DNA from: a virus
Taxonomy: Duplodnaviria; Heunggongvirae; Uroviricota; Caudoviricetes
DNA length: 64,000 bases
Direction: 5' to 3' (one strand)
Virus record (IMG/VR): IMGVR_UViG_2576861193_000004
Span: 1-64,000 of that record
Of this stretch, positions 1 through 64,000 are shown piece by piece (positions within the stretch are counted from its first letter, which is position 1; each line of letters begins with the position of its first letter). The notes under the pieces are model-generated. The model was not told the origin of the DNA. It saw only the letters and a program-made list of their open reading frames with translations, and did no database searches. The position numbers and the translations under genes are program-made.

Positions 1-53
1 GCCAGTAATGGGTTAAGTGATAACAGGTGTCTGGAAATATAGGGGCGAATCCA

Positions 54-767
54 ATGAAATTTGTTAAAAAAGCTTTAACGTTTATAGCTGTTATTTTAAT
101 CTTTAAAGCTGTATTTTACTTTTTTTACAAAGTCAATCGGTACGACAATAAGAATCTGTTAACAGAGAGTTCGTCTGTACAGACCTCGCACACAGAAAGA
201 ACCACATCCTCTGCACTGCCTGCACCAGGCTATCATAGGTATGTTATAGGATACGATATAAGTGTTGAGTTGCCTGAAAAATGGTCTTTATTGTCTCATA
301 CTGAAATCAGTGAGATAAAGAATAAATCTGCTACTATCGCGGGTTCTCCAAGCTCCACAACACTTGCAGCAAACGCTAACAAAGATGCCAAATTTAATGA
401 TGGCATTTTTAGAGCAAGCATCACTGATGCTAATTTCACTTCTGACGATTTAAAGTCGGCAAGCCCGGCTGAGTTGGACTCTGTTTGCAAGGAGATAAGC
501 AATAATATGAAGGTGTCCTTGCCGAAGATAGGGGCACGTTTAGCAAATGAAGCAAAATGTTCAATCTCAAAAATATCCGGCAAAGATGCTTTTTTGATTA
601 ATTATCAGCGTATAAATGCAGATAGTAATACTGTGTGGGATGTTTCTATCTATCAGGTTCCCATTAATGGGAAGTCGTTTATATTTACAGCATCGCGCAG
701 TACAGATGCACGTAAGGAAACCATAGAAGAACAAGAGCATATCCTTAACAGTATTAAATGGGATTGA
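54..767 (+). CDS. hypothetical membrane-anchored protein (moron-like)
   Basis: ORF 27..767; ATG at 54 preceded by AGGGG Shine-Dalgarno; the track start at 27 is GTG. N-terminal hydrophobic helix (ALTFIAVILIFKAVFYFFY), Ser/Thr-rich remainder, followed by a hairpin terminator. No recognisable family. Confidence 0.5.
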   Translation: MKFVKKALTFIAVILIFKAVFYFFYKVNRYDNKNLLTESSSVQTSHTERTTSSALPAPGYHRYVIGYDISVELPEKWSLLSHTEISEIKNKSATIAGSPSSTTLAANANKDAKFNDGIFRASITDANFTSDDLKSASPAELDSVCKEISNNMKVSLPKIGARLANEAKCSISKISGKDAFLINYQRINADSNTVWDVSIYQVPINGKSFIFTASRSTDARKETIEEQEHILNSIKWD

Positions 768-773
768 TTCTAA

Positions 774-806
774 GGAAAGCCTACTTAACAAGTGGGCTTT
801 TTTATT
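774..806 (+). terminator. rho-independent terminator candidate after the first gene
   Basis: Imperfect GC-containing stem (agcctac / gtgggct) followed by a T-run (tttttatt) immediately downstream of the stop codon. Confidence 0.45.
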
Positions 807-916
807 CTGGTTCCGCTGACTAATAAATTTATCAGCAGTAATGATGCGACTTCATTCTTCCTGAATATGCAGATCATTTTCGATCTTCCACAGATCTATG
901 AATCGCCACGGATAAT

Positions 917-1111
917 TTAGACACTTCCGAGCCGTTGATAATACTGGTTTTCATATTCTGTCGGTGACATCTGATCGCTGGAACCATGCCGACGCTTACT
1001 GTTATAAAACATTTCGATGTAATCAAAAATATCGCTGCGGGCTTCTTCCCGCGTTCCGTAGATCTTTTTCTTTATCCGTTCGCGTTTCAACCAGCAAACA
1101 GTAGATGAAAA
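917..1111 (-). mobile_element. IS3-family transposase (OrfB) C-terminal remnant
   Basis: Minus-strand translation gives ...GTREEARSDIFDYIEMFYNSKRRHGSSDQMSPTEYENQYYQRLGSV*, matching the conserved C-terminal pattern of IS3-family DDE transposases (iFdYIE-FYN-RRHs-SP-E); the frame is closed just upstream, so only about 65 codons remain. Confidence 0.5.
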
Positions 1112-1210
1112 CTACAGATATACCTGTAGCCACTGCCATCAGATAGAGTTTGATCATGTGTTTTCCTATGTGGCTATTGTGTGTAGATGATAAGTAGGTG
1201 CTTATATATT

Positions 1211-1245
1211 TTCAAGGTATAAAGGCGTCCATTCGGACGCCTGAA
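1211..1245 (-). terminator. terminator candidate downstream of the recombinase gene
   Basis: Hairpin aggcgtcc-attc-ggacgcct (1223..1242) just after the minus-strand stop at 1248; only a moderately U-rich tail on the minus strand. Confidence 0.4.
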
Positions 1246-1247
1246 AA

Positions 1248-3587
1248 TTAATCTTCTAATTCATCTGTCGGTGATGTCTTCTCGCGCCTGTCATCTATTG
1301 CCTGTAACGCAGCAATGATTTCAGCTAATGGCTTCTCCCGGTACATCTCGACGATCTGTGATTTGGTGTATTTCTTCTCGCCAATTTCCACACGCCCGCT
1401 GGCGCTCTTGGGCAGGTATCCTTCCTCCAGCATGTATTCGACCAGAGACTCGACGACGTCCAGCCCGCGAGTCGGGTCGAAGTAGAATTTCCATGAGCAT
1501 TTGCCAAACGGAGGCGCGACTTTGTTTTTAATGCACTCGGCGCCAACGTCCTGTCCGATCTTCTCTTTGCCATCCTTCATGACGGATGCACCCAGACGGA
1601 TGCGCACCGACGCGTAGAACTTCGGAGAGTCGCCACCCGGAGACGTAGTCGGATCGCCAAACATCACACCAATTTTGGTACGCACCTGGTTCAAGAAGAT
1701 GATGCACGCGTTGTACTTACGCGCCCAAAGCGCCAGAGTAGGGAAGTTCGCACTTGTCGCGCGCGCCAGCGCCGTGTTGTCGTTCATGTTCAGCTGATCT
1801 TTGTCCTTCGCAGTGCCTTCTGCCATCTTGTCGAACTTCTCAGCCTTCGAGTTCGGAACCATCGACGCCAGAGAGTCGGCTACGATGCAGATAGGGGCTG
1901 TTTCCGGAATAAGCTCTTCGTCGCGCACCAGCTTGAGGATTGTGCCGATCAGCTCTACGGAGTCTTCGAAGGTATCCGGCTGTTTGTAGACCCACTGACC
2001 GTCGTCTTCGTCGGCGTTCAGTCCGTTCGCTACCGCCAGACCAACGTCGAAACTGTTTTCGTGGTCAAGGAATACGGCCAGACCATCCTGTTTTTGTGCT
2101 GACACCATCGCAGCCGTCGCGAGGAATGTGTTGTGGCTGATAATCCCGTTAGACCAGAAAGAGTGTGTTTCCGGCATCGCTACGTCGAACGTTGGTGCTT
2201 CACCTTCCTCAATAGCCACGACTTCGTCGTAGAACAAGTTAGAGTCAATTACCGCTGCCAGTTGTGCAAACAGATGCTCGTTAAAACGATTCTTTCTGCC
2301 AATGAAGGAGACATAGATTTCTCGCAGTTTGTCTATTCCGACACGATCGCCGCGGCCAATAACGTGATCTACCAGAACGTAGTCTTTACGAGAGGTCTTG
2401 GTGAGTGACTCGTAGAGTGATTTCACTAAGCCGCTGATGTGCGGAACGTAGCCTAAATAAGTGCGGTCAAAACTAATGTCCCGTTTGGTTGCCACTGCTA
2501 AACGAGCCGGAGACTCGAACCCAATCGTTGACAGGAAAAGGTCGTAGTTAGAGCCACTGAATGACAGCCGGTAATATATGTTTTTATAACCTGCGACGTG
2601 TTTTTCAGAGATAGTTGACGTAATCCCCAGATTCAGGAGCATGAGGCGAATTTGCTGTAGCAGCAGCCCACTCGCGCTCACAACCTCAATGCAGCGACCA
2701 TCATTGACGTGGCATTCCAGCTCAAAGTAGCCGCGAAGGAATGCAATTTGAGCCTCGCTATTGGCGCGACGCACACTCAACGGAACCTGCTTGCCAGCAG
2801 CTTTCTCATACTCCAGACCATATTCTTTAAAAAGCAGCGAACGCACCTCTTTGCTAAACAGCACATGGTCTTCCGAGCCGTTATGTTTTCTCGTAACTGG
2901 CATCTTGTCTGATACCAGCGAAATGAGGCGGTAGTACTCATCCTTGATGAATGGATCTGTGTTAGAAACATGCACAGAATTTTCAGAGGCCACGTATCCG
3001 TCAGCAATTAAATAGCCCATCAGTTTTGCGATATTGGCATCCAAGTGCTGATCGCCGAATTGATGTGTGCCAACCATTGAAGGAATCGTGTCGCCTACAC
3101 TGATTTTTTCAGCATGTCGCCAGACGACATTACCTAAGTCGTCAACCACACGGATTGGGTGACGGAACGTAGCCTCGATATAACCGCCTGATGCCAGCTT
3201 AATACGCTTGAATTTGCGACGGTTGTTCCATGTCAGGTGTGAGGTCTTCTCTATCACGCCATTTTCATTGATGAGTCCAACGTTATGCTCTACATCGCGA
3301 GTAGTGCATGTCGCTTTGTACCCTTCAATCTCAAACAACTCTTTCACTGTTACCATTCCACGCTCCGTCAGCAGCATGGTGTCTGCGGTAACACATTTCC
3401 CCGCGCTTGGTGGCCCGAATACTTCTACGATACGACCACATGGGAAACCGCCATCGTAACGACCGGAAATAGCTTTGTTTAACGGAGGAAAGCCTGTGTC
3501 AATCCAATGAGTTACTTTCTGAATTTCGTCGTTGCTACCGATTTTCTTTTTCAGAGCAAGTGCCAGTGCGGATTTTCCTTTTGCCAT
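1248..3587 (-). CDS. RecA/UvsX-like recombinase interrupted by an intein
   Basis: N-extein ...GRIVEVFGPPSAGK then C-extein TFLATAAMVSAQKQDGLAVFLDHENSFD... reconstitutes a RecA P-loop and core (compare E. coli RecA [20 protein letters not shown]...). Spliced length about 357 aa. Confidence 0.9.
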   Translation of the reverse strand: MAKGKSALALALKKKIGSNDEIQKVTHWIDTGFPPLNKAISGRYDGGFPCGRIVEVFGPPSAGKCVTADTMLLTERGMVTVKELFEIEGYKATCTTRDVEHNVGLINENGVIEKTSHLTWNNRRKFKRIKLASGGYIEATFRHPIRVVDDLGNVVWRHAEKISVGDTIPSMVGTHQFGDQHLDANIAKLMGYLIADGYVASENSVHVSNTDPFIKDEYYRLISLVSDKMPVTRKHNGSEDHVLFSKEVRSLLFKEYGLEYEKAAGKQVPLSVRRANSEAQIAFLRGYFELECHVNDGRCIEVVSASGLLLQQIRLMLLNLGITSTISEKHVAGYKNIYYRLSFSGSNYDLFLSTIGFESPARLAVATKRDISFDRTYLGYVPHISGLVKSLYESLTKTSRKDYVLVDHVIGRGDRVGIDKLREIYVSFIGRKNRFNEHLFAQLAAVIDSNLFYDEVVAIEEGEAPTFDVAMPETHSFWSNGIISHNTFLATAAMVSAQKQDGLAVFLDHENSFDVGLAVANGLNADEDDGQWVYKQPDTFEDSVELIGTILKLVRDEELIPETAPICIVADSLASMVPNSKAEKFDKMAEGTAKDKDQLNMNDNTALARATSANFPTLALWARKYNACIIFLNQVRTKIGVMFGDPTTSPGGDSPKFYASVRIRLGASVMKDGKEKIGQDVGAECIKNKVAPPFGKCSWKFYFDPTRGLDVVESLVEYMLEEGYLPKSASGRVEIGEKKYTKSQIVEMYREKPLAEIIAALQAIDDRREKTSPTDELED
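2130..3395 (-). mobile_element. intein (about 422 aa) with LAGLIDADG homing-endonuclease domain inserted in the recombinase P-loop
   Basis: Begins with Cys right after GPPSAGK, ends with HN followed by Thr (+1); internal LMGYLIADGYV motif; boundaries computed from residue positions 65 and 486. Confidence 0.8.
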
Positions 3588-3589
3588 GA

Positions 3590-3862
3590 TCAGGCTCCTT
3601 TTGTTTCGTTGATTCGTTTTAAAGCGGCGGATTCGTCGAATACAATCGCATCGTGATTAAGGAGTCTGGATACACGAGCGAGGATTTTTACGACCTGCTC
3701 GCTGACTAATCCAAACTCGCGATCTGTCGCTTTCATTCCGGCAGCGCCTAGAATTGACGGCAGTGCGATGACAGCGTACTCACCGTGATAAAAGACAATC
3801 TCTTTTGCCAGTTGGGTGGGGGTGGTTGTAGCGCCATTAATAATCGATTTAAGCATTAGCAA
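3590..3862 (-). CDS. hypothetical protein
   Basis: 90-aa ORF between the flap endonuclease and recombinase genes on the same strand; no recognisable motif. Confidence 0.4.
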   Translation of the reverse strand: MLMLKSIINGATTTPTQLAKEIVFYHGEYAVIALPSILGAAGMKATDREFGLVSEQVVKILARVSRLLNHDAIVFDESAALKRINETKGA

Positions 3863-4800
3863 TACCTTTCGAATGGAAGAACAAACACTTCAAGGTCTTC
3901 AAGGAACGAACGGAAATTCAGCTCGTAGCACAGTTGCTCGAATGCTTTCACGTCACGATTGCCTTTGATTGTTTCGATTTCGGTAGGCGGAAACTTCGTC
4001 TCAATCAGGTTCATTAGCGTGATGTTTCTCTTGAACGCTTCGAGCATTCGACAGCCTGTTTTCTCGTTGAAGGCATTCTTCGCTAGTTTGTTGAAGGCGG
4101 TCTTATGGCGTCCTTTGTCAACCACGATTGAGCCGTCGTTGATGCCGCGTACCATCGTTGCGACACTTCCCCATTCATGCAGCAGCTCTTTCGCACCGCC
4201 AGCACCAATGCCACCAACACCGCTAATGTTGTCCGATTTATCGCCTTGTAATGCTTTTGCTTCCAAAAATGCGCGAGGAGTAGCGAATCCTGTCAGCTCC
4301 GCAAATTGCTCAAAATTAACCTGCTTGTTTTTGGCGTCTTCGCGCAGGCTTACCCAGCTTACGTTTTCGCGAACTAACTGAAGCCAGTCGCTATCGCCTG
4401 TTAACAGATAGATGTGTTCAACGGTTGGCTGCGGTGCCATGCGGGATACCAGCAGCCCGGCCAGATCATCCGCTTCTGCATCTTTTGCAATGAGTTGGGT
4501 AACTCCAAGCGCGGTCATCATTTTGAGGATGTATGGCTTCTGGATAGCAAAGCCTTCCTTCATCTTTTTCATATCAGGATCGTCGTCGCGATTTGCCTTG
4601 TAGTCCGGGTAAAAGTCGCGACGCTTGTCACTAAATCCATCCCAAAGAATCATAGGTCGGGCATGGAGGATGGAGGCATAACGACGGACGTTCTTAACAA
4701 AGCCGAAAGCAGCCTGTACTTCCATTTCGCCGTTGTGCAATTTGTCAGATTGTTGGTGGTAATAACCCAGGCTATTGCCATCTACGAAGAGATAATTCAC
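3856..4800 (-). CDS. 5'-3' exonuclease / flap endonuclease (FEN, T5 D15 / RNase H-like)
   Basis: VDGNSLGYY N-terminal motif, GDSDWLQL, and H3TH motif GVGGIGAGGAKELL. Start moved to GTG at 4800 (GGAAGG Shine-Dalgarno 9 nt upstream) because the track start at 4851 overlaps the upstream terminator hairpin. Confidence 0.85.
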   Translation of the reverse strand: MNYLFVDGNSLGYYHQQSDKLHNGEMEVQAAFGFVKNVRRYASILHARPMILWDGFSDKRRDFYPDYKANRDDDPDMKKMKEGFAIQKPYILKMMTALGVTQLIAKDAEADDLAGLLVSRMAPQPTVEHIYLLTGDSDWLQLVRENVSWVSLREDAKNKQVNFEQFAELTGFATPRAFLEAKALQGDKSDNISGVGGIGAGGAKELLHEWGSVATMVRGINDGSIVVDKGRHKTAFNKLAKNAFNEKTGCRMLEAFKRNITLMNLIETKFPPTEIETIKGNRDVKAFEQLCYELNFRSFLEDLEVFVLPFERYC

Positions 4801-4815
4801 CGGTACATTCCTTCC

Positions 4816-4850
4816 AAAAAGTAAGGCGTCCGTAGACGCCTTACTGGTCA
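4816..4850 (-). terminator. rho-independent terminator after the SSB gene
   Basis: Perfect 10-bp stem gtaaggcgtc / gacgccttac with a 4-nt loop, followed on the minus strand by TTTTT. Confidence 0.7.
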
Positions 4851-4860
4851 CGTAATGGGA

Positions 4861-5889
4861 TTACAGAGAGTCCAGCTCTCTCAGTAGGTCATCCAGACCT
4901 TCATCTTCCGTCGCAGATGCGGTTGCTACAGATGTCGCTGCGACTGCTTCAGACTCTTTGACTGATACGGCAACGGCAGCGGAACTTGCCTCTGGTTTAA
5001 ATTCAGTTTCAACGGCACGGAGGATTTCTTCATCAACCAGACTGGTTGGTTCAGAAGCCGGTGTGTGCGCGGTTGCTACAGCCGTCGCTCCTTCTGTATG
5101 ACCAGTGACAGAGCCAAATCCAGGTAGTGCCGCAGCCGATGTTTTCGCGGTTGAGGAAATTGCTGGTGCAGATGCTGCGGCAGTTGGTGCAGCGATGCCA
5201 ATCAGACGACCCATAGTGCGAACTGTCGACAGAAGACGAGTTTCATCAGCCTGATTTGCGTATGCGATCAGATCATGCTGGGTGTTCCAGAATTTATCTT
5301 CGATATCGCCTTTGTAGACTTTACGCTTAGGCGAGACGTCATATTTGGTATCGCGACCAGAGCCAGTACGTTTAATCAGGAATGCGTAGCCTTCCTCTTT
5401 GCTCAGTGGATTGCCGATATCATCAGCGATGTCTTCGGTGATTGCTTTGCAGATATCATCGAATACAGTAGACGGCAGCTCGATTAACTGGCATTTCTCA
5501 GCATCTGCGAAATCCTCACGAGCAGAAAGAATGCCGTTGACCAGGTAGCGAGGAGTGGCACGCATTTGACCGATGCGTTCTTCCATTGCTTTGTTACCCT
5601 TGTGACGAGCGCGACCTTCCATCACCATTTCGCATAGCTGACAAGCGCGACCATGAGTATGTTGCTCACAAATATAAGCGATGGTTGCTTCTTTACCTTC
5701 CTCGTTCTGATACTTAACGTAGTGCATACCGAAAGTCTGGAAGAACTTACCGTTTGGGTCGTCCTTATTCGGGAAGATACGGATATAGTTGACGCCATCT
5801 TTTAAGCGAGTCAGATCAACGTTGTTACCACGTTTGGCGGCAATGTCTTCACGAGTTTTGTTAAGCAAATCAAGTAATGTCTTAGACAT
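4861..5889 (-). CDS. single-stranded DNA-binding protein, T4 gp32-like (putative)
   Basis: YIRIFPNK resembles the gp32 IRFLPSK region; Cys/His cluster CEQHTHGRACQLC (possible zinc site); Ala/Ser-rich linker and acidic C-terminus DEGLDDLLRELDSL typical of SSB tails. By-eye similarity only. Confidence 0.5.
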   Translation of the reverse strand: MSKTLLDLLNKTREDIAAKRGNNVDLTRLKDGVNYIRIFPNKDDPNGKFFQTFGMHYVKYQNEEGKEATIAYICEQHTHGRACQLCEMVMEGRARHKGNKAMEERIGQMRATPRYLVNGILSAREDFADAEKCQLIELPSTVFDDICKAITEDIADDIGNPLSKEEGYAFLIKRTGSGRDTKYDVSPKRKVYKGDIEDKFWNTQHDLIAYANQADETRLLSTVRTMGRLIGIAAPTAAASAPAISSTAKTSAAALPGFGSVTGHTEGATAVATAHTPASEPTSLVDEEILRAVETEFKPEASSAAVAVSVKESEAVAATSVATASATEDEGLDDLLRELDSL

Positions 5890-6006
5890 GTGTTTCTCCT
5901 TGTTGTGATTTGGCCGATGGCGCTATGCGCGTTGGGCTTTCGTTCATTCGTGGCTCTTTCGAGCTGTTAAATGATAGATCAGCACTTACTTATTATCTAT
6001 CAAAAA

Positions 6007-6438
6007 TCAACGGGGAGTAATAAAGCGTTCAGAGCCTAATCGCTCTAATTCAACGATGGCCATCTTTGACGCCTGAACGATCATGTCTCGGCGATGCGAA
6101 AAGGCGGCGACAGCATGTTTGTATATGTCTGCGATGTGCCGTGCTTCATCCAACTTCTGCCGTTTAGACAGATACTGTGGGTTTGTTTTAACCTTAGCGT
6201 CCAGTACAGACTCGTTGAACTTAATGCCGTTCATACTCAAGTTCTTACGCTCTGTGTCGTATAGCTTTGCTTCAACAGCTTCAAGGTTAAGTTTTGCCTC
6301 TGCGACATCTCGATCTGCCTGCGCTAGTTTTGACCCATACTCCATTAAAAGCCGTGGCTGTTTACGCCATACTTCCTCAAGGTTGTCGCGGTCGAACTCC
6401 AGATCGGCCATGATTTTAGAAAAAATATCAGTGTTCAC
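6007..6438 (-). CDS. hypothetical protein, possible UvsY-like recombination mediator
   Basis: 143 aa, predicted helical; position next to the recombinase, FEN and SSB genes and weak pattern resemblance to T4 UvsY (137 aa). Not verified. Confidence 0.35.
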   Translation of the reverse strand: MNTDIFSKIMADLEFDRDNLEEVWRKQPRLLMEYGSKLAQADRDVAEAKLNLEAVEAKLYDTERKNLSMNGIKFNESVLDAKVKTNPQYLSKRQKLDEARHIADIYKHAVAAFSHRRDMIVQASKMAIVELERLGSERFITPR

Positions 6439-6645
6439 TCTAATAGGTTCCTACTTATAAAATCTGTATCAATTATATCAAACAGAGAACGGGTTTATGG
6501 CGTCATGTCAACTTTGTTCAGGGGAAGATATTGAGATCACCGAAGATAATTAGTTGTCTTATTTTGGTAAGCTGTGCTGACCATCTTTAGGTCACATACA
6601 TGAGATGGATGGGGTGTGGCATGAACGGATGAAATTCAGTCGCCG

Positions 6646-6674
6646 TTGACAGATGTCAACACTGTGAATAGAAT
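6646..6674 (+). promoter_or_regulatory. sigma70-type promoter with a palindromic overlap (TTGACAgaTGTCAA)
   Basis: TTGACA (6646..6651), 17-nt spacer, TAGAAT (6669..6674), then GGAGG Shine-Dalgarno and ATG at 6692; the -35 lies within a perfect 6-bp inverted repeat that could be an operator. Confidence 0.5.
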
Positions 6675-6691
6675 ACCATTATCGGAGGCGA

Positions 6692-6916
6692 ATGAAGCAA
6701 CATCCGAATAAGCATATTCAAGCAGCCATTGACTATGCATTAAGTAAAGGCTGGATCTGGGTAGCTGCTGGTGGTGCTGCACATTGTTTTTGCAGACTGC
6801 GATGCGGTAATCCAGAAGGTGAACACAAAACTCACCAAATGAGCGTATGGTCGACTCCGGGTAATCCCGAAAACCATGCCAAACAGATCAAACGAATGGT
6901 TGATCGTTGTAAATGA
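6692..6916 (+). CDS. small moron protein, weakly HicA-like (YcfA family?)
   Basis: 74 aa with KGW...GGAAH...P...IKRMV pattern loosely resembling HicA toxins; has its own promoter and terminator. Family assignment is tentative. Confidence 0.3.
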   Translation: MKQHPNKHIQAAIDYALSKGWIWVAAGGAAHCFCRLRCGNPEGEHKTHQMSVWSTPGNPENHAKQIKRMVDRCK

Positions 6917-6920
6917 TTTC

Positions 6921-6945
6921 AAGGCGGCATTAGCCGCCTTTTGCA
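6921..6945 (+). terminator. rho-independent terminator
   Basis: Hairpin aaggcggc-atta-gccgcctt followed by TTTG, 5 nt after the stop of the 74-aa gene. Confidence 0.55.
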
Positions 6946-6976
6946 GAAACTGTCCAACTATCTTCAAAGGAAAACT

Positions 6977-7540
6977 ATGGCGCTTTATAACTTCACTCTG
7001 ACGCTCTCAGGCGTATCGTATGAGACGGAAGGACTGGAAGACGCGCTGTACCAAAACGGCTGTGACGATGCGCTAATTTGCGCATATGGAAACTCCGTCT
7101 ATGTAGAATTTGACCGCGAAGCACAATCACTTGATGCAGCTATCGCATCTGCGGTCGACAATATTGAATCAGCCGGTATCGGTGCAATTGTTGAATCCGT
7201 CGACTCGGCTCTTGTGGGCTTAAGCGATATCGCGGAACTGACAGACCTGTCTCGCCAGGCAGTGGCGTTGCTCAAAGACGGTAAGCGCGGAAGCGGCGAC
7301 TTCCCTTGCCCTGTACAACGCATAAAAGGCCAGTCTCCTCTCTGGGATTGGGCTGATGTGGCTGAATGGCTCATGAATAACGGACGACTTAAAGAGGGCG
7401 ATCAAATTGTCCAAAATGCCCGAACTTTGAGTAAATGGAATCTGGCGCTTCGAAACAGCGTCTCGAAAGATTTCAACGAAATAGAGCAAATTGCGGAGAA
7501 ACTGATTAAACGCCGCAAAGATATTGCGAAATGCGCATAA
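6977..7540 (+). CDS. putative DNA-binding protein with central helix-turn-helix
   Basis: ATG at 6977 with AAGGA Shine-Dalgarno (track start 6941 is TTG); segment GLSDIAELTDLSRQAVALLKDGKRG looks like an HTH; N-terminal domain of unknown fold. Confidence 0.4.
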   Translation: MALYNFTLTLSGVSYETEGLEDALYQNGCDDALICAYGNSVYVEFDREAQSLDAAIASAVDNIESAGIGAIVESVDSALVGLSDIAELTDLSRQAVALLKDGKRGSGDFPCPVQRIKGQSPLWDWADVAEWLMNNGRLKEGDQIVQNARTLSKWNLALRNSVSKDFNEIEQIAEKLIKRRKDIAKCA

Positions 7541-7656
7541 TGATGCCCGCCAATTGGCGGGCATCTGTTCTCTGTAAAGGTGTCTGGCATCGTCTGGTTC
7601 GTTAACGTTTACTAAACCAATGGTGACAAAAATTAGTTATCTTTGAAAAATAAAGG

Positions 7657-7685
7657 TTGCATGAAAAGAAGGGGTATGCGTTAAT
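7657..7685 (+). promoter_or_regulatory. cspA-type promoter
   Basis: TTGCAT -35 and GTTAAT -10 separated by 17 nt, AT-rich upstream element; closely resembles the E. coli cspA promoter (TTGCAT / CTTAAT). Confidence 0.5.
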
Positions 7686-7691
7686 AGCATC

Positions 7692-7869
7692 GTTGGTTTG
7701 CAAGACAGACCTTATGTAAGCAGTTTTAGTAAAGCAGTCTCAGTTCAGTGTTATCTTCTGATTTCCCTTCTTCGTGAGTCTCCTCCTTAAGTGCCTAAGT
7801 AAGTCCCAATCTATACAGATCAAATTCTCGCCGCACTATGTGGCTCACAAAATTAAGAAGGTAATATCT
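7692..7869 (+). promoter_or_regulatory. long cspA-like 5' untranslated leader (candidate RNA thermosensor / cold box)
   Basis: About 178-nt leader with segments resembling the E. coli cspA leader (CAGACC, AAAGCAG, GTAGTAA, AAGGTAATA before the ATG). Compared from memory. Confidence 0.45.
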
Positions 7870-8085
7870 ATGTCTAATAAAATGACTGGTTTAGTAAAAT
7901 GGTTTAACTCTGATAAAGGCTTTGGCTTTATTTCTCCTGCTGATGGCAGTAAAGATGTTTTTGTACATTTTTCGGCAATTCAGAGTAATAATTTCCGCAC
8001 TTTGGAAGAAGGCCAGCAGGTCGAATTCTCTATCGAGAATGGGGCTAAAGGCCCAGCAGCAGCAAATGTCGTTGCTCTAAGCTGA
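7870..8085 (+). CDS. csp: cold-shock protein, CspA family
   Basis: 70 aa [38 protein letters not shown]... with RNP1/RNP2 motifs, near-identical in pattern to E. coli CspA/CspB/CspG; AAGAAGG Shine-Dalgarno 7 nt upstream. Confidence 0.95.
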
Positions 8086-8173
8086 TTCAACGCTGATGAT
8101 CCTCATTTCTACAATAACGAAGACGGTGTAAGCCTGAGTGGATAGATTTGTAGGATTGTACAAGTTGAATAAA

Positions 8174-8203
8174 TTAGCATGGTAAGGCCATGCTAATTAA
8201 ATC
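8174..8203 (+). terminator. hairpin terminator candidate after csp
   Basis: Stem ttagcatgg / ccatgctaa with taag loop, followed by TTAAAT. Confidence 0.4.
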
Positions 8204-8357
8204 GACACAACGGCCAGTTTATTCCATAAAAGTGAATTGCCCATTGTGGCGAAATGCGGGGTTGCCGCATGAATAGTCAAAGGCAGAAGCTAACTGCCGG
8301 CATGGCAAAACAAAGTGCGTAAGAGGAGTGACTTCCTCAACAAGCGCCATAATTCTT

Positions 8358-8390
8358 TATAAACCCGCCAACAGGCGGGTTTTCTTTATT
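8358..8390. terminator. bidirectional rho-independent terminator between csp and the polymerase gene
   Basis: Hairpin cccgcc-aaca-ggcggg flanked by an A-run upstream and ttttctttatt downstream; serves the plus-strand csp unit and the minus-strand polymerase gene ending at 8389. Confidence 0.6.
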
Positions 8391-11300
8391 ACTTATTTAT
8401 TGTCTCCGCGATATCAGCCAGAATGGCCTCCAGTCGCTCTCCTTCTTCCGGTCGGAAGTACAGGATATTCGGGTTAAATCCGTAGAAGACGGTTGCATCA
8501 AGCTCTGGGAAGTACTCCTTACGACCAATCAGATCTGATGGTTTACTCTTATTGTTAAATAGTGCGGTTGAACGACTACCACACGTCAAAATGTAGGTTG
8601 GTCGTACAAGATTAATTTCTTCCCGCATAAAGTCTGTGAACTGGCCTATCTCGTCTTTGGTATAGTCTTTCTCTTTGTCCTTAACCTTCTTACAAACACC
8701 CGTGACATAAAGATCGCCCATGCGCAGATCTCCAACTGTCAGTAGTTTTGCCTTAAAGTCGTCGTATCCGTTCTCCATGAAGTAGCCGGTACGAGCGTCA
8801 TTGCCGTTCGCATTGTCCAGAATGATCATGATTTTGGGTTTAATACCAATAGTCGGGCGTATCAACTCCTCACCCAAGCCCATTTCAGCCGCCATACGTG
8901 TCATGAGTACGTTGATTTCGGCAGAACGCTTAGGATTCATTTCGAACGGACGTGATGCTTTAACAGCGTCAATGATGAGATTGCCCATCAGCTCAGCCTG
9001 GTCGCGCAGTCGTTCAGGATCAGTTGCTGGCAGACTGCCTGGCTCAATTGACGCAAAAGCCCCTACTTTATGAAGCGACTCGCGTACACGACTGTTACAT
9101 GCACGCTTCTCGACCGCTTCATCGAATTGTGCCACTGACTCGAATTTGCCACCAACTTTCTCACGCGCACGCATAATTGCCTGACAACCATTTTCAGAAC
9201 AGCCTTTCACAGCAGAGAATGGCGCATACAGTGCCTGACTGCCGTCTTCGAGTGTGCGGATCTCAATTCGGTTAGATGACACATTAACGTCTGGTGGCAA
9301 TACGCGAATGCCATAGGTCAGCGCATCCTTCACCAGCCCCTGATGCTTATCCTCGCCCAGAATGGTGAGCGCAGCTGCGAAGAACTCAGCAGGGTAGTGC
9401 GTCTTTAGCCACATAGACTGATAACTGATTAAAGAATAAGCAACGGAGTGTGATTTATTGAAGGCATATCCACCGAACTTCTCAAAGGCGTCCCATATTT
9501 CTTGGGCTTTTTCCTTACTGAGACCTTCTTGTTCAGAGACGATCTCCACGTAGTCTATGCCGTCACTAATAGCCTCGCTGTAGCTTCTACGCTTACCGTC
9601 TGAGCAATCCAGTTTTGCGTGTTTGTGAACCTCTACAGTACCTCCATTTTTGAGTGACAGTGTCACCCAGCCTGCTTGTGCTCGTTCTACAAAATCGCTG
9701 CCGATCGCTTTCATCTTATCCATGTTCTTTTTACCGATAGCGGAACGCAGAGCGTCTGCTTCGGCCATAGAGAACCCGGCAAGTACTCGGGAACTTTGCA
9801 TGATTTGTTCCTGATAGAGCAAAACACCATTAGTCTCCCGGGTGACTTCCTCAAGACGCGGATGAATTGAATGTGGAGCCATGAAGCCTTTGGCCACGGA
9901 GACATAGTCGTCCAACATGCCGGATTGGATCGGGCCAGGTCGGAAGAGTGCGGTCGTGGCGACAACGGTTTTAAAGCTCATTGGCTCAATGCCACCGCCT
10001 AGATCTTTAAGCAGCTTGCGCATGGGGCCGGACTCCAGCTGGAATACGCCCTGTGTATACCCTGCAGCAAAACCATCCAGCACCTTGCGATCTTCAAGAG
10101 AAATGGCATCAAGATTGATATCTTCACCTGTGTTCTCTTTTATGTAGCGTTTTGCACTATCGAGCAAATCGAGAGTTGCCAGGCCAAGCACGTCCAGCTT
10201 AATTAGGCCCATAGCCTCGCAGTAACGCTTATCAAATGCGATACAACGCGCGTCACCACGGCGCTCAACCGGTGTACGTTCTGTCAGAGGAACACCTGCT
10301 ACAATCATCCCTGCCGCATGTCTACCAAAGCCACGCATAAGGCTTTGTAACTTGCAGGCTGCATTGAATGCATCAGGATATTTTGTTGCGTATTTGTCGA
10401 GACTTGCCAGTTGTTCGCGCAGCTCTTCCAATGGAAGGCTATCATCCTCGACGTTCTTCAGTTCTTTTGATACCGCCATATCTGCGGACTCCACACCATA
10501 AATACGAGCGGTGTCACGTAGTGCAGAGGCTGCGCCCAGGTAGGTGAAGTTCGGAATGCCTGCAACGTAATCTTCGCCGTAGCGTTCATTCAGATACTCG
10601 ATCACCTCATGGCGACGTGCCTGGCTGAAGTCCAAATCCGCATCTGGCAAGTCGAGACGCTCAGGGTTGATGAAACGTTCAAACAGAAGACCGTGACGGA
10701 TAGGGTCGACGTTGGTTATGCCTATGCACCATGCCACCAAAGAGCCAGCGGAGGAACCACGACCAGGCCCGACAGGAATGCCAGTTTCACGGCTGTGATT
10801 CATCAGATCGCGTACCATCAGGAAGTAACCACAAAATCCCAGGCGAGTAAGCGTGTCCATTTCGTACTTAAGTCGCTCAACATAAACCCTGTTCTCAGAA
10901 GCCGGTGGTGTGTATCCAAACTCTTTTGTGGTAAGACGTTTACGCAGCCCTGCAACAGCCAGTTTCATCAGCGTTGCAGGTTCGTCGTCTGCCATCTTGG
11001 GCAGTGCTGGTGGCAATTCATGCCAGCGCCATGTACAGGCTTCGATAATGGAGTCCTGCGTTGTTGAGGCCATTGCAGCTGTTACCGGCACATCCATGCG
11101 AACGGAGAAGGCTTTAAGCGCCTCAAGGAGATGGCGGCGACCATTGACGGCGTTATCTCGCTGGTGGGGTATACGCAGACGATGCGGCTGGTCGATTTTT
11201 ATGTTGTTCGTAACCATGTGCGCAATGTCTTTAATGTCTGCATCGTCGATCGATTCGTAATAAGCGGGATAGAACGCTACTGGCTCTATTTTCAGTGCGC

Positions 11301-11895
11301 TGGCTACTTTCATCGCTCGGACGTTAATCTGGTCGTAGAATGGGGTAGGGTGCGGATAAACCACGCTATAGAAGTTGTCTTTCCCGCCCGCTGTAATCAG
11401 TGAGCTTATGATTTTTGCAAAATCGTTGCGTTGGAACACGCTACCGATGTCGGAAGTGAGCAGGATGATGTTGCCTTTGGCATATGTAGAAACCAACTGT
11501 TCGAGCGAGAGACGCGGTACAAAGTAGAACTGTTCTCGTGTGTTGGCCACCGTCATTAGTTCGCAGATGTCGCGATATCCTTGCTCATTTTTAATTAGAG
11601 CGGTAAACGAGTAGTTACGTCCCCGCTCTAATGATTCCATACATCTCATAGATTCTTTAGCAAGTTTAGCCCGGTGCTCGTATGTGGGATCATCAACGAT
11701 ATTTAGTTTCACACCACAAATAACCGCCATGTCGTCACCAGCGGCACGTTGTAGTGGAATAACACTCGCAATATTCATGCTATCTGCTGAAATTACAGCG
11801 GTGTAGCCAGCTTCTCTGGCAATCTTCACCGCGTTTTCTGCTTTTAGAGCCGACTCCCCAAGTGAGAAGTCAGTTCGAACCATCAGTGCTTTCAT
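8389..11895 (-). CDS. dnaE: DNA polymerase III alpha subunit (DnaE-type replicative polymerase)
   Basis: 1168 aa; N-terminal PHP-like region, polymerase core motifs (e.g. GYAFNKSHSVAYSLISYQSMWLKTHYPAEFFAA) and a C-terminal OB-fold region aligning by eye with E. coli DnaE. Confidence 0.9.
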   Translation of the reverse strand: MKALMVRTDFSLGESALKAENAVKIAREAGYTAVISADSMNIASVIPLQRAAGDDMAVICGVKLNIVDDPTYEHRAKLAKESMRCMESLERGRNYSFTALIKNEQGYRDICELMTVANTREQFYFVPRLSLEQLVSTYAKGNIILLTSDIGSVFQRNDFAKIISSLITAGGKDNFYSVVYPHPTPFYDQINVRAMKVASALKIEPVAFYPAYYESIDDADIKDIAHMVTNNIKIDQPHRLRIPHQRDNAVNGRRHLLEALKAFSVRMDVPVTAAMASTTQDSIIEACTWRWHELPPALPKMADDEPATLMKLAVAGLRKRLTTKEFGYTPPASENRVYVERLKYEMDTLTRLGFCGYFLMVRDLMNHSRETGIPVGPGRGSSAGSLVAWCIGITNVDPIRHGLLFERFINPERLDLPDADLDFSQARRHEVIEYLNERYGEDYVAGIPNFTYLGAASALRDTARIYGVESADMAVSKELKNVEDDSLPLEELREQLASLDKYATKYPDAFNAACKLQSLMRGFGRHAAGMIVAGVPLTERTPVERRGDARCIAFDKRYCEAMGLIKLDVLGLATLDLLDSAKRYIKENTGEDINLDAISLEDRKVLDGFAAGYTQGVFQLESGPMRKLLKDLGGGIEPMSFKTVVATTALFRPGPIQSGMLDDYVSVAKGFMAPHSIHPRLEEVTRETNGVLLYQEQIMQSSRVLAGFSMAEADALRSAIGKKNMDKMKAIGSDFVERAQAGWVTLSLKNGGTVEVHKHAKLDCSDGKRRSYSEAISDGIDYVEIVSEQEGLSKEKAQEIWDAFEKFGGYAFNKSHSVAYSLISYQSMWLKTHYPAEFFAAALTILGEDKHQGLVKDALTYGIRVLPPDVNVSSNRIEIRTLEDGSQALYAPFSAVKGCSENGCQAIMRAREKVGGKFESVAQFDEAVEKRACNSRVRESLHKVGAFASIEPGSLPATDPERLRDQAELMGNLIIDAVKASRPFEMNPKRSAEINVLMTRMAAEMGLGEELIRPTIGIKPKIMIILDNANGNDARTGYFMENGYDDFKAKLLTVGDLRMGDLYVTGVCKKVKDKEKDYTKDEIGQFTDFMREEINLVRPTYILTCGSRSTALFNNKSKPSDLIGRKEYFPELDATVFYGFNPNILYFRPEEGERLEAILADIAETINK

Positions 11896-12075
11896 GTGTT
11901 TTTACCTTTATGGTTTTTTTGATTTTGTCATTGGGGAAGCCTACGAACTTCCCATACATCGAAATCGCAACTTCTTTTGCTGATTGGTGACAATCGGGCT
12001 TGTCTGGACATACCAGACAAGCCTTACCAGTTTCAGAAGCAGCGATAAGAGAGCCGAAACATCCTTTACGCACGA

Positions 12076-13311
12076 TCAACCAAATATTTTTTGAACAACT
12101 TCACGAGCCGCTTGTGCAGAAGCTGAAGGGAGTTTGTTAATGAAAGAACGCTCAATACCTGTCACAAAGTCGCCTCGCATCATTCCAATCTTGGCCGACA
12201 ACAAAAGTTCACGAGGGCCAATTGGCTGACTGATAAGGTGTTCTTCGTATCCATCGCGAACGATACCGGCAAACTTAACCATCTTTTCTGCGTATTCATC
12301 CACGATACCGGCATTTATCAACATGTTGATCTCTGCCTCTTTGCTCATGTATTTCACATTCGAAACGATGCCAAAACGCGAAAAGTTCGCGGCGTTCTGG
12401 ATGTTTGTACCCTGGTACAAGCCGGTTTCATCACCAGATCCGTTCGTGTTGCCAGTGCCAATGAAAGCAAACCGTTCATGCGGAGTAATGCGACGCCATT
12501 CTGGAGTCGCCTCTTTGATGACCAACGCTTCACCTTCCAGCACTGGCTGATACACGCCAAGAATCTGTGGAAACGCAAAGTCGTATTCATCCGCGAGGTA
12601 AACCCAGCCATGCTTCATTGCGAGCGCAAGCAAGCCAGGCTCGAAATACGTAGAGCCATCACGCGCCAGAATTTGCCCCGTAACATGTGCCTCTTCCATT
12701 GATGCTGTATGTTGGGCACGGATCAACGGACGATTGAGCAAAGCACATAGTTGTGTAGGCAATGACGATTTGCCTGTTCCTGCATGACCCCACAAATAGC
12801 CAGGTATGCCAAGTTCAAGCATCATGAAAATATCTTTGATCAGTTCGAAGTCGCCATATACGTAGCCTTTCTTCACTTCGGGAACGAACTCTGGATACGG
12901 CGTATTGACGTTGACGCTAACCATGAGCGGCGTCCCACGTTTTGTTCCGAGTTCTTCCACCGTTACGTTTAGCAGTTCGTGAGCTGCGACCAGATCTGTC
13001 TTGTACTCAACTGTGCCTGTGTAGCCAGGGCTACTGGTCAAGCCAGAAGATTTGGCCATTTCGCTTTTTTGCTCGGCACGTTTAGCTTGAATTGCATCAA
13101 GTGCCTTTTTCGATAGCGTTGGTTCATCTGGAAACTGCGTTGTGTACATTTTCAGTACGGTGTCAGGATCGGCATCTTTTACTGACTCAGGAATGCCCTC
13201 GCAATTACCATTGGCTACATGGGACTTAAAATAGTGAAATGATTTTCCGCACCACTTGCAAACAAGGTAATCAGAAGGATTTTTTTCATTTTGCAGTGCA
13301 GTAGTAGTCAT
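12076..13311 (-). CDS. CobS-like MoxR-family AAA+ ATPase with N-terminal zinc-ribbon
   Basis: Walker A GHAGTGKS, Walker B VYLADEYD, sensor region FAFIGTGNTNGSGD; N-terminal CKWCGK...C. Confidence 0.8.
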   Translation of the reverse strand: MTTTALQNEKNPSDYLVCKWCGKSFHYFKSHVANGNCEGIPESVKDADPDTVLKMYTTQFPDEPTLSKKALDAIQAKRAEQKSEMAKSSGLTSSPGYTGTVEYKTDLVAAHELLNVTVEELGTKRGTPLMVSVNVNTPYPEFVPEVKKGYVYGDFELIKDIFMMLELGIPGYLWGHAGTGKSSLPTQLCALLNRPLIRAQHTASMEEAHVTGQILARDGSTYFEPGLLALAMKHGWVYLADEYDFAFPQILGVYQPVLEGEALVIKEATPEWRRITPHERFAFIGTGNTNGSGDETGLYQGTNIQNAANFSRFGIVSNVKYMSKEAEINMLINAGIVDEYAEKMVKFAGIVRDGYEEHLISQPIGPRELLLSAKIGMMRGDFVTGIERSFINKLPSASAQAAREVVQKIFG

Positions 13312-13406
13312 GCGTTTTTCCTTTGTTTTCTAATGAGCGTTCAACTTCTTATATAAATATATCATTATCTATCGTAAGTGGTTACTTATCGTTAAGGCTG
13401 TTTTGT

Positions 13407-15515
13407 TCACTTTAAAATGATACGAGATAGTTCAGTAACTACAGATGAACCAAGACTATCAACGCTCGTTACCAGGGCATGATTTGAGTAAAATCTCTCC
13501 GGTGCGTCAGTCATGATGCCAATTGCCATCAAATCAATGTCAGTCTGCGTTTCAATTTGCTTCGCAACCGAACGCAAATGAGCGTCAAAACCTCTCCCAA
13601 CAGCCCACGGCTCGCCATCGCTCAGAACAAGCATGATCTTCCTGTCCTCCATGCGACCGGAAAATAACGATGCAAGGCTGGCTATGCTTTCACCATCCAC
13701 GTTATTAAGAAGTGGGAATGTGTAGCCTACGCACCCCATACGTGAGCGAACTTCGCGAGAATTTACCTTTTCATTCCAATTTTTGATGATAGGTAGCATT
13801 AAAGATTCAAAGCGAGAGAACTCATACTTGACAGCCTTAAGTTCTCCTGCCGCCATATGACTACCAAATGTAGTGAAGCCGGTGATAATGTTGGGAACAT
13901 TTATTCGATCAAGGGCATCGGCGATGGTATATGCACTTGCAAGAGCCAATTGTATCGTTATACCCCTCATTGAACCTGATAAATCAATCACTTGTTGAAC
14001 ACAGGCGTTAACGGCTTTAGATTCTTCTTTTTTACGAAACACGCGATCATCATTCATTGCTAATCTGTAGATACTAGAACCATGAATGCGCCCCCGACGC
14101 TGGCCCGGTATAAACTGAACTCTGTTTCTGCTTGCTATTGCTCGCTCCAGGTCTTTTGCCAGCGTCGACGAAACACCTGACGAAAGATGCTTTTCAATAT
14201 ATTTGTCGAAGAGCTGGTTGCCTTCAGGAACGATGCGATAGCGGCTGATTGGACATCCTCCTAAATCAATATCGGAGAATGTTTTAATAAGCCGTTTGAT
14301 ATGGGCTTCTGCCTGATCAATCGAGCCGATGAAGTCGTATGAGCGATTGTATGGCCTGTATTCGCTTTTCGAGCTTTCTGTTAACTCGCTTTTAATCGTT
14401 TCGGATAGAGCATCTTCTGTCATGCCTCCGACTTCATCTTCTATGCTATCCAGCTCCTCTAAAGCCTCTTCCAGACTCATTTTTGACGGAGTTGGAATAT
14501 CTGAAGAGCCGTCTTCTGTCGTTTTTCTTTTTTCGTGGTCAGCGGTTAATGATTCTGACGCCGCGTTATCAGAAGCATCAGAATCTGATACCTCTTTATC
14601 ATTTTCTGTATCATCGAATATTGTTTCTGATGATTCAGAATTATCTGAATCATCGCTGTCGTTATTATCATGTTTGTGCTTACTGTGTGATTCTGATTTG
14701 ATAGATTTGTGATTATCTAACGCTGAGGGTGTCTCATGATCTTCGTTGTCTTCATTGTTTTCTCCAGAGGCATCCGTCTGGTCAGCGTCTGAAGGATCGG
14801 AAGTTTTTCCCGGAGCTGACTCCTTACCTTTGCTTTCACTTTCAGTGTCTTTGAGGATCTTAGCTATGGTCGCAGCCACCTTTACACAATCCTCGGTGCA
14901 AGACATGTTACGCACGGCCACATCGATACCATGTTCTTTTAATAATGAAATTGGTTTCTCAATGACAGGCCAATATTCATCCATGAAATCTACGAACGGT
15001 GCTTGGCCATCCCAGGCTCTTACAACCGGACAGAGAAAGAAGTTTAGAAAAAGCGCGCGCTGATCTTTGCCACAATAAGCAATAGCCTCTGAAGCCTTTG
15101 GTTTAAAGACTTTTTCGATTATAAGGCGCTGAGTTGCCATCAGATTACGTCTTGTTCCGTTAAAGATCTGACCCATTTTTCGCTCGATGAACACGTCTTC
15201 TAAGGCATTCCATAGCGACCAGGAAGGAACGCGTCCTTTTTCTCTCATTTTGTTGGACACACGAATATCGGTAAACAAAATGTGAGCAACCTCATGATCG
15301 AGAAATCCGCGCACAGCATTCATCAATGCCGGTGTTGCGTTATCCGGGATTGATGGGATGTTTACGAGAATTGGCTCTCCATCATCGTTATAGCGTACAT
15401 AAGCGTCGTCCCCTCGTTCTGCAACAGGGATGTTTTTACCTGAAAGGAGAGCGACTACTCGTTTTACACTGTCACGGAAGTCCTGAACCTCTTTGATGGA
15501 ACGTTTTTTAGACAT
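13407..15515 (-). CDS. CobT-like von Willebrand factor A (VWA) domain protein with long acidic disordered linker
   Basis: C-terminal VWA-like region (VIDLSGSMRG ... LVLSDGEPW); central 150-aa stretch extremely rich in D/E/S; gene immediately downstream of the AAA+ partner. Confidence 0.75.
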   Translation of the reverse strand: MSKKRSIKEVQDFRDSVKRVVALLSGKNIPVAERGDDAYVRYNDDGEPILVNIPSIPDNATPALMNAVRGFLDHEVAHILFTDIRVSNKMREKGRVPSWSLWNALEDVFIERKMGQIFNGTRRNLMATQRLIIEKVFKPKASEAIAYCGKDQRALFLNFFLCPVVRAWDGQAPFVDFMDEYWPVIEKPISLLKEHGIDVAVRNMSCTEDCVKVAATIAKILKDTESESKGKESAPGKTSDPSDADQTDASGENNEDNEDHETPSALDNHKSIKSESHSKHKHDNNDSDDSDNSESSETIFDDTENDKEVSDSDASDNAASESLTADHEKRKTTEDGSSDIPTPSKMSLEEALEELDSIEDEVGGMTEDALSETIKSELTESSKSEYRPYNRSYDFIGSIDQAEAHIKRLIKTFSDIDLGGCPISRYRIVPEGNQLFDKYIEKHLSSGVSSTLAKDLERAIASRNRVQFIPGQRRGRIHGSSIYRLAMNDDRVFRKKEESKAVNACVQQVIDLSGSMRGITIQLALASAYTIADALDRINVPNIITGFTTFGSHMAAGELKAVKYEFSRFESLMLPIIKNWNEKVNSREVRSRMGCVGYTFPLLNNVDGESIASLASLFSGRMEDRKIMLVLSDGEPWAVGRGFDAHLRSVAKQIETQTDIDLMAIGIMTDAPERFYSNHALVTSVDSLGSSVVTELSRIILK

Positions 15516-15613
15516 GGCTAATCCTTTGTTATGAAAACAAATTATTTACTAGTGTGTTTAATGTAGCACTGCGCGAACAGGGAACTAAGCCATTCGCGCA
15601 GGGAGAAGAGGGG

Positions 15614-15826
15614 TTAACAGATTCTGACGGCTAAAGACCCGGAGCCGGTATTGAGAAGCGTGAAGCGTTTGTTGTTAAGTTCGAATATAAATCCAGTTGT
15701 GTCATTCACACCAACCTGAATCTGCTCATTCGGTAGATCGGTGAGGATGTCAGCTACACACTCATCAGCTAATTTCTGTACGTGTCCGATCTCAAGAGCG
15801 ATTAGGCTGGAAATAGTGGTGTTCAT
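15614..15826 (-). CDS. hypothetical protein
   Basis: 70-aa ORF downstream of the VWA gene on the same strand; no motif. Confidence 0.35.
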   Translation of the reverse strand: MNTTISSLIALEIGHVQKLADECVADILTDLPNEQIQVGVNDTTGFIFELNNKRFTLLNTGSGSLAVRIC

Positions 15827-16077
15827 TCAATCAATCCATTCTAACTTATACTATGGTAAGGAATACTACTAAAATTTGTATCAATACTGAATACATTCAT
15901 ATCATATGCAAGTTGATTTTCTTACCTGTTTTGGGCTAATTTTTCTCCGTGCAATGGCCTTTAACCGGTCTTTTAAGTGCCTATCGAAAAAAATGATAAT
16001 AGCTTTACAACCCTAACCTTTGATGTAATATCGGTAAGCACTTACCAGAGAGAATTGAACGCGCAAAGGTTGTAACC

Positions 16078-16464
16078 ATGTCTGATAACAAGATTGAATT
16101 TATAGAAAGTCGCTACGCTGCTTTTATCGCAGGGTTGATTGAATCCTCACCTATGAGCCAGGCCCAGATAGCCAAAACAATTGGGTATAAAAACGCCAAC
16201 AACCTTTCTTTAATTAAAAGCGGCAAAATTCCTTTGCCTATCGATAAGGTTCGTCCGCTGGCGCTGGCACTGGGTATTGAGCCAAGTCGTCTTATGATGA
16301 TGGTGCTGGAAGAACGCCAACCCGAACTCGCAGCATTTTTATACAAAGAAGGCACTGCTCCTCTTAACGAGGACGAAAAACAGGTTCTTGCTGCATATAA
16401 CGAGCGATTCGGTAAAGAGAAAGGCGCATCACAAAAGGTTGTTGAGGCCATAAAGTCTCTATGA
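16078..16464 (+). CDS. XRE-family helix-turn-helix transcriptional regulator
   Basis: HTH segment MSQAQIAKTIGYKNANNLSLIKSGK; 128 aa; convergent with the recombinase gene. Confidence 0.7.
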   Translation: MSDNKIEFIESRYAAFIAGLIESSPMSQAQIAKTIGYKNANNLSLIKSGKIPLPIDKVRPLALALGIEPSRLMMMVLEERQPELAAFLYKEGTAPLNEDEKQVLAAYNERFGKEKGASQKVVEAIKSL

Positions 16465-17562
16465 AAAATTTACACGAATAAGCTCTGTTGATAGACGATC
16501 TCCCTTAAATTTGTGGTCAATTTCGTCTAAATCCGGTTGCTCTACGATTGATGCGATGTACGTCGAGAAACTTTCTAAGGCGTCTCGCATCTCGTCCATA
16601 TAATCGTGCCGGTCGTAGACCCGATCTATCCCCTCAAGACTGTGGTTCATGATTTTACGTGATACCTCCTGGCTTATGCCTAATGCTGGGAAGTAACTAC
16701 GCGCAGTACGGCGCAAATCTCGGGGTGTAAATGGCTCAAGCTCCATCAGTTCTGGTCGTTCCAGAATACGACGTAATGCCTGGGCTATTGCCACTTTAGA
16801 CATAGGAAGGTCTTTCCCGATTTTTTTATTCGAAGGCACGAGCCACTGGCTGTCTTTACCATATTCGAACAACTCTTCAATACAAGTGCGCATTAATGAG
16901 CTTAAAGGCAGAGAATGCTCACGGGCAGATTTGTTCCTCTTGCCTTGATTCCAAACCCCACGCTTAAGATTGAACTCACTTTTTTTAGCCCGCAGTACTT
17001 CGTCAGGTCGTCTTGCGGATACAAGACATAGCCTGGCAGCCCATTTTGTACCAGCACACACATTGAAGTAGTCCCATATATTCCAGAACACCCATACCTC
17101 TGCGTCGGTCAGCTTCCGCTCGCGAGGTGTGGGCTTTGCGCCACCGGCAACTTTGTTAAGTGACATATCGTTTAACGGTGACACGTCTATCATCCCCTGG
17201 AAGGCGCACCAGCTAAGGAACTGCTTCATCAGAGAGAAAACGCGGCGGCCCATAACAATTTTGCCATCCAGTATTAGTGGGTTGACCAGTTGGTTCACCA
17301 TGAACCTATTAATGTCACTTACTTTTACATCGGCAATGTGCGGCAAAACATGTATCAAAATACAATGAACAGCGATCTCTGGCCGACGTCTGGTTATCAG
17401 CAGAGATAAGCGAGTGAATAACATGAATGCGTCCGAGAATCTCATGTCATTGCTAACCTGCGAGATCATAACGGCCTGCATTTGAGATGCTCTTTCGAGA
17501 TACTCTATCGCCTCTTTTGAGGTGTTCTCCGCAGCGCGTGCTCTGTCAAAGCTATTTTTCAT
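16459..17562 (-). CDS. int: tyrosine site-specific recombinase (phage integrase family)
   Basis: Catalytic-domain residues in order: ARRPDEV (Arg), PRDLRRTA, MNHS, RVYDRHDY (Tyr). Could be an integrase or a multimer-resolution recombinase. Confidence 0.8.
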   Translation of the reverse strand: MKNSFDRARAAENTSKEAIEYLERASQMQAVMISQVSNDMRFSDAFMLFTRLSLLITRRRPEIAVHCILIHVLPHIADVKVSDINRFMVNQLVNPLILDGKIVMGRRVFSLMKQFLSWCAFQGMIDVSPLNDMSLNKVAGGAKPTPRERKLTDAEVWVFWNIWDYFNVCAGTKWAARLCLVSARRPDEVLRAKKSEFNLKRGVWNQGKRNKSAREHSLPLSSLMRTCIEELFEYGKDSQWLVPSNKKIGKDLPMSKVAIAQALRRILERPELMELEPFTPRDLRRTARSYFPALGISQEVSRKIMNHSLEGIDRVYDRHDYMDEMRDALESFSTYIASIVEQPDLDEIDHKFKGDRLSTELIRVNFS

Positions 17563-17660
17563 ATGACAATCACCGAGTTACGCCGATGCACTGTATAAGT
17601 AAACAGTATATTAGGCATAGATTCTTATAGGATCAAGAGTAAAAGTAACTCATTTTCAGC

Positions 17661-17693
17661 AATGATTCCATACATAGTAGGTATGGAATCATT
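17661..17693. repeat. perfect 13-bp inverted repeat AATGATTCCATAC / GTATGGAATCATT with 7-bp spacer
   Basis: Read directly; the right arm recurs as single copies at 19434..19446 and 20446..20458. Confidence 0.8.
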
Positions 17694-17772
17694 TTGACGT
17701 TGTTTTTTGAATTTTAAGGGAAATGGGAGTGAGTTTGGTGGGAATAAAAACGGCTCCTGTGAGCCGTTAAAA

Positions 17773-18018
17773 TCAGAGGGTGCTGACGTATGCAGCCAGT
17801 TCTGTGTATCCGCCAATCGGCTGGCCATCGATCAGCACCTGGGGGATAGTCTCTACCGGTTTACCAACAATTTCACTTAGTTTTTCCTTGTCGATACCGG
17901 CAGTGGTGATGTCGATGTACTCATAATCACCGTAGCCATGTCCCTTTAGTTGCTTCGCCAGCTCGACCGCACGTTTGCAGTATGAGCAGTTATCTCGTCC
18001 GTAGATAGTGATCGTCAT
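17773..18018 (-). CDS. glutaredoxin-like protein (NrdH/GrxA type)
   Basis: 81 aa with CSYC active-site motif near the N-terminus and glutaredoxin-length fold. Confidence 0.8.
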   Translation of the reverse strand: MTITIYGRDNCSYCKRAVELAKQLKGHGYGDYEYIDITTAGIDKEKLSEIVGKPVETIPQVLIDGQPIGGYTELAAYVSTL

Positions 18019-18365
18019 TGCTTTGCCTCATGCCACTTTTGCTTCAGGAGATAGCCTTCCAGGGGCCAGATTTGATCGATAGCATCTTTTCGAGCGTACT
18101 CGCGACCAACATCAAAGTTGAAGATTTCTGGTCTTACGCACGCAGATTTTCCCGTTACGGTATATCCATTTTTGAGAACCATAACGCAGAACGTTAAGAG
18201 TTTTAACGACTCATGACCTTTGTCGATATCTGTTTTTGAATTGTAAACAGAGATGAAGTTATCCCCGTGGCTGGCATCATATGCAGTGAAATAATGTTCA
18301 CTTTGAATGAGTTGTTCAATGTGTTCAGGGGTGACTTTTAGTGGTGTGTTATCTTTGCTGGTCAT
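18015..18365 (-). CDS. hypothetical protein
   Basis: 116-aa ORF whose stop overlaps the glutaredoxin start by 4 nt (coupled); no motif. Confidence 0.45.
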   Translation of the reverse strand: MTSKDNTPLKVTPEHIEQLIQSEHYFTAYDASHGDNFISVYNSKTDIDKGHESLKLLTFCVMVLKNGYTVTGKSACVRPEIFNFDVGREYARKDAIDQIWPLEGYLLKQKWHEAKQ

Positions 18366-18406
18366 TATTTCTTCCTACAAAGTTCGTAGACTTGACTCTT
18401 TCAGTT

Positions 18407-18438
18407 GCAAAAAAGGGGCCGAAGCCCCTTTGAATTTT
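18407..18438. terminator. bidirectional hairpin terminator candidate
   Basis: aggggcc-ga-agcccct stem flanked by an A-run upstream and T-rich sequence downstream. Confidence 0.5.
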
Positions 18439-18586
18439 GCGCTGAAAAAAAGTGTTGCTAGGATGTTAGCAAGCTATGGTTAAGAACGTCTGCCGTAATT
18501 GTCTATCACAGCGTTGAGCGGTCTGGTTTATGTTAGCGGAGTCTTAATCTGGGTGATTAAAAGGCCAAACCGCTCAACGCTGTGTC

Positions 18587-18673
18587 TGGCGGAGAGTAAT
18601 GGAATCGAACCATCATCGCTTGCGCAATGGGACGGTTTTCAAGACCGCTTGAGCACCATGCTCCCTACTCTCC
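18587..18673 (-). tRNA. tRNA-Ser: tRNA-Ser (anticodon UGA), type II with long variable arm
   Basis: Manual fold of the reverse complement: 7-bp acceptor stem GGAGAGT/ACTCTCC, discriminator G, encoded CCA, T-loop TTCGATT, anticodon loop CTTGAAA. 87 nt. Confidence 0.8.
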
Positions 18674-18772
18674 AGCTATTGTGATGGTCGGTGCTGAACT
18701 CCGACACAGGGTTGTAGCAAGCCCCGCAAAGCGCGCACTACTGTAGTTGCGGCACATCAGCCTGTGCATTCA

Positions 18773-18862
18773 TCACAACGGTAAGATCACTACCTTTCGA
18801 CCAGTCATTGTGCACATGAACGACGATTAACCGTAATGATCTTATCGTTGTGTTGTGAAGCC
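18773..18862. repeat. long stem-loop 1 in tRNA spacer (arms CACAACGGTAAGATCA / TGATCTTATCGTTGTG)
   Basis: About 17-bp inverted arms with one mismatch, separated by about 50 nt; paralogous to stem-loop 2. Confidence 0.6.
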
Positions 18863-18900
18863 AGATGCTTATCTTCTGGTTGCTTCAAAGAGCTGCACTT

Positions 18901-18996
18901 CCTCACAACGGTAAGAGCACTGGTCTGACTCTATCGATTTACGGGCTTGTGGGTCAGTATCGCCGATTCGCCCAATGCTCTTACCTGTTGTGTTGG
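18901..18996. repeat. long stem-loop 2 in tRNA spacer (arms CACAACGGTAAGAGCA / TGCTCTTACCTGTTGTG)
   Basis: About 17-bp inverted arms separated by about 50 nt; right arm abuts the 3' end of tRNA-Thr. Confidence 0.6.
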
Positions 18997-19069
18997 TGCC
19001 GGTTAACGGGATCGAACCGCTGACATCCTGCTTACAAGGCAGGCGCTCTACCAACTGAGCTAAACCGGC
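18994..19069 (-). tRNA. tRNA-Thr: tRNA-Thr (anticodon UGU)
   Basis: Reverse complement GCCGGTTTAGCTCAGTTGGTAGAGCGCCTGCCTTGTAAGCAGG...GGTTCGATCC...AACCGGCACCA: D-stem GCTC/GAGC, anticodon stem CCTGC/GCAGG, loop CTTGTAA. 76 nt. Confidence 0.85.
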
Positions 19070-19073
19070 AATT

Positions 19074-19160
19074 TGGTGGGGAGTGATGGAGTCGAACCAC
19101 CCGAGTCGCAATGACAGTAGATTTACAGTCTACCCCGCTGCCCCTACGGACTAACTCCCC
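19074..19160 (-). tRNA. tRNA-Tyr: tRNA-Tyr (anticodon GUA), type II
   Basis: Acceptor GGGGAGT/ACTCCCC, anticodon arm GTAGA-CTGTAAA-TCTAC, long variable arm, T-loop TTCGACT, CCA encoded. 87 nt. Confidence 0.8.
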
Positions 19161-19165
19161 TAAAT

Positions 19166-19240
19166 TGGCGATGGTGGGTGGATTCGAACCACCGACCAGT
19201 TGGTTAACAGCCAACTGCTCTACCGCTGAGCTACACCATC
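19166..19240 (-). tRNA. tRNA-Asn: tRNA-Asn (anticodon GUU)
   Basis: Acceptor GATGGTG/CACCATC, D-arm GCTC-AGCGGTA-GAGC, anticodon arm GTTGG-CTGTTAA-CCAAC, T-arm GGTGG-TTCGAAT-CCACC, CCA encoded. 75 nt. Confidence 0.85.
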
Positions 19241-19506
19241 AATTCAGCACTGCCAGTATTTATTACTCAACAGTGCCAATCGCGACGGTTTAGTTTCTGC
19301 CAGGAAACGCACCGCTACTTGCACTTTTCGTTAGTGCCAGACGCTTTCGACTTCGCTCAATAGTAGAAGGCAAAATCTTTAAGTAGATGATGTTTCTGAG
19401 GACAGCACCTACTTTGTAATTTATACAATGTGATGTATGGAATCATTTGTTGTGAAAACAGGCACCAATGGCAACAGTGGTTAAACCTACACAACAATCC
19501 TGTCTT

Positions 19507-19628
19507 CACAACGTTGAGGCCACTACTCCGATTGAATGTTTGCCCAACATGTTACATATCAACGCTCGCCGGTATCTCTGTGAATAGAACCTTAGAATTG
19601 ATAAAAATGTAATGGCCTCAACGTTGTG
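19507..19628. repeat. perfect 15-bp inverted repeat CACAACGTTGAGGCC / GGCCTCAACGTTGTG separated by 92 bp
   Basis: Read directly (arms 19507..19521 and 19614..19628); shares the CACAACG core with the tRNA-spacer stem-loops. Confidence 0.7.
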
Positions 19629-19789
19629 TGCTGGCTAACCATACCAGCCGGGCTACGTCGCCGCTTTTTAACCCAGTATAAACGACATAATTGAACAAAA
19701 TGACGTAACAGGATGGGCGGTCAGTGGCTAAGAATCCGGGAGTCATATGGAGTTGAAAATATACCAACCGCCCATTCTGTTACTTCATC

Positions 19790-19813
19790 GGAGGGAACAT
19801 GAATGTTCCCTCC
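19790..19813. repeat. strong palindromic hairpin GGAGGGAACAT-ga-ATGTTCCCTCC
   Basis: 11-bp perfect arms read directly, in a 780-bp stretch without convincing ORFs. Confidence 0.7.
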
Positions 19814-20018
19814 TGCGTTCTGCAATCACACTCGCTCAGTGTGTCCCATTTCGGTAACGAGGCTGGAAACTGACCTCGCTGGTGTTTGGCTTATTAGGCT
19901 ACTGCCAGATAGACTTCTTCGTTTGCACTTGTATTTAAGTTCAAACAGTCGCGTCTCAACGAAAACAAAGTCATCTTATACATAAAAGATAAGTAAGTAA
20001 ATACTTATCACCATGTTT

Positions 20019-20309
20019 TTATTCGGTTGTGACTTTTTTGATCAAGGCCACTCTACGACTAGGTGTTCTTGTGATGGTGGCAGTGAATCGTTTCGCTTGG
20101 ATAGTAATGGTTTCGTTCTCCTTAAGTTGCCCGTAGCGAGTTTCCACCAGGGTGCCAAGACGCCACAGACCATCATCGATACGTTTATGACTGGCAAATT
20201 TAATCAGCAGCAGTTTTACGACTAACTGACCTACGTAAAAGGCGAATGCGACTCCGGCCGCTAAGAAATAGGTGGCCAACCACCAGTCCCAAGAAGTTAA
20301 ATTGCTCAT
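20019..20309 (-). CDS. hypothetical membrane protein
   Basis: 96 aa with N-terminal hydrophobic segment WWLATYFLAAGVAFAFYVGQLVV; AAGG Shine-Dalgarno before the ATG. Confidence 0.45.
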   Translation of the reverse strand: MSNLTSWDWWLATYFLAAGVAFAFYVGQLVVKLLLIKFASHKRIDDGLWRLGTLVETRYGQLKENETITIQAKRFTATITRTPSRRVALIKKVTTE

Positions 20310-20458
20310 TTTCTAACCTTTGTTTCATGAACTACCCGATACACACGCTTTCCGATGCACAGTGTTTTGGTTTTAAGTTCCTGCTTAATTAAATCACGAC
20401 AGATGCCGAAGCCGATAAGGAAGCCACCCATAAAAGCTAATGAGATGTATGGAATCAT
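20306..20458 (-). CDS. small hydrophobic protein (50 aa), not in the ORF track
   Basis: MIPYISLAFMGGFLIGFGICRDLIKQ...; its stop overlaps the ATG of the downstream gene; its start lies inside a copy of the GTATGGAATCATT motif. Confidence 0.25.
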   Translation of the reverse strand: MIPYISLAFMGGFLIGFGICRDLIKQELKTKTLCIGKRVYRVVHETKVRK

Positions 20459-20670
20459 TTTAACGCTCCTGATTCTACTAATTGCTGTAGCAATACTTTC
20501 CCTTTATCAGTTAACTGGTAGTTGGCCGAACACCACGTTTCAGAAACGTTTGCAACCAACCCTAACCGCTCTAACTTAGCTCGCGTTTTAGGCTTCCAGT
20601 ACTCAGGGAACTCCGGCCACTTACTTATTTCATGAAGCGTTTCTTTCTCCCGTTTACTTAATACGATCAT
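20455..20670 (-). CDS. hypothetical protein
   Basis: 71-aa ORF whose start overlaps the ligase stop by 4 nt (coupled). Confidence 0.45.
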   Translation of the reverse strand: MIVLSKREKETLHEISKWPEFPEYWKPKTRAKLERLGLVANVSETWCSANYQLTDKGKVLLQQLVESGALK

Positions 20671-21989
20671 TCTTTATCTCCGATTCGATCTTCGGTATCG
20701 CGTAAGCAACGCGGCCATTTCAGTCGTGGGTGGCGTAAGCTGCCATCCGGCGTTTTCTCGTGACAATGAACCTCGACAATACGACCACGGTACTTCTCTT
20801 TGTTGTTCCAGATCTCGTCCAGATATTTATGCTTAATGCCGCTCGCACGAACAATCACACCGTTTTCAAGGCGAATAACAATTTTTCCAAGCGTGTTGGC
20901 AAAACCAGAGTCCGGGTCGCCAGGCTCAAAGTCGATAATTTCACCATCTTCTGAATCTTCGTCTTTTAACTTCCACCAGCTGCGGGTACGTTTAAACTCG
21001 TAAACAGAGTTCGGATCTTTGCCCATCTCCCCTTCTTCGTTATCGTCCAGGCGTTTCATGAAGCGTTCGATGAAGTCTTCGTGGCTATGGATGATATAGA
21101 ACGGATGCAGGTGAATGTCTTGTGCGTAGCCTTCACTGCGATCGTTTTTAAACAACGCCACCAGCATAGCCAGGCGCTCTTTCAGCTTCATACCTGTCTT
21201 TGCATACTCTTTGGATTTAGCCTGTGCCCGCCATTCCGGTAGGAAGAAGTCGAAAACATGATAAATAGCGCCAATTGCCTGCACGTTCTTTTTGCGCAAT
21301 GCAGATACGGACTGGTTAAATGAACCGGCTGTTCCTTCACCATCGAAGAAGATGTGTTTGTGGCCTGAAAGTTTGCCTAATTCGAGCATTGCTGGCTTTA
21401 GGTGATCGAGAGACGTGATTGGATTACCAGTACGAGAAAGGAAGTTAACCTCTTCCTCGTCAACAATAACCTCACAAATTACTCGCAAACCATCGAGCTT
21501 AAGGCTGCCAATCATCGGCCATTTGGCTTTAGGATTTGGCTTGAAGGGGTATTTGTCGCCTTTTTCTTTATACGGTGACGCCAGCTGCACCTCGAATTTC
21601 GGAATGGGATTTTCAAAAACCTTGTTGCATAGGCTAATCCCAACACCTGCTTTCGGGTCTTTTAAGAGGAAACGACGGAACACGTCCTGCCCATCGGCGC
21701 ACATTGACGCCACGATAGACTCAACAGCTGCTATTGCTGCGTTCCCCGTCAGCTCGCGAGAGGCCAGCTTATTCAGTATATCAATGGCTTTTTCGTCACT
21801 TGGGACGGACTCACTAAGCGGCTCTGCCACTTTGTATTTCTTTACCCCAAAACGGATGAAAGGGTTGAGCATCAATGAAACCATGCTTTGCTCGAAGTCA
21901 TCCATGTTGGCCAATGCCTCTTTTTTTGCATTGGTTCCCATAGCTTTCATTTCGTCCAGCTTATGCTTAAGTGCGATCAACTTTTTCAT
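20667..21989 (-). CDS. ATP-dependent DNA ligase
   Basis: Adenylation motif I KLDGLR (catalytic lysine), nucleotidyltransferase-superfamily layout, 440 aa. Confidence 0.85.
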   Translation of the reverse strand: MKKLIALKHKLDEMKAMGTNAKKEALANMDDFEQSMVSLMLNPFIRFGVKKYKVAEPLSESVPSDEKAIDILNKLASRELTGNAAIAAVESIVASMCADGQDVFRRFLLKDPKAGVGISLCNKVFENPIPKFEVQLASPYKEKGDKYPFKPNPKAKWPMIGSLKLDGLRVICEVIVDEEEVNFLSRTGNPITSLDHLKPAMLELGKLSGHKHIFFDGEGTAGSFNQSVSALRKKNVQAIGAIYHVFDFFLPEWRAQAKSKEYAKTGMKLKERLAMLVALFKNDRSEGYAQDIHLHPFYIIHSHEDFIERFMKRLDDNEEGEMGKDPNSVYEFKRTRSWWKLKDEDSEDGEIIDFEPGDPDSGFANTLGKIVIRLENGVIVRASGIKHKYLDEIWNNKEKYRGRIVEVHCHEKTPDGSLRHPRLKWPRCLRDTEDRIGDKE

Positions 21990-22468
21990 TGTTGTTTTGC
22001 CTCCATATGTTGATCGATTTGCTCATGTGTTTCTTTTGTTGTTTCTTCAAGCAACGCCGCATACACGTCAGTGATCGCTGTTTGTGATGTGGTGCTCTTC
22101 TTAACCATGCTATTAATCGTTACACTGTCACGTTTTCGTTTTATAGTTCTGGCTTGTTTATTCCGTTCTTCAACCTCCTTAATGAGCGCGGTCATATCTT
22201 CGAAATACAGAGATTCTCCTTTACGAATCTCTTCAACCATCATTTTTAACGCCTTGCATTTGCCTGCTTTAATAGCGGTTGCGCACGACTGGAAAGAAGT
22301 TCGAGGAAGACGGTTTTCTTTGAAGGCAAGAATGGTGTGCTGGCAAACGGAATAGCTGCAATATGCCGACTCACCGTTTATCTTTACTTCCTCACAACGA
22401 AGTGAATAACCGTTATTTCCTGAAATAGAAGGGATTTTTGACAAATCAGCTTTCACAACTACCGCCAT
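21986..22468 (-). CDS. hypothetical protein (Cys-containing)
   Basis: 160 aa with several Cys (possible metal site); stop overlaps the ligase start. Confidence 0.45.
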   Translation of the reverse strand: MAVVVKADLSKIPSISGNNGYSLRCEEVKINGESAYCSYSVCQHTILAFKENRLPRTSFQSCATAIKAGKCKALKMMVEEIRKGESLYFEDMTALIKEVEERNKQARTIKRKRDSVTINSMVKKSTTSQTAITDVYAALLEETTKETHEQIDQHMEAKQQ

Positions 22469-22523
22469 AAATAATCTTGTACTTACCTATCGTTATTTGC
22501 GTAAAAAACGACGCGCGGAGAGA

Positions 22524-23300
22524 TTACCAACTTCCCCAGCTAACCATCTTGCGCTGATTGCTTTCTAAGCGATAGGGGACAAGAAGCTCTGTGACATGAT
22601 TGGTGGCGTATGATTTGGCCTCTTGCTCTATCATCGGTAATTCGTTAGCAATCCTGACCACCTTCCAAGCAAATTCCGCCATTACGCCATCACATGCCTT
22701 CCCAGCATCAATAACGATATGCACCAGATCCAACTGGCTTTTGCACATGTCGCAAAGAGACGCATACTCACTCTCTCTGATTACATTTACGGCATCATTA
22801 GCCCCTTTATTAAGCAAGACTTCCAACAGGTTTTTCGGGGTAACGAAATCTGCTTTCAGAGATAATGTCTTTTCACCACTTATCGAACGCAAGTACTCTT
22901 CGTAGTTATTCTTCATCAAACCGCTGCTGCGCATTGCTAGAACTGCTTCTTGAATGGCCGCTTCAATAGTTTCGTCGTTTGAAAGACAAAAAACGGTATT
23001 TGTGTAGATCACTTTGCCATCCATCCATGCACCAACCTGCACTTTAAGACTGAGCGGGTTTTCTTTGCTAATAAAAACAACTAATGCAGAACGCCGTGCA
23101 CAAGAAGGTTCACCCCATACGTGTAACTCAACTTTCAGATAAGGTAGCCCTGGTAGCGGGATCTCAACCAAACGAGTGGCGATATGATCCATTGCTGTTT
23201 TTACCGCTTTTTCAATGATGTCTAGTCGATTGCTCTCGCTGATTTCTAAACCAGTTTTATCAATGATGTCGCAGGCTAATTTCTGAATTTCGTCTTTCAT
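22524..23300 (-). CDS. hypothetical protein
   Basis: 258-aa ORF in the replication operon; no motif. Confidence 0.45.
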   Translation of the reverse strand: MKDEIQKLACDIIDKTGLEISESNRLDIIEKAVKTAMDHIATRLVEIPLPGLPYLKVELHVWGEPSCARRSALVVFISKENPLSLKVQVGAWMDGKVIYTNTVFCLSNDETIEAAIQEAVLAMRSSGLMKNNYEEYLRSISGEKTLSLKADFVTPKNLLEVLLNKGANDAVNVIRESEYASLCDMCKSQLDLVHIVIDAGKACDGVMAEFAWKVVRIANELPMIEQEAKSYATNHVTELLVPYRLESNQRKMVSWGSW

Positions 23301-23375
23301 ACCAACTCCTAGCTAACAGATGAAAGTATTCTTACAGAAAGATAAGTAATCATCTACTTATTTTAGCGGCACTTG

Positions 23376-24629
23376 TTACGATAGCGCCTTAATGCCCAAA
23401 ACCTTGCTTTGCAACTCCAACTGTTTGGTATACGGTTTTGCCCGATAATAGGCTTTGATAATTTGTTCTGGCGTTGCATCGCCTGGGTCGAGTCCTTCCT
23501 CGCCCAAACATGCTACTTTGACATTAAGACCAATACTGGTCAGTCGCCTGGCTGCGGCCATAGTGTTGCGTATAGCTTGCTTTTCACTATCCCACATCAT
23601 GATCACATTACGTAATCCACGCGCCTTGAGCGTCAGGAACGCGCCCAACTGATCTTCTGCATCCTGAGTGGTGTTACCAGATAGATGCATCCCGAACGTT
23701 CCTATCGGTTCCACGTAATCACGTAATGTTTCTTCATCAAAAATAGCTCGTTTAACTCCCATAACATCGAACGCCCCCTCACAGACAACTACAGTCTGTT
23801 TGCCGACCGCATTATGGCCGTTGTAGAGAAACTTACCTGAAGCTGGAAGCTGCATAGGAAAGAGGTAGCGACGTTCAGCTGTACCGGTAATGTCTCGCCC
23901 CTGAAATGTCTTCATTACCCCATCCAGATCGTAAACCGGTATCAGTATTCGCATATCGAATATCTGTCCTTTAACCTGATCTGTATACGGATCTACATAA
24001 GCGTGCTTGCCTTCGACGCAGTATCGTAGGTCAAAATACTTTGCCATTTCAGGCGATATGTTTCGTTCAACCAGATAGTCTGGAAGACGGCCATCTATAG
24101 GAAGTTCGTAATGACGAGGGAGTGCAAGTGGTCCCTCTAACTCGACTGTGCTTGCAAGCACTATCTCTTCTTTCTTTGGTGCCCACCCCTGGGAAAGAAG
24201 GGCGTTCTGCACATATTCCTCGAACTGTCGTCGTGATTTGCCGCTGTAGTGCTTGAGGAAGACCAGCTTATTGAACTGAATCTCTTCGGGATGATCACCA
24301 GCGAAGCATTTACCGACGCCACTGGTCAGATTGAAATATACCTTCCAGTTGGAGCTGCCACATACCGGACACTCCTTGATATTCACTTCACGACCGCGAG
24401 TACTCACGCCTCCACGTCGATAAACGATACCTTCAGTATCCAACCATTGTTCAAAATCTAATTCGGTAATTAGCTCTTTCAGCTCGCTCACGATAATTCC
24501 ACTTTTAACAGGCAATATTGTGACCAACCTAAATGTTGATATAACATAAAGGCTCATGTGTTTTTCTTTTGTGGTTTGGCAAAAGAAAAGTTGTTTCACC
24601 AATGAATCAAGCGTGGAGGTGTTCTCCAC
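23376..24629 (-). CDS. dnaG: DnaG-type DNA primase (zinc-ribbon + TOPRIM)
   Basis: Zinc ribbon CPVCGSS...C..GDH, TOPRIM-like VVVCEGAFD; located directly downstream of the helicase gene. Confidence 0.8.
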   Translation of the reverse strand: MENTSTLDSLVKQLFFCQTTKEKHMSLYVISTFRLVTILPVKSGIIVSELKELITELDFEQWLDTEGIVYRRGGVSTRGREVNIKECPVCGSSNWKVYFNLTSGVGKCFAGDHPEEIQFNKLVFLKHYSGKSRRQFEEYVQNALLSQGWAPKKEEIVLASTVELEGPLALPRHYELPIDGRLPDYLVERNISPEMAKYFDLRYCVEGKHAYVDPYTDQVKGQIFDMRILIPVYDLDGVMKTFQGRDITGTAERRYLFPMQLPASGKFLYNGHNAVGKQTVVVCEGAFDVMGVKRAIFDEETLRDYVEPIGTFGMHLSGNTTQDAEDQLGAFLTLKARGLRNVIMMWDSEKQAIRNTMAAARRLTSIGLNVKVACLGEEGLDPGDATPEQIIKAYYRAKPYTKQLELQSKVLGIKALS

Positions 24630-24638
24630 GCTTATTTT

Positions 24639-25979
24639 TTAGGTAACGTCTAAGATTCGCTCAATGAAGCGCATTTGTTCGAGGTTTTGTTTAACGCGAA
24701 TGCTGATCCCTCCCTGCTGGTTACGTGAACCAGCAAAGTAGAGACGAGCCTCTCCTTTCGCTTCTTCTTCTTCTGTTTTGTTGATCGTTATTACCAGGTC
24801 AGCAATACGTACTTTTTCGATGTTGTCGGCAGCGTGCATCATTGTGGCAACTTCTGACGCGCCACCTTCACGGTTTGTCTGCGATGCCGTGATCCCAGCA
24901 ACGTTATGCTTGTCATAAAGAGCACGTAAATCGGTGTAGATACTACGAATGTTGGCGCGATCATCACGAAGGTCATAACTGGCACGCATCAAATCTGCGT
25001 AGTCGACAACAACCATGTCAGGTACCATGCCGTTGGCTTTCATGCTGTTAAGCATACGGTCCAGATCTGCCGGTGACATACTTCCTGACGGACGCTCAAC
25101 CACCCACAAACTACCAATCCCCTTCGTGGCTCCCAACTCTGCCAACTTACGATGAACCTCATCGCGCCGTTCCACCAGCTTGGACATTTCTGTCTCCGAC
25201 AATCTTGCATCAAAACGGTCGGATAAAATGGTGGTGTGAACCTCCAGCGAGAGATACAGAACATTGTAGCCAGCAAGCGTTGCGTTTATGGAAAACTCAC
25301 CCATTGCGGTCGATTTACCGGATTTAGCGAACCCCATGAAGAGCACCATTTCACGCTTCGCCCAGCCTTTTTGGTACAGCAACCTATCGAGCAGAGGGAG
25401 TCCAGTTGTAATGCTGTTTGGCACATACTCCTCTGAAGCCTCATATTCACGCGCTTTCAATCGCTCACTTGCGGAGGTGTAGTAGTCATAGATTCCGGTC
25501 GCTTCGTTCGATCCAATCTGCTGAACCTTGGCCATGATTGCCATCGCCCCCTGAAAGTCGCCCTTCTCTTTCAGTTCAGCAGCCTTAATCAGAGCATCAT
25601 CAAACGCTACGCTTTTTGCGAAGGTTGATACCTGGTCAACCATGTACGAGGTATCAGACAATTTTTCTGCAAGGATGCGCTTAAACGCAGCAACAACATC
25701 GGCGAATAGTTCCTCACGGATAGTCTTATCGCGTTTCGCACGCTTAAGCATATCCAGAATCGCAGATGAAGAGGGCGCGCTCTTGTACATACGGTAATAG
25801 CCCGAAACCATATTAACCAATATGGCATTGGCCGCATTGGCAAATTGGCTAGGTACAACCAGATCTCCAGCACGAGTAAGAAACTCGTGATCACGACAAA
25901 AATAGGCCGTCAATCTGTTCTGAAAATCTTCATCAAACTCTTCGGACAGCCCGCGTCCTGTATGGCAAAGTTCGGTCAT
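24639..25979 (-). CDS. dnaB: DnaB-family replicative helicase
   Basis: RecA-like C-terminal domain with Walker A GFAKSGKST and hexameric-helicase motifs; 446 aa. Confidence 0.85.
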   Translation of the reverse strand: MTELCHTGRGLSEEFDEDFQNRLTAYFCRDHEFLTRAGDLVVPSQFANAANAILVNMVSGYYRMYKSAPSSSAILDMLKRAKRDKTIREELFADVVAAFKRILAEKLSDTSYMVDQVSTFAKSVAFDDALIKAAELKEKGDFQGAMAIMAKVQQIGSNEATGIYDYYTSASERLKAREYEASEEYVPNSITTGLPLLDRLLYQKGWAKREMVLFMGFAKSGKSTAMGEFSINATLAGYNVLYLSLEVHTTILSDRFDARLSETEMSKLVERRDEVHRKLAELGATKGIGSLWVVERPSGSMSPADLDRMLNSMKANGMVPDMVVVDYADLMRASYDLRDDRANIRSIYTDLRALYDKHNVAGITASQTNREGGASEVATMMHAADNIEKVRIADLVITINKTEEEEAKGEARLYFAGSRNQQGGISIRVKQNLEQMRFIERILDVT

Positions 25980-26022
25980 GTGCTTTCCTTTGTTTTTTAA
26001 ACAAATTGTTTTCTAGTATTAG

Positions 26023-26772
26023 TTAATTAGATAGGGGATCAATAAACCGCCGTGCTTCTTCCAGTTCTTCTGGAAAGTGGGCGGAAATAAGGCGCTCTGG
26101 AACGATTTCCATTAGCCAGATAGCGGAGAAAATTGCGCGTATGCGCTTGCTGCGGGGGATGGTGCGTAAACGCTCCAGAATCCACTCAAAATAGCTTTCC
26201 TGAATCGGGTTGAACTGCATGTCTCCCATATGCTTAAAGCTAACCAGAGAGTCATCCAGACGGGTTGTTGCGCGTCTGGCTAATTTCTCTTCAAATATCT
26301 CAATCAGTTCTGGCTGCCACAAATGCTGTGGGCGCGGCAGCTTGTCCCACAGCCGTCGTGCAGCTGCGGAAAGAACGGTGGAGATAAAGTAGTCGTATGA
26401 GCAGCAATAGCGATCCGCAAACTGGCGTGCTTTCCATAGCGACGTTTTATTGGCAGTCGACAACTCCTGATAAGGCAGGCGTTTTAACCCGGTGGTGAAC
26501 GGAGCTGTTTCAAAGTGTTCGCGACCGTGCGTCAGCATGATATTTGAGTACTGACGTTTGTATGCCTCCGTAAAAAGACAGGTGGCCATGAGAGGATGCA
26601 TGTCGCGGTAATCAAACCACTTCGTCTCGAAGAGTTCAGCCTCGTCTTTACAGCGCGACAAACCAATGTTATCAGCGACCCACTTGTCCATAACAGCGGT
26701 ATTCCACTCTGTCATGAAGTCGTACTGGTCGTTGTCGATGGTATCGAAAAAGATTTGGCTCATGTGGCTCAC
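26023..26772 (-). CDS. hypothetical protein, first gene of the replication operon
   Basis: 249 aa, no P-loop; position upstream of dnaB suggests a replication accessory role. Inference only. Confidence 0.45.
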   Translation of the reverse strand: MSHMSQIFFDTIDNDQYDFMTEWNTAVMDKWVADNIGLSRCKDEAELFETKWFDYRDMHPLMATCLFTEAYKRQYSNIMLTHGREHFETAPFTTGLKRLPYQELSTANKTSLWKARQFADRYCCSYDYFISTVLSAAARRLWDKLPRPQHLWQPELIEIFEEKLARRATTRLDDSLVSFKHMGDMQFNPIQESYFEWILERLRTIPRSKRIRAIFSAIWLMEIVPERLISAHFPEELEEARRFIDPLSN

Positions 26773-26879
26773 CTGGTAGGTAGTTACTTACTTATCACAA
26801 TGAGCGGATGATAGCGACTGGTGGCAGTTTTTGGAAGTGGAAACGGAAGGGAGTTGTTCTGGTGGTGTCTTTTAAAAGA

Positions 26880-26934
26880 CCTGCTTCCGTATATATTTAA
26901 TAAGTTACTTATTATTTATATATACAGAAGCAGG
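26880..26934. repeat. 55-bp imperfect palindrome, copy A (CCTGCTTCCGTATATATTTAATAAGTTACTTATTATTTATATATACAGAAGCAGG)
   Basis: Identical 55-mer also at 58829..58883; 17-bp arms with one asymmetric position around an AT-rich palindromic core AATAAGTTACTTATT; flanked by perfect palindrome GTCTTTTAAAAGAC. Confidence 0.9.
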
Positions 26935-27045
26935 CATAACTTGTCGTCTTAGACGCCCAGAAGCTCTACACTTTGAGCCTGTTAAATTGATTAAAAACTT
27001 ATGTGTAAAATAGAACGCATTAGTCAGTAGCAAAGAGATGCAATA

Positions 27046-27813
27046 ATGGACGATTTATCGGTATACGCGAGATCATTGGATAAGGCTAAATACTATGTTT
27101 ACTGTCTCTATGATACAGAAGACAAGATGAAAAGACCGTTTTACATAGGAAAAGGCAAATCGACTCGTTGTCTCGATCACATCAAGTATCCCGATGACTC
27201 TCCCAAATCCATGCGGATCAAAGAACTTTTGGCTAATAAAAAATTAGGCATAGATATACTTCGTCATGGTATGGATGAAACCACAGCCAAACTTGTTGAG
27301 GCGACATGCATCGACCTTATGGGGGTCGGAGAGCTTACGAATAAGGTACGAGGAAGTGGTTCCATGATGGGCAGAATATCACTGGACGCCTACCATCACT
27401 TAGTGCTGCAAGAGGAAACTGAAATTGCTCCTGAGCACGCCGGTCTTGCCTTCCTGCTAAACAGCACCTACAAGTCAGGAATGTCCGCTCTGGCATTATA
27501 TGAAGCTACGCGTGGCGTATGGGCAAAGGTTCCAAGAGACGAGAATCTCAAATATGCCTACGCTACATATGGTGGGCTGATAATGGAAGTTTATCAGATT
27601 GAATGCTGGGTCAAAGCCGGTTCTCAGCAGTACTTTACAAGGGATATAGCTCTTGGCCCCGACACAAAACGTTATGAATTTGTTGGCAGAATAGCCGATG
27701 AGCATATTAGAAAACTGTATGTAGGCAAATTAATCAAGAAGCCACCAAGCTACGGTAGCCCTTTTGTGAAGGTTGGGGTGGTTAGGACTGAACATAGTGT
27801 TAGCGCGGCATAA
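27046..27813 (+). CDS. GIY-YIG domain nuclease
   Basis: N-terminal YYVYCLYD...PFYIGKGKSTR (GIY-YIG core); 255 aa with uncharacterised C-terminal half. Confidence 0.7.
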   Translation: MDDLSVYARSLDKAKYYVYCLYDTEDKMKRPFYIGKGKSTRCLDHIKYPDDSPKSMRIKELLANKKLGIDILRHGMDETTAKLVEATCIDLMGVGELTNKVRGSGSMMGRISLDAYHHLVLQEETEIAPEHAGLAFLLNSTYKSGMSALALYEATRGVWAKVPRDENLKYAYATYGGLIMEVYQIECWVKAGSQQYFTRDIALGPDTKRYEFVGRIADEHIRKLYVGKLIKKPPSYGSPFVKVGVVRTEHSVSAA

Positions 27814-27829
27814 AGCTGACACTGTAGTT

Positions 27830-27867
27830 ATGCATTGGCGCAATGTACGCGCCAATGCATGATTTTT
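27830..27867. terminator. bidirectional terminator between convergent genes
   Basis: Perfect 12-bp inverted repeat ATGCATTGGCGC / GCGCCAATGCAT with 7-nt loop, followed by gattttt. Confidence 0.6.
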
Positions 27868-28225
27868 AACCTTTCTTCATCAACTCTCGTTTGATTTCAT
27901 CGGTACGCATCGTGACATCGGCAGCGGTGATCGCCTCATTCAATTTCACGATGTCCTCGATTTCCTGCGGTGACTTCTCTGCCAGATGGAAAATGGCTGC
28001 TCGAATCACGTCAGAACGAGTGAACTTCTCGAAGCGAGGGATGAACTTCATCATCTCCAGCAGTTCGAAGTATTCGTCCTCCAGTGACATTGTGCGGCTT
28101 TTAATTTTCTCTTTGCCACGAGTCGGGCGTCCCTGTGGTCTGACTGGTTGGCGCAAAGGAGTTGTGTTCTTAGCCGGTGCATCAGGCTCTTTGCGCTTTG
28201 CTAGGTCACCCATTTTCATGGACAT
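27866..28225 (-). CDS. small basic partner of ParA (ParG-like, putative centromere-binding protein)
   Basis: 119 aa, basic N-terminus; gene start abuts the parA stop. Role inferred from position. Confidence 0.4.
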   Translation of the reverse strand: MSMKMGDLAKRKEPDAPAKNTTPLRQPVRPQGRPTRGKEKIKSRTMSLEDEYFELLEMMKFIPRFEKFTRSDVIRAAIFHLAEKSPQEIEDIVKLNEAITAADVTMRTDEIKRELMKKG

Positions 28226-28893
28226 TATTCTTCTTCCTCCAGACTCAACAGATAATCTACAAATTCTTCAAACTCGGCTTCCGCCTTTTTGTCGCGCTCG
28301 CTACCGGTCATTTCAAAGATAGAACGACCAGACTCTTCCGCATCATCATAGACGTTGCGGTTATACAGATTGACTGGCGCAGACTCGATTCCAAACGTCT
28401 CAACAATCTCTTTAGCCGCCAGAATGCGAGACACTTGTGATGGCAAAGCCGGACACTGGTTCATGACCGCGCGGACCTTCACTTTATCGTTTACATTGCG
28501 AACATTGTCGATAATAGGATCGATGTCACGTAAAGATTTCAAATCACGACGCTTAGGACGCAGCGGGATAATGATAACGTCAGCCATCAGCATCGCTTGT
28601 CGCTGAATTTCGGAGTCGAAGCCACCAGCATCTACCACTACAAACTCAGCTCTACCCTGAAGCGATTTTAGGTGCTTAATGATGTCATCCTGAACGTATG
28701 CAAAAGGAATCAGCTCAAGGTCTTCGTTCTGTCGACGGTCTTCACACCAGCTCGTTGTCGTGCGCTGAATATCTATATCGGTAATATAAACCTTCTTCTT
28801 CTTTTTGACTTTCAGGCAAACGGCAATTTGCTGGGCAACGGTGGATTTGCCAGGCCCGCCCTTTGTGCCGCCAACCACAAAGATCTTGGTCAT
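28225..28893 (-). CDS. parA: ParA-family partition ATPase (small type Ib)
   Basis: Deviant Walker A KIFVVGGTKGGPGKST at N-terminus, 222 aa. Confidence 0.85.
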   Translation of the reverse strand: MTKIFVVGGTKGGPGKSTVAQQIAVCLKVKKKKKVYITDIDIQRTTTSWCEDRRQNEDLELIPFAYVQDDIIKHLKSLQGRAEFVVVDAGGFDSEIQRQAMLMADVIIIPLRPKRRDLKSLRDIDPIIDNVRNVNDKVKVRAVMNQCPALPSQVSRILAAKEIVETFGIESAPVNLYNRNVYDDAEESGRSIFEMTGSERDKKAEAEFEEFVDYLLSLEEEE

Positions 28894-29211
28894 TGGAGAG
28901 TTCCCTTTGCGTATATAATTATCGTCTGAAACAACTTGTTTTCTTATATGTGATATAGCCTAAATGCCTACGGCTGCGGTGTAAAGGTTAAATGGTAGGT
29001 TGTGATTAACAATTGGCAATCATAGCTTGTATTTGTCTGTTGAAAAAAGTAACAATGACCTCTATATTACAAGTACGGTGATATGCCGTACACAATTTGA
29101 TAATGCACACGTAATGGGCTATAGCCTTTTAAAGTAATTTTTGAGTCGAAAACTCAGTTTGAACAGAGGAGATTGATGGCCTTCCTACATCACGGCCATC
29201 AGGAGGAATAC

Positions 29212-29481
29212 ATGTCAGCACTAAAAAAGCAGCGCATCGATTTGAGATTAACCGATGACGATAAAAGCATCATCGAGGAAGCTGCCGCAATGTCTAACCA
29301 GAGCATTACTCAGTTTATGGTTAGCAGTGCATCTGAACGTGCCGTGAAAGTTATAGAGCAACACCGTAGACTAGTTCTGAATGAAGAATCCTGGAATCTG
29401 GTTATGGACGCTATAAGCAATCCTCCGGCACCGAACGACAAGCTGAAACGAGCTGCTGATCGTCTGAAAAGCATGGAGTAG
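29212..29481 (+). CDS. DUF1778 (TacA/AtaR-family) antitoxin
   Basis: 90 aa MSALKKQRIDLRLTDDDKSIIEEAAA...NPPAPNDKLKRAA; AGGAGG Shine-Dalgarno 6 nt upstream of ATG 29212 (track start 29173 is TTG). Confidence 0.85.
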   Translation: MSALKKQRIDLRLTDDDKSIIEEAAAMSNQSITQFMVSSASERAVKVIEQHRRLVLNEESWNLVMDAISNPPAPNDKLKRAADRLKSME

Positions 29482-29488
29482 TTTACTC

Positions 29489-30010
29489 GTGAGCAATACA
29501 ACGATAGAGATTTTCTCTGGAGAGAAAGATTATGATCTAAACGGTTTTGATTGCGGCGAAGAGTCACTAAACGCCTTTTTAGCCAACCACTTAAAAAGGC
29601 AGCATGAGGGAAAAATTCTTCGTGCTTATGTGCTTTGCACTCAAGAAGAAAGGCCAAAAGTGTTAGGATATTACACTTTGTCAGGTAGTTGTTTTGAAAA
29701 GGAGTCCTTACCTTCAAGAAGCAAACAAAAGAAGGTTCCTTATCGGAATGTTCCAAGTGTTACTTTGGGTAGGCTGGCTTTGGACAAGTCCCTTCAAGGT
29801 CAAGGATTTGGCTCAATGCTTGTAACACATGCAATGCGCGTTGTGTACAATGCATCTCTTGCTGTAGGCATTCATGGACTTTTCGTTGAGGCGTTAAATG
29901 ACAAAGCCAAGGCGTTTTATAAAAGTTTAGGCTTTATCCAGCTGGTTGGTAACAACGAGCGTTCTTTGTTCTATCCTACAAAATCTATCGAAAAATTGTT
30001 CGAAGAATAA
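29489..30010 (+). CDS. GNAT-family acetyltransferase toxin (TacT/AtaT-like)
   Basis: 173 aa, GNAT motif A LQGQGFGSMLV; starts 8 nt after the antitoxin stop. Family members acetylate aminoacyl-tRNA. Confidence 0.85.
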   Translation: MSNTTIEIFSGEKDYDLNGFDCGEESLNAFLANHLKRQHEGKILRAYVLCTQEERPKVLGYYTLSGSCFEKESLPSRSKQKKVPYRNVPSVTLGRLALDKSLQGQGFGSMLVTHAMRVVYNASLAVGIHGLFVEALNDKAKAFYKSLGFIQLVGNNERSLFYPTKSIEKLFEE

Positions 30011-30042
30011 TGTGTTCCCCTCATTTGAGGGGAACTTCGACA

Positions 30043-30258
30043 TCACCAACCACAAACCCTCTCTCCCATCGTATTGTGAAAAAGGATTTGGCGTTCGGTT
30101 TCTTCAGTCATTACATCATTATTGCTGATATAGATAGGCTCAGCCCCATCGCAGAACAACACGCTGGCTGTTTGTGGTTTAATGACGCACCCACTTATCA
30201 TACAACTCACGATGAACGGCAGAAGCATCTTTCTGACGTATTTTACTGCTCGTCTCAT
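30043..30258 (-). CDS. Rz1-like outer-membrane lipoprotein spanin candidate (overlapped in Rz)
   Basis: Signal-peptide-like MLLPFIVSCMISGC with lipobox-like ISGC; overlaps the 3' end of the Rz-like gene in another frame. Confidence 0.35.
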   Translation of the reverse strand: MRRAVKYVRKMLLPFIVSCMISGCVIKPQTASVLFCDGAEPIYISNNDVMTEETERQILFHNTMGERVCGW

Positions 30259-30430
30259 TCACCACTTTCACTGTGTTTTGAAGTCGTTTTCTGTCTTCCT
30301 GTTTTGCCTTCTCTTCCATTGCTCGTCGCGCCGCATTCCCGCCCATCGTGTAAGCGCCGACAAGAACGAAAAGAACGGCAGCCAGCGTAATCAAAGCAAC
30401 TTTTAGCTTTGTCATCAGGCTGCCTAGCAT
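30179..30430 (-). CDS. Rz-like inner-membrane spanin candidate
   Basis: 83 aa: N-terminal TM (VALITLAAVLFVLVGAY) followed by charged helical region; located downstream of the putative lysin. Confidence 0.45.
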   Translation of the reverse strand: MLGSLMTKLKVALITLAAVLFVLVGAYTMGGNAARRAMEEKAKQEDRKRLQNTVKVVNETSSKIRQKDASAVHRELYDKWVRH

Positions 30431-30431
30431 A

Positions 30432-31151
30432 TTAGACCATCCCTTTCTGGTGTTTTCTTACCTGCGACCAGGCAATGAATCCTGCCACAACAATAGTGGC
30501 AATACCGAAGATGATGCGTACTGTATCCCCGCTAGAGATATGACCTTGTGCTTTATCCATAGCAGCGGAAACCTGCGGCATAACATCGGCCAGCTGCGCC
30601 AGACCAATACCTGCTGTAACAGTTGCGCCTGCGGTTTCTTTAGTTACAGGAACAGCCTTCACGGTTTTCACCGGCTTAACAACGCCAGCTCGACGCAGAC
30701 CTTCCTCAATAACTTCTGCCGCATACCAGGTGTTCAGCGTTTTTAGCGGGCCTCGGCCATTCTCGTGGCGAATGATTGCCTCAACCAAAGGTCGAAGGAT
30801 GTCGTAATCATGCAGATCGATGATCATGTCTGCGGTTACACCAACGGCTTTAGACACCTCATTAATGTAGGCGTCAGTATTGTTTTCATTCGGCGGTGCC
30901 CAGCGTTCAATAACTTCACGAATGGTATCGATACTTGTGCCGTCTTTTGCGCGACGTTTATCGTGGTAGGTAATTAGAGTCACCGCCAGCGCACGAATCC
31001 CCCAAACAGGGTCTTTAAACGTGCAAAAGCGCGGTTCGTCTGGATTCGCAACCAGACCTTGCCACGGTGATCCTTTATCAAGATTACCGGGGTTATTATT
31101 ACGAATGCCTCTCGGAGTTTTCATCCTTGATCTCCTGTTATTGCAGTCCAC
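30432..31151 (-). CDS. putative cell-wall hydrolase / endolysin with C-terminal transmembrane helix
   Basis: 239 aa with GIRNNNPGNL motif near the N-terminus and C-terminal hydrophobic segment IIFGIATIVVAGFIAW; assignment rests mainly on position between holin-like and spanin-like genes. Confidence 0.35.
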   Translation of the reverse strand: MDCNNRRSRMKTPRGIRNNNPGNLDKGSPWQGLVANPDEPRFCTFKDPVWGIRALAVTLITYHDKRRAKDGTSIDTIREVIERWAPPNENNTDAYINEVSKAVGVTADMIIDLHDYDILRPLVEAIIRHENGRGPLKTLNTWYAAEVIEEGLRRAGVVKPVKTVKAVPVTKETAGATVTAGIGLAQLADVMPQVSAAMDKAQGHISSGDTVRIIFGIATIVVAGFIAWSQVRKHQKGMV

Positions 31152-31473
31152 TTTTTACGCCATACGCGGCTAACCCCAAAAGCAGTGCGGTAATAATGAA
31201 CGACGTTATTTTAGAAACAATGCCGCCAAAGAACCCACTGGAGATGGTGTCGAGCCGGTTAAGAAGTTTGTCCAGATTGGAGTGCTGAATGCTGTGTTGT
31301 GCGGGCGTCATATCGCCAAAGTAGGTTTTGAGCTGGTCATTGACCTCCTGACCAATTTCCTCGCGTATTTCTTTACCTAATTTGCCTACGACTTCCCGAG
31401 CAACGATTGAGGCGATGCGCTCAACCTGTTCAGTTGTGACTCCCGCCATCTCGTTCGACATGTTTTCCTCCAT
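31138..31473 (-). CDS. tail-anchored membrane protein (holin candidate)
   Basis: 111 aa, hydrophilic N-terminus and single C-terminal TM (ITSFIITALLLGLAAYGV); first gene of the lysis cluster. Confidence 0.3.
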   Translation of the reverse strand: MEENMSNEMAGVTTEQVERIASIVAREVVGKLGKEIREEIGQEVNDQLKTYFGDMTPAQHSIQHSNLDKLLNRLDTISSGFFGGIVSKITSFIITALLLGLAAYGVKSGLQ

Positions 31474-31594
31474 GAAAAGTCAAATCGGGATGGCGTGTTT
31501 ATATCATATTTTAACCATTTGTAGTAGGTATGTACTTACCTACTATATATCTTGCAAACTAATCGTTGTTAATAATGCAGATATAATCTGCCCC

Positions 31595-32176
31595 TTACTC
31601 TGCTGGTATTGTTGGCCACTCAATATCAGGTGCAGTTGATGTATCAACACGGTTCAGCAACACCCGATACTTTTTCCAGGCTTCCAGCAATGAGTTTTCT
31701 TCCTCCGTTGCGATTTCCAGATCTACAGCATCCTGAAGTGGCGCAATATGCTCACTGGCTACCTGCATCAGGTTGTTTTTTGTTTCTTCCGCCTCCCGGA
31801 TCCGGAACAGTTTTTCTGCTTCCGTATCCTTCAACCAGGCTGTGCCGTTCCACTTCTGATATTCCCCTTCCGGCGATAACCAGGTAACATTTTCCGGTAA
31901 CGGACCGAGTTCAGAAATAAATAACGCGTCGCCGGAAGCCACGTCATAAACCGTTTTACCCCGATGATCTTCAACGAGATGCCACGATGACTCATCACTG
32001 TTGAAAACAGCCACGAAGCCAGCCGGAATATCTGGCGGTGCAATATCGGTACTGTTTGCAGGCAGACCTGTATGAGGTGGAATATATGCGTCACCGTCAC
32101 CAATAAATTCATTAGTTCCGGACAACAGATTATAAATTTTTATGGTCCGTGCTTGTTCACTCATTCTGAATGCCAT
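31595..32176 (-). CDS. tfa: tail fiber assembly protein (Tfa, lambda Tfa / T4 gp38-like)
   Basis: 193 aa; start overlaps the stop of the fiber gene; typical Tfa layout and sequence character. Confidence 0.8.
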
Positions 32177-35100
32177 TATGCAAGCCTCACAATATAGTTA
32201 AATGCGATGTTTTTGACGGTGTTTTCCGCGTTACCAGCAGCGTTAACGGTGATGGTGTGTCCATGTGAGCCAATCGCAACCGAGTGCGTATGCGCACCAA
32301 TACCTACAGTATGTGCATGTGCGCCAGAACTTGCTGCAGTACCAGACAGCGAGTGGGTATGAGCACCTGCTGACTGTGTCTGAATACGTTGATAATACGA
32401 TCTACTGGAAGAAGTCCCCGGGCTTACTTGATACTGTGAATCCTGGACATAAGTGAACCCACCGCCATCATAAAATGCTAACGCAGAACCGCCGCCTCCT
32501 GGCCAACGAATACCATTACCATGAGTATGAGCACCGGCAGCCCCCGTAGAGCCACTCAGACTGTGCGTATGCGCCCCGGTGTTATTCGTGGATTTAGTGC
32601 CGTAATCAAACGACGATGTGGTTTTCGTCCCCAAATCCGTACTGGATGCGCTGGCGCTGTGGGTGTGCGATTTAATGCCGTCCTGTTCCTGAGACAATAC
32701 GGCGCGACCACTGGCAGGTTTGCCCTTAATCGTCCAGCCACGCATATCAGGGATCACGCCTGACGGATAAGCGGCTGCAAGTTTCGGGTAAGCAGATTTG
32801 TCAAAAGTCTGCCCCTGCATCAGGGCATAGCCAGACGGAACGGTATCTGATGGCCACGGGATTGGTGCACCGACTGGATAAAACTCTGCAGGAGGATGAG
32901 CCGAGGTGTAAAGCTGCGCCCACGGCGACCAGTTTGCGTCGGTCGTATCCCGTCGTGAACGAATAAATGCCGGAGCATGAGCACCGCTTGTACCACTCCA
33001 GCCAATTAGCAACTCTCCCTCACCAGCAACTCTCGCACCTTTCATGTGCAATACGTTGCCATACGTGGTCGGGTAGCTATTGTTGTACGCCTCGTACATT
33101 TGAATGCCAGCAGTGCCTTGAGTAGAGCCGCTTAACGCCGTAACTTGGCCACGAGATACCAATGTATTAATGTTGATATCGCCTGAGCCATCAAACTTAA
33201 CACCATTGATGTTTCTCGCTGTTTGCAACTTCGTAGCTGTTGAAGCATTACCGTTCAAACTACCATTTACGCCACCAGTCACATTTAGTCCATTACCGAT
33301 CGTAACAGCACCATTGGCATTGTTAATGATAAGCGGCCTTAAACTATTCCATGATCCAAGATTGTCACCCGAGGCGGTCAACATGAAGTATGTGTTTGAA
33401 CCATCGTTTCGGATAAAGAATCCGTAGTTTCCGCAGACAATGCGCAGACCATTCGCCGATTTTGAAATGATCTCACCAGAAGATGTCAAACCTCCAGATA
33501 ATGTACCACCGGTAAGAGGTAATGCACCGACATCAGAGGCTGTTGGTTTGTTTTTCGTGTTATATACTCTTCGCCATCCTGGAGAATAATCTGTGCCATT
33601 AAATACATAGATAAACTCCGCATTAGTGAGAGCACCAGAGACACTCGTCGTTGTGGCCGTTGTTATACGGATCGTATAATTGTTTGAGCTACTACCGTTA
33701 TTAAATACCTCTATAACAGCTCCTGCCAATGGAATAACGCCACAACCAGTTTCACTATTTGGTATGGTTGCACTATTGGCATAGGCCCACGCACATCGAG
33801 CAATCCATGACCTTGTGGTAAACGCGCCGTTATTTTGCAATAACGTCACTAACTGTGCTGTTGTTATTGCTCCGCCATTACTTCCTGTAGTTAACCAACC
33901 AGTAGGAGATGCCGGGCAACCTATATCGGCAGGCCCCAACGATATATTTCTTGTGCCATCAAACGCAATACCGTTGATGGTTCTTGCGGTTTGCAACTTC
34001 GTAGCAGTAGCCGCGTTGCCCGTTGTATTCTGATTACCAGTCGTATTAACACCTGGCAAATTAATATTCGCAGTACCATCAAAGCTCACGCCGCCGATAG
34101 TTCTTGCCGTCTGAAGTTTTGTAGCAGTTGCAGCATTACCAGTGGTGTTCTGATTACCCGTAGTATTTACACCTGGAAGGTTGATATTTGCAGAACCGTC
34201 GAAACCAACTCCACCGATAGATCTTGCCGTCTGCAATTTCGTTGCTGTACTTGCATTACCATTTAATGTTCCGGTGATCCCACCAGTAACAGACAACGGA
34301 CCTGAAACTGTTCCTCCGGTTGTTGGCAGTGCACCAATATCTAACGGCGTCGGTTTCTTATGTGTGCTATACATCGTATAAACAACACCATCGGTAACGC
34401 TGGAAGGCTTACTCGCTGAATATGTTGGCGATGTATAAATAGAAACTGTCGCATTTGCAGTACAATCCCAATGGATATTTACACTAGTCGCATAATTGCC
34501 AATCTCAACGTAAATATCATATGTATCGCCGGATGTGTTGATCCAGGCGAAATTCGTTAATCCGACGGCTGTACGCTTCCACAAAGCCCCGGTAATTCCT
34601 TTGGGCATTCCATTGCCTGCTCGTAGAACCAGTTCTGAAATGCCTGCCTGTTGAGGTGACCCCACGTTAAATCCCGCGCCACCAATCAATGCGATGTAAA
34701 CGATGGAACTATTTTGTGGCATGGTAACCGTAGCCAGTTTGAACCACCCAGCCCCGCCAGAGAAAGACATCGTTATTGAATTTAAAGTACCAATATCTTT
34801 CGGCGTTAATGTGATATCCGCAGTCAGTGCTTTCCCGTTAATTTTTCGGTTAGATGGCACCCTGCTGTTCGCATTGTCATTGACTACTTTAACTGCTTTT
34901 GGCGTTGCGGCCAGCGATTCACTGGTGCTGTCGACAGCACTGCTAAGTTTCACAACACCTTTAGTTGTAAGGCTTGCGTCTTCCATCGCAACTGCACCGG
35001 CAATCTCTTCAGCACGATCAGCAGCAGCTTCCGCACGGGTCGCAGCGGATTCAGCAGCAGTTTTGCTCTGAGATGCTGCCGTCGCACTGCCAGCTGCCTC

Positions 35101-36348
35101 TGTCGCCTTCGTGGATGCCGTCGTGGCGCTGCTCTTCGCTGCTGACGCCTGTCTGGTCGCCTCATCTTTTGAAGCAGACGCCGATGATGCCGATGACGCC
35201 GCCGAACTGGCGGACGATGCGGCTGCCGTTTTTGAGGATTCTGCACGGGTTTCCGACGCTTTCGCGTTCGTTTCGGATGTCTTCGCTGCGGAAGCAGACC
35301 TCGCTGCTGCGCTGGCCTGTTCAGTGGCTTGGCCAGCCTTCGTTGTGGCAGTTGAAGCAGACGATGCGGCACTTTCTGCCGATTTTCCGGCGGCGGTGGC
35401 ACTGGCTGAGGCCTGCCCGGCACTTGTTGACGCGGCACTGGCAGACGACGCAGCCGCTGTTTTTGAGCCTGCCGCAGCCGAGGCGCTCTGTCCCGCTGCC
35501 GTTTCAGAAGACCTGGCGTTCGTCTCGGACGTTTTTGCCGCCTTCGCGGAATTTCCTGCCGCCGTTGCCGAGGAAGCGGCATTACTGGCGCTCGAGGCTG
35601 CGCTCGTTTCTGATGATTTCGCTGCCTCTTTTGAGGCCGCCGCATCCCGGGCTGAGGTGGCAGCTTCTGACGCCTTCGTGGTCGCGGTGGATGCAGAAGT
35701 GGCTGCAGATTTTTGTGACGCTGCAGCATTCGTTTCAGATTTTTTCGCATCAGTTGCACTCGCACTTGCGGCACTTTGTGAGGATGCCGCAGCGGATGCA
35801 CTTTGAGACGCTTGAGAGGCTTTTTCTCCAGCGGCATTGGCGCTTTTTGCTGCTGCGGCAGCACTGGCCGCCGCCTCACGAGCTTTGTCGCCAGCAGCAT
35901 CAATCGCGTCAGTGTTATTTTTATACCACTCAACGTTTTCGTTGTGCTCGTTGACGATCTGCATTAGCGGCTTAACGGTCACTTCTGTACCGTCTTCACG
36001 CTCGATTGTCACCTCATCCAGCGCAGTCAACCAACTGCGTATGGACTTGGAATCAGCCGACATACGCGACATTAGCGCAGTAAAGCGCGCGCTAAACTGT
36101 GTTAAGTCGCCTTCATAGGTCGTAATGATTCGGCACGGAACTTCAGACTGAGTTTCGCCGGTATAAGGTTCTGAGAGAACAATGTTCGTATCACTGGTTA
36201 CGCGCTTGATCTCATACAGCTTATTGTCGGGGCCAATGACGATCATCCCCGGCAACACACCATTAGCTGTTACGTTCCAGGCTGTCCCTGCCCCAACCAG
36301 AGTATTGCTGCCCTGTGTAAATGTGATAGTACCTTCCCTGTACCACAT
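32176..36348 (-). CDS. stf: side tail fiber protein (Stf-like) with Ala/Ser-rich rod and Phage_fiber_2-type repeats
   Basis: 1390 aa; repeated units [40 protein letters not shown]; C-terminal His-rich GAHTHS repeats typical of T4 gp37 / lambda Stf distal regions. Confidence 0.85.
33930..34330. repeat. tandem DNA repeats (about 111 bp units) encoding fiber repeat motifs
   Basis: Three near-identical consecutive units visible in the DNA within the fiber gene. Confidence 0.7.
34990..35900. repeat. low-complexity GC-rich region encoding the Ala/Ser/Thr-rich fiber segment
   Basis: All six frames are open here (spurious ORFs 34950..35933, 34974..35954, 35111..35806) because of biased GCN/TCN codon composition. 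Confidence 0.8.
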
Positions 36349-36440
36349 GTTGAATATGCTCCTTGATTTGGCGGGCTATCCTTGCCCGCCATTAAGTATA
36401 TACTTACCTATTTTTACCGATATAAAATTTTTTTCCACCA

Positions 36441-39400
36441 TCACAGACGGCCAATTCTTACTCGTAAGACGTTGTTATCGTCATAAACGTCAATCCGCTG
36501 ACCATTTATAACCAATCGCCCATTGCCGCCGCTATTACCGTTGATCTCCAGCGTTCCATTTTTGCCGAACCGCCATCCAGATCTACCGCTAACAAAATTG
36601 GTAGATTGCAGATCGCCTACTTTTGCATTGGTGATTGTGCCATCCTTGATATACGCTCCATTCATATAGGCGATACTGTTTTCGATAACAAATGGCGTTG
36701 TGATCTTCCCGTTAACAGAGTTGACCAAACCAAACCTGTCCGCCTGAACCAAAAACTGAGATAGCCCAGTGGTGTCAATACCAAGCGCAATACCGGCAAC
36801 ATACTTCTGCCCTCCGCTCGTTGAAGTCTCCATTTTCAACGTCCACGCGGTTGATACTTTTTTGTTGGTATCAGCAATAGCTGTTGCCTGCTGTTGAATT
36901 GTCGCGGTATTTCCATCCACCTCTGCTTTCAGAGTATCGATTCGCCCACTCAGAGCATTATCTGCCTGCGTTCTCGCTGTCGTTTCAGTTGTTACCGCCG
37001 CGGAAATGTTGGCTGCCGTTTGAGACTCTAAGTTTGTGATTTGAGTCGCCAATGCAGCATCTTGCTCTGTACGCGTTTTCGTTTCGGTTGCTACAGCCGC
37101 TTTAATATCCTCTTTGTATTGAGAGGTCAGCTTGGTGATCTGAGACGACAACGCCGAGTCAGCATCAGTTCGAGCCTGCGTTTCAACTGCAACGGCCGCA
37201 CTAATATCTTTCGCTGTCTGTGCTTTTAAACTTGAAACCTCTTTTGTTAAAGCGGTATCACCATCTGCACGAGCCGTTGTTTCTCTGGCAAGAGACGCCT
37301 CGAGATCATTAGCTTTTGCTGTAAGAGACGTAATCTGGGTAGACAATGCACTATCGGCATCAGTCCTTGCTTTTGTCTCTACAGCAACCGCTGCGGCAAT
37401 ATCAGTTCCGGTTTGTGCTCGCAGGCTGTTAATTTCTCGTGAGAGCGCCTGGTCAGCACTTGCCCTGGCCTCCTGCTCCTGAGTGATGGCAGCGGATATA
37501 TCACCGTCAACCTTTGACTGAAGCTGGTTTATTTGTTTGGCTAACGCAGAGTCCCCGCTTGCTCGAGCCTCCTGCTCACTACGTATTGCAGCAGAAATAT
37601 CATCATCAACCTTTGCCTGAAGTTGGGTGATCTGGCTTGCCAGAGCCGAATCTTCCGTTGCTCGGGCTTCTTGCTCTTCCTTAATAGCTGCGACGATATC
37701 GTTGCTTACTTTCGACTCAAGCTGAGTGATCTGTGTCGTCAGAGCTTCATCGGCAGATGTACGAGCCTCCTGCTCTGTACTAATCGCCGCGCTGATATCT
37801 CCTTCAAACTTAGATTGCAGCTGAGTGACACGCTTTGCCAACGCTTCATCGCCATCGGCACGAGCGGTGGACTCTTCCAGAATACTGGCCTTAATGTCTT
37901 CGCCAATTTCTACGCGAATTTCCTCAACCTTCGTGGCCATTGCAGACATATCATCAGCAAAGGTTTTCTGTGTTGTTGCGATCTTCGCGTTATTGACCAT
38001 CTGCTTGTGCTGGTCTTCATCTTGACGAAGAGCCAGGTCAATATTTGTTTTGGCTAACGCCTCAATGTTCGTAGTCAGTTCTGCACTGGCACGATCGACC
38101 TCTGCAACCGTCTTTTTCATTTCTTCAACGGCAGCGGAGCTTTCCTCTACCGTTGACTGCAACACTTCCAGTTGTTTAGCGTTTGCAGCATCGCCTTCAA
38201 CACGAGCCTCGCTTTCCTTAGCAATAAGAGCCGCCGCTTCATCTCTTGCAGCCTTTATTGCCTCGACTGTATTAGCGAGAGCTTTATCGTGTTCAGATAC
38301 GGTGTTTTCGATTTCAACAATTGCAGCATCAGTAGCATCAATTTTTTCAAACGCTTCATTGACCTTGTCGATCGTTGCCGAAACCTCACCTTTAAGCTCG
38401 GTTTGTGCGTTCTCCAAAGCATCGCTACGCTCGTTGAATTTTATTTCAAAATCCGCGAGGTTATCGCTGAACTGCTTATCTAATTCAGCTATATCTTCCT
38501 TAACGTCGTTTACCGACCCCTCCAAAGATTCGACGCTCTGGTTGATATGCTCATTTAACTCGTCAACTGCTTCTTGAGAGGCTTTGCTGTTGATGTCCTC
38601 AAGCAGAGCCTGACCAAGCTCGGAAGATGTAATTTTGCCAGTCAGGAACGACAGTACATCGCGAGTTGTCGCCTCTGTACCCAAGTTTGAGTTCGGAGGA
38701 CTTAACATACCTCGCTTGTTCGATGCTCGAACCCAGTAATACCACGTTTCGCTATCCCCAAGACCAGCATGTGTAAAGGTGGTGCTTGCAGACTCTGCGA
38801 TCAGTTTCGCCGTATCCAGATTGTTGGTCTGGGATGCGTAAACATTAATGTGATCAAGGTCTACCGAATCTGGATTAACCCAATTCAGTATCACATTACG
38901 ATAGTCTCCAACGGCCGTTAATGACGTTGGGGAATCCGGCGGTGTCATTGTGCCCAACACCTGATAAACGGTACTGATAATCTCTGTTTTTTTACCGTTG
39001 AATGAAACCGCATACAGCTGGAAGTCGTAGCGTCCATTCTCCGCGACATTAACGATTTCGTATTGCTCTTCGGTTACACGCGCCGATTGCCAGTTCGATA
39101 CATTGTTTTCATCAGAACGTCGCCAACTGATCCAATACTCTGGAGATTTCCCTTCCCATGTTGCAGTCAGTTTTACTGACAGGTTGCCAGGGCTTGAGAG
39201 ATAAGTCCCTTCGGTGATTTGCAAATTAGACGGCTTGGAGTAAGTCGGGTCCAATACCGTCGTATTCTGCGGGATAAGCGTTGCACCATTGTCGATTGCC
39301 TCATATTTAGACGGATTGTTCTCAACAGCGGTGATGTCAAAGCTACCCGGCGTTTCCCCCTGCGCGATGTTAACGATGCGAACGCGCATAGGTTCGAGAT

Positions 39401-41174
39401 CTGGTTCTGTAATAGTCCAGACGCCGTTCAAAACAGGCGTTTCAGCCGAAGACAGGGATTTTGAAAACGTAACTTTTGTTATATTTTCGCCAGTTTCAAG
39501 AACATCGCGTTCAACGATTTTGCCTTCATGATTCAGTATTCGAATAAAGCAGCCGCCTTTGGCTAACGACACCGGCGCATCGAGTGTGACGCTGTTTTTG
39601 GTAAACGCCACAATTCGACCTGAGTTACGTTTGCCTGCGCGATATTTGTTCTGAATCAGAACGGTTTCACCAGGCATCAGAAATGACGCGTCTAAGCCGG
39701 CAGTAAATGTAATTACATCCGACTCCATTCTGGCGGTATATAAAAGCCACAAACCAACTCGGTGAGCCTGCCCTCGGCTTGTACAGCCAAATGCTACGAC
39801 TTCTGTCTTACGCTCACCATAACGGCGCATTGCGTCCTGATCTTCAACGTACTCGATGTTTTGCTTATAACCGTCCTCCTTGTTGTTGTAGGTTACGAGC
39901 GCAACGGATGGGCGATCTTTACGCGCAGAACCTTTATAGGTAAACAATCCATCTTTGACGTTAGAGTTGGTAAACATCATTACCGGATCTGATGGGCTAT
40001 CCTGCATGATGTTAACCATGCCACCAGCCCAAAACACCATACCGCGGAATGCACCGGCAATATCCTGAATTAGTCGGTATGCGTCCTGTCGACTGGTGAT
40101 CTGCGTATTGATTGCAAAGCGTTTCTCTTTGCCACCAAAGCCATCATCGACCTCTTCGTCACAATATCGACCAATCTGGTACAACTGGCCAAGGTCAATC
40201 ATAGATTCCGACACATACTGACCAAGGCCATATCGAGCATTGGTCAGCAAATCAAAGAGAATCCACGCGGGGTTCGAAGAAGACAACAGCTTAAAAGTGC
40301 CATCCCATACCCCAGCGTAAGTGTTACTGGACTCGTTATAGTTTGAAGGTACTCGAATTTTTAGGCCACGCACCAGATAAGAGCGAGATGGCATGGTGCT
40401 GCCGAATTGCTCAGAGTTTACCTTCAATCCAACTAAAACAGAGTTTGGATAGTTCATCGGTGTATCGACAATTTCCCCGATTGAATCCACCCATGTATCG
40501 TTATAGAGATACTGGCTACTGTTATCATCGGTAATACGGACTACACGAACCTTGTATGCGCGTCCAGGCTTAGGCAGCTTCAGCTCGTAGCTACGGTAAT
40601 AAACGCCGGTCTTCTTTGCTGTTAGCTTAATGCCAACGCTTTTTTCACCTTCCGCGACCACATCTACAAATGTTGAGTCGCCATTTGCTATCTGGAACTT
40701 GTACTCAACAGTCGTACCGTTCGTGTCACCAGTTTTTTTATCTATGCTTCGCAAAGAAGGAAACTTCATGATGACACGAACCCGATCAGCTTCATCGTTA
40801 TCGATTGAAACCGTTACATAATGTGTTTTTTTTAACTGGATATTGACGGATTTAGGCGTTTCAACGAAATCAAAGCCAGACATTGGAGTCTGGTCTTGTG
40901 AACCGTCGCGAAAATCCCATGTGATTCCGCTGAAGTTGGAGGAACCGTCTTCATTTACAATCGGCAGATCGTCGATAAAAATAGATCTTGCGCCATTTAC
41001 TAAGCCGCCAATTACCCCTTCCCCAAGAAGATCGAGGATAGCGGCCATTGCACGAGAATTTACGGTATCGTCGGCTTCAACCGGTGTACGGCTGGAGCTT
41101 TTGCTGCTTTTTTTACCACCCGCACCGGCAATAAACAGCGGTAGCTTTTTCTTCTTGAACTGTTCCATGTTCAA
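36441..41174 (-). CDS. central tail fiber / host specificity protein (lambda gpJ-like) with embedded coiled-coil repeat rod
   Basis: 1577 aa; N-terminus resembles lambda J; about 13 tandem 32-aa repeats (ISAAI..EQEAR...D.AL..QI.QL.SKV). Confidence 0.85.
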   Translation of the reverse strand: MNMEQFKKKKLPLFIAGAGGKKSSKSSSRTPVEADDTVNSRAMAAILDLLGEGVIGGLVNGARSIFIDDLPIVNEDGSSNFSGITWDFRDGSQDQTPMSGFDFVETPKSVNIQLKKTHYVTVSIDNDEADRVRVIMKFPSLRSIDKKTGDTNGTTVEYKFQIANGDSTFVDVVAEGEKSVGIKLTAKKTGVYYRSYELKLPKPGRAYKVRVVRITDDNSSQYLYNDTWVDSIGEIVDTPMNYPNSVLVGLKVNSEQFGSTMPSRSYLVRGLKIRVPSNYNESSNTYAGVWDGTFKLLSSSNPAWILFDLLTNARYGLGQYVSESMIDLGQLYQIGRYCDEEVDDGFGGKEKRFAINTQITSRQDAYRLIQDIAGAFRGMVFWAGGMVNIMQDSPSDPVMMFTNSNVKDGLFTYKGSARKDRPSVALVTYNNKEDGYKQNIEYVEDQDAMRRYGERKTEVVAFGCTSRGQAHRVGLWLLYTARMESDVITFTAGLDASFLMPGETVLIQNKYRAGKRNSGRIVAFTKNSVTLDAPVSLAKGGCFIRILNHEGKIVERDVLETGENITKVTFSKSLSSAETPVLNGVWTITEPDLEPMRVRIVNIAQGETPGSFDITAVENNPSKYEAIDNGATLIPQNTTVLDPTYSKPSNLQITEGTYLSSPGNLSVKLTATWEGKSPEYWISWRRSDENNVSNWQSARVTEEQYEIVNVAENGRYDFQLYAVSFNGKKTEIISTVYQVLGTMTPPDSPTSLTAVGDYRNVILNWVNPDSVDLDHINVYASQTNNLDTAKLIAESASTTFTHAGLGDSETWYYWVRASNKRGMLSPPNSNLGTEATTRDVLSFLTGKITSSELGQALLEDINSKASQEAVDELNEHINQSVESLEGSVNDVKEDIAELDKQFSDNLADFEIKFNERSDALENAQTELKGEVSATIDKVNEAFEKIDATDAAIVEIENTVSEHDKALANTVEAIKAARDEAAALIAKESEARVEGDAANAKQLEVLQSTVEESSAAVEEMKKTVAEVDRASAELTTNIEALAKTNIDLALRQDEDQHKQMVNNAKIATTQKTFADDMSAMATKVEEIRVEIGEDIKASILEESTARADGDEALAKRVTQLQSKFEGDISAAISTEQEARTSADEALTTQITQLESKVSNDIVAAIKEEQEARATEDSALASQITQLQAKVDDDISAAIRSEQEARASGDSALAKQINQLQSKVDGDISAAITQEQEARASADQALSREINSLRAQTGTDIAAAVAVETKARTDADSALSTQITSLTAKANDLEASLARETTARADGDTALTKEVSSLKAQTAKDISAAVAVETQARTDADSALSSQITKLTSQYKEDIKAAVATETKTRTEQDAALATQITNLESQTAANISAAVTTETTARTQADNALSGRIDTLKAEVDGNTATIQQQATAIADTNKKVSTAWTLKMETSTSGGQKYVAGIALGIDTTGLSQFLVQADRFGLVNSVNGKITTPFVIENSIAYMNGAYIKDGTITNAKVGDLQSTNFVSGRSGWRFGKNGTLEINGNSGGNGRLVINGQRIDVYDDNNVLRVRIGRL
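36950..37900. repeat. tandem about 96-bp repeats encoding the coiled-coil heptad repeats of the J-like protein
   Basis: Periodic recurrence of near-identical DNA segments; generates spurious antisense ORFs (37041.., 37623.., 38050..). Confidence 0.7.
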
Positions 41175-41185
41175 AAAATCCTTGT

Positions 41186-41779
41186 TTACATTAGCTGGTC
41201 AATCGTGATTGAAGAACTCACAACCTGTGAGCCAACCAGAATTTCCTCGCCATAGATAAGTTGTACTGGGTTGCCCTGGTTTTCTGTATTTTGAGGGCCG
41301 TCGAAATAATAAGAGTTCGAGTTATCTGCCTGTCTCACACTTTCGTTAGTGGCTTGCGGCGATATGATTTGTGATATGCCGCCCATCATCAGTGACAAAC
41401 CGAGAGGTGCTAAAGCAGGCATCACTACCGCCGATACAACCAACAAAGCGGCCCCTACTACCGTCTGAAACCACCCAAAAGCAGATCCACCGCTTCCTCG
41501 CGGAACAGGTGTAATGCGGATTTTGGCAATGTTGTCAGACTGCCCCATCATCTGATATTCACTTTCGTCAACAGACCACTTGTGGCCCTGTTTATTGGTG
41601 ATCTGGATGTGGTAACGGTCATAGGTTTTGATATTGCGCTTCATCCATGCTTTAAACCCAGGCTTGTTGGCCTCAATTAAATCCAGAGCCTGTTTTGTAT
41701 TGCGCACCTTTAGATGCCAGTGGCGGCCAAAATGTTTGGCCATAGGGCCGCCAAGCTGCACATGAACTAACTCAGACAC
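41186..41779 (-). CDS. tail assembly protein (lambda gpI-like)
   Basis: 197 aa with C-terminal hydrophobic/Gly-rich region; position between K-like and J-like genes. Confidence 0.75.
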   Translation of the reverse strand: MSELVHVQLGGPMAKHFGRHWHLKVRNTKQALDLIEANKPGFKAWMKRNIKTYDRYHIQITNKQGHKWSVDESEYQMMGQSDNIAKIRITPVPRGSGGSAFGWFQTVVGAALLVVSAVVMPALAPLGLSLMMGGISQIISPQATNESVRQADNSNSYYFDGPQNTENQGNPVQLIYGEEILVGSQVVSSSITIDQLM

Positions 41780-42591
41780 GTCTCATCTCCCTTGAGCAAG
41801 TCTCTGTGACGCAAGTGATGCGTCGTATGTTTCTGATACATTCCGCCGTAATAAGCACGACAACTAAGACGGTCGATCTGGTGATGAAGAATCATTCCAT
41901 CGCCGATATAAACCGCGCAGTGATCTGGCATTTTCCCGTATTGAATAAAGAAGACGTCCCCACGTTGAGGCTCTGTTCCAGGCGCAAGCCGTACCAATCC
42001 TTCGTTTCGGTAGTTCTGGTCGAGAATGTCGTTATCGCCGGTGTACCACGATGGAATATGCAGGTGTGCGTTCGGGTTTAGTTCGACGTTAAACTCACGC
42101 TTCAAATAGTCCCGACACAACATCCAGCAATCAAATACGCCAAATACATACGGTCTGCCCAGGTATGGCATTTCGAAACCATCAGGTGTGATCACATTCA
42201 TCTCGCTAAAATGGAAAGGGGCATCTCCCTCAACATTCTTGCGAATAGCCAGAATCATCCACGGAACTTCCGTCGTTTCGCAGCCTGCACGATCGGCATA
42301 AGATGCTTCTGCTGATTCATCAGTATGTGAATGCCAGATTGCGATAACATCACCCGCATCCTCTGCCGCCATAATGTCGTCAACGTGCATTACAAAAGTG
42401 TTCTGCGGGTTCTCCGAAACATTCCGCGCTTCCATAAAGCGATATTTGTCGCCATTAGTTCTAACCAGAAAGCCACACGCTTCATTAGGGTAGCGATTTA
42501 TGGCGCAGAGATAGATTTGCTGCATAACGTCAGAGCCAAGCTCAGGGATTGCTTTATTACCCATACCGCGTAGCTCCAATAAATCCGCCAA
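41767..42591 (-). CDS. tail assembly protein (lambda gpK-like; JAB/MPN + NlpC/P60 domains)
   Basis: JAMM-type motif HSHTDESAEASYAD and a Cys/His peptidase-like region (DCWMLCRDY). Confidence 0.85.
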   Translation of the reverse strand: MADLLELRGMGNKAIPELGSDVMQQIYLCAINRYPNEACGFLVRTNGDKYRFMEARNVSENPQNTFVMHVDDIMAAEDAGDVIAIWHSHTDESAEASYADRAGCETTEVPWMILAIRKNVEGDAPFHFSEMNVITPDGFEMPYLGRPYVFGVFDCWMLCRDYLKREFNVELNPNAHLHIPSWYTGDNDILDQNYRNEGLVRLAPGTEPQRGDVFFIQYGKMPDHCAVYIGDGMILHHQIDRLSCRAYYGGMYQKHTTHHLRHRDLLKGDETCLS

Positions 42592-43255
42592 AATGGATCA
42601 CACCGTCGGCAAAATAATTCCGACGCGCATTACAGGCGTCATAACGTTTTGTGCAGTAATCCGCACCAGACATAGACGTCTGCTGGTTATTTTTGTCGAA
42701 ATATGGACCGGTATAGCCGCATTCTGGCCCTCGGTATTTCCACGGGCAGGTGTTTTTAATGATCTGACGATACGGCAGTTGCACCCCCATCAAATCGAAC
42801 ACACTGGACAATTCAAACTCGACAACCTGATGAGTTTCGAGAGTTTTCTGTTCGATAAACCACATTTCATCCGGGAAATGTTGGTTTGGATCTGCTGTTG
42901 GGTTGCCGTCTTTAAAATTAACGGCATCGAGGAAGCGAGCCAGCGTCATCTTGCGAATAATGCGGCAGCCAACAAGATCGTCGTTCGCCTGAACTTCCGC
43001 AGAGACGGTTCCGGCAAAGTTCGATACCTGAATTTTTGGACGTGGCAACGTTCCCTGGCCAGTTTTGTCAAAGCCTGATGCTTTGATTGGCCACGGCTCG
43101 TATGTCACTCCTTGCCAGACGACCGGTTGCATCAGTTCGTTTGTTCCGGCGTGGAAGAATAGCTTCCCCCCTGAAGTTGTGTTCGACATATCCAATACGA
43201 ACAACTCAATGAGTGCAGAGGGAGATAAGCTCTGAATATCAGCTTTAATTCCCAT
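42557..43255 (-). CDS. minor tail protein (lambda gpL-like)
   Basis: Start set to ATG 43255 (AAGGA Shine-Dalgarno 7 nt upstream); conserved Cys cluster CPWKYRGPECGY...C..C as in lambda gpL. Confidence 0.85.
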   Translation of the reverse strand: MGIKADIQSLSPSALIELFVLDMSNTTSGGKLFFHAGTNELMQPVVWQGVTYEPWPIKASGFDKTGQGTLPRPKIQVSNFAGTVSAEVQANDDLVGCRIIRKMTLARFLDAVNFKDGNPTADPNQHFPDEMWFIEQKTLETHQVVEFELSSVFDLMGVQLPYRQIIKNTCPWKYRGPECGYTGPYFDKNNQQTSMSGADYCTKRYDACNARRNYFADGVIHFGGFIGATRYG

Positions 43256-43337
43256 TGTTTCATCCTTGAAATAAGTAGGCGCTAACATCCTGTCAGCGCC
43301 ACAATGATAGTAAATTAGTACTTACTTATCCAGATGC

Positions 43338-43673
43338 TTAAGCCTCAAATACTTGTCTGAATGTAGCAGTTAAGACACAGTACCCCTGATATCGCTTGAC
43401 CGTATGACTGTCACATACAACTACAATCTGCTTGCCTCTTGGATTAACCCAATAGAACGATTCAACACCTGATCGCTCAGTCAGGAAGTCATCGATTGCA
43501 TTAATTTCGTTGTATGATCTGGTAAAGGTTAACGACCATTCTTCTTTAATACGATTAAGACCTTGAGCCTGTCGCTGCTCGTAGTCATCACCAAAATTAA
43601 GTACCGTTACATTCGGTTTTACGCTCTTTTCAGATTCGTAATCTGGATACCAATTAAACGTTTGTCTTTCCAT
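43338..43673 (-). CDS. minor tail protein (lambda gpM-like)
   Basis: 111 aa; position between tape measure and L-like genes. Confidence 0.75.
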   Translation of the reverse strand: MERQTFNWYPDYESEKSVKPNVTVLNFGDDYEQRQAQGLNRIKEEWSLTFTRSYNEINAIDDFLTERSGVESFYWVNPRGKQIVVVCDSHTVKRYQGYCVLTATFRQVFEA

Positions 43674-43715
43674 CTCACATCCTTGTGAGACTGCCCCGGT
43701 CGGGGCAGTCGATAG

Positions 43716-46700
43716 TTAGTTACGTTGAGTGTTTGGGTTGAGTGATCCGCCAGGGCGTTTCTCTTGAGCGATAGTCTCAAGCGCGATTGCTTTCATCCGT
43801 TGAGCGGCATTGTTCCATATGCTTTCTGTATCGCCGGATTCTGTCGTGCTACCGTCACTATGGACGTTGATCTCAATTGATACAGGAGAAAGAACATTTC
43901 CGCCTCCACTCATACCATCGGTACTGAGCGTTACAGGGATTGTTCGGCCATCAGGCAATGGAACATACGCCTCATTCATAGAACCTTCCCCAAACAACGC
44001 TAATTGAGGCGAGTTAGCAATACCGCCTTTCTGGTATGCCCGGAGCGGGATCACGCCGTCTTTTCCGAATATTCCTCCATTTGCAAACTTCGGGATTGCA
44101 GGAATGCCTTTAGTTCCGTCAGCCACACTGCTGGTTGCGGTTTTAGCAGAGCTTGATGTCACGCTGTCGAAACCACCGCCAGCCCAAGCTGAAACAAGAC
44201 CAGATGCAACCGTTGCTCCAAAACTCAACCACTTATTACCAGAGCCGGAAGCATTAGCTCCAAGCATTGCAAACGCGGCAGACAGCGCGCCGGTAACAGA
44301 GCTTAGGTTCTGCATCGAGAAGATGGAGTCCTTCACTGCTTTTGTCTCAGCATCTTTGGCTTCAGTGCTATCAAATAGCCCTGATACCCAGCTACCAATC
44401 GCATTTGTTGCTGTGCCAATTGCGCTGGTGGTCTGCTGTGTTGTTTGCCCCAATCCAGTTACCGAACTGGACGTCTCCTTCGTGGCTTCTCCTACTGACT
44501 TGTCGCCGTTAACAGTGTTACCCATTCGTACACCTTGATTGGCAACTGCGGAAGCAACCCCGGTGAGCAAATTACCACTCTGTAAACTACCAGCTGCGGT
44601 GGTTCCCATCCCCAACATGTTCATTAGAGGCAGCGTGATCTGCGACTTCACGACCATATTGGTGATATCTTTCAAAATGGACTGAGATAGGCTGGAGAAG
44701 CTCATCTTCCCGTTAATAACGAAATCAGTCAGGACATCAGTTAAGCCACTAAACAAATCAGTCCAGGTGCTTTCGATCTGCTCTGCCAGGTTTTCGTATT
44801 CCAGTGCCAACTTCTGCGTCGCAGTCCCCGTCTCTTTAATAAGCGCGGTATTGCCAGCAGCAATCAGTTGATTGATTTTCTTTGTATAAAGCGCCACAAC
44901 TTTAGGATCAGACGCCTTATCACGAAGTTCTATCAACGCTTTGAGATTGCGGTTGTAGGTGTCTTCGAAATCAGCAACTTTCTCTTCACGAGACGGCGTA
45001 TAGCCAGCACTAATAATGGAATCCGACTCCGGTGCCCAGGTGGAGATCATTTGCTCAACATTGCGGCGATTAAACATCTCGCGATATTCAGGTGTCGCAT
45101 TTTTGAGGTCTTCAAGACGTTTTTTCGCCTTGTCGATCATCTCTTGAGTGATGAACTCGTTAGGAACCGCATTAGCCAAATCAGTCAGCGATTTCGTTGT
45201 ATCGCGAAGAGACTGATCAAACGATACCGTAGCCTTAGAGCTTTCACCCATTTGCCCCATAAGCTGATCGGCTTTGTCCAGAGCCTTCTGGTATCCGGCT
45301 GCCAGTTTCTGTTGCGCTGCCTGTTCCTTCTTGGCCGCACGCTGCGAGGCGTTAGCTGATCGTTGGGCTGCTTTCTCGGCTGCTGCTGCATCCTGTTCAC
45401 GAGCTTTAGTCAGTGCGGCAATGGCTGCGGCACGCTCTTCATCGCTCATTTTCTCCAGAGAGCTGGCACTGGATGCTTTCTGCAAATTAAGCTGCGTCTT
45501 GAGTTGTTTAGGCCCAATAATCGGCTTACCTTCGAAGTCCATCATCGGAGTGCCGTCAGGCAAAGTACGTTGATAAGTCGCAGAATCCATCTGGTTTCGC
45601 ATATATTGCGCCAGCGCCTTCTGAGCTGCTTTATCAGTTGTACCTAACCCCAGAACAGTCCCCTGGTTTGACATTACGCCCTTACCAGTTTTGGCCGCGT
45701 TATCTCTCTCGAACTCTGCCTGAGTCAGTTCCTGAGCGACGACTTCCAAATTCTCCTGATAACCACGAATACTGCCTTGCAGTTTCTTGATCTGCTCGGT
45801 GTTTCCTTCCTTTTTCGCTTTTTCAAGCTGATCATTAAGAGTGGCTATTTGCCCCTCGACAGCATTCTTACGAGAAGAAAGTGAATCAACCAGTTTTTGC
45901 GCAGGCTCCAGATAGCTTTTGTTTACCGTTTCACGTAACGGTGCCAATAGTTTGTTCTTTTCGTCATCAGAAAGTGAATCGTCATCATTGATTTTTTGGA
46001 TCTTCTCCAGAGCCTCTTGACGAGCTTTAGCGAATGTTGCCGCAAAGTCTCTATTCTCTTCCCGTATTTTCTCTATCTGTGATTCTGCCGCATCTTTTGC
46101 AAGACGTTTGGCTACAGCAATGTCTCCGCGTTCAATTGCCCCAGTAGTTTTATCGCGTTTCTTACGAAGGTCATTTAGCTCATTTTCTATACGCTTACGT
46201 TCATCCTGATTAATCTTTACTGTAGTTCCGGCCATACCCGGCCCATAAACCACCTTTTCGCCAGATTTTAACTCTTGTTCCTTTTGCGTGATTTGTTGCT
46301 CAAGACGCGCTTTATACTCCGCCATTTGTGCACGTTTGGCCGCTGTCATCGCTTCTGGTATTTTCCTAATCTCGTCAACGACCTTTGAAGTTTCGCTGCG
46401 GAGCATGGTCATGTACGTGATTAGGCCAGCAACAGCTACAGTGGCAACTGTAAATGCTGCCCCTATAGGGTTTGCTGCAATGAACGCCGTTAATCCAGCA
46501 AAAGCGCCTTTAAGCCCCGTAATCGCCCCACGGATGGCGAAAATAAGAGAGGGGATCGGAGCCAGCCCCATACGTGCCGCACGATTGAATCGAGTTACTG
46601 CTGTAGCGCCGAGGTTAAATGGAGTCTGTATGGCGGTCGCCATCGTGGCAAAGGTGCTAACCATCTGGCTGCCTGCGCCAACTACCCCCATGATCCCTGC

Positions 46701-48296
46701 TCGCATCAGTTTGAACGCAACCATCGCGGCCACGACCTTACCGAGATTAATTACCAGCTCTTGGTTCTTTGCTAACCATTGAGCAAGCTGACGCAACCCA
46801 TCGATTGCCGTCGTTAACCCCGAACCTAAAGAATTGGCAAACGAAATCCCTTCGGCGCTATTCATGATTGAAGCCAGTTCTTTCATCCCCTTCGATAGAG
46901 AATCCAGATATCCGGCCTGACCAACCCGATCAGCAAATAACGTGAATGACGTCTGAAGTTGCGCCAGCGCACCTGTGTAGGTTTGCATCATGTCTTTCGC
47001 TGCGTTCTCATTCTCCGCACGCAGACCAACAAACATCAGAGACAACGCCTGTTTTGCCTCAACCGTACCGCTGGCAACGGCTTTAGTCAGTTCCCCCATA
47101 GTGATGCCTGCGGCGTCTGCCATTGCCTGCATCGCGTTAGGAACGGCTTCACCTAATTGCTGACGTAGCTCTTCCATTGACACAACGCCCTTACCGGACA
47201 TCTGCTGAACGGCCACAGCCGCACGTTTCAACAGCTCACTATCACCACCAAAACGAGCAACGGAGTCCACCAGCGCCTTCAGAGAACCATCGGTTGGATC
47301 TAAGCCAGCAGAACGAAACTTCACGAAGGAGTCTGTTAACGCCTGCATCGCGAACGGCGCATTTTGAGCCATGTCTACGATGTACTTCATATCATCAGCG
47401 GCAGCCTGGCCCGGGTTGGACTTCTCCTTATTCAACCCTCGAAGCATCACCCGCATACGTTCCATTTCGGCCGCAGCTTCAACAATAGGCTTCTGCCACC
47501 CAAACATGATGTCAGTAACCGTTCTGGCTGCATCTCCGATCTCGCCAAGCAGGAAAATGTTGCCACGAAGGCCAGAGAACATACCTCCTTCGTTACTTTT
47601 ACCGCTATGGCCAGAAGCGCCGCTACGCCGCCCGCTACCACCATCGCCACTTCCAGATGTACGAACGCGTACCGGCTTGCTAATCAGTTGCTGACGTCCG
47701 ATAACTTCGTCCATCTGCTCACGAACCTTTTTCAGTCCCTCGGCAGCCTGACTCGTTGTGACACCCCAATTACTGAGTCGCTTCGTCGTGGTATTAAGGC
47801 GCGTATTCATGCCACTCACGGACGCAGAGGCTTCTTTGACCTCCGTACCAAAGCGGCTTGCGCTTTTGCTTGCATAGGTCGCCCAATCAGAGAAATCATT
47901 TAGCTCTGATTGCACTTTACGTAATGACGCGGTGAGTTTATCTACTGAAGAAGTTGTCGTATCGACGCGCTCAATCAGGGCTTTAAGACCAGAATTGAGG
48001 CTGGTGATGTTGCCACGCATTTTACGCGTAGCATCTGAAGCAAGCTCAAAACCGGCAGCTACATCCTGTAGTTTATCTGCCGTAGAATCGAGCTTGCTTT
48101 CCAGAACGCCAATGATACGGGCGACCGAACCCAAAGAGCGTTCAAAGGTTTGGATTTTTTGAGCAGGCTTTGTTACCTGCTCACCAAATCGAGTAAGCAG
48201 TTTCCCCGCACGATCGATTGACGCTGTAAACTGTTTGTCTTCCAGCGACAGGATAAACTCTACGTTTTGTGACATTCCCTTGTCATCCTCTGCCAA
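43716..48296 (-). CDS. tail tape measure protein
   Basis: 1526 aa, long helical regions, internal hydrophobic segments and Gly/Ala-rich stretches; directly downstream of the G/T chaperone genes. Confidence 0.85.
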   Translation of the reverse strand: MAEDDKGMSQNVEFILSLEDKQFTASIDRAGKLLTRFGEQVTKPAQKIQTFERSLGSVARIIGVLESKLDSTADKLQDVAAGFELASDATRKMRGNITSLNSGLKALIERVDTTTSSVDKLTASLRKVQSELNDFSDWATYASKSASRFGTEVKEASASVSGMNTRLNTTTKRLSNWGVTTSQAAEGLKKVREQMDEVIGRQQLISKPVRVRTSGSGDGGSGRRSGASGHSGKSNEGGMFSGLRGNIFLLGEIGDAARTVTDIMFGWQKPIVEAAAEMERMRVMLRGLNKEKSNPGQAAADDMKYIVDMAQNAPFAMQALTDSFVKFRSAGLDPTDGSLKALVDSVARFGGDSELLKRAAVAVQQMSGKGVVSMEELRQQLGEAVPNAMQAMADAAGITMGELTKAVASGTVEAKQALSLMFVGLRAENENAAKDMMQTYTGALAQLQTSFTLFADRVGQAGYLDSLSKGMKELASIMNSAEGISFANSLGSGLTTAIDGLRQLAQWLAKNQELVINLGKVVAAMVAFKLMRAGIMGVVGAGSQMVSTFATMATAIQTPFNLGATAVTRFNRAARMGLAPIPSLIFAIRGAITGLKGAFAGLTAFIAANPIGAAFTVATVAVAGLITYMTMLRSETSKVVDEIRKIPEAMTAAKRAQMAEYKARLEQQITQKEQELKSGEKVVYGPGMAGTTVKINQDERKRIENELNDLRKKRDKTTGAIERGDIAVAKRLAKDAAESQIEKIREENRDFAATFAKARQEALEKIQKINDDDSLSDDEKNKLLAPLRETVNKSYLEPAQKLVDSLSSRKNAVEGQIATLNDQLEKAKKEGNTEQIKKLQGSIRGYQENLEVVAQELTQAEFERDNAAKTGKGVMSNQGTVLGLGTTDKAAQKALAQYMRNQMDSATYQRTLPDGTPMMDFEGKPIIGPKQLKTQLNLQKASSASSLEKMSDEERAAAIAALTKAREQDAAAAEKAAQRSANASQRAAKKEQAAQQKLAAGYQKALDKADQLMGQMGESSKATVSFDQSLRDTTKSLTDLANAVPNEFITQEMIDKAKKRLEDLKNATPEYREMFNRRNVEQMISTWAPESDSIISAGYTPSREEKVADFEDTYNRNLKALIELRDKASDPKVVALYTKKINQLIAAGNTALIKETGTATQKLALEYENLAEQIESTWTDLFSGLTDVLTDFVINGKMSFSSLSQSILKDITNMVVKSQITLPLMNMLGMGTTAAGSLQSGNLLTGVASAVANQGVRMGNTVNGDKSVGEATKETSSSVTGLGQTTQQTTSAIGTATNAIGSWVSGLFDSTEAKDAETKAVKDSIFSMQNLSSVTGALSAAFAMLGANASGSGNKWLSFGATVASGLVSAWAGGGFDSVTSSSAKTATSSVADGTKGIPAIPKFANGGIFGKDGVIPLRAYQKGGIANSPQLALFGEGSMNEAYVPLPDGRTIPVTLSTDGMSGGGNVLSPVSIEINVHSDGSTTESGDTESIWNNAAQRMKAIALETIAQEKRPGGSLNPNTQRN

Positions 48297-48665
48297 ATAT
48301 TTGCATCAGTTGCTCTTTGGCGTCAGGGTCTGCCTTATCCTGGCTTGGATCGTAGACTTTATCTGTTACGACTGGTCTTCCAATCCTGAGTTGCAAACCC
48401 TCCATGAACGCCTTCACAGCCTCGCCATCCGCCTGGGACGCACGAGCGACTTGTAAGTTGCGGACATCCTCTTCCGCACGCAGACGGTCTATATTGCGAC
48501 TGAGCATCCAGAACATCGTGAGAGGAACGTTCAGTAGCTCTAATGGCGACACGGCGTAGTGAGCAACTACACGACTGAAATAGAATCCGAGATCTATTGA
48601 GACGGTCCTTGTCCCGGATTCATCGCGGGAAATTACTTTGCCCCTTCGCCAGCCGCTTTTTCGTT
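48283..48665 (-). CDS. tail assembly chaperone T-frame segment (expressed as G-T fusion by -1 frameshift, putative)
   Basis: Open frame overlapping the last 12 codons of the G-like gene in the -1 frame and continuing to 48283; synteny with lambda G/T. Confidence 0.55.
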
Positions 48666-48950
48666 TTCTTCATCAATCACTTCCATAGCGAAGGTGAAGA
48701 TCTGCTGGAGTTGCGGAACAGTCAGTTTTTCAAGAACTTCGTCAGGTACTGAAGGGATAACCTTACGAACCAGATCTGCATAAGCTGTCACTTGCTCAAC
48801 AGGAGACATGTTCTTGAGATCTTTGCCTTCCATCTGCTTGATGGAAACAAAGAGGCCGACGGTCATTTCAACGATGGGATATTCTTTGCCACCAAATTTG
48901 ATGCTTTTTTTCGGCGGCAGAATGGAGTCGAGATCGAGTAATTTGGTCAT
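48633..48950 (-). CDS. tail assembly chaperone (lambda gpG-like)
   Basis: 105 aa acidic protein immediately downstream of the major tail gene, followed by the overlapping T-frame. Confidence 0.75.
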   Translation of the reverse strand: MTKLLDLDSILPPKKSIKFGGKEYPIVEMTVGLFVSIKQMEGKDLKNMSPVEQVTAYADLVRKVIPSVPDEVLEKLTVPQLQQIFTFAMEVIDEENEKAAGEGAK

Positions 48951-48960
48951 GGTTTAAATC

Positions 48961-48997
48961 CTTTTAAACTCATACAGAGGCCCATCCATGGGCCTCT
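48961..48997 (-). terminator. hairpin (attenuator/terminator candidate) between major tail and chaperone genes
   Basis: Perfect 10-bp stem agaggcccat / atgggcctct; weakly U-rich tail on the minus strand. Confidence 0.4.
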
Positions 48998-49011
48998 TGG
49001 GTTATCACAAT

Positions 49012-49758
49012 TTAGCTTGCGGCAGTTACAGAGACGGCTTTGGTCGCCTTCTTGGCACCGTCATTAGTTGTGAAGGTGATATTGGCTGAACCGACAGCTT
49101 TACCAGTTACCAGTCCGTTCTGATCTACGGTCGCTTTATCAGTCGCATCAGAGCTCCACACGCCAGTCTTATTGGTTGCATCGGCCGGGGTGAAGGTTGC
49201 GCTCAATTGAACTTTAGTGCCCACTTTTACGGTCGGTGAAGACGGGGTCAGCGTGACGCTCTCAACCGGCTTTGGGAGGCTCATTTTCCCCAACACGCCA
49301 GCGTCGTCCGGGTAAGCGGAAAACTCAACTGAGAACACGCGAACGTCGTCAGACTGGTAGGTCATGGTGAAGTTACCCGCGGTTGCTGCTTTAGGGATGG
49401 TCAGAACATAATCCGTCGCATCCTGCGGGGTCAGCACCAACTCTTTCGCAACGTCGATCAGGTTCACTCCCTGCGCAGACGTGATGGTTACGGTATCTTC
49501 GCCAGAACTCAGCGTGGAACCTGGCATCAGATCGACCATGTTTTTCAACACGGATTCAGCCAGCGGCGCAGTAATGGTGATGTTGCGGCCCTGGATCAGC
49601 TCGGAGATCGTGGTCTGGCCCAGCTGGTCTACGGTCACTTTCAGCGTTTCGGTTGCGATTTCAACCTGAACACCACCTTTGGTGTAACCCAAATCCACAC
49701 CACCAAACGACACCTTACAGGCACCAAGTTTGATGTTTTTTACATGGGTATTAGACAT
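49012..49758 (-). CDS. major tail protein (lambda gpV-like) with C-terminal Ig-like (Big_2) domain
   Basis: Start at ATG 49758 with AAGGAG Shine-Dalgarno 9 nt upstream; C-terminal region shows the Big_2-type pattern (TVKVGTKVQLSATFTPADATNKTGVWSS...). Confidence 0.85.
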   Translation of the reverse strand: MSNTHVKNIKLGACKVSFGGVDLGYTKGGVQVEIATETLKVTVDQLGQTTISELIQGRNITITAPLAESVLKNMVDLMPGSTLSSGEDTVTITSAQGVNLIDVAKELVLTPQDATDYVLTIPKAATAGNFTMTYQSDDVRVFSVEFSAYPDDAGVLGKMSLPKPVESVTLTPSSPTVKVGTKVQLSATFTPADATNKTGVWSSDATDKATVDQNGLVTGKAVGSANITFTTNDGAKKATKAVSVTAAS

Positions 49759-49832
49759 TGATGGAAAACTCCTTTTTCCGTTAATTCTACGCATTCATTG
49801 CGCTAATAGTAAGTATATACTTACCAATTGAG

Positions 49833-50216
49833 TTAATTCAATAAATAGCCAGCAAATTCAACAGGAATGCCTGCTTCTATTAATGCCCCATCATTTTTGG
49901 GATAAATGATTGGCATCGCCATCGGTCGTACAAGTCGAAAATACACACCACCAGATTCCGTTTCCTCTACTGGAAACATCTCAATGATTTTATTGGCTTT
50001 CTCAACCGTCGTAGTAATTGACGAACCACGCACAATGATTGTGAATGATTCGTGATAAAAGCCCTGTAGCTCATGATCGATGCTGATGCCGGTATTTGGA
50101 TTAATAAGCAGGACGCCAGATTTCACATTGGCAGGCAAGTAGTGACAGAAAATGTCAGTCCCGACCGTGCCAATCTTTGCCTTCTGCATCAAACTTGCAA
50201 ACGCTTCAATAAACAC
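49833..50216 (-). CDS. tail terminator candidate (gpU-like by position)
   Basis: Start placed at GTG 50216 (GAGAGG Shine-Dalgarno) because the track start overlaps the upstream gene; about 128 aa. Confidence 0.4.
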   Translation of the reverse strand: MFIEAFASLMQKAKIGTVGTDIFCHYLPANVKSGVLLINPNTGISIDHELQGFYHESFTIIVRGSSITTTVEKANKIIEMFPVEETESGGVYFRLVRPMAMPIIYPKNDGALIEAGIPVEFAGYLLN

Positions 50217-50217
50217 A

Positions 50218-50691
50218 TTAACCTCTCGTAAATCCGGCTTTTCTGGCAGCCTCAAGAATCGCTTCTGAGAACTGCTTCTCGCTAATTTCCACCGCTCTTT
50301 CCAGAAAGTGTGGCCCAACACGGGGTTTAACACCGGCAATTGGTGGGTTTGTCACGTTCTTCATTCGAGAAAGATAACCGAGTCGGTATTTACCCAGCTC
50401 CATGTACTTAGCATAGTCACCTACTTCTACACCCGGATGCCCCTGACGTGGTTTTGCTCCAGACACAGAAAGCTCAATGCGCAGCCCTGAATAACCTTCT
50501 TTAATCACCCTGGCAAAGATAGCTGTCTCCAGAGATCCGGTTTCCAGCGGGGCCATTGCACGGCTGAGGCGCTCAACCAAACGCGCCAGCTTTTCCATGT
50601 CCCGAATAAGATATCGCTTAAATGCTTTCTGGCTGTTATTGAGTCTATTCCCCGCACGTTTGAACTGATGCGCATCGTATTTCAGACCCAT
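50218..50691 (-). CDS. head-tail joining / tail completion protein candidate (gpZ-like by position)
   Basis: 157-aa ORF in the neck gene block; assignment by synteny only. Confidence 0.4.
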   Translation of the reverse strand: MGLKYDAHQFKRAGNRLNNSQKAFKRYLIRDMEKLARLVERLSRAMAPLETGSLETAIFARVIKEGYSGLRIELSVSGAKPRQGHPGVEVGDYAKYMELGKYRLGYLSRMKNVTNPPIAGVKPRVGPHFLERAVEISEKQFSEAILEAARKAGFTRG

Positions 50692-51026
50692 ATATTCGCC
50701 CCTACTTCAAGATGCCCAGGTCTTCCTCGTAGCCCCCAGCGGCGATGAACACTGGACACCTTTAATTTTTGACCTTCAAGGATCAGTACATCATCAAGTT
50801 GTACAGCCGCTTCTAAAGGGACAACTAACACAGCATCAAACAGCTCCAGACTCGCCTTACCACGACTACCAGAGCTATCAGCACGAACTGACGATTTCTC
50901 ATTACTCTGTTCGAACTTAACCACGCCGACATTCGTCTTCCTGACGAATTGTAATTGCGCCTCACCGTAAACGTTCTTTGCGCCAAAGCGGTAGATCGCA
51001 ATTTCTGTTTGCCATGAAATATTCAT
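50682..51026 (-). CDS. head-tail adaptor candidate (gpFII-like by position)
   Basis: Start at ATG 51026 with GGGAGAGAG Shine-Dalgarno; about 114 aa. Confidence 0.4.
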   Translation of the reverse strand: MNISWQTEIAIYRFGAKNVYGEAQLQFVRKTNVGVVKFEQSNEKSSVRADSSGSRGKASLELFDAVLVVPLEAAVQLDDVLILEGQKLKVSSVHRRWGLRGRPGHLEVGANIWV

Positions 51027-51105
51027 GCTCTCTCCCTGTTGTTGTCGGTCGCTCTCATTACTGGCCAAAAACCCTTTAGACCAAAAGTAAATAATGCGAC
51101 TGGCG

Positions 51106-51939
51106 TTACGCACGGCGAACAATCATACGGTTGTTGATGTAACTGACCAGCAAGCGCCAGGTGCTACGAGCCACATGCACGTTTGCAGCTTTACCGGTAC
51201 GGTACATGTTGGTTGTTTCACCGATGGACTCTGACAAAATGCCATCCTCTCGTGCTGCGGCTACATCATTGCCATTTGCGATCTCACACGCTTCGTTGAC
51301 AACGGCAAGCATCAACGCTTCTTTGAAGTAGTCAGGGAACTCTTCAAACTTCTCCTGCGTCATCTTTTCCCAATCGACTAAATCATGCCGGTACGCTCCA
51401 TCTGCTCCCCACGGAATATCATACACATTCAGCATATTTTGAGGGCGATCGTATCGGTCAAAGTCGATACGTAGAATTTTGCGGATTGAGAACGGTAAAG
51501 TTTTAATTCGTCTGGTAGCCTCAATGAGACGCTTGCGCATTAAGCCTTCACCATCCGACAGCAAAGTGTCCCCATTCAGCATATCGATCGCCTGCATTTG
51601 AGCATCAGCGACAGTTGCAAACGACTGTTCTGGTATCGACAGTTCAAAACTATTCAGCAGAACATACATTTGCCGCTCTTCATGCGTCAGACCCGATGCA
51701 ACAGCCTTCACAATGACGTACCGCAGATCTCGCTCTTTCTCAGAGAGCTGGTTATATTCAGCCGACACGACAACCGGAATCGACATTTGACCGTTGGTAA
51801 TTTCTAGCGGCTCGCCATCAACGAGAATAGCCCCGGTGCTGTCCTTTACTGTGTAGGTGGCAGATTCGATATCCAGCACGTTGAAGGCAAATGAAAGAGA
51901 AACAGCTTCACCGCTACGATACGAGTCGATCTGCGCCAT
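51106..51939 (-). CDS. structural protein of unknown role (head completion / connector candidate)
   Basis: 277-aa ORF between capsid and neck genes; no motif. Confidence 0.4.
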   Translation of the reverse strand: MAQIDSYRSGEAVSLSFAFNVLDIESATYTVKDSTGAILVDGEPLEITNGQMSIPVVVSAEYNQLSEKERDLRYVIVKAVASGLTHEERQMYVLLNSFELSIPEQSFATVADAQMQAIDMLNGDTLLSDGEGLMRKRLIEATRRIKTLPFSIRKILRIDFDRYDRPQNMLNVYDIPWGADGAYRHDLVDWEKMTQEKFEEFPDYFKEALMLAVVNEACEIANGNDVAAAREDGILSESIGETTNMYRTGKAANVHVARSTWRLLVSYINNRMIVRRA

Positions 51940-52373
51940 TACTCACCACCTTGTGCTTTCAGGATGCCGTCAATCATTTCGACAATTCCTTTCGCTTTGA
52001 CACCAACCTGATTACCAATAACTCGTAGACCGGCAATACCTTCGTTGTCTGCAATTGACTCCAGTTCTTCTCGTGTGAAAGTCTGGATCTGTTTGGCCGG
52101 TTCATCTGGTGTCCCACGTTTCATTGGCACAATGTCAGGCGCTGCTGGCTCGGTAATCAGGTCTGCTGTCAATTCACCACGATCACTGTATGCGGCAGAC
52201 GGAGAAACATTTTTGCCCTCTACTGTTGACGCTCGCATTGAAGCACAAATCCTCTGCTGATCGATAAAAGGCAACTCCGCTACGGATACCCCGTTCTCGA
52301 ACTGAACGCCACACAGCATTCCCGAATAACCGGAAAATTGCGGTTCTAATAAAACAATTTTTGCTGGTTTCAT
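51939..52373 (-). CDS. hypothetical structural-module protein
   Basis: 144-aa ORF whose stop overlaps the downstream start. Confidence 0.4.
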   Translation of the reverse strand: MKPAKIVLLEPQFSGYSGMLCGVQFENGVSVAELPFIDQQRICASMRASTVEGKNVSPSAAYSDRGELTADLITEPAAPDIVPMKRGTPDEPAKQIQTFTREELESIADNEGIAGLRVIGNQVGVKAKGIVEMIDGILKAQGGE

Positions 52374-52417
52374 AACGCTTTCTCTCCACTTGGGCGGCGA
52401 AAGCCGCCCAATATCGG

Positions 52418-53338
52418 TTATTCCTGTGCGGCAGTAACTTCTACAGTTGCTGTCGCTTTGTGGCTACCATCTTGGGTAGTAACCTCGATTGTGGCAGTAC
52501 CAGCCGCAACGCCAGTTACAACACCGGTTTCGCTATCCACCGTTGCAAACTCGGTATTTTTGGATTCCCAAGTAACGGTTTTATTTGTGGCTCCTGCCGG
52601 CTCGACATTTGCGGTCAGCTGAACAGTTTTGTTTGCCTCAACGGTTGTGCTATTTGGGTCGATTTCGACGGCGGTAACAGCCACAACAGGCGCAGTTACT
52701 TCCACCGTTGCAGTTGCCTTTTTGCTGCCATCTTGGGAAACGATCTCAATCGTCGCAGTGCCAACTTCTACACCAGTAACGTTCCCGCTCTGGTCTACCG
52801 TTGCCTTATCTTCATTTTTGGAAGACCAGGTAACAGCCTTATTCGTCGCATTTGACGGCTGAACATTCGCTTTCAGACTGACTGATTTCCCTTTCTCAAC
52901 AGACGTTGATTCTGGCGTTACCGTTACGGATTGAACGGCTACCGGATTTACGGTGACTTCCACTGAAGCGGAAAGCTGGGTTTCCTGATCAGTTGCAGTA
53001 ATTTTTACTTTGCCTGGTGCTACGCCAGTTACTAATCCAGTGCCGTTAACGGTTGCAATTTGGTCATTTGCTGACTTCCAGGTGAATGAACTGGCACTCT
53101 TACCCATACTAATACCTGCACTAAGTTGAACAGTTTTCCCAACCAAAACTGACGGTGAAGCCGGGGTTATGTTTACGGATTGGGAGAGGGGAACCGCCTG
53201 CAAACAAGCAGATAGCTGACTTTGTTGCCGCTCGGTTAAAGGTTCATCGGAGATAGAATTGGTAAATCCGGCACGGCACATATGCCCCGTAAAATCCGAA
53301 AATGCCTCTTCCGTAATCTTCATCTTTTGTTCTGGCAT
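52418..53338 (-). CDS. capsid decoration candidate with three Ig-like (Big_2) repeats
   Basis: Three tandem about 80-aa units with the pattern V..V.V.P......G..V.L.A.V.P..ATNK.VTW.S......ATVD..G.VTGV..G.A.I. Confidence 0.65.
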   Translation of the reverse strand: MPEQKMKITEEAFSDFTGHMCRAGFTNSISDEPLTERQQSQLSACLQAVPLSQSVNITPASPSVLVGKTVQLSAGISMGKSASSFTWKSANDQIATVNGTGLVTGVAPGKVKITATDQETQLSASVEVTVNPVAVQSVTVTPESTSVEKGKSVSLKANVQPSNATNKAVTWSSKNEDKATVDQSGNVTGVEVGTATIEIVSQDGSKKATATVEVTAPVVAVTAVEIDPNSTTVEANKTVQLTANVEPAGATNKTVTWESKNTEFATVDSETGVVTGVAAGTATIEVTTQDGSHKATATVEVTAAQE

Positions 53339-53349
53339 TTCTCGCTCCT

Positions 53350-53380
53350 ACAAAAAGGGTGGGCGTATAGCCCACCCTTT
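53350..53380 (-). terminator. rho-independent terminator after the major capsid gene
   Basis: GC-rich stem gggtgggc / gcccaccc followed on the minus strand by TTTTT; the next gene's AGGAG Shine-Dalgarno follows immediately. Confidence 0.6.
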
Positions 53381-53411
53381 AACATAGATAACTACTTATC
53401 TACTACACTGA

Positions 53412-54287
53412 TTAAATTTTTACATTGGTCAGTGCAGCGATAGCCTTATCGTGCTTATTCGCCAGAGAGCAGTACCACTTCACACGGGTACGTACTGCGT
53501 CTTTGTTCTGTACAGTACCAATGTTTTCAACAACGATACCTGCGTTGTCGCCGCCATACAGACCAGTAACGCCGTTCTCTTCTGACAGATGCAGGCAGTA
53601 GATGCTTGCTTTGCCAGAATCGGTCGGGATGAAGTCGTTGATGATGAACGGAACGCCGTTATGACACAGCATCGGACGACCGAAGTTCTCCATCATGATT
53701 TCAGACGGACCTACGTTTACTGTACGCAGCAGCGCACGGTAAGCACGCAGGTGCTCTGAACGCATCATGATGCAGTCAGCACCAAGATCTTTCACCGCAT
53801 CGACCAGTTCGTCGAACATAGAGAAAGTCATAGATGCACCGGCGATATCGATCTTCTGATCTGCGTGCATCAGGCGTGGAATGCCGTCAAACGCCTTGTT
53901 GTTGGAGCTGGAGTCACCCAAAATCAGGTTGCGACGGAACGCACGAGCCAGACCTTTAACTTTCTGACGAACCTGAATAGCCAACTGGTTGTTGGTGTCG
54001 GCCATAGTGGTCGCCAGGAATTTATCAACGTCTACGTCACCAGCCAGAATACGCAGTTTCGCAACGCATTCTTCGAAGGTTGCTGCACCTTCAGGGATGG
54101 TGTCGTTAACGTCGATGAAGGTAGCTTCACTCAGCGTTTTTTCACGGTTGTACAGATATGCCTTTGAATTAATTTTCATAAAAGGCAGGATGGCAAACAG
54201 GTCATCGCGATCGATGATAGTTTCGATCACACCCTGTTCAAGTTCGTTGTTAGACAGCTTTTCAGCTTCTTCACGCAGTAATGGCAT
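53412..54287 (-). CDS. major capsid protein (putative)
   Basis: 291 aa; follows the scaffold-like gene and precedes a strong terminator, as is typical for major capsid genes. Fold not verified. Confidence 0.55.
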   Translation of the reverse strand: MPLLREEAEKLSNNELEQGVIETIIDRDDLFAILPFMKINSKAYLYNREKTLSEATFIDVNDTIPEGAATFEECVAKLRILAGDVDVDKFLATTMADTNNQLAIQVRQKVKGLARAFRRNLILGDSSSNNKAFDGIPRLMHADQKIDIAGASMTFSMFDELVDAVKDLGADCIMMRSEHLRAYRALLRTVNVGPSEIMMENFGRPMLCHNGVPFIINDFIPTDSGKASIYCLHLSEENGVTGLYGGDNAGIVVENIGTVQNKDAVRTRVKWYCSLANKHDKAIAALTNVKI

Positions 54288-54312
54288 CTATCAATTCCCT
54301 TTGATTTAGATG

Positions 54313-55200
54313 TTACTTAAGTCCAATTTTCCCCAGACCGGAGGCCAACTTATCCATAGTCGACTTGTTCTTCGGTTGGGATATTGTGTAGGTCGATTTG
54401 GAATGTGAGCCTACACCCTGCTTGGCTTCGCTACGCATCAATGCGTCAGCTTCCGGATCTGCCCGCACAATGCGTTCAATCGCGGATTCAAACGGCAACG
54501 GCTTACCTTCACCGTCAACCAGAACAGCTCGTTCTTTGTGACCTGCCGGTTTGTCATAACCCACTACGCTACCGTCTTCACCCACTTCAAAATGAGAACC
54601 GTAGATCACGCGGGCTTTTGCCGGGGTCATCAGAACTTTGTCACGTAGGAAGAGAGAGTTACTGAAGGAAGCGCCCACGGTCATCTCGACTAATTGAGAT
54701 TTCAGTGATGCGTTTTCACTTTCCAGTGCTGCATAACGTTCGTCACGCTGTGCCAGCTCTGCCTGGTGTGCTTCGATCATCTGTTTTTTAACAGCATCGA
54801 ACTCACCACGACGCTCCAGTTCAGCTTGCTCCGCCTCACGACGTGCGTTTTCTGCGGCCTGTTCAGCTTCTAAAAGCTGGCGAGCACGAGCCGGATCGAT
54901 ATCACCGTACTGAGCAAGCTGATCGGCCAATGTGCGCTCTTTCTCTTTGCGCTTCATGTTCTCCTTCAGCAGTTCAGCACCAGCTTTCTTGGTTTTACGA
55001 AGTTCGGCCAGTAACTCTTCCTGAGTCATGCCAGCGTATTCGTCATCGCCCTTCGGCTGCTCTTTTTGTTCACCCTGTTTGTCAGGATCTTGTGTACTCT
55101 GCTCATTATCAGCAGCTACACCGCCAGCGCCTCCACGCTCATGCGCTTCAGCAACATCCATCAGACCACGACGGGCCAAAAGCATTTGCCACAGATTCAT
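54313..55200 (-). CDS. scaffolding protein (putative)
   Basis: 295 aa, highly charged Glu/Ala/Lys/Arg-rich predicted coiled coil; between portal and capsid genes. Confidence 0.5.
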   Translation of the reverse strand: MNLWQMLLARRGLMDVAEAHERGGAGGVAADNEQSTQDPDKQGEQKEQPKGDDEYAGMTQEELLAELRKTKKAGAELLKENMKRKEKERTLADQLAQYGDIDPARARQLLEAEQAAENARREAEQAELERRGEFDAVKKQMIEAHQAELAQRDERYAALESENASLKSQLVEMTVGASFSNSLFLRDKVLMTPAKARVIYGSHFEVGEDGSVVGYDKPAGHKERAVLVDGEGKPLPFESAIERIVRADPEADALMRSEAKQGVGSHSKSTYTISQPKNKSTMDKLASGLGKIGLK

Positions 55201-55221
55201 AAAAATTCCTTTTGTTACTTA

Positions 55222-56796
55222 TCACTCGTTCTCTTGAGTAGATGAGTCCCCATTCCCTCGGGGTTGATCTTGCCCGCTTTCTTGGGCCGCACCACGATCA
55301 TAAGTAAGTACTGACTTATTTTCAAGGGTATTTAGATCATTTTTTGGAGGAAAATTCAAGAGATCTTTATCAAATTCCTTTTTCATCGCCTCAGTAATGT
55401 TCGGGAAAATCTTCTCAATAAGCATTTCCATCTGGTGACGACGTACAGAGTCCGGTGCCTGAAGTAATGACAGTTTCTCGGCAACAGAAAATTCATCAGT
55501 AAGGCCACGAATATCGAAACTTTCTGGATACGCAATTAAAGAGTGGTCTTCGTCCAGATCTACCCCCATCCATTTCGCAACCAGTAGCATGATTTGGCGT
55601 TCAGCCCTTTCCAGACGCTCTGCTTTTGTGACAAGCAAGCTATTTACACGCTGGAAGTCATACATTTTTGCGGCACCAGATGAATTATCGATTCCCTGTG
55701 CGTTGTCCTGCTTCGTTCGCTCACCAGCTACACCAACTGAATGGTAGATTTCGTTAATCACCGTCTTAATCGTAGTGATGATCATCTGAGCTTGTTTCGG
55801 GTCTGGTGACAGATAAAACGGCTGGTTTCCACCTTCAGAATCGTAGGTGAAGACTCGCTTTGTGCCCATTTCAAGCACTTTAGTGTGGTTTTCATCACCA
55901 GGTAAAAGCGACTGTACCGGTATAGCCAACTGGCTAAATGTCTGATCCTGAATAATGGCATCAAGGTTTGACAGATAGTTTGCAACCGCACGATCAAGAT
56001 AAGCAATATCATCGATCAACGATGGGCTGAAATACGGTGATTCACTTTCTCCAATACAATCAACAGGAAACACAGGAACTACGCCGAGATTATGCGCGCC
56101 GCTGTCCTCTAAAATAACTTTTGCCTGACGACGACCTGCTCCACCAGCCCCCTTCTTCACTTCCTCACGGAACAGATACCACTCGTTTTGTGTCCACAGA
56201 CGATAACGTTGGTATTCCTGACCTGTAGAAGTAAAAGGATCTGCGTCATCGCGAGCGACTTCCACAATTAACGCCCATAACATATTCCCGTCGTCGTCCC
56301 ATGCCACATCCAGCATTTGCTGAGGTGAAATCCAGTAGGCGTAGGCGCGAGCATCTTTCTTTTTCTCGTCAGCTACTGACTCAACATCACCACTCATCGT
56401 GCTATCGACAACAACCCATATGCGACCGTAAATAGACGACTGCAAATCAATAGCGGCCATAAATGAGTCAATAGAGGCATTCTGGCGAGTCGCACGTTTC
56501 CAGAAATTGCGGATCTGCTCTGGTGCCTCTTCGATATTTCTATGAATGTCTTCTTTAAAGAGATATTTGTTGATGAGGTTTACCACCTCACGAGTGTGGT
56601 TGAAGCGATAAGCACGCTCAACTCGCTCCTTAAACTCCTGATCTCCCTCTTTAAAGTAACGAAAGATATTGTCTGTAAACCAACCACGCCCGCCAGCGTA
56701 AGTGCTGGCGAGGAAGTCCCAATGTTCTTTTTTCTTTTCGTATTCCGGGTGGCGTCGCGCCACCAGATCCTTAATTTGTTTGTCGTTCAATTCCAT
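55222..56796 (-). CDS. portal protein
   Basis: 524 aa immediately downstream of the large terminase gene; acidic C-terminus. Confidence 0.7.
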   Translation of the reverse strand: MELNDKQIKDLVARRHPEYEKKKEHWDFLASTYAGGRGWFTDNIFRYFKEGDQEFKERVERAYRFNHTREVVNLINKYLFKEDIHRNIEEAPEQIRNFWKRATRQNASIDSFMAAIDLQSSIYGRIWVVVDSTMSGDVESVADEKKKDARAYAYWISPQQMLDVAWDDDGNMLWALIVEVARDDADPFTSTGQEYQRYRLWTQNEWYLFREEVKKGAGGAGRRQAKVILEDSGAHNLGVVPVFPVDCIGESESPYFSPSLIDDIAYLDRAVANYLSNLDAIIQDQTFSQLAIPVQSLLPGDENHTKVLEMGTKRVFTYDSEGGNQPFYLSPDPKQAQMIITTIKTVINEIYHSVGVAGERTKQDNAQGIDNSSGAAKMYDFQRVNSLLVTKAERLERAERQIMLLVAKWMGVDLDEDHSLIAYPESFDIRGLTDEFSVAEKLSLLQAPDSVRRHQMEMLIEKIFPNITEAMKKEFDKDLLNFPPKNDLNTLENKSVLTYDRGAAQESGQDQPRGNGDSSTQENE

Positions 56797-56822
56797 TTGA
56801 ATAACCTTAGATAATTACTTAC

Positions 56823-58079
56823 CTATCTAGAACCACCAAGAATAACACGGTTTTTGACTGGATACCTACGATGTACTGGATAGCCCAATGCGTCTGCACT
56901 ATGCTCAATGCCACCTGTCTTATCCATATCTCGTGTTCCAGGCTTGTAGATGACTTTTTCCAATGAATCAATCAAATGCTTGCACTTCGGATCGATATAC
57001 AGCCGGATATCTCCAGATGCGGTCATCAGCATTCGGTTAACAGCATTAACACGATCCGCAATTGGCGGGTGCTTTTTCGAATAATCGACACGTAAGAATC
57101 CCTTCTCTTTGAATATGTCGACGTCAGACTCCCCGCGAGCATGTTGGCGATAAGCACCTGCCGGATCTGGAAATACCGTTATCTGTGATTTCCAGCGCCA
57201 GAAGCGTCTCTCAAGCTCATCACAAACCTCTGCCGTGTTAGAGGAAAAGAGCACCAATTCATCAATTGCCCATAGCTCACCATTTGGCTGAGGTTGCAAA
57301 ATTACTGAAGACATCGGGTCAATGTTGAAGTCCTGCCCTACCCATATAGGCAACCGAGGGTTGAACTGAAGCGGTTTTACATGCACGTTACGATCGAACG
57401 GGTAGTAAACGCGCCCGGACATGTTCTCAAAGCTCGCCAGGTACTCCTGAGCGAACGATTTCGGGTCCATATCGTTCTTAGCAGCTTCAATTTCCGCCGT
57501 AGGCACAAACGGAGAATCGGCAGTTACAAACTGCCAGCTCTTCCACTGTCCCTTTCTTTGCAGCTCTACGTTCTGGCCTATAGTCCACAGTTTGTGAAAT
57601 TCCGAGAAGCCTTTTGGCGTACCAATGATCAGTGCACCGCCGCGTGTCGATGAAAGAGTAGGTCGTAACACCTTGTACCAGGTGTCAGCCTTCATATCCT
57701 GAAATTCATCAAGCACTACAAAATGCAACGCTACGCCGCGCAGAGTGTCAGGCTTATCAGCACCTTTGAGGGCGATCTCCGAACCGTTCTTCAACACGAT
57801 TGTCATCGTGGTGTCGTTCTTTTTCCTAACCCACTTACGAGGCAGAACTTCCTGTAGATCGTCCCACAAAATCTGGCGAGCCATCTGGTAAGTAGGAGCG
57901 ACATACCAGACCCTTTGCTTTTTTTCCTTTGCCGCCGCACGAATAATAGTGGAGATCGACAACCGGGATTTTCCCCAGCGTCGACCAGCACAAACAACTT
58001 TAAATCGATGCGGAGACTGGAAGACTTTCATCTGTCCAGAATGCAGTTGCACAAGACTGAGCGAGGACGGGATTGCCAT
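56823..58079 (-). CDS. terL: terminase large subunit
   Basis: Walker A VCAGRRWGKS, Walker B VVLDEFQ, C-terminal nuclease-like region with conserved acidic residues; 418 aa. Confidence 0.9.
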   Translation of the reverse strand: MAIPSSLSLVQLHSGQMKVFQSPHRFKVVCAGRRWGKSRLSISTIIRAAAKEKKQRVWYVAPTYQMARQILWDDLQEVLPRKWVRKKNDTTMTIVLKNGSEIALKGADKPDTLRGVALHFVVLDEFQDMKADTWYKVLRPTLSSTRGGALIIGTPKGFSEFHKLWTIGQNVELQRKGQWKSWQFVTADSPFVPTAEIEAAKNDMDPKSFAQEYLASFENMSGRVYYPFDRNVHVKPLQFNPRLPIWVGQDFNIDPMSSVILQPQPNGELWAIDELVLFSSNTAEVCDELERRFWRWKSQITVFPDPAGAYRQHARGESDVDIFKEKGFLRVDYSKKHPPIADRVNAVNRMLMTASGDIRLYIDPKCKHLIDSLEKVIYKPGTRDMDKTGGIEHSADALGYPVHRRYPVKNRVILGGSR

Positions 58080-58711
58080 TATTCGTCCTCCCCTTCACTT
58101 CCATCATCTGTCGCATCAAATTCGCTTAGAGCTTCTTCTTCCAACGTCTCAAGCAATTCGTCATCGATGATTTCAGGCTCGTCGTCTTCCTGACGTAATT
58201 TCGCCACCTGGGAAGGCGTAAGCTCACCAAATACCAGGTTCGGAATTTCTTCCTCGTCATTTTCCGCATGATCCATGCCCAATGCTTTGGACGAAACTTC
58301 AAAGCATTTTGCAAGGGTATTACTGGCTCTCTGTAAGCTCTTGAGAGAATCCTCAATCGCCCCTAAAGGCCTACCCTCACGTTTGGCCGTAGTGACTTCG
58401 ACCATCACCATCTGCCCCAACGCATACGCCCAGCCGTCATAACGTGTACGACGTTCTTCTATCTTTTCCGCACGGGCTTTAGCGCGAAGCTCTGCGTCAG
58501 ATTTAAGAGACTCACGAACCATCTTCCCAACAGAGTCCGCGCCTTTCTCTAATCCTCGCTTTTTGAAATGTCTGGAGAGTGTTTCACGACGAATGCCGTA
58601 CTCTTCCTCCAGCTTTGAGAGTGTATATTCGCCTGACGTCCATTTGGCTTCAGCTTCGGCCCACTCCGCTGGTGTCAGGCGAGTTTTTACCTCGTCTTTT
58701 TCGACCGTCAT
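58079..58711 (-). CDS. terS: terminase small subunit (putative)
   Basis: 210 aa, N-terminal HTH-like region and very acidic C-terminus; stop overlaps the terL start. Confidence 0.6.
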   Translation of the reverse strand: MTVEKDEVKTRLTPAEWAEAEAKWTSGEYTLSKLEEEYGIRRETLSRHFKKRGLEKGADSVGKMVRESLKSDAELRAKARAEKIEERRTRYDGWAYALGQMVMVEVTTAKREGRPLGAIEDSLKSLQRASNTLAKCFEVSSKALGMDHAENDEEEIPNLVFGELTPSQVAKLRQEDDEPEIIDDELLETLEEEALSEFDATDDGSEGEDE

Positions 58712-58828
58712 AGATCCCTCTAAAACACACAGAGCGCGTCCATGCGCTCTAAAACAACTTGTTTACTGCATCTGCTAACCAACTTGTTTTCTGGGGTGTT
58801 TAATTAGGTCTGGGCATGTCTTATTAAG

Positions 58829-58883
58829 CCTGCTTCCGTATATATTTAATAAGTTACTTATTATTTATATATACAGAAGCAGG
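58829..58883. repeat. 55-bp imperfect palindrome, copy B (identical to 26880..26934)
   Basis: Exact 55/55 match on the same strand; nested inside a larger inverted repeat (GGTCTGGG ... CCCAGACC); 118..172 nt upstream of the terS start. Confidence 0.9.
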
Positions 58884-58907
58884 TCTTTAAATAAGCTCCC
58901 AGACCGA

Positions 58908-59174
58908 TTACATCACCAGTAACTTCGCTTTGGCTCGACCTAAAGTGGTTAACCCAAGAGTTCGGCGGTGATAGCGATTGTCACTGCGTTGGCGCGTATG
59001 CCCTTTCTCCACCAGCCCCTTTTTTATCAGAGCGCGAATTGAGAACTGGATACTTTGCTTGGTTGTCTTGTACGGCAAAACTTCAAGCAATTCGTCCAGA
59101 TCAAGTAAATGACCTCGCTCATAACCGAGATTGAGCGTTTTGATGATGTCCTTTTGTTTATCGGTTAACGTCAT
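58908..59174 (-). CDS. winged-helix DNA-binding protein
   Basis: 88 aa with segment KQSIQFSIRALIKKGLVEK; AAGGA Shine-Dalgarno overlapping the upstream stop (coupled). Confidence 0.5.
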   Translation of the reverse strand: MTLTDKQKDIIKTLNLGYERGHLLDLDELLEVLPYKTTKQSIQFSIRALIKKGLVEKGHTRQRSDNRYHRRTLGLTTLGRAKAKLLVM

Positions 59175-59183
59175 GGCAAATCC

Positions 59184-60074
59184 TTATGCCGGTAAAGCAA
59201 TTTCTAACGGTTTATCCAAAGGTTGTTTGTCGAATGCCAGCAGTGGCAGCGTGTCAGGCAGTCGACGACCAAAGTCAGGGTTTCGGTACACACCATACAA
59301 CGGAGACGTAAAGCTCAGGTTGTGAATGTCCTTGAGCAGCTTCACAATGCTGGCCTCGTCCACCAGACTGTCGGCAATGTCCTGAATCGTCGTGCCACGA
59401 TTCCGCCCAGCTTTTGCCAGGGAACTGTTCTTGTGGTAGTCCGCCACCAGATCACGCAGTGCACGGCGACGACGAGACTCGCTCATTGCGAACAACTCTT
59501 TGACGATCGCCTCGTTATCACCAGGGTCGGAACGGAAATGGCGCTGGAATACACGCAGTGCACTTTCATAGCTCTTCGGTCGCTCAGGGCGGATGAACTT
59601 AAACCCTGCTTTCATGGCGAAGGGATTGTATTTGCTCATCGAGGACTGGATCTCAATGATTGGCCGGTCATGCATCCTGCTAACCAGGTTAATCATTCGA
59701 TAAGAGACGCCTACGCCACGATACTGAGTATCCACAACTGAGCGACTGATCACCGCAAAGTTGTTATTCACGTACCGACCCCAGTACTGGTTAGCCACGG
59801 TGGTATTAGTGGTTGGTTTCAACTTAGGAAACATGCGGTGGCGAGGTGCCAGCAGTAGTTTCGGGTAAGCCATAACCACGACGCCCACCAGACGGTCATC
59901 AAGTTCGCAGCGATAGTAAGTTGGCGCGAAAGGTTTGCCGTCTGTTTTGTAGTGAAGCGACTTAAGAGCGTGCCAGTCCTCTACAGTTCCCTTTGTGACA
60001 GTCATTCGCTCCAGAAAGTCCAGATGACGCGGAAACTCTTCAGGGCGGTAGCGTTTAATGATGATGTCCGTCAT
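59184..60074 (-). CDS. GNAT-fold acetyltransferase domain protein with C-terminal extension
   Basis: GNAT motif A-like VVDTQYRGVGVSYRMINLV and YNPFAMKAGFKF; 296 aa; start overlaps the ABC ATPase stop by 4 nt. Confidence 0.6.
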   Translation of the reverse strand: MTDIIIKRYRPEEFPRHLDFLERMTVTKGTVEDWHALKSLHYKTDGKPFAPTYYRCELDDRLVGVVVMAYPKLLLAPRHRMFPKLKPTTNTTVANQYWGRYVNNNFAVISRSVVDTQYRGVGVSYRMINLVSRMHDRPIIEIQSSMSKYNPFAMKAGFKFIRPERPKSYESALRVFQRHFRSDPGDNEAIVKELFAMSESRRRRALRDLVADYHKNSSLAKAGRNRGTTIQDIADSLVDEASIVKLLKDIHNLSFTSPLYGVYRNPDFGRRLPDTLPLLAFDKQPLDKPLEIALPA

Positions 60075-60736
60075 AAATGAACCTCATCATGACTACCATT
60101 GTGATATTCCACCTTCACGCGTTCTTTGTAGTGCTTGGTGATCTGCATATCCGGGCGCAGCGCGTTCTTCAGGTCTTCGTGAGTCGTCGCCACCATTACC
60201 GTCGCACCAACCTTTCGAGCGGCACGCTGGAGGTTAGATGCCACAACCTGAGCGGTTACACGGTCTAGAACAGCACCGAACTCGTCAGCAGCCCACACTT
60301 TAGCGCCTGACTCAATCAGTTTGGCAATCTTGAGACGATATTTCTGACCGTCTGACATTTCAGAAGGCTTGCGAACAAACAGATATGCATCGTTCAGACC
60401 AGCCATAGATAACAACCCAAGCGCATCGCTGGTCGTTTTGCCCAACTGATCGATGACGTTAACCTCATTATCGAAGGTAAAATCATCGATGGAGGCTACA
60501 GACAGCCCTTCATCCTTCATCTGTCGTTGCAACTCGCGCAGCACAACGGATTTGCCGGAACCGGATTGGCCGGTGATGTACACCACATCGCCCTGCTTCA
60601 CTTCCAGCTCCAGATTGTCGTAAAGCGTCCACTCTTTTTCGTCCAGGCCAAGCCCGAACGACTCAGCGATTTCCAACGTGCGCGTGGTTTTATTTACGCG
60701 TGTCTGAAACGATACGTTGATGATGTATTTGCTCAT
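60071..60736 (-). CDS. single-cassette ABC-type ATPase (no transmembrane partner)
   Basis: Walker A GQSGSGKS, signature-like MSDGQKYRLKIAKL, Walker B VWAADEF, H-loop ATTHED; 221 aa. Confidence 0.75.
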   Translation of the reverse strand: MSKYIINVSFQTRVNKTTRTLEIAESFGLGLDEKEWTLYDNLELEVKQGDVVYITGQSGSGKSVVLRELQRQMKDEGLSVASIDDFTFDNEVNVIDQLGKTTSDALGLLSMAGLNDAYLFVRKPSEMSDGQKYRLKIAKLIESGAKVWAADEFGAVLDRVTAQVVASNLQRAARKVGATVMVATTHEDLKNALRPDMQITKHYKERVKVEYHNGSHDEVHL

Positions 60737-61401
60737 GCAGCCATCTCCCCGGAAGAGATCTTCTCCGCATATGCCACAAATGCGTCTACACCGCTTTCTC
60801 CCGTCATTTCTTCCATATGGGCAAGCAAATCACCAACAACAATGGCAGAGCCAGCAGGGAGCGTTTTAAAGCCCAATACGTCGACAACACGTACTTCTTC
60901 CGCTGCAACTTCATGACTGATCTCGGTGTGTTCATCCTTCTGTCGTTTAGTTTCTTCGCCAAGATCGATAACTAGCGAGTCGGTGTCCATTTCTTCTGTC
61001 ATGCTGCCAACGAGAACATTCAACTCACGCTCTTCAAAGCCGAAAACCTCGATATCGTCCAGAACAAGCGACTCAAGCTCTTTCTGTAGCTTAATTGCAT
61101 CGTAATCAATGCTGGCAAGTCGGTTATCTTCAAGACGCTTCGCACGAACCTCGTCATCACTGAGATCATCGCGAACAATAACCGGTACGCGCTCAAGTCC
61201 AGCAAAAATTGCAGCCTCACGGCGGCCGTGGCCAGTAATAATTACGTCGTTCTTATCGACCGTAATTGGCTGGTCAAATCCGCGCTTTTTAATGGCTGCG
61301 GCCAGATCTCGGATCTGCTGTTCATCATGCTTTTTGGCATTCATCTCATAGGGAATAAGATCTGCCGGGTCGCGATATACGATTTCAAACTTTTTGGTCA
61401 T
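60733..61401 (-). CDS. ParB/Srx-fold N-terminal domain protein (ParB-like nuclease domain) 1
   Basis: Pattern LIPYEMNAKKHDEQQIRDLAAAIKKRGFDQPITVDKNDVIITGHGRREAAIFAGLERVPV; start ATG overlaps the upstream stop (TAATG). Confidence 0.75.
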   Translation of the reverse strand: MTKKFEIVYRDPADLIPYEMNAKKHDEQQIRDLAAAIKKRGFDQPITVDKNDVIITGHGRREAAIFAGLERVPVIVRDDLSDDEVRAKRLEDNRLASIDYDAIKLQKELESLVLDDIEVFGFEERELNVLVGSMTEEMDTDSLVIDLGEETKRQKDEHTEISHEVAAEEVRVVDVLGFKTLPAGSAIVVGDLLAHMEEMTGESGVDAFVAYAEKISSGEMAA

Positions 61402-62081
61402 TACATACGCTCCTTGTAGTAGTCGACCAGCCACACCAGAGCCTCACCAGCGTTTTCCATTTCATTGCCAGTATTAATTGCCTGGTCTTTGATGATGTTT
61501 TTTATGGTTTCTGCAACGCGATCTGACGCATCGAAAGTTACTTTGAAGCGCATGGTCTGATGTTCCGCACCGACACGTTCGGTTTTCTCTCGTTTGTCGG
61601 TATCGACAGGCTCATCACTACCACGAGACAACGCCTCCAGTGCTTCAAGGTCGATTGCCGCCTCTTTTGCTAAAACCATCGAGATTTCGTCGTCATACGG
61701 GGCGATTTCAGACAGTTGATAGTCAAGTTCTGACTGAATTTCTTCAATGAAGCGCTGCAATGCGATTTGGTCGTCTTCACCGTATCGCTCGTTGTCCACC
61801 AGTGACATCTGTTTAGCTACGACATCGCTAATTTTGCCCACAGAAAGCACCGGAACCGTTGAAATTCCTTGCTCAATAGCAGCACGCCAGCGATGTTCGC
61901 CGCCGAGGATTTCAAAAAATCCATCTTCAAGTTCACGAGCCAAAATTGGCTTAAAAAAGCCCAATTTTTCGATAGAACCTTTCAGTTTTTCAAAATTCTG
62001 CGCACCAACCGAATTGGTGTTCCAGGTATTCGGGCGAAGGTTGGCAACATCAACCTGCAAAATCGTGATTTTTACATCCAT
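61401..62081 (-). CDS. ParB/Srx-fold N-terminal domain protein (ParB-like nuclease domain) 2
   Basis: Pattern LRPNTWNTN...KLKGSIEKLGFFKPILAREL..GFFEILGGEHRWRAAIEQGISTVPV; start set to ATG 62081 (track start 62099 is GTG). Confidence 0.7.
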   Translation of the reverse strand: MDVKITILQVDVANLRPNTWNTNSVGAQNFEKLKGSIEKLGFFKPILARELEDGFFEILGGEHRWRAAIEQGISTVPVLSVGKISDVVAKQMSLVDNERYGEDDQIALQRFIEEIQSELDYQLSEIAPYDDEISMVLAKEAAIDLEALEALSRGSDEPVDTDKREKTERVGAEHQTMRFKVTFDASDRVAETIKNIIKDQAINTGNEMENAGEALVWLVDYYKERM

Positions 62082-62163
62082 TTTATTGCTACAATCCACT
62101 ATGTAATCACTTACTTATTATAATAGCCAAATAACATACAAAAGGCACTAAGGAAAGAGGTTT

Positions 62164-63723
62164 ATGACTGTTCGGATTGTATCTAACGCAGTAAATGCAC
62201 TTATTTCTGGCGCAGATGACAAGGTAAAGCAACTGGTGCAACAGATGTTGAGCTACGAAGTCGAGACTGGCGACTGGAAGGGCACAAGCACGATGTTCAA
62301 CTGGAGTAAAAACTCGTTCCCTGCTGGCTTTGCCAAGCCTGTAGCGGCGAACTTGAACAAGGCGGGCATCAAATGTGTTCATATCCGCAAAGACAAAGCC
62401 CCGGCGCTTGGAAAGCCAAATCCGGCGGTCAACCCATTCCCATACAATCCTGATTATGCATATCAGGATCAGACTGTGGAAACACTGGTTCGAGAGGGAA
62501 TGATGATTGCGCAGATCGCTACTGGTGGCGGGAAATCTAATGTTGCCTGCAAAGCAGCTGCACGTATCGGTCGAATGACATTATTTTTAACAACCCGCTC
62601 TGTTCTGATGTTTCAGATGGCCGAAAACTTCCAGAGATCCATCGACTACCGCGCCGAAAATGGCGAACCGTGGTTAAAAGACCAAAAGGTTGGAGTCATT
62701 GGCTCGGGTGAGTTCCAGGTATCACGACATATCAACGTCGCTACAGTTCAAACTCTGGCAAGTTTCCTTGAAGAACCACCACGCGATGCAACTCCAGATA
62801 AGAAGAGCTACCACCTCAAACGTCGGGACTTGGTGAAACGCTTCCTTTCAAGTGTGTCTCTTCTTATTCTGGAAGAGGCGCATGAGTCTTCAGGCTCTAA
62901 TTTCTATGACATCGCCAGATTATGTGCGAACGCAGACTATCGCCTGGCGCTTACGGCAACGCCGTTCATGAAGGATTCTACGGAAGCCAACATGCGTCTG
63001 ATGGCAGTGGCCGGGCGAATTGAAATAAAAGTCACGGAAAAGTATCTGATTGATAGAGGCATTCTGGCAAAGCCATACTTCCTTTATCATAAAGTTGCCT
63101 ACAAGCCGGACGAGGCCAGAATCAAGGCAGAACTTGCCAACAAACACCTCAATTTTAGAGTAGGTATGAGCACTGCCTACCAAAAGGCTTATCAGTTGGG
63201 GATCGTGTATAATTTGGGACGTAATGAGGCCATTGTTCGCGAAGCATTGCTCTATAAGCAACATTCTCTCAATTGTATGACTCTGGTTCGTCTTAAACGC
63301 CACGGGCAAATCCTGATGGAAATGATGAAAGAGTCCGGCCTTAGAGTTGACTTCATTTATGGGGAATCGAACCAGTCGACAAGGCAAGCAAAGCTGAACA
63401 GTTTAGCGTCTGGCGACATAGATGTTTTAATAGGCTCGACTATTCTGGATGTCGGTGTTGATGTGCCAAACGTTGGTGCGGTCATTCTTGCTGGTGGTGG
63501 GAAAGCAGAAGTTGAAATGAGACAACGTGTCGGTCGTGGCTTACGAGCCAAGAAGAATCAGGCAAACGTGTGTTTTGTCACTGATTTCATTGACATTAGC
63601 AACAAATACCTGTTGTCTCACTCTTATGAGCGAAAACACATCATCGACACCACACCTGGCTTTGCAGAAGGTGTATTGCCTGTTGATGGCGCATTCGATT
63701 TTGGAGTTCTGAAACGAGATTAG
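62164..63723 (+). CDS. SF2 DEAD/DEAH-box DNA helicase (UvsW-like candidate)
   Basis: Motif I ATGGGKS, motif II LEEAHE, motif III TATP, motif VI RQRVGRGLR; 519 aa; transcribed divergently from the ParB operon. Confidence 0.85.
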   Translation: MTVRIVSNAVNALISGADDKVKQLVQQMLSYEVETGDWKGTSTMFNWSKNSFPAGFAKPVAANLNKAGIKCVHIRKDKAPALGKPNPAVNPFPYNPDYAYQDQTVETLVREGMMIAQIATGGGKSNVACKAAARIGRMTLFLTTRSVLMFQMAENFQRSIDYRAENGEPWLKDQKVGVIGSGEFQVSRHINVATVQTLASFLEEPPRDATPDKKSYHLKRRDLVKRFLSSVSLLILEEAHESSGSNFYDIARLCANADYRLALTATPFMKDSTEANMRLMAVAGRIEIKVTEKYLIDRGILAKPYFLYHKVAYKPDEARIKAELANKHLNFRVGMSTAYQKAYQLGIVYNLGRNEAIVREALLYKQHSLNCMTLVRLKRHGQILMEMMKESGLRVDFIYGESNQSTRQAKLNSLASGDIDVLIGSTILDVGVDVPNVGAVILAGGGKAEVEMRQRVGRGLRAKKNQANVCFVTDFIDISNKYLLSHSYERKHIIDTTPGFAEGVLPVDGAFDFGVLKRD

Positions 63724-63725
63724 TT

Positions 63726-64000
63726 ATGAGCGAAAAGAAAACAACTTATTGCCAAGTGGCATTGTCTGATAAGGCCAATGAAAAACTTGGAAAATTTCAA
63801 ATAAAACTCAAAGAGAAAAAAATCAAGATGTCTAAGGCTGAAGTTATCAATGCCATTCTGGAGACGATGACTATGGCTGAATTTGACAAAGTCACATCTG
63901 CCGTTGGGGTTTCCGCTAAGACGCGTGAGAAAATCATGCGCATCTATGAGAACTCCAATATGACAAAAAAAGATCTAGAGGAAATACTGAGCAGGTTGCC
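63726..64000 (+). CDS. hypothetical protein, 3' truncated by window end
   Basis: ATG at 63726 three nt after the helicase stop; open to the end of the window (MSEKKTTYCQVALSDKANEKLGKFQ...). Confidence 0.4.
   Translation, partial: MSEKKTTYCQVALSDKANEKLGKFQIKLKEKKIKMSKAEVINAILETMTMAEFDKVTSAVGVSAKTREKIMRIYENSNMTKKDLEEILSRL

Follow-up and report, generated by a model that had tools for sequence, protein, structure and literature searches.

A predicted lysis cassette of an SSU5-like phage-plasmid combines an Enc34-type endolysin bearing a C-terminal membrane module with a tail-anchored protein in the holin position

Which protein carries out the membrane step of host lysis when the gene in the holin position encodes a protein with none of the canonical holin topologies? 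The window analysed here (64,000 nucleotides of a caudoviricete virus record, IMGVR_UViG_2576861193_000004) raises this question on its minus strand at 30043-31473, where four co-oriented, tightly packed genes lie 3' of the tail-fibre genes (Table 1). An earlier note, made from the sequence alone, had read the region as an atypical lysis cassette with two tail-anchored proteins and an overlapped spanin-like pair. All four ORFs were found in place on the minus strand, and the four genes, their spanin PHROG matches and the endolysin homology bear out the assignment to lysis. We take the ORFs to be real genes rather than chance ORFs, because PHROG matches reach E=1e-67 for the first protein (107 aa) and E=6.5e-89 for the second (230 aa; phrog_873, 'endolysin'). 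SSU5-like phage-plasmids are widespread in Enterobacterales, their lysis genes decide their spread as phages, and in published surveys resistance genes are often reported on phage-plasmids, those of the SSU5-like kind among them.

By homology, the window is an SSU5-like phage-plasmid. Its lysis region shares 97% nucleotide identity with Escherichia phage Cyrano, which produces virions (PMC9928086), and 82% with SSU5, and the query matched 544 PLSDB plasmid records. Upstream of the cassette lie a gene for a 1390-aa tail fibre and a Caudo_TAP tail-fibre assembly gene (E=8.6e-44); at its other end, a terminator-like hairpin closes the cassette and is common to a convergent GNAT-toxin gene. A scan for sigma-70 promoters found them no more often in the cassette than in shuffled sequence. 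In GenBank, the same cassette is labelled holin, endolysin, Rz and Rz1 in both Cyrano and SSU5, so the earlier view of it as unrecognised does not hold: the cassette type is already known, and it is the first gene that differs from known ones and is uncharacterised.

Table 1. Positions of the lysis-cassette features in the window and the evidence for each
Feature	Position	Strand	Evidence
Holin-slot gene, 107-aa tail-anchored protein	31138..31461	-	ORF, Shine-Dalgarno sequence, phrog_5093 (E=1e-67)
Endolysin catalytic domain, residues 1-150	30675..31124	-	PDB 7Q47, phrog_873, signature residues
Endolysin C-terminal membrane module, residues 151-230, and stop codon	30432..30674	-	Hydropathy, conservation
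i-spanin (Rz-like), 83 aa	30179..30430	-	phrog_1026, Rz-like spanin (E=7e-25), hydropathy
o-spanin (Rz1-like) lipoprotein gene, 71-aa ORF	30043..30258	-	phrog_1275, Rz-like spanin (E=1.3e-24)
Terminator-like G+C-rich hairpin	30014..30035	-	9-bp stem with 6 G-C pairs; 3' of o-spanin gene

The second gene was described as a 239-aa ORF, which opens with GTG at 31151. Its real start is more probably ATG 31124, giving 230 aa, because AGGAG precedes this codon and 230 aa is the length annotated in relatives. The protein carries the GIRNNNPGNL motif noted earlier, and it had been thought to lie outside any endolysin family that could be named. Profile and sequence searches contradict this, identifying it by homology as a clear member of the Enc34/M4Lys/chi gp38-type endolysins (PHA02564), predicted to be a glycoside hydrolase. 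A phmmer search against PDB 7Q47_A gave E=3.9e-54 over residues 10-160 of the 239-aa ORF. The Enc34 signature Trp79/Tyr95/Glu131 aligns to W75, Y86 and E121 of the 230-aa protein, all three invariant in 30 homologues, and AlphaFold2 models the catalytic domain with a pLDDT of 80-96 throughout. For this family, a crystal structure (7Q47) is available, and peptidoglycan degradation has been shown for the Enc34 ORF39 and M4Lys catalytic domains (PMC8943055, PMC7143992).

The remainder of the endolysin forms a membrane module composed of a linker, a weakly hydrophobic helix rich in Gly, Ala and Thr, a strong transmembrane (TM) helix (~203-221) and a basic tail, QVRKHQKGMV. The single C-terminal TM helix ascribed previously to both the 111-aa and the 239-aa ORFs is present in each, at likely protein lengths of 107 and 230 aa. 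For the endolysin, the Kyte-Doolittle 19-residue maximum is 2.07 at residues 213-231 of the 239-aa ORF, its single strong C-terminal segment, and the second, weakly hydrophobic segment (KD ~1.1) lies ~30 residues upstream of the TM helix. AlphaFold2 places helices in the module at 162-170, 176-192 and 199-228, with low confidence (pLDDT 41-66). Conservation extends well beyond hydrophobicity, with E163, G174, Q177, P183, S198 and Q221 invariant in the 30 homologues; the module is ~54-55% identical to those of chi-like phages (53.8% to BSPM4 M4Lys) and is retained in the L094 homologue even though the catalytic signature is lost there. A derivation of the module from a fused, once free-standing holin was considered and found no homology support: when the 81-residue module was run by tblastn on a set of 50,697 phage records, it was located only inside Enc34-type endolysins (177 records), and a PHROG search with the module returned only phrog_873 and a weak compositional match to a membrane protein with two TM domains (2-TMD; E=0.004).

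Published work on homologues suggests what such a module may do. M4Lys lyses E. coli alone, and this lysis is abolished by removing the TM domain or the last 13 residues; the TM domain alone is bacteriostatic, and azide delayed lysis but did not block it (PMC7143992). Full-length Enc34 ORF39 is toxic to E. coli, and the Enc34 authors add the caveat that holin-independent lysis by M4Lys may be an overexpression artefact (PMC8943055). The window endolysin falls in a family that is among the few whose inner-membrane crossing is not understood. A hydropathy scan of all window ORFs and Cyrano CDSs found small membrane proteins only in early or accessory regions, and those of Cyrano outside the cassette fall in PHROGs of non-lysis or unknown function. 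Cyrano, a fully annotated close relative, carries no further gene annotated as holin-like, and the search in it turned up no separate canonical holin. The earlier note had allowed that a standard endolysin together with a canonical holin elsewhere would speak against its reading; an endolysin of a known, though unusual membrane-anchored, family was identified, and a canonical holin was not found in Cyrano. Its suggestion of a non-standard lysis mechanism survives in part: the endolysin family is a known one, but the route by which the catalytic domain of homologous endolysins reaches the wall has been called unknown (PMC8943055), and the search of Cyrano yielded no canonical holin.

The last two genes, judged by their PHROG matches and visible homology, encode a two-component spanin of overlapped architecture that has its relatives in chi-like phages, in agreement with the Rz/Rz1-like pair proposed before. 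The i-spanin gene starts 1 nt after the endolysin stop codon and encodes an N-terminal TM helix (~9-29) and a charged periplasmic helix. The o-spanin gene overlaps it by 80 nt (30179-30258), out of frame, with ATG 30258 or ATG 30228 as candidate starts; its product contains the lipobox I-S-G-C, in which the predicted lipidated Cys is codon 24 of the 71-aa ORF. The SSU5 o-spanin has been grouped with those of Chi and Enc34 (PMC6139136).

The chi-like cassettes, comprising those of Enc34 (ORF38-41) and of the Salmonella phages chi (gp37-40), BSPM4 (ORF_37/M4Lys) and Siskin, provide the closest comparison. They share with the window the order small membrane protein, endolysin, overlapped spanins; their endolysins are ~55% identical to the window protein over the full length, membrane module included, and agree with it in catalytic signature and in fold family (7Q47); their i-spanins fall in the same PHROG, and chi gp40 is visibly homologous to the o-spanin. 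The first gene, however, is non-homologous, and kinship of the 107-aa protein to the chi gp37-type putative holin was ruled out (BLASTP E=17). Chi gp37 and Enc34 ORF38, which with the Siskin protein represent the proposed class IV holins, have an N-terminal TM helix and a predicted N-out/C-in orientation, whereas the TM helix of the window protein is C-terminal. The elements also differ, the window belonging to a phage-plasmid of ~108 kb and the chi-like cassettes to siphophages of ~60 kb. The locus amounts to a natural swap experiment, in which chi-like endolysin and spanins are kept and a first gene of other ancestry and inverted topology stands before them. In chi-like phages, lysis in E. 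coli did not require their own, non-homologous first gene, and that gene failed to free an endolysin truncated to a soluble form (PMC7143992).

The first gene of the window cassette was reported as a 111-aa ORF (31473..31138). Its start is more probably the fifth codon, ATG 31461, giving 107 aa, because GGAGGA precedes this codon and 107 aa is the length annotated in Cyrano and SSU5, where the homologue is named 'Holin' or 'putative holin'. The ORF has one strong hydrophobic segment, at the C-terminus (Kyte-Doolittle 19-residue maximum 2.02 at residues 85-103 of the 111-aa ORF), and the 107-aa protein accordingly comprises an anionic helical N-terminal domain, a single TM helix (~85-102) and then ~5 residues. 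An N-in topology is predicted from the missing export signal and a weak bias in flanking charge. The earlier statement that this protein lacks a canonical holin topology is upheld, since it has neither 2-3 TM helices nor one TM helix with a large periplasmic C-terminal domain. It had no Pfam match at E up to 1, an NCBIfam search returned noise only, and its sole PHROG match was phrog_5093, of 'unknown function'. AlphaFold2 models it as two helices, 10-48 and 53-104 (pLDDT 90); a fold search with this model found no counterpart in PDB at E up to 10, and in BFVD no hit was below E=2. A two-helix hairpin of this kind is too simple for an informative fold search.

At an E-value of up to 0.001, the family of this protein comprises at least 56 cluster representatives. 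Of these, 46 were aligned, and a Pfam search with the 46 at E up to 0.01 returned nothing. Every aligned member has its TM helix at the C-terminus, followed by ~5-10 residues, and the N-domain has a median net charge of -3. G49, H56 and H60 are invariant, and position 71 is always D or E. Conservation is strongest at the membrane-distal tip of the hairpin, not in the TM helix, within which a small residue, G96, is conserved and which has aromatic belts.

Gene neighbourhoods point to what this family may do. Informative contexts came from exact-protein look-ups; for distant members, the IMG/VR search returned almost only SSU5-like copies or nothing, a metagenome scan one short contig only, and genome scans nothing or Enterobacterales phage-plasmids only. 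The conserved neighbourhood supports a lysis role, as a putative holin or holin-like cofactor, because in 11 of 12 readable contexts (distinct members) the family member lies directly upstream of an endolysin, and these endolysins come from four unrelated enzyme families (Enc34-type in three contexts, Peptidase_M15_3 in six, GH108 in one and Amidase_2 in one). A different reading arises from the position of the gene between the fibre and lysis modules, according to which the 107-aa protein is unrelated to lysis and is instead a moron, a superinfection-exclusion membrane protein or a tail-fibre accessory. SSU5 indeed carries Cor and further membrane-protein morons between the fibre genes and its homologue of the 107-aa gene, and a recombination junction lies just upstream of the gene in the window. 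We nonetheless consider this reading very improbable: the adjacency to endolysins, often with overlapping stop and start codons, is kept in very different phages and across the four enzyme families; the neighbours upstream vary, but the downstream endolysin is constant; and in the window, a consensus ribosome-binding site (the AGGAG ahead of the endolysin ATG) and a spacing of 13 nt from the stop codon of the 107-aa gene tie the two genes together.

Within a lysis role, the 107-aa protein could be a true holin that acts autonomously and represents a new topological class (one C-terminal TM helix, N-in/C-out), making timed oligomeric lesions while the endolysin module merely concentrates the enzyme nearby. 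The gene occupies the first cassette position, as in lambda and P2-type cassettes, and its product resembles lambda S (class I), S21 (class II) and T4 T (class III) in being small, encoded at the cassette head directly before the endolysin, and equipped with a highly charged soluble domain. Phage T4 T, a single-TMD holin, is also a precedent for the one TM helix. Most endolysins of the four unrelated partner families have no signal sequence and therefore need a hole. In one cassette (L191), the family member is the only membrane protein called beside a signal-less endolysin, and another (L095) has no multi-TMD protein, its nearby membrane proteins all having a single TM helix. The conserved G96 and the aromatic belts would be compatible with helix-helix packing. 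Unlike canonical holins, however, the protein has its one TM helix at the extreme C-terminus, no periplasmic domain and an N-terminal charged domain; it matches no holin family or profile; and its conservation peaks in the soluble hairpin tip, which would be unusual if its main job were hole formation. The M4Lys and Enc34 endolysins, moreover, are lytic or toxic without a partner (PMC7143992, PMC8943055). Most cassettes with soluble endolysins (five of eight) encode an additional small 2-TMD protein just after the endolysin, and this protein could be the true holin, with the 107-aa homologue an accessory. On balance, we regard an autonomous holin as possible but rather doubtful.

The 2-TMD proteins introduce a further candidate role, that of a membrane-tethered cytoplasmic regulator, whether an antiholin or a protein like the Mu gp25 releasin, which would control or accelerate the membrane transition of a two-helix element. 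The family co-occurs with such an element in two forms, fused to the endolysin in the SSU5-likes, L087 and L094, and free-standing in L086, L091/L092, L096/L097, L113 and L192. The predicted topology of the 107-aa protein (~80-aa anionic domain, ~5 residues past the TM helix) is the mirror image of that of Mu gp25, of whose 99 aa 73 form an anionic cytoplasmic domain and only four are periplasmic; gp25 accompanies endolysins of diverse kinds, signal-bearing or not (PMC9239132). Both proteins have ~100 aa, a place in the lysis region and several endolysin classes as partners, and the window protein would, as predicted, share with gp25 a membrane-tethered, predominantly anionic cytoplasmic domain with few periplasmic residues. 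Acidovorax phage AP1 offers a second parallel: its endolysin LysAP needs a C-terminal TM domain for localisation and lysis, and HolAP, a single-TMD protein encoded immediately upstream, causes no lysis or loss of viability alone, yet accelerates lysis and interacts with LysAP (PMC8879335). The window likewise pairs a C-terminal-TM endolysin with a small single-TMD protein encoded directly upstream, although the catalytic domain of LysAP is GH24 lysozyme-like and that of the window endolysin Enc34-type. The analogy to gp25, on the other hand, is one of predicted topology: the proteins have no sequence relationship, neither the window protein nor any of the 46 family members matching PF10805 (DUF2730), and the TM helix, N-terminal in DUF2730, is at the opposite end. 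The 107-aa gene is immediately upstream of its endolysin, whereas the Mu gp25 type lies within five genes downstream, and gp25 has an N-terminal SAR endolysin as its partner, whereas the window endolysin is anchored C-terminally. The L191 and L095 cassettes, in addition, contain no two-helix partner for a regulator to act on. A regulatory role is therefore one that we entertain tentatively, as a serious candidate short of an even chance.

Together, these genes probably form the late lysis cassette of an SSU5-like phage-plasmid, in which a module-anchored endolysin would breach the membrane, the 107-aa protein would be its timing partner and the spanins would finish the process. In this proposal, the identities of endolysin and spanins come from homology, tethering and breach from experiments on homologues of 55% identity, and the part given to the 107-aa protein from its position, topology and conserved gene neighbourhood only. 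The endolysin, having no export signal, would accumulate at the cytoplasmic face of the inner membrane, tethered by its C-terminal module, and it is this module, not a separate large-hole holin, that would breach the membrane and give the catalytic domain access to peptidoglycan. The 107-aa protein would be tail-anchored in the inner membrane, exposing an anionic helical hairpin of ~80 residues to the cytoplasm and hardly any residues to the periplasm, and would serve as the timing or trigger partner, either as a single-TMD holin of new topology or as a holin-like cofactor. As a cofactor, it may control when the endolysin membrane module fires, its target in other cassettes being the separate 2-TMD protein. 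Its functional site could be the invariant hairpin tip (Gly-x6-His-x3-His), which would serve to oligomerise the protein, bind metal or sense protons. Once the wall is degraded, the spanin pair would disrupt the outer membrane.

Beyond this cassette, it is conceivable, and we suggest it with reserve, that the 107-aa protein founds an undescribed class of lysis proteins: a timer or trigger independent of endolysin type, used by many uncultured phages and by SSU5-like phage-plasmids, acting as a holin of new topology or in a releasin-like manner, with the two-helix element fused to the enzyme in the case of the Enc34-type endolysin. The family is conserved and unannotated and precedes four unrelated endolysin types, so that its function is testable by standard holin-complementation assays; depending on the outcome, the known holin topologies would gain a further one or the 'releasin' concept, a recent discovery, would be broadened. 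The catalytic domain of the window endolysin also has an applied interest, since Enc34 and M4Lys are the subject of engineering work aimed at antibacterials for Gram-negative targets. A 99-aa tail-anchored protein encoded 5' of an Enc34-type endolysin in an Alcaligenaceae prophage (L102) was not counted as a family member, its hhalign score not being significant (E=0.02, probability 2%); it carries F-x-D-x-x-P-x-x-H-x-x-x-H in register with the family motif.

The four tightly packed genes on the minus strand (30043-31473; see table) bear out the earlier note's observations of open reading frames (ORFs), transmembrane (TM) segments, sequence motif and spanin overlap, with two start codons corrected. 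Gene 1 probably starts at the fifth codon of the 111-aa ORF, behind GGAGGA and at the position shared with related GenBank records; gene 2 probably starts behind AGGAG, 13 nt from the gene 1 stop codon, and its relatives are annotated at 230 aa. Hydropathy gives genes 1 and 2 one strong C-terminal TM segment each and gene 3 an N-terminal TM helix. In gene 4, a signal-like segment closes with the lipobox I-S-G-C. The GIRNNNPGNL motif was found in gene 2.

Coordinates of the lysis cassette, its neighbours in the window and two-TMD proteins of related cassettes (L-numbers denote contigs)
Feature	Position	Strand	Remarks
Tail-fibre gene	36348..32176	minus	1390 aa; directly upstream of cassette region
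Tail-fibre assembly gene	32176..31595	minus	follows fibre gene; Caudo_TAP, E=8.6e-44
Gene 1 (tail-anchored protein)	ATG 31461	minus	107 aa; 111-aa ORF of the earlier note
Gene 2 (endolysin)	ATG 31124	minus	230 aa; 239-aa ORF of the earlier note, from GTG 31151
Gene 3 (i-spanin)	30430..30179	minus	83 aa; starts 1 base past gene 2 stop codon
Gene 4 (o-spanin)	30258..30043	minus	80-nt overlap with gene 3, different frame
G+C-rich hairpin	30035..30014	minus	cassette end; faces convergent GNAT-toxin/antitoxin pair
Plasmid-maintenance genes	29173-30010	plus	agree with Cyrano annotation
Plasmid-maintenance genes	27866-28893	minus	agree with Cyrano annotation
255-aa ORF	27046-27813	plus	
Two-TMD protein	L086:1157-1408		
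Two-TMD protein	L091:4791-5066		
Two-TMD protein	L096:4300-4557		
Two-TMD protein	L113:4285-4503		
Two-TMD protein	L192:3847-4068		

The RNNNPGN protein, which the earlier note could assign to no endolysin family, is an Enc34-type endolysin. Neither Pfam nor NCBIfam has a model for it; it falls within phrog_873 'endolysin' (PHROGs; E=6.5e-89) and matches the crystallised catalytic domain from the endolysin of Hafnia phage Enc34 (PDB 7Q47; E=3.9e-54). Counted along that alignment, W75, Y86 and E121 of the 230-aa protein correspond to Enc34 Trp79, Tyr95 and Glu131, described by its authors as catalytically important (PMC8943055), and all three are invariant among 30 aligned homologues (57-96% identity). 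The AlphaFold2 model has pLDDT 80-96 over the catalytic domain and low confidence over the C-terminal 75 residues, with helices predicted at 162-170, 176-192 and 199-228. A large protein collection holds more than 2000 homologues, mostly named 'hypothetical protein'. Among phages, chi-like siphophages carry the protein at full length, about 55% identical; the catalytic domain by itself turns up inside virion proteins, namely internal core proteins of the T7-like type, tape-measure proteins and the 1295-aa Gp29 (PDB 9VVP chain L; E=6.6e-22), of which it forms the first ~115 residues. Its presence in both virion proteins and endolysins indicates that the same enzyme domain is used for entry and exit.

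In the C-terminal module of gene 2, a helix that is rich in Gly/Ala/Thr and weakly hydrophobic precedes a strong TM helix and a basic tail, QVRKHQKGMV; the published chi-like endolysins have the same two-part make-up. Its conservation extends far past hydrophobicity: E163, G174, Q177, P183, S198 and Q221 are invariant in the 30 homologues, and the module is 53.8% identical to that of M4Lys, the endolysin of phage BSPM4. Expressed alone, M4Lys lyses E. coli 20-60 min after induction, with azide delaying but not blocking lysis; loss of the TM domain, or of just the last 13 residues, abolishes lysis, the upstream BSPM4 gene does not rescue lysis by the TM-less (ΔTMD) form, the TM domain by itself is bacteriostatic, and the catalytic domain has N-acetylglucosaminidase activity (PMC7143992). 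In Enc34, the catalytic domain has muralytic activity and is divergently related to GH23 and GH73 enzymes; the complete protein proved toxic to E. coli, and its export via the C-terminal TM domain is explained by 'no known translocation mechanisms' (PMC8943055). That these enzymes form a new endolysin class was first proposed in the genome note on phage Siskin, whose endolysin was given two C-terminal TM domains and an N-in/C-in topology (PMC6498227). Judging from the experiments on these homologues, the C-terminal module would keep the gene 2 endolysin at the inner membrane and would be what renders the membrane permissive. Behind a member of phrog_5093, the family matched by gene 1, the Logan contig SRR30563942_22230 (L094:3868-4563) encodes an Enc34-type homologue (40% identical) whose catalytic signature is wholly lost (ERWAPP to CEYRNL, RHENG to VMYNG, GIRNNNPGN to GICINNPGL) and whose membrane module is still well conserved, suggesting that selection can act on a function of the module itself.

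Genes 3 and 4 match phrog_1026 and phrog_1275, respectively. Homology of the o-spanin to chi gp40 is plain to see, and a published spanin census put the o-spanins of SSU5, Chi and Enc34 into one group (PMC6139136); on sequence grounds, the two genes are a chi-type spanin pair. Together, the homologies of gene 2 and the spanins make three of the four cassette genes common to chi-like phages.

Gene 1 is the new part of the cassette. It shows no similarity to chi gp37 (BLASTP E=17), the small protein found at this position in chi-like phages, and its topology is inverted, the TM helix being C-terminal rather than N-terminal. Pfam and NCBIfam gave no match; the sole match is phrog_5093 ('unknown function'), also matched by all 46 aligned family representatives. 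Within the annotated phage collection, gene 1 is confined to 12 records, all SSU5-like, and an exhaustive HMMER search of 1.84 billion representatives yielded 56 clusters at E<=0.001. Members span 94-143 aa, without exception carry the TM helix in the last third, and have an anionic N-terminal domain (median net charge -3). G49, H56 and H60 are invariant, and F48, R62, L67, D71 (D or E) and a Gly within the TM helix nearly so. The AlphaFold2 model (pLDDT 90) consists of a pair of long helices (10-48 and 53-104) that meet at the conserved Gly, which amounts to a predicted helical hairpin whose second helix runs on into the membrane. The His-x3-His pair lies at the start of the second helix, beside the turn, and would sit at the membrane-distal end if the helices pack as a hairpin. 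Fold searches with this model found nothing comparable. In an Alcaligenaceae bacterium (GCA_013416345.1; L102:2205-2504), an Enc34-type endolysin is immediately preceded by a 99-aa tail-anchored protein whose F-P-D-G-D-P-E-S-H-R-R-Y-H aligns in register with F-G-D-M-T-P-A-Q-H-S-I-Q-H, the family motif; profile comparison with the family was not significant (E=0.02), and the protein may have diverged strongly from the family or have converged on it.

Among contigs encoding distinct family members, 12 had a readable downstream gene, and in 11 an endolysin gene begins within a few bases of the member's stop codon. The endolysin is of the Enc34 type in the window, SSU5-like phages, L087 and L094; Peptidase_M15_3 in L084, L085/L086, L091/L092, L113, L191 and L192; GH108 plus PG_binding_3 in L095; and Amidase_2 in L096/L097. 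Upstream genes vary (tail fibres, radical-SAM enzymes, others). A constant small membrane protein ahead of interchangeable endolysins is the usual mark of lysis genes, so a role outside lysis is unlikely. The family to which gene 1 belongs is conserved, uncharacterised and tail-anchored; its G/H/H motif is invariant, and its members stand ahead of four unrelated types of endolysin.

Topology and context point to a tail-anchored protein whose hairpin would lie in the cytoplasm and which would set or sharpen the triggering time. Gene 1 may be a hole-forming holin of new topology, or it may be a regulator that forms no hole. For the latter, the closest functional precedent is the releasin gp25 of phage Mu, an anionic cytoplasmic protein of 99 aa that is tethered to the membrane, has four residues in the periplasm and accompanies many endolysin types (PMC9239132). 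Gene 1 mirrors it in topology, but the two have no sequence in common. The AP1 cassette is a further precedent, pairing a GH24 endolysin bearing a C-terminal TM domain with a single-TMD partner that alone causes no lysis and preserves viability, yet speeds lysis and binds the endolysin (PMC8879335).

Of two features that would together tell against the earlier note's non-standard reading, a recognisable endolysin and a separate canonical holin, the analysis found only the first. The record of Escherichia phage Cyrano annotates no further holin gene, the remaining small membrane proteins of Cyrano are encoded in early or accessory regions and have non-lysis or unknown PHROG matches, and a hydropathy scan of the window detected, close to the late genes, no small coding-strand ORF with several TM segments. 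Elsewhere in the family, of the eight cassettes whose endolysins are soluble and lack a signal, five also encode a small two-TMD protein (72-91 aa) right after the endolysin; the L191 and L095 cassettes have none. Leaving the L192 protein out of the count, these comprise at least two families (phrog_6637-like and phrog_8494, both 'unknown function'): three share the pattern '...RPY(V/L)T...WFxER', two of them matching phrog_6637, and one matches phrog_8494. They are probably unrecognised holins or antiholins, and each is a candidate for the actual holin.

The lysis region is 97% identical in nucleotide sequence to Cyrano, which is phage-plasmid pLF82 of E. coli LF82, and 82% to Salmonella phage SSU5. 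It matches 544 PLSDB plasmid records, mostly non-mobilizable and about 105-115 kb, chiefly from Escherichia, Enterobacter, Salmonella and Citrobacter. In the Cyrano record the four genes bear the labels Holin, Endolysin, Rz spanin and Rz1 spanin, and in that of SSU5 they are labelled putative holin, endolysin and Rz-like spanins. The paper describing Cyrano demonstrates virion production and mentions no holin, endolysin or lysis cassette (PMC9928086), so these lysis-gene labels are annotation only. The cassette is genuine, already carries annotation in close relatives and centres on a characterised endolysin family, and to that extent the finding is explained; the remaining interest lies in the export route of the Enc34-type class and in the first gene of the cassette.

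Just upstream of the cassette lies a mosaic breakpoint (junction 31551-31610): similarity to Cyrano stops near 31550, and the tfa gene and fibre gene 3' end, within 31595-36348, are 95-97% identical to stf/tfa of the lambdoid mEp460, HK630 and ev099, which would imply exchange of a host-range module between phage-plasmid and lambdoid prophages. On the other side adjoin plasmid-maintenance genes: an RHH antitoxin and a GNAT (KacT/TacT-like) toxin form a pair that converges on the o-spanin gene, and a ParA partition ATPase is followed by a small partner. The 255-aa ORF, with an N-terminal 'YYVYCLYD...PFYIGKGK' reminiscent of GIY-YIG nucleases, lies on the strand opposite to the adjoining par genes; at the equivalent site Cyrano has a hypothetical gene in a different orientation, and the ORF may be an inserted homing-endonuclease-like gene.

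Follow-up and report, generated by a model that had tools for sequence, protein, structure and literature searches.

Side tail fibres of the phage lambda Stf type are homotrimers which bind an outer-membrane receptor (OmpC in the case of lambda), and they carry an N-terminal StfN collar domain (PF08400) which forms a dodecameric collar on the tail. The needle of T4 gp37 bears seven HxH motifs, and in the alanine-zipper variants of Lpp-56 alanine occupies the core positions of a parallel trimer. In lambda PaPa the fibre gene is split into orf-401 and orf-314, while in Ur-lambda residues 102-393 of the intact gpStf have been described as a trimeric proximal coiled coil by cryo-EM/ET and AlphaFold3, the coil being an AlphaFold3 model fitted to tomograms rather than atomically resolved (PMC12617516). 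Mosaicism of tail fibre genes at conserved motifs is well documented (Haggard-Ljungquist 1992; Sandmeier 1992, 1994; Tetart 1998), and recombination of lambda with the defective prophages Rac and Qin across stf-tfa has been demonstrated experimentally, with MEPS quoted as 23-34 bp (De Paepe 2014, PMC3945230). A second group of related fibres is found in Salmonella phage SSU5 (SSU5_021) and in SSU5-like phage-plasmids of E. coli such as phage Cyrano.

The DNA analysed here (the window) comprises 64,000 nucleotides, positions 1 to 64,000 of the IMG/VR virus record IMGVR_UViG_2576861193_000004. A first-pass annotation made from the letters alone had described a side tail fibre with a low-complexity segment and tandem repeats, and all of the positions it gave were found to lie within a single open reading frame (Table 1). 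The designation as a side tail fibre is borne out by a J-like tip gene upstream, a gene for a Tfa chaperone downstream and homology to both lambda Stf and the SSU5 fibre. The surrounding genes form a lambda-type tail module in the order TMP, L, K, I, J, Stf, Tfa, with Pfam matches to Phage_tail_L, NlpC/P60-JAB (K), PF09327, PF13550 and PF24801 (J) and PF02413 (Tfa); as in lambda, the gene comes immediately after that for the J-type central fibre, with tfa behind it. The protein matches phrog_3299 and tail-fibre PHROGs, no NCBIfam family was matched by the whole protein, and the exact protein is already present at NCBI as 'tail fiber protein [Escherichia coli]'. It is 50% identical to SSU5_021 across 780 aa and aligns with it from residue 1, with DNA identity of 73-74% over nt 1-741 and synteny upstream. 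The closest relatives are non-mobilizable plasmids of approximately 100-115 kb with phage genes. The gene is the side tail fibre gene of an SSU5-like phage-plasmid, sharing its N-terminal domain and gene position with SSU5_021. No Pfam match was found for aa 1-151, and the SSU5-type N-terminus does not align with that of the lambdoid homologues, which have PF08400 in this position instead.

Table 1. Positions in the window of the fibre gene, its domains and associated features.
Feature	Position	Strand	Details
Side tail fibre gene (stf-like)	32176..36348	-	1390 aa; ATG at 36348, stop at 32176-32178; from ORF list
N-terminal anchor domain, SSU5 type	35917..36348	-	aa 1-144; near-identical to SSU5 fibre N-terminus (protein), 73% (DNA)
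Ala/Ser coiled-coil shaft (predicted)	34972..35895	-	aa 152-459, 308 aa; 44 unbroken heptads A-x-x-S-A-[S/T]-x
PF03406 (Phage_fiber_2) cap motif at coil end	34852..34974	-	aa 459-499; Pfam E 4.5e-19
Distal-shaft domain	34261..34851	-	aa 500-696; phrog_21552; conserved in SSU5 fibre
Three tandem 40-aa fibre-motif units	33931..34260	-	aa 697-736, 737-776, 777-~806; 40-residue consensus
Fourth, dispersed copy of 40-aa motif	33157..33252	-	aa 1033-1064; regex and pairwise comparison
T4 gp34-type trimerisation domain	33325..33630	-	aa 907-1008; PF21446 E 1.5e-31; PDB 5yvq (Mu S), 4uxe, 5nxf (T4 gp34)
Putative receptor-binding tip: collar domain and T4 gp37-like needle	32179..32883	-	aa 1156-1390; PDB 2xgf E 6.5e-81; PF07484 Collar
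Tail fibre assembly chaperone (Tfa)	31595..32176	-	start overlaps stf stop; PF02413 E 8.6e-44; phrog_105 E 1.2e-99
Left edge of lambdoid stf homology, inside coil	35804..35826	-	gene nt ~523-545, aa ~175-182
Swapped cassette (tip and tfa)	31611..32912	-	96% identity with phage 204576 by local blastn
Antisense ORF, 231 aa	35111..35806	+	counterpart of lambda orf206b and RefSeq 'hypothetical protein' WP_060588921.1
Second antisense ORF, 326 aa	34974..35954	+	TTG start

The low-complexity segment was confirmed to be rich in alanine, serine and threonine, these residues making up 73% of aa 152-459 (A 121, S 72, T 31) and large hydrophobic residues numbering only 3; its DNA was also GC-rich (0.61, while the remainder of the gene has 0.48 and the whole window 0.47). 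The segment follows a strict heptad pattern, far beyond chance and not generic low complexity. Position a is alanine in 43 of 44 heptads, position d serine in 33 and position e alanine in 30. Alanine recurs with a period of 3.5 (power 32.8, shuffle maximum 10.7) and serine with a period of 7.0, and in neither case did any of 200 shuffles reach the observed strength; overall, periodicity powers of 30.8-32.8 were obtained, and the shuffles never exceeded 11.4. The periodic charged residues of the first-pass annotation were not recovered, the best periodicity of charged residues being equalled by 23 of 200 shuffles.

Sustained heptad periodicity together with helical propensity is the signature of an alpha-helical coiled coil. 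In the structure prediction, which the first-pass annotation had asked for, an AF2 model placed a helix at aa 131-462, stopping at the end of the heptads; this run was of the monomer only and of moderate confidence (mean pLDDT 64.8), with one helix break which is probably a monomer artefact. The Ala/Ser/Thr segment is accordingly modelled as a helical shaft rather than a disordered region. Searches with the segment alone gave no match in the PDB by sequence (aa 152-459) and no Pfam family at E <= 1. BLASTP against lambda orf-401 showed 72% identity over 148 aa and 55% over 185 aa, so that the coil is homologous to residues 102-393 of gpStf. By analogy with Ur-lambda, on which both orientation and oligomeric state rest, the coil would be a parallel trimer, and a canonical coiled coil of this size would give a rod of about 45 nm. 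For stable coiled coils in general, an Ala/Ser core is atypical, large hydrophobic residues numbering only three over the 308 aa. The alanine-zipper variants of Lpp-56 differ from this coil, which has serine at d and 44 heptads, and no sequence relationship to them is claimed; a search of the literature on the alanine zipper found nothing directly usable. A full-text literature search on insertion-site peptides of lambda Stf from engineering work returned irrelevant papers only. Overall, it is very probable that the segment is the proximal coiled-coil shaft of a trimeric side tail fibre.

Resemblance to Ur-lambda gpStf and its Tfa takes in the place after J, the Ala/Ser heptad coil, the PF03406 cap, the gp37-like tip with HxH motifs, the same 22-residue C-terminal sequence and a tfa gene overlapping the stop codon. 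The lambda fibre differs in its StfN/PF08400 anchor (SSU5 type here), in its 32 heptads compared to 44 (counting Ala at a) and in its short hinge and distal segment, where the present protein has approximately 650 aa of extra distal shaft between cap and tip, consisting of the distal-shaft domain, the 40-aa motif units and the gp34-type domain. The rod had been called unusual, a description which does not hold for a coil that is the proximal rod of Ur-lambda gpStf (PMC12617516) and whose DNA was found in 4076 of 5426 complete E. coli genomes (75%); the shaft is real but ordinary, and already known from phage lambda. Compared to the SSU5-type fibres, including that of phage Cyrano, the N-terminal anchor is nearly identical as protein, the coil is of similar length (45 heptads in SSU5, 43 in others), and the GGAGWFKL... 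domain, the tandem 40-aa motifs and the genome type are shared. The differences lie in the coil, most of which (starting at aa ~175-200) belongs to the lambdoid type here, and in the tip with its chaperone, which form a lambda/T4-gp37-type cassette here. In its place, plasmid L003 encodes a distal shaft of greater length together with a separate 'receptor-recognizing protein', and SSU5 encodes a 'tail fiber adhesin'. T4 gp37 (2xgf), T4 gp34 (PF21446) and the S fibres of Mu and P1 (5yvq, 8ju3) resemble the protein by sequence in tip, trimerisation domain and cap motif; these fibres differ in having no long Ala/Ser coiled-coil shaft, and that of T4 is divided over four proteins.

The cap motif, which is also present in the structures 8ju3 and 5yvq of Mu fibre protein S, aligns to lambda Stf 352-394, immediately ahead of the hinge in lambda (394-422). 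The distal-shaft domain that comes after it (aa 500-696) matched nothing in Pfam or, by sequence, in the PDB; the fibre gene of plasmid L003 has a second, 73%-identical copy of this domain further downstream. The first-pass annotation had reported three tandem 37-aa repeats following the Ala-rich segment. Three tandem copies are indeed present; their period is 40 aa, there is a dispersed fourth copy as well, and they do not directly follow the coil, from which they are separated by 237 residues containing the cap motif and the distal-shaft domain. At the DNA level TRF detected 2.4 copies with a period of 120 nt and 75% matches (33976-34261); between units 1 and 2 the amino-acid identity is 90% and the nucleotide identity 76%, the best nucleotide value, and their longest common exact run is 12 nt. 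Identity of the repeat with PF03406 was considered and rejected, as that family matches aa 459-499 and not aa 697-806, and the repeat region had no Pfam match at E <= 1. A profile search with the motif identified the tail fibre gp47 (PDB 8vbx, E 1e-5) and the C-terminal stalk of Dec (6e3c, E 8.8e-5), and the 40-aa units are fibre-shaft motifs, probably beta-structured. The second motif in the SSU5 fibre aligns with both the dispersed copy and the tandem copies, from which it follows that aa ~777-1033 represent a motif-flanked insertion relative to SSU5. The tip contains seven HxH motifs, as many as T4 gp37, and is 71% identical over 253 aa to orf-314, which in lambda makes up the C-terminal part of Stf; it is a gp37-like C-terminal tip of the lambda Stf type.

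Taken from tail to tip, the fibre would be anchored on the tail tip by its SSU5-type N-terminal domain, followed by a proximal shaft in the form of a parallel alpha-helical coil of uninterrupted heptads, with a core of alanine (a, e) and serine (d), which would keep the distal part at a distance from the tail. The PF03406 motif would close off the coil, and the distal shaft, built of 40-aa fibre-motif units (presumed beta-structured) and the gp34-type trimerisation domain, would come next, with the gp37/lambda-Stf-type tip at the fibre end probably binding a host surface receptor. Folding of the tip may be helped by the downstream Tfa chaperone, a dependence suggested by gene adjacency only.

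The first-pass annotation had named conservation of length and sequence across all relatives as refuting its reading, and such constancy was not seen: the heptad number ranged from 12 to 60, with the register always kept, being 13, 26, 28, 43, 45 or 60 heptads in fibres with an SSU5-type N-terminus, and 12, 31-33 or 47-48 in lambdoid fibres. One set of homologous proteins consisted only of proteins of 909 aa or less, many of them partial, and gave a biased distribution of heptad counts; longer, complete proteins came from a representative search. Such variation in heptad number and the inconstant copy number of the 40-aa motif are what would be expected of a hypervariable, contingency-type rod subject to replication slippage, with recombination between the 40-aa repeats changing host range, and database entries such as P0016, P0193, P0208 and P0220 have a frameshift in the coil and continue in the open alternative frame. 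However, the coil DNA yielded only trivial rows with TRF, none of them a meaningful tandem repeat; the longest exact direct repeat was 12 nt, as expected from codon shuffling (mean 11.9); and exact repeats inside the gene all stayed below 14 nt, apart from one 17-mer. The coil does not have the makeup of a slippage-prone simple-sequence locus. In the approximately 60 closest plasmids and in the 56 complete genomes that are closest, two sets which overlap, nt 1-3435/3444 align in one piece with no net change in length, and coils which are only 64-69% identical in nucleotides (36-40% at third positions) still hold 43 heptads, despite near-saturated synonymous divergence. The divergence of units 1 and 2 in nucleotides rather than amino acids also fits an old duplication under protein-level selection. 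The claim that the segment is prone to slippage therefore has no support as a mechanism, and a slippage-driven rod of this kind is considered very unlikely. In the preferred reading of the segment as a coiled-coil shaft, whole heptads are deleted or duplicated as the coil evolves, and it also undergoes homologous exchange, in register, with the many stf genes of lambdoid type in E. coli; replication slippage is not the mechanism.

The coil shares 6-9 exact runs of at least 34 nt with lambdoid coils, which is above the MEPS of 23-34 bp given in PMC3945230, and these long runs in common with lambdoid stf genes make it a substrate for exchange from one element to another. All matches to lambdoid phages begin at query nt 522-545, and from approximately aa 200 the coil is 98% identical to Stf of a lambdoid prophage (P0017) and 73-77% identical to other SSU5-type coils. 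The left edge of lambdoid homology is a recombination junction, in register, at which the coil passes from its SSU5-type to its lambdoid-type part. A second junction was identified at the start of the gp37-like tip. The closest plasmids are without the tip and tfa cassette, and their homology, interrupted at 32903, begins again at 31539. Coverage of the fibre gene did not exceed 83% in any PLSDB record or complete E. coli genome. Both coil and tip-plus-tfa cassette are of lambdoid origin here. The proposal that the 40-aa repeats are recombination substrates for host-range change was supported in part: copy number varies in relatives (1-4 in tandem, up to 7 in total) and several homology breakpoints lie in or beside the motif. 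The longest exact run between motif copies is 17 nt, and hence too short for efficient homologous recombination inside the gene, and the actual tip junction is elsewhere, approximately 110 aa downstream of the fourth copy and 340 aa downstream of the tandem array. With breakpoints that fall within the coil, at or close to the 40-aa motif and where the tip begins, the locus adds nothing new in kind to classical mosaicism, being another example of it, between a phage-plasmid and integrated lambdoid prophages.

The coil DNA had further been described as open in all frames, and four of the six proved to be open and two closed (36 and 183 nt). Stop-free spans were 4200 nt in the true frame, 1014 nt in another frame of the same strand, and 984 and 735 nt in antisense. 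The high GC content and the openness of alternative frames both result from the GCN, TCN and ACN codons, with the exception of one antisense frame, which is open solely through the absence of CT|A codon junctions from the coil. The 231-aa antisense ORF shares phase and position with lambda orf206b, an antisense annotation of decades' standing, and with an antisense CDS of L003; its openness is expected from amino-acid sequence and codon usage (P =0.23), and it is a by-product of coil composition. The exceptional frame, (2,3,1'), is that of the 326-aa ORF, where 3 stops were found against 13.9 expected (P <0.001) and the open span was 958 nt against a mean of 226 in synonymous shuffles (P <0.001). 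The coil has no CT|A junction where 10.6 are expected (observed/expected in other genes of the window about 0.35-1.0, mostly 0.6-1.0), and a single TA dinucleotide in 924 nt. Codon usage by heptad position was examined as the cause and rejected, the depletion remaining in a position-preserving shuffle.

It could be supposed that the coil hides an overlapping antisense gene, in one or other of these ORFs, whose frame is kept open by selection. The statistics of the (2,3,1') frame, the survival of the depletion under shuffling, equal CT|A depletion in lambda (0 against 4.3 expected) and L003 (0 against 9.6), and the annotation of antisense ORFs as lambda orf206b, WP_060588921.1 and phi458 Orf45 would all be in keeping with this. 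However, diverged coils of equal length have this frame closed, with 7 and 9 stops in P0002 and P0008 DNA; SSU5 has 8 CT|A junctions, and even mEp460 (87-89% identity) has at least 2 that generate stops. The depleted alleles are closely related and hence not independent observations, the ORF that annotators call is the one fully explained by composition, and the 326-aa ORF starts with TTG and would give a product rich in Arg, Leu, Pro, Gln and Trp. As it is not conserved, the 326-aa ORF is most likely not a gene, and a hidden antisense gene in either position is regarded as extremely improbable. The TA and CT|A depletion of this lambdoid-type allele is not accounted for by amino-acid sequence, codon usage or heptad position. 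There is only a slight chance that it reflects selection on the DNA or RNA of the coil; its cause could then be an open antisense frame for an overlapping product, or avoidance of a TA/CTA-specific nuclease or insertion target. A founder effect within one allele family is the alternative.

As a discovery the segment carries little weight, being a well-known lambda-type shaft in a protein which is already public. For annotation, it illustrates how coil composition misleads gene callers: RefSeq records place the gene start at internal methionines, which gives proteins of 1262 or 936 aa, and have an antisense 'hypothetical protein' annotated within the gene. The discrete classes of heptad number suggest that rod length is under selection, which the design of chimeric fibres should take into account. 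With regard to recombination, the coil is a long, register-preserving tract of homology between phage-plasmids and the integrated prophages of roughly 75% of E. coli genomes, and this common tract offers a plausible route by which a plasmid-borne phage may acquire new distal fibre and tip modules.

The interval singled out by the first-pass annotation (33930-35900) was found to lie within one minus-strand open reading frame (ORF) of 1390 amino acids (see table). Its matches at the DNA level were non-mobilizable E. coli plasmids of approximately 100-115 kb together with two phages, Cyrano and SSU5, and because of these matches the element is identified, by sequence comparison, as an SSU5-like phage-plasmid and the gene as its side tail fibre. 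NCBI already contains an identical protein, encoded by contigs of 106-113 kb, under the name 'tail fiber protein [Escherichia coli]'. Beyond the fibre module, the neighbouring ParA/MipZ-type ATPase, GNAT acetyltransferase and endolysin-like protein are in keeping with a phage-plasmid. In the translation of the J-like protein about nine tandem repeats of ~33 residues (DISAAI..EQEAR...ALxxQIxxLxxK) were seen between approximately residues 1000 and 1400, of which TRF reported 2.1 copies only; they are probably another coiled-coil extension.

Features of the fibre gene, its surroundings and the compared loci (window positions unless prefixed; L001, lambda locus; L003, nearest plasmid NZ_JBWDPP010000001; L004, phi458 locus)
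Feature	Position	Strand	Length	Remarks
Side tail fibre gene	32176..36348	-	1390 aa	
Ala/Ser-rich coil	34972-35895	-	924 nt	aa 152-459
J-type tip/central-fibre gene	36441-41174	-	1577 aa	upstream of fibre gene; PF24801, PF13550, PF09327
TRF row in J-like repeats	37468-37676			99-nt unit, 75% identity
K-, L-, tape-measure-type genes				before J-type gene
Tail-fibre-assembly gene (tfa)				downstream, overlaps fibre stop codon; PF02413
Tip and tfa	31611-32912			
ParA/MipZ-type ATPase	28225-28893	-		
GNAT acetyltransferase	29489-30010	+		possibly toxin of TA pair
Endolysin/transglycosylase-like protein	30432-31151	-		phrog_873
ltf-like segment of coil	35516-35631		116 nt	coil nt 265-380
GGAGWFKL.../IALIGGAG... 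domain	34349-34795			gene nt 1554-2000
Second copy of this domain	L003:6591-7037			
Antisense ORF	35111..35806	antisense	231 aa	
Antisense frame	34974..35954	antisense	326 aa	
L003 antisense 'hypothetical protein'	L003:3543-4226	-		inside coil
L003 shortened fibre CDS	L003:4363-7869			
lambda orf206b	L001:748-1368	-		antisense, inside coil
phi458 Orf45	L004:2965-3702	-		antisense, inside coil

The segment had been described as Ala/Ser/Thr low-complexity sequence; these three residues do account for 73% of residues 152-459, with only three large hydrophobics, but the segment is built of strict heptads and is not generic low complexity. When laid out in sevens it contains 44 consecutive heptads without a stutter; Ala occupies position a in 43 of them, Ser position d in 33 and Ala position e in 30. 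The Fourier power at period 3.5 was 30.8-32.8, and 200 shuffles gave at most 10.7-11.4. The charged residues, previously called periodic, showed no significant periodicity (observed value reached in 23 of 200 shuffles). No sequence match to the coil was found in Pfam, NCBIfam or PDB; several tail-fibre PHROGs span it. The coil is homologous to the equivalent region of lambda Stf, orf-401 being 72% identical to it over 148 amino acids and 55% over 185, and the SSU5 fibre has its own corresponding coil. The short ltf-like segment is 78% identical to ltf (L-shaped tail fibre) of T5 and related Salmonella phages.

An AlphaFold2 monomer model of residues 130-520 (12-sequence alignment) placed a helix over residues 131-462, the predicted end of which coincides exactly with the end of the heptads; confidence was moderate (mean pLDDT 64.8), and the one break in the modelled helix is probably a monomer artefact. 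With a helix rise of ~0.148 nm per residue, the 308 residues would form a rod of ~45 nm. The gpStf protein of Ur-lambda is described as a trimer, in which residues 102-393 are assigned to a proximal coiled coil (2025 cryo-EM/cryo-ET study, PMC12617516). Very probably, the present fibre is likewise trimeric and the Ala/Ser segment is its rigid proximal shaft.

In-register heptads were counted across 267 homologues, and the length of the segment was found to vary among relatives from 12 to 60 heptads, unlike the constant length that would have refuted the first-pass annotation. Complete arrays with an SSU5-type N-terminus contain 13, 26, 28, 43, 45 or 60 heptads, and those with a lambdoid (PF08400) N-terminus contain 12, 31-33 or 47-48 (32 in lambda). 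The suggestion that the segment is prone to slippage was not supported: no real tandem repeat was found in the coil DNA using TRF, the longest exact direct repeat there is 12 nt (codon-shuffled mean 11.9), and the whole gene holds a single exact repeat of at least 14 nt, a 17-mer. Alignments to the ~60 nearest plasmids and to the 56 nearest complete genomes, two sets that overlap, ran in one piece with zero net indel. Two SSU5-type coils with a nucleotide identity of just 64-69% (36-40% at third positions) both have exactly 43 heptads, and because this number persists despite the divergence, the comparison points to selection on rod length. Shorter coil variants resemble deletions or patchwork between recurrent AAK(T/S)SETNA stretches.

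Nor is the rod unusual, as had been thought, since 4076 of the 5426 complete genomes of E. coli gave a megablast match to the coil DNA, at up to seven sites per genome and with at least 80% of the coil covered in 2889, and phmmer returned 1662 proteins at E <= 0.001 among 1.84 billion cluster representatives. The E. coli matches were nearly all in chromosomal prophage genes, such as stfR, annotated as 'prophage tail fiber N-terminal domain-containing protein'. Arrays of 29-44 heptads with Ala at a were also observed in very large metagenome proteins of 2500-3900 amino acids (P0157, P0173, P0260, P0170 and P0168), in most of which Ser prevails at d (0.64-0.78; 0.45 in P0168).

Homology to lambdoid stf genes starts abruptly at gene nt 522-545 (residues ~175-182), inside the coil; beyond about residue 200, identity is 98% to a prophage Stf but only 73-77% to other SSU5-type coils. 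The coil is itself a chimera, in keeping with the homology between elements that it provides: it has 9-14 exact runs of at least 23 nt in common with the coils of lambdoid phages and plasmids, including 6-9 of at least 34 nt, the longest being 82-128 nt. These runs exceed the minimal pairing lengths of 23-27 bp for Red-beta and 31-34 bp for RecA quoted in PMC3945230, a study in which recombination of lambda with Rac/Qin across stf-tfa was demonstrated experimentally. In evolution the coil probably serves as a register-preserving homology tract, via which distal fibre modules are exchanged with resident lambdoid prophages.

Coverage of the fibre gene did not exceed 83% in any PLSDB record or complete E. 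coli genome. Homology to the nearest plasmid (97% identity) ends at window position 32903 and restarts at 31539; the tip and tfa in between share 96% identity with phage 204576 and 80-93% with lambda, mEp460 and a P1-like phage. Compared to the nearest plasmids, the tip and tfa are thus a swapped cassette, and the host-range-relevant swap that sets this element apart has its junction at the start of the tip and not in the repeats. In place of the cassette, the nearest plasmid has a longer distal shaft followed by a 'receptor-recognizing protein' encoded separately. The tip itself contains seven HxH motifs, matches the needle of T4 gp37 (2xgf, E 6.5e-81) and is 71% identical to lambda orf-314.

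The repeats had been proposed as recombination substrates for host-range change, an idea that is partly supported over evolutionary time scales (copy number, breakpoints); the swap junction here lies outside the repeats. There are indeed three tandem units (starting at residues 697, 737 and 777), but their period is 120 nt, or 40 amino acids, rather than 37, and they do not directly follow the Ala-rich segment, being separated from it by 237 residues; a fourth, dispersed copy starts at residue 1033. A profile of the motif, whose consensus has 40 positions, matched a solved tail fibre, gp47 (8vbx, E 1e-5), and the Dec protein of phage L in its C-terminal stalk (6e3c, E 8.8e-5), and on these matches the repeat is considered a widespread fibre-shaft motif. 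Pfam PF03406 was rejected as its identity, as this family matches the coil cap (residues 459-499) instead. Between units 1 and 2, identity is 90% at the protein level but only 76% at the DNA level, and no exact run that they share is longer than 12 nt. This is consistent with an ancient duplication maintained by selection on the protein rather than a hot intragenic recombination substrate. Relatives carry 1-4 copies in tandem and up to 7 in total; phi458 homology stops within unit 2 (gene nt 2287), P1 homology starts within unit 1 (gene nt 2176), and, compared to SSU5, residues ~777-1033 are a motif-flanked insertion with Mu-S/gp34-type domains. These differences, breakpoints and insertion are in line with classical motif-mediated tail-fibre mosaicism (Sandmeier 1994; Tetart 1998). 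Separately, the longer fibre of the nearest plasmid contains the GGAGWFKL... domain a second time, at a more downstream position and with 73% nucleotide identity.

Four of the six frames, rather than all six as first reported, are open across the coil. Shuffling of synonymous codons indicated that amino-acid sequence and codon usage explain the openness of the same-strand alternative frame and of the 231-residue antisense ORF (P = 0.23), the counterpart of lambda orf206b and of the RefSeq 'hypothetical protein' WP_060588921.1. The GC richness of the coil (0.61, compared to 0.48 in the remainder of the gene) is entirely, and its open frames largely, a by-product of its codons. The exception is the 326-residue antisense frame, with 3 stops where 13.9 were expected (P <0.001), because in the coil a codon ending in T is hardly ever followed by one starting with A: T/A codon junctions number 1 (14.5 expected), CT/A junctions 0 (10.6 expected in synonymous shuffles, which excludes codon usage as the cause), and the coil DNA contains a single TA dinucleotide. 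In other window genes the observed/expected ratio was 0.8-0.97 for T/A and ~0.35-1.0, mostly 0.6-1.0, for CT/A. Heptad-position codon usage was also rejected as the cause, the effect remaining when heptad position was kept in the shuffle. The depletion is common to lambda and close plasmids, including the nearest one, and partial in mEp460 (2 vs 8.5 expected); CT/A is at genomic background in SSU5 (8 vs 14.1) and two diverged E. coli coils (7 vs 11.3 and 9 vs 16.3). An overlapping antisense gene is unlikely, because the 326-residue frame is not conserved in SSU5 and these diverged coils. The depletion is noted here as an unexplained trait of a single allele family, the lambdoid-type coil.

The open frames are accompanied by errors of annotation. 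In NZ_JBWDPP010000001 the fibre frame is intact over 1622 codons; the PGAP coding sequence starts at the Met equivalent to M455, and PGAP also calls an antisense ORF inside the coil. The protein cluster of the window's fibre includes truncated calls of 1262 and 936 amino acids that start at internal Met codons (P0272, P0275). Five database entries (P0016, P0193, P0201, P0208 and P0220) have a fibre start followed by the Arg/Pro/Gln-rich alternative coil frame; these are frameshift mutations or sequencing errors, which go unnoticed because that frame is open.

For each element of the fibre a counterpart has been described, be it in lambda, SSU5, T4, Mu or P1, and the identical protein is already public; the sole loose end is the TA and CT/A depletion of the lambdoid-type coil allele.

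Follow-up and report, generated by a model that had tools for sequence, protein, structure and literature searches.

The closest described counterpart of the locus reported here is the central fiber protein (CFP) of the F-type pyocins. How non-contractile tails find the energy and the geometry to breach a cell envelope is an open question, and the coiled-coil-to-β-prism switch of the F-pyocins was reported only in 2026. In F7 pyocin, a metastable coiled coil homologous to the shaft discussed below refolds into a β-prism and thereby drives puncture (PMC12874032). A core salt bridge is described at an 'M' position of the F7 coiled coil (PMC12874032); its residues bear the numbers of E1039/R1043 in the F2 chain. 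The switch has been shown experimentally for F7 pyocin only and, according to the same authors, lambda and T5 do not switch (PMC12874032). Of 24 related phage fibers, 21 are predicted by He et al. to switch; the main text of that study mentions neither repeats nor SSU5. In the F2-pyocin fiber, a trimeric coiled coil is resolved at residues 907–1084 (bioRxiv 10.64898/2026.02.24.707460), and the docking site of F-pyocin side fibers is an acidic kink in the shaft (PMC12874032, PMC13455828).

Two phage proteins complete the comparison. The gp33 protein of T1, a virulent Drexlerviridae phage, has a J-like hub and an AF3-predicted fiber of ∼37 nm (PMC11945409), although its C-terminal 350 residues are experimentally unresolved (PDB 9L9P). 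Lambda gpJ (8iyk, 8xcj) has a homologous hub, but at about residue 837 it runs straight into the Phage_Tail_Tip domain (residues 839–971) with no helical shaft in between.

Here we describe a J-like gene in a 64,000-nucleotide window, the whole stretch of DNA analyzed (positions 1 to 64,000 of IMG/VR virus record IMGVR_UViG_2576861193_000004), in which about 585 additional helical residues are predicted to separate these two parts and in which the distal portion of the insert is built from tandem units. We consider it likely that this tract serves as a modular element setting the length of the central tail fiber, in the pyocin/T1 shaft family, with whole-unit changes in copy number and a likely refolding mechanism.

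RESULTS

The J-like gene and its neighbors

The tract lies in a gene that, judged by homology, encodes the lambda-J-like tip protein of an SSU5/Cyrano-type phage-plasmid of E.coli. This gene and its immediate neighborhood have the following features:

31595–32176, minus strand: tail fiber assembly chaperone (Pfam Caudo_TAP, E = 8.6e-44)
32176–36348, minus strand: side tail fiber gene, 1390 aa, directly downstream of J (Pfam Gp34_trimer, Collar)
36022–36345, minus strand: N-terminal ∼109 residues of the side fiber, resembling the N-terminal anchor of the F2-pyocin side fiber
36441–41174, minus strand: J-like tip attachment/central fiber gene, 1577 aa (ORF list, Pfam and PDB matches)
36444–36911, minus strand: C-terminal β tip domain, aa 1422–1577 (Phage_Tail_Tip, PF09327, at 1425–1559, E = 1.4e-41)
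38667–41174, minus strand: conserved J hub region, aa 1–836 (Pfam: hub domains, FNIII-A, Phage-tail_3, fn3)

Residue numbers throughout count from the TTG start given by the ORF finder; database homologs begin at the ATG at 41168, so that the numbers used here equal database numbers plus 2.

An initial annotation made from the letters and open reading frames had called the protein J-like, and this assignment holds. The protein has Pfam matches to FNIII-A_GpJ, Phage-tail_3 and Phage_Tail_Tip (accessions PF24801, PF13550, PF00041, PF09327), and its PDB matches are the F2-pyocin fiber, T1 gp33 and lambda gpJ (E = 1e-154 to 1e-124), with lambda gpJ 8iyk_J aligning to aa 21–863 at E = 4.9e-124. Alignments to the solved J-like proteins stop at about aa 861–867. 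Phage Cyrano has a counterpart with 99.6% identity, annotated as 'tail host specificity protein J', on which the Cyrano paper does not comment. The gene of the window is placed after the tape measure and homologs of M, L, K and I, as read from Pfam matches in the neighboring genes (NlpC/P60 plus JAB, tape measure) and from the Cyrano annotation, and is followed by the side fiber, an order shared with lambda.

At its C-terminus, the protein retains the lambda-like central-fiber β domain: a Foldseek search with the tip domain returns the lambda gpJ central fiber (8xcj/8xci; 8xcj E = 1e-5) and the SU10 tip fiber. The C-terminal LamB-binding domain that lambda carries in addition is missing; the protein stops 18 residues past the PF09327 match, and lambda residues 972–1132 are unmatched. 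The tip domain is a constant 156 aa among relatives that differ in unit number, and its sequence is nearly constant in the close ones.

The C-terminus of the side fiber matches the T4 gp37 tip (2xgf, E = 6.5e-81). Side-fiber aa 2–109 have a weak similarity to residues 3–106 of the F2-pyocin side fiber (25ve_A, phmmer E = 3e-4). The 92-bp gap between J and the side fiber contains no PyoF11/F12-like adhesin gene and no minus-strand ORF of at least 80 aa.

Ten divergent units with a period of 33 residues

The repeats and the shaft that contains them divide as follows:

36912–37898, minus strand: ten tandem 33-residue units, aa 1093–1421 (HMM, periodicity, predicted helix)
37209–37304, minus strand: unit 7, the sole 32-residue unit, with one residue deleted at its start and a local register shift
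37404–37601, minus strand: units 4 and 5, the site of in-register gain and loss observed in relatives with hybrid units
37977–38054, minus strand: shaft island with the highest conservation (aa 1041–1055, AKTNIDLALRQDEDQ), followed by the sole predicted helix break (aa 1051–1066) (conservation, AF2)
38013–38666, minus strand: proximal helical shaft, non-repetitive or weakly repetitive, aa 837–1054 (helix in AF2 model 2; periodicity ∼3.56 residues)
38142–38240, minus strand: degenerate isolated copy of the unit, aa 979–1011 (HMM, 14–18 bits)

The initial annotation had placed about 13 near-identical, heptad-based repeats of 32 residues at 36950–37900, with a DNA periodicity of about 96 bp. A tandem protein repeat is indeed present at that place, and its periodicity is visible in the DNA, but most of the particulars change. 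The unit HMM finds ten tandem units, every one of them scoring 46–60 bits (i-E 1e-14 to 1e-19); apart from these there are the degenerate copy listed above and a marginal fragment at aa 963–975. The period is 33 residues, or 99 bp. Self-identity of the DNA at offset 99 is 53.2% (z = 15.5 relative to codon shuffles, which give 29.2 ± 1.5%), whereas at offset 96 it is 30.8%, which is background. Tandem Repeats Finder likewise gives a period of 99 bp, but just 2.1 copies, because the units are too divergent for this program and protein-level HMMs are needed to count them.

Nor are the units near-identical. Pairwise identity between them averages 48% in protein (range 28–73%) and 53% in DNA (maximum 65%), and the longest in-register exact match is 14 bp. 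Their consensus is DISAAIxxETxARAxADxALxxQITxLxSKxxx, in which A4, E9, R13, D17, A19, L20 and L27 are invariant. A search for an internal 11- or 22-residue sequence repeat within the unit found none, and no Pfam family covers the unit, the only matches being sub-threshold ones to generic coiled-coil families such as SF-assemblin. The strand opposite the tract carries long plus-strand ORFs at 37623–38057 and 38050–38577, which we take to be by-products of biased codon content.

A predicted helical shaft with hendecad-like units

The repeat units are hendecad-like, with a 3.67-residue spacing, and do not form a canonical heptad coiled coil. Their hydrophobicity spectrum peaks at 3.65 residues, equivalent to nine periods per 33 residues, with a power of 108 at the peak and 3.2 at 3.5 residues; the earlier heptad assignment is therefore not borne out, and no integer number of heptads fits a 33-residue period. 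The spectrum of the repeats also contains a strong period-2 hydrophobic signal, which the upstream helix lacks.

The proposal of an extended helical rod, by contrast, is supported both by structure prediction and by homology. AlphaFold2 (AF2) monomer models place helix at aa 837–1054, 1064–1239, 1226–1350 and 1357–1409 with pLDDT values of 60–89; over units 1–4 pLDDT is 74–89, and the helix continues unbroken through the unit boundaries. Both models are of modest confidence overall (mean pLDDT 65 and 69). In the F2-pyocin fiber, one homologous unit is part of the coiled coil that was resolved experimentally. The tract is thus predicted to be the distal part of a helical shaft of ∼585 residues between the J hub and the lambda-J-like β tip domain, and this shaft, by analogy with J homologs, would be a trimeric coiled coil. 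Predicted β strands begin at about aa 1412, so that the last unit passes straight into them.

In the proximal part of the shaft (aa 837–1054), relatives differ by 11-aa and 7-aa indels. The most conserved segment of the shaft, the island at aa 1041–1055, is acidic (conservation 0.95 among relatives) and overlaps the stretch at aa 1051–1066 that AF2 models as non-helical with pLDDT below 50. With the acidic kink of the F-pyocins in mind, we regard this island and break (aa 1041–1066) as a candidate docking kink for the side fiber. A phmmer alignment instead put the Asp-rich docking site of the pyocin on unit 7, a placement that is unreliable because the query is repetitive.

A shaft family shared with T1 and the F-type pyocins

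By sequence, the tract is a member of the pyocin/T1 shaft family, a class of rods solved only recently. The 33-residue unit is found in T1 gp33, in the central fibers of F-type pyocins and in 3299 protein clusters (50% identity clustering); in other J-like proteins, tandem arrays reach 21 or more units, and the unit is present also in proteins without a J hub. Against the PDB, the unit profile matches three chains only: T1 gp33, F2-pyocin CFP residues 1034–1062, which fall within the resolved trimeric coiled coil, and 9ze4. The view that such repeats are unusual for lambda J is consequently correct in one respect, since lambda J has no insert of this kind, but the module itself is not unusual across J-like proteins.

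The similarity extends beyond single units. Residues 882–1193 of the F2-pyocin CFP (PA0641, 25vf_A) align to aa 1242–1549 of the J-like protein with E = 1e-24, and T1 gp33 aligns with the shaft and tip region with E = 5.5e-30. Like the protein described here, the F-type pyocin CFP (F7 and F2) proceeds from a J-like hub through an α-helical shaft to a β tip domain; it contains at least one canonical 33-residue unit inside the resolved coiled coil, and it has both an E-x-x-x-R core salt-bridge pattern and an SxSxxMxxLxS-type motif. The invariant E9, R13 and D17 of the unit correspond to E1039/R1043 of the F2 chain. In a relaxed form that is our own reading of the published SxSxxMxxLxS pattern, the motif occurs 36 times in aa 861–1421, compared with 9.9 ± 3.1 times in shuffles, and sits at fixed phases in every unit.

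There are also clear differences. The pyocin shaft has 163–178 residues and degenerate units, whereas the present one exceeds it 3.5-fold in length and has ten clear units; published descriptions give the F2 shaft as mostly heptad with a stutter, in contrast to the hendecad-like units of the tract. A pyocin is, moreover, a tailocin with PyoF11/F12-type adhesin genes, while the present locus belongs to the DNA-containing virion of a phage-plasmid that has no such genes. T1 gp33 has the same tip domain but fewer units, with 3–4 copies.

Relatives differ by whole units

The initial annotation suggested comparing repeat number among related phages and held that it could change through recombination. 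Copy number is not invariant: close relatives carry 4 to 11 units, and between relatives of 95–100% identity the alignment gaps measure exactly 33, 66 or 99 aa (alignments were built from trimmed segments of the relatives). Carriers of the 5-, 9-, 10- and 11-unit alleles include LF82/Cyrano, pCUPF07B (NZ_CP182176.1) and NZ_CP081792.1. An 8-unit gene whose DNA is 98.2% identical to that of the window shows a clean 198-bp deletion. An 11-unit gene from a complete plasmid (L003) has two mismatches relative to the window gene and one extra 99-bp hybrid u5/u4 unit, with the crossover inside GAGCAGGAGGC, a microhomology of 11–12 bp. In a 9-unit gene, also from a complete plasmid (L004), units 4 and 5 are fused, with the junction at GAC. 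Gain and loss of whole units was therefore correctly anticipated. Because the units are not near-identical, however, the changes occur at 3–12-bp microhomologies rather than by efficient homologous recombination.

Of the listed complete plasmids with a gene at least 96.8% identical (n = 31), 29 have ten units, one has 11 and one nine. Near-identical DNA units, the mark of a hypermutable contingency locus, are not found here, given the mean identity of 53% and a longest shared word of 14 bp. The change in repeat number represents evolutionary plasticity and not a hypermutable locus. P0005 shows a mosaic pattern, with units 6–10 identical to those of the window and diverged proximal units, and in megablast alignments the DNA similarity to SSU5 and Klebsiella relatives ends in the shaft, leaving the C-terminal 1.4–2.1 kb unmatched.

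DISCUSSION

In the model that we favor, the ten units would form the distal ∼49 nm of a trimeric α-helical shaft of ∼585 residues (∼85 nm), with the J hub/FN3 cone at one end and the small β tip domain at the other. Whole units would be gained or lost in register, either by slippage or by illegitimate exchange at short microhomologies, and this would produce related phage-plasmids with 4 to 11 units and a shaft length that varies in steps of ∼4.9 nm. By homology with the pyocins, the side fiber would attach to the shaft immediately upstream of the repeat tract, and receptor engagement would cause the metastable coiled coil to refold into a compact β-prism, opening the tail tip. If refolding holds, copy number would set both reach and stroke, and shaft length may be of adaptive value. 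The initial annotation had suggested that repeat number might tune receptor reach; refolding would give copy number a second possible meaning, as stroke or stored energy. Since the units carry the published fold-switch motif, the tract is best read as a length-quantized shaft that probably switches its fold, in some or all of the ten units.

An alternative account is that of a static spacer, a stable coiled-coil rod whose one function is to hold the distal tip domain at a set distance from the tail tip, without refolding and with penetration as in lambda or T5. Both AF2 models are helical, a simple length ruler would also show whole-unit indels, and fold switching has been demonstrated for F7 pyocin only, with lambda and T5 reported not to switch. 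The sequence of the units makes this account doubtful, however: they carry the published dual-compatibility motif in fixed phase as well as the invariant E9, R13 and D17, and the repeats have a strong period-2 hydrophobic signal that the upstream helix lacks. The direct passage of the last unit into predicted β strands, which resembles the 'seed' described for the pyocin, and the predictions of He et al. for related phage fibers also argue against it. A more specific form of the fold-switching model, which we put forward tentatively, is that each 33-residue unit is a 'quantum' of a spring, with nine helical turns (∼4.9 nm) in the loaded state becoming about one long β strand or rung (∼0.5 nm) in the β-prism, so that copy number, both in the natural series of 4 to 11 units and in the longer arrays of other J-like proteins, would tune the reach of the tail tip through the host surface layer as well as the stroke or stored energy of puncture. 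The estimate of one strand per unit follows from the 163-residue switch region of F7, which forms 5–6 strands. If this spring reading is true, the thickness of the O-antigen or capsule could be what selects for copy number.

The remaining explanations concern the DNA rather than the rod. The repeats might serve as a recombination scaffold for swapping distal tip or receptor-binding modules, with rod length as a by-product. The end of DNA similarity within the shaft, the mosaic structure of P0005 and the occurrence of the unit in proteins without a J hub are what such a role would leave behind, yet the longest exact match between units within the gene is 14 bp, the C-terminal 156 aa hardly change in close relatives with different copy numbers, and the events seen are intragenic gains and losses of units with no tip swaps; on balance we judge this role unlikely. 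We give much less weight still to a high-frequency contingency locus, the model implicit in the initial annotation, in which near-identical heptad repeats would phase-vary fiber length within one population. Copy number does vary between genes that are otherwise 99.5–100% identical, but the divergence of the units in DNA, the short microhomologies at the crossovers and the constancy of ten units in nearly all of the listed plasmids are contrary to this idea. That the repeat or its variation arises from chance or from assembly collapse and expansion is hardly credible: short reads can misassemble tandem repeats, but the periodicity is far above that of codon shuffles, the units are too divergent in DNA for collapse, and the variants come from plasmid assemblies that are complete and circular, as well as from clusters of up to 1980 member sequences.

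Streptococcal M proteins offer a parallel for a length-variable shaft, being coiled-coil rods with tandem repeats in which intragenic, in-register copy change alters fiber length. They are non-homologous, dimeric heptad coils of bacterial origin, whereas the shaft described here would be a trimeric component of a viral tail. The β-prism model raises the question of internal symmetry in the unit, such as a pseudo-palindrome that would suit antiparallel strands or a β meander; several symmetry centers tie (z ∼ 2.7), as in any amphipathic helix, and this feature is non-specific.

The shaft family of the F-pyocins is thus represented, in an unusually regular and modular form, in a widespread E.coli phage-plasmid. 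The natural, near-identical variants with 4 to 11 units constitute a ready allelic series for relating shaft length to adsorption reach, host range and puncture stroke, and they suggest an engineering rule in which the length of a phage or tailocin fiber is altered by adding or removing 33-residue units. Schemes that annotate or type SSU5-like phage-plasmids should allow for length polymorphism of the tract. The phage-plasmid is present in 213 of 5426 complete genomes and is plasmid-borne in every case.

The tandem repeat tract of the J-like protein is a new and unusually regular member of a recently characterized class of central-fiber shafts, the shaft being the helical stretch between the J hub and the β tip domain. 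It is chiefly of value as a set of natural alleles with which the relation of shaft length to adsorption, and to a proposed fold-switch puncture mechanism, could be tested.

Gene and neighborhood

The initial annotation placed the repeats in a J-like central fiber protein, and the Pfam domains, alignments to solved J-like proteins and gene neighbors all confirm that assignment. The relevant features are:

36441–41174, minus strand: J-like ORF, 1577 residues, with the repeat tract inside
Residues 104–238: FNIII-A_GpJ (Pfam)
Residues 360–523: Phage-tail_3 (Pfam)
Residues 647–730: fn3 (Pfam)
36912–37898, minus strand: ten tandem units, residues 1093–1421, laid out in 33-residue register
Residues 1425–1559: Phage_Tail_Tip (Pfam)
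32176–36348, minus strand: side tail fiber, a chimera of 1390 residues

The N-terminal ~860 residues match the F2-pyocin fiber (E = 2.7e-154), T1 gp33 (1e-131) and lambda gpJ (4.9e-124). The gene is 99.6% identical to that for the 'tail host specificity protein J' of Escherichia phage Cyrano, which is the SSU5-like phage-plasmid pLF82 from E. coli LF82 (PMC9928086). Upstream are the tape measure gene and homologs of M, L, K and I; downstream are the 1390-residue side fiber and a Caudo_TAP chaperone. The TTG start chosen by the ORF finder lies 6 nt 5' of the database ATG (MEQFKKK...; window 41168–41174); the true protein is probably 1575 residues long, with the residue numbers used here equal to the database numbers plus 2.

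Plasmid-lifestyle genes adjoin the lysis and tail modules (window ~27000–31200, by homology to the Cyrano locus), and their Cyrano counterparts are ParA, RelE/ParE and KacT toxin-antitoxin genes. Shaft-and-tip DNA is found in 213 of 5426 complete E. coli genomes, every occurrence being on a plasmid. The plasmid-lifestyle genes, and the fact that each of the 216 matches from complete E. coli genomes is on a plasmid, fit a phage-plasmid.

Ten divergent units of 33 residues

About 13 near-identical, heptad-based repeats of 32 residues, with a DNA period of about 96 bp, had been described for this tract. The repeats are real but were mis-measured: there are 10 divergent, hendecad-like units of 33 residues. 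Self-comparison of residues 1000–1460 is strongest at an offset of 33 (36.8% identity), and harmonics appear at 66 and 99. DNA identity is 53.2% at offset 99, as compared with 29.2 ± 1.5% in codon shuffles (z = 15.5), and is at background at offset 96. Each of the ten units scores 46–60 bits against the unit HMM. When 148 diverse units were used to build a more sensitive HMM, the only additions were one degenerate isolated copy (residues 981–1009) and a marginal fragment. Compared in pairs, the units are on average 48% identical as protein and 53% identical as DNA, and exact in-register DNA words common to two units reach at most 14 bp. Seven positions are invariant (A4, E9, R13, D17, A19, L20 and L27). 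In the tract, hydrophobicity has its spectral peak at 3.65 residues (nine periods per 33) and essentially no power at 3.5, indicating that the spacing is hendecad-like rather than heptad. A period-2 hydrophobic component is also strong in the tract and much weaker in the helix upstream.

Unit 7 (window 37209–37304, minus strand) is the sole 32-residue unit of the ten and must shift the register of the rod by one residue. It has its own sequence flavor (LEASLARETTARADGDTALTKEV...) and is kept in relatives with 7–11 units and missing from versions with 4–6.

Predicted structure of the shaft

The shaft is modular and helical, is homologous to the pyocin and T1 shafts, and has a length that is quantized in 33-residue units and varies among relatives; it is probably trimeric. 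Two AlphaFold2 monomer models of modest confidence (mean pLDDT 65 and 69) predict a helix at residues 837–1054, a low-confidence non-helical break at ~1051–1066, and a helix again from residue 1064 into the repeats that is uninterrupted at unit boundaries (pLDDT 74–89 in units 1–4). A second short break is predicted at residues 1351–1356, and β strands start at ~1412 and continue into the C-terminal domain, whose fold resembles the lambda gpJ central-fiber β domain and the SU10 tip fiber. In lambda J, the hub leads directly into the β domain (residues 839–971) and then into the receptor-binding domain, whereas the window protein has ~585 helical residues inserted and stops right after the β domain. 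With the standard helical rise of ~0.148 nm per residue, a unit would span ~4.9 nm, ten units ~49 nm and the whole shaft ~85 nm. In the proximal, non-repetitive shaft (window 38013–38666, minus strand), indels of exactly 7 or 11 residues separate the relatives (near residues 883 and 901). These are the two lengths that keep coiled-coil register, and they provide independent support for a coiled coil.

Unit gain and loss among relatives

Repeat number is not invariant. In close homologs (120 clusters) the tandem tract has 4, 5, 6, 7, 8, 9 or 10 units, while the 156-residue C-terminus is the same throughout, and the gaps between otherwise near-identical pairs are whole-number multiples of 33 residues.

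Gap lengths in near-identical pairs of homologs (P-numbers denote homologous proteins)
Window and P0003: identity 99.5%, gap 66 residues
P0023 and P0117: identity 99.4%, gap 33 residues
Window and P0005: identity 97.1%, gap 99 residues
Window and P0004: identity 95.9%, gap 66 residues
P0007 and P0008: identity 96.9%, gap 33 residues

In DNA, the gene for P0003 (locus L001) and the window gene are 98.2% identical, the former having a single clean 198-bp deletion. Plasmid pCUPF07B carries the window gene with two mismatches and a 99-bp insertion that brings it to 11 units; in the extra unit, the first part is that of unit 5 and the last part that of unit 4, and the crossover between them falls within an 11–12-bp common word, GAGCAGGAGGC. 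Plasmid NZ_CP081792.1 has 9 units, including a unit 4/5 fusion. These relatives, spanning 4 to 11 units, demonstrate gain and loss of whole units, which proceeds via microhomology. Among the matches listed, 31 complete plasmids have a gene at least 96.8% identical, with ten units in 29, 11 in one and 9 in one. Given this constancy and exchange via microhomology, copy variation reflects evolutionary plasticity rather than a hypermutable switch. The initial interpretation stands as regards a rod whose length varies by unit gain and loss, but not as regards heptads or near-identical units.

In P0006, a partial sequence from Shigella sonnei, one unit is perfectly duplicated and a deletion joins unit 7 directly to the tip domain. 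The allele may be damaged or the sequence misassembled.

Comparison with pyocin and T1 shafts

F-type pyocin tails were solved in three 2026 reports. The central fiber protein (CFP) of F7 pyocin is a J homolog with a 163-residue trimeric coiled coil, and mutations that prevent its β form abolish killing; in that form the 163 residues yield 5–6 strands (PMC12874032). A motif, SxSxxMxxLxS, in which acidic M positions pair with Arg at i±4, is proposed to suit either fold, and AlphaFold predicts both states in 21 of 24 related phage fibers, the switch itself being demonstrated only for F7 pyocin (PMC12874032). The F2 shaft, residues 907–1084, was resolved as a trimeric coiled coil that contains a stutter (bioRxiv 10.64898/2026.02.24.707460). 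The C-terminal 350 residues of T1 gp33 are unresolved and predicted to form a ~37 nm fiber (PMC11945409).

Residues 882–1193 of the F2 CFP align with residues 1242–1549 of the window protein (E = 1e-24), and the T1 gp33 alignment (E = 5.5e-30) has recognizable 33-residue units. In the whole PDB, the unit profile matches only 9ze4, T1 gp33 and, within the resolved coiled coil, F2 CFP 1034–1062. In the F2 alignment, E1039 and R1043 occupy unit positions 9 and 13 and have the same residue numbers as the F7 core salt bridge at an M position (PMC12874032). Every unit carries a relaxed form of the motif at constant phases, and the shaft as a whole is 3.6-fold enriched for it. Heptads make up most of the F2 shaft, in contrast to the hendecad-like window units.

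By homology, the shaft is probably metastable and, on triggering, would convert to a β-prism. Since 163 residues of F7 give 5–6 strands, one 33-residue unit would correspond to about one β strand, and in that case both reach and stroke would depend on copy number. A role in reaching through the surface layer is plausible though unproven, because SSU5 uses the LPS core as its receptor (PMC4138488).

Distribution of the unit

A search with residues 1093–1577 against one representative per 50%-identity cluster returned 3299 clusters at E ≤ 1e-3, of which 1485 reached E ≤ 1e-10; the best 150 of the 3299 have 0 to 26 units. A J-like protein of 2138 residues carries 21 tandem copies, and proteins lacking a J hub have the unit too, with up to 26 hits (long arrays in P0121, P0136, P0140 and others). 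The commonest spacing in many relatives is 32, not 33, residues. The phage collection yields 1795 matching records, which include Klebsiella phages and T1-like coliphages. Pfam has no model for the unit.

Side fiber and a candidate docking site

The N-terminal domain of pyocin side fibers docks on an acidic kink of the shaft (PMC12874032; PMC13455828), and the N-terminal ~109 residues of the window side fiber resemble the F2-pyocin side-fiber N-terminus (E = 3e-4). The most conserved stretch of the shaft, residues 1041–1055 (AKTNIDLALRQDEDQ), is kept even in a 44%-identical relative and directly precedes the sole predicted helix break upstream of the repeats (through residue 1066). This combination makes residues 1041–1055 a candidate docking site, with residues 1041–1066 (window 37977–38054, minus strand) a possible docking kink; if the side fiber docks there, the repeats would be distal to the side-fiber junction.

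The ORF list shows no PyoF11/F12-like adhesin genes between J and the side fiber. Beyond its N-terminus, the side fiber has a long Ala/Ser-rich low-complexity stretch (residues ~150–470), with spurious long ORFs in other frames, then a T4 gp34-type trimerization domain and a Collar domain. Its C-terminus, His-x-His repeats included, is very similar to the T4 gp37 receptor-binding tip (2xgf, E = 6.5e-81). The window encodes the 1390-residue fiber and the chaperone (31595–32176), and Cyrano a 1341-residue fiber followed directly by the holin, which suggests that the distal fiber/chaperone cassette has been swapped relative to Cyrano.
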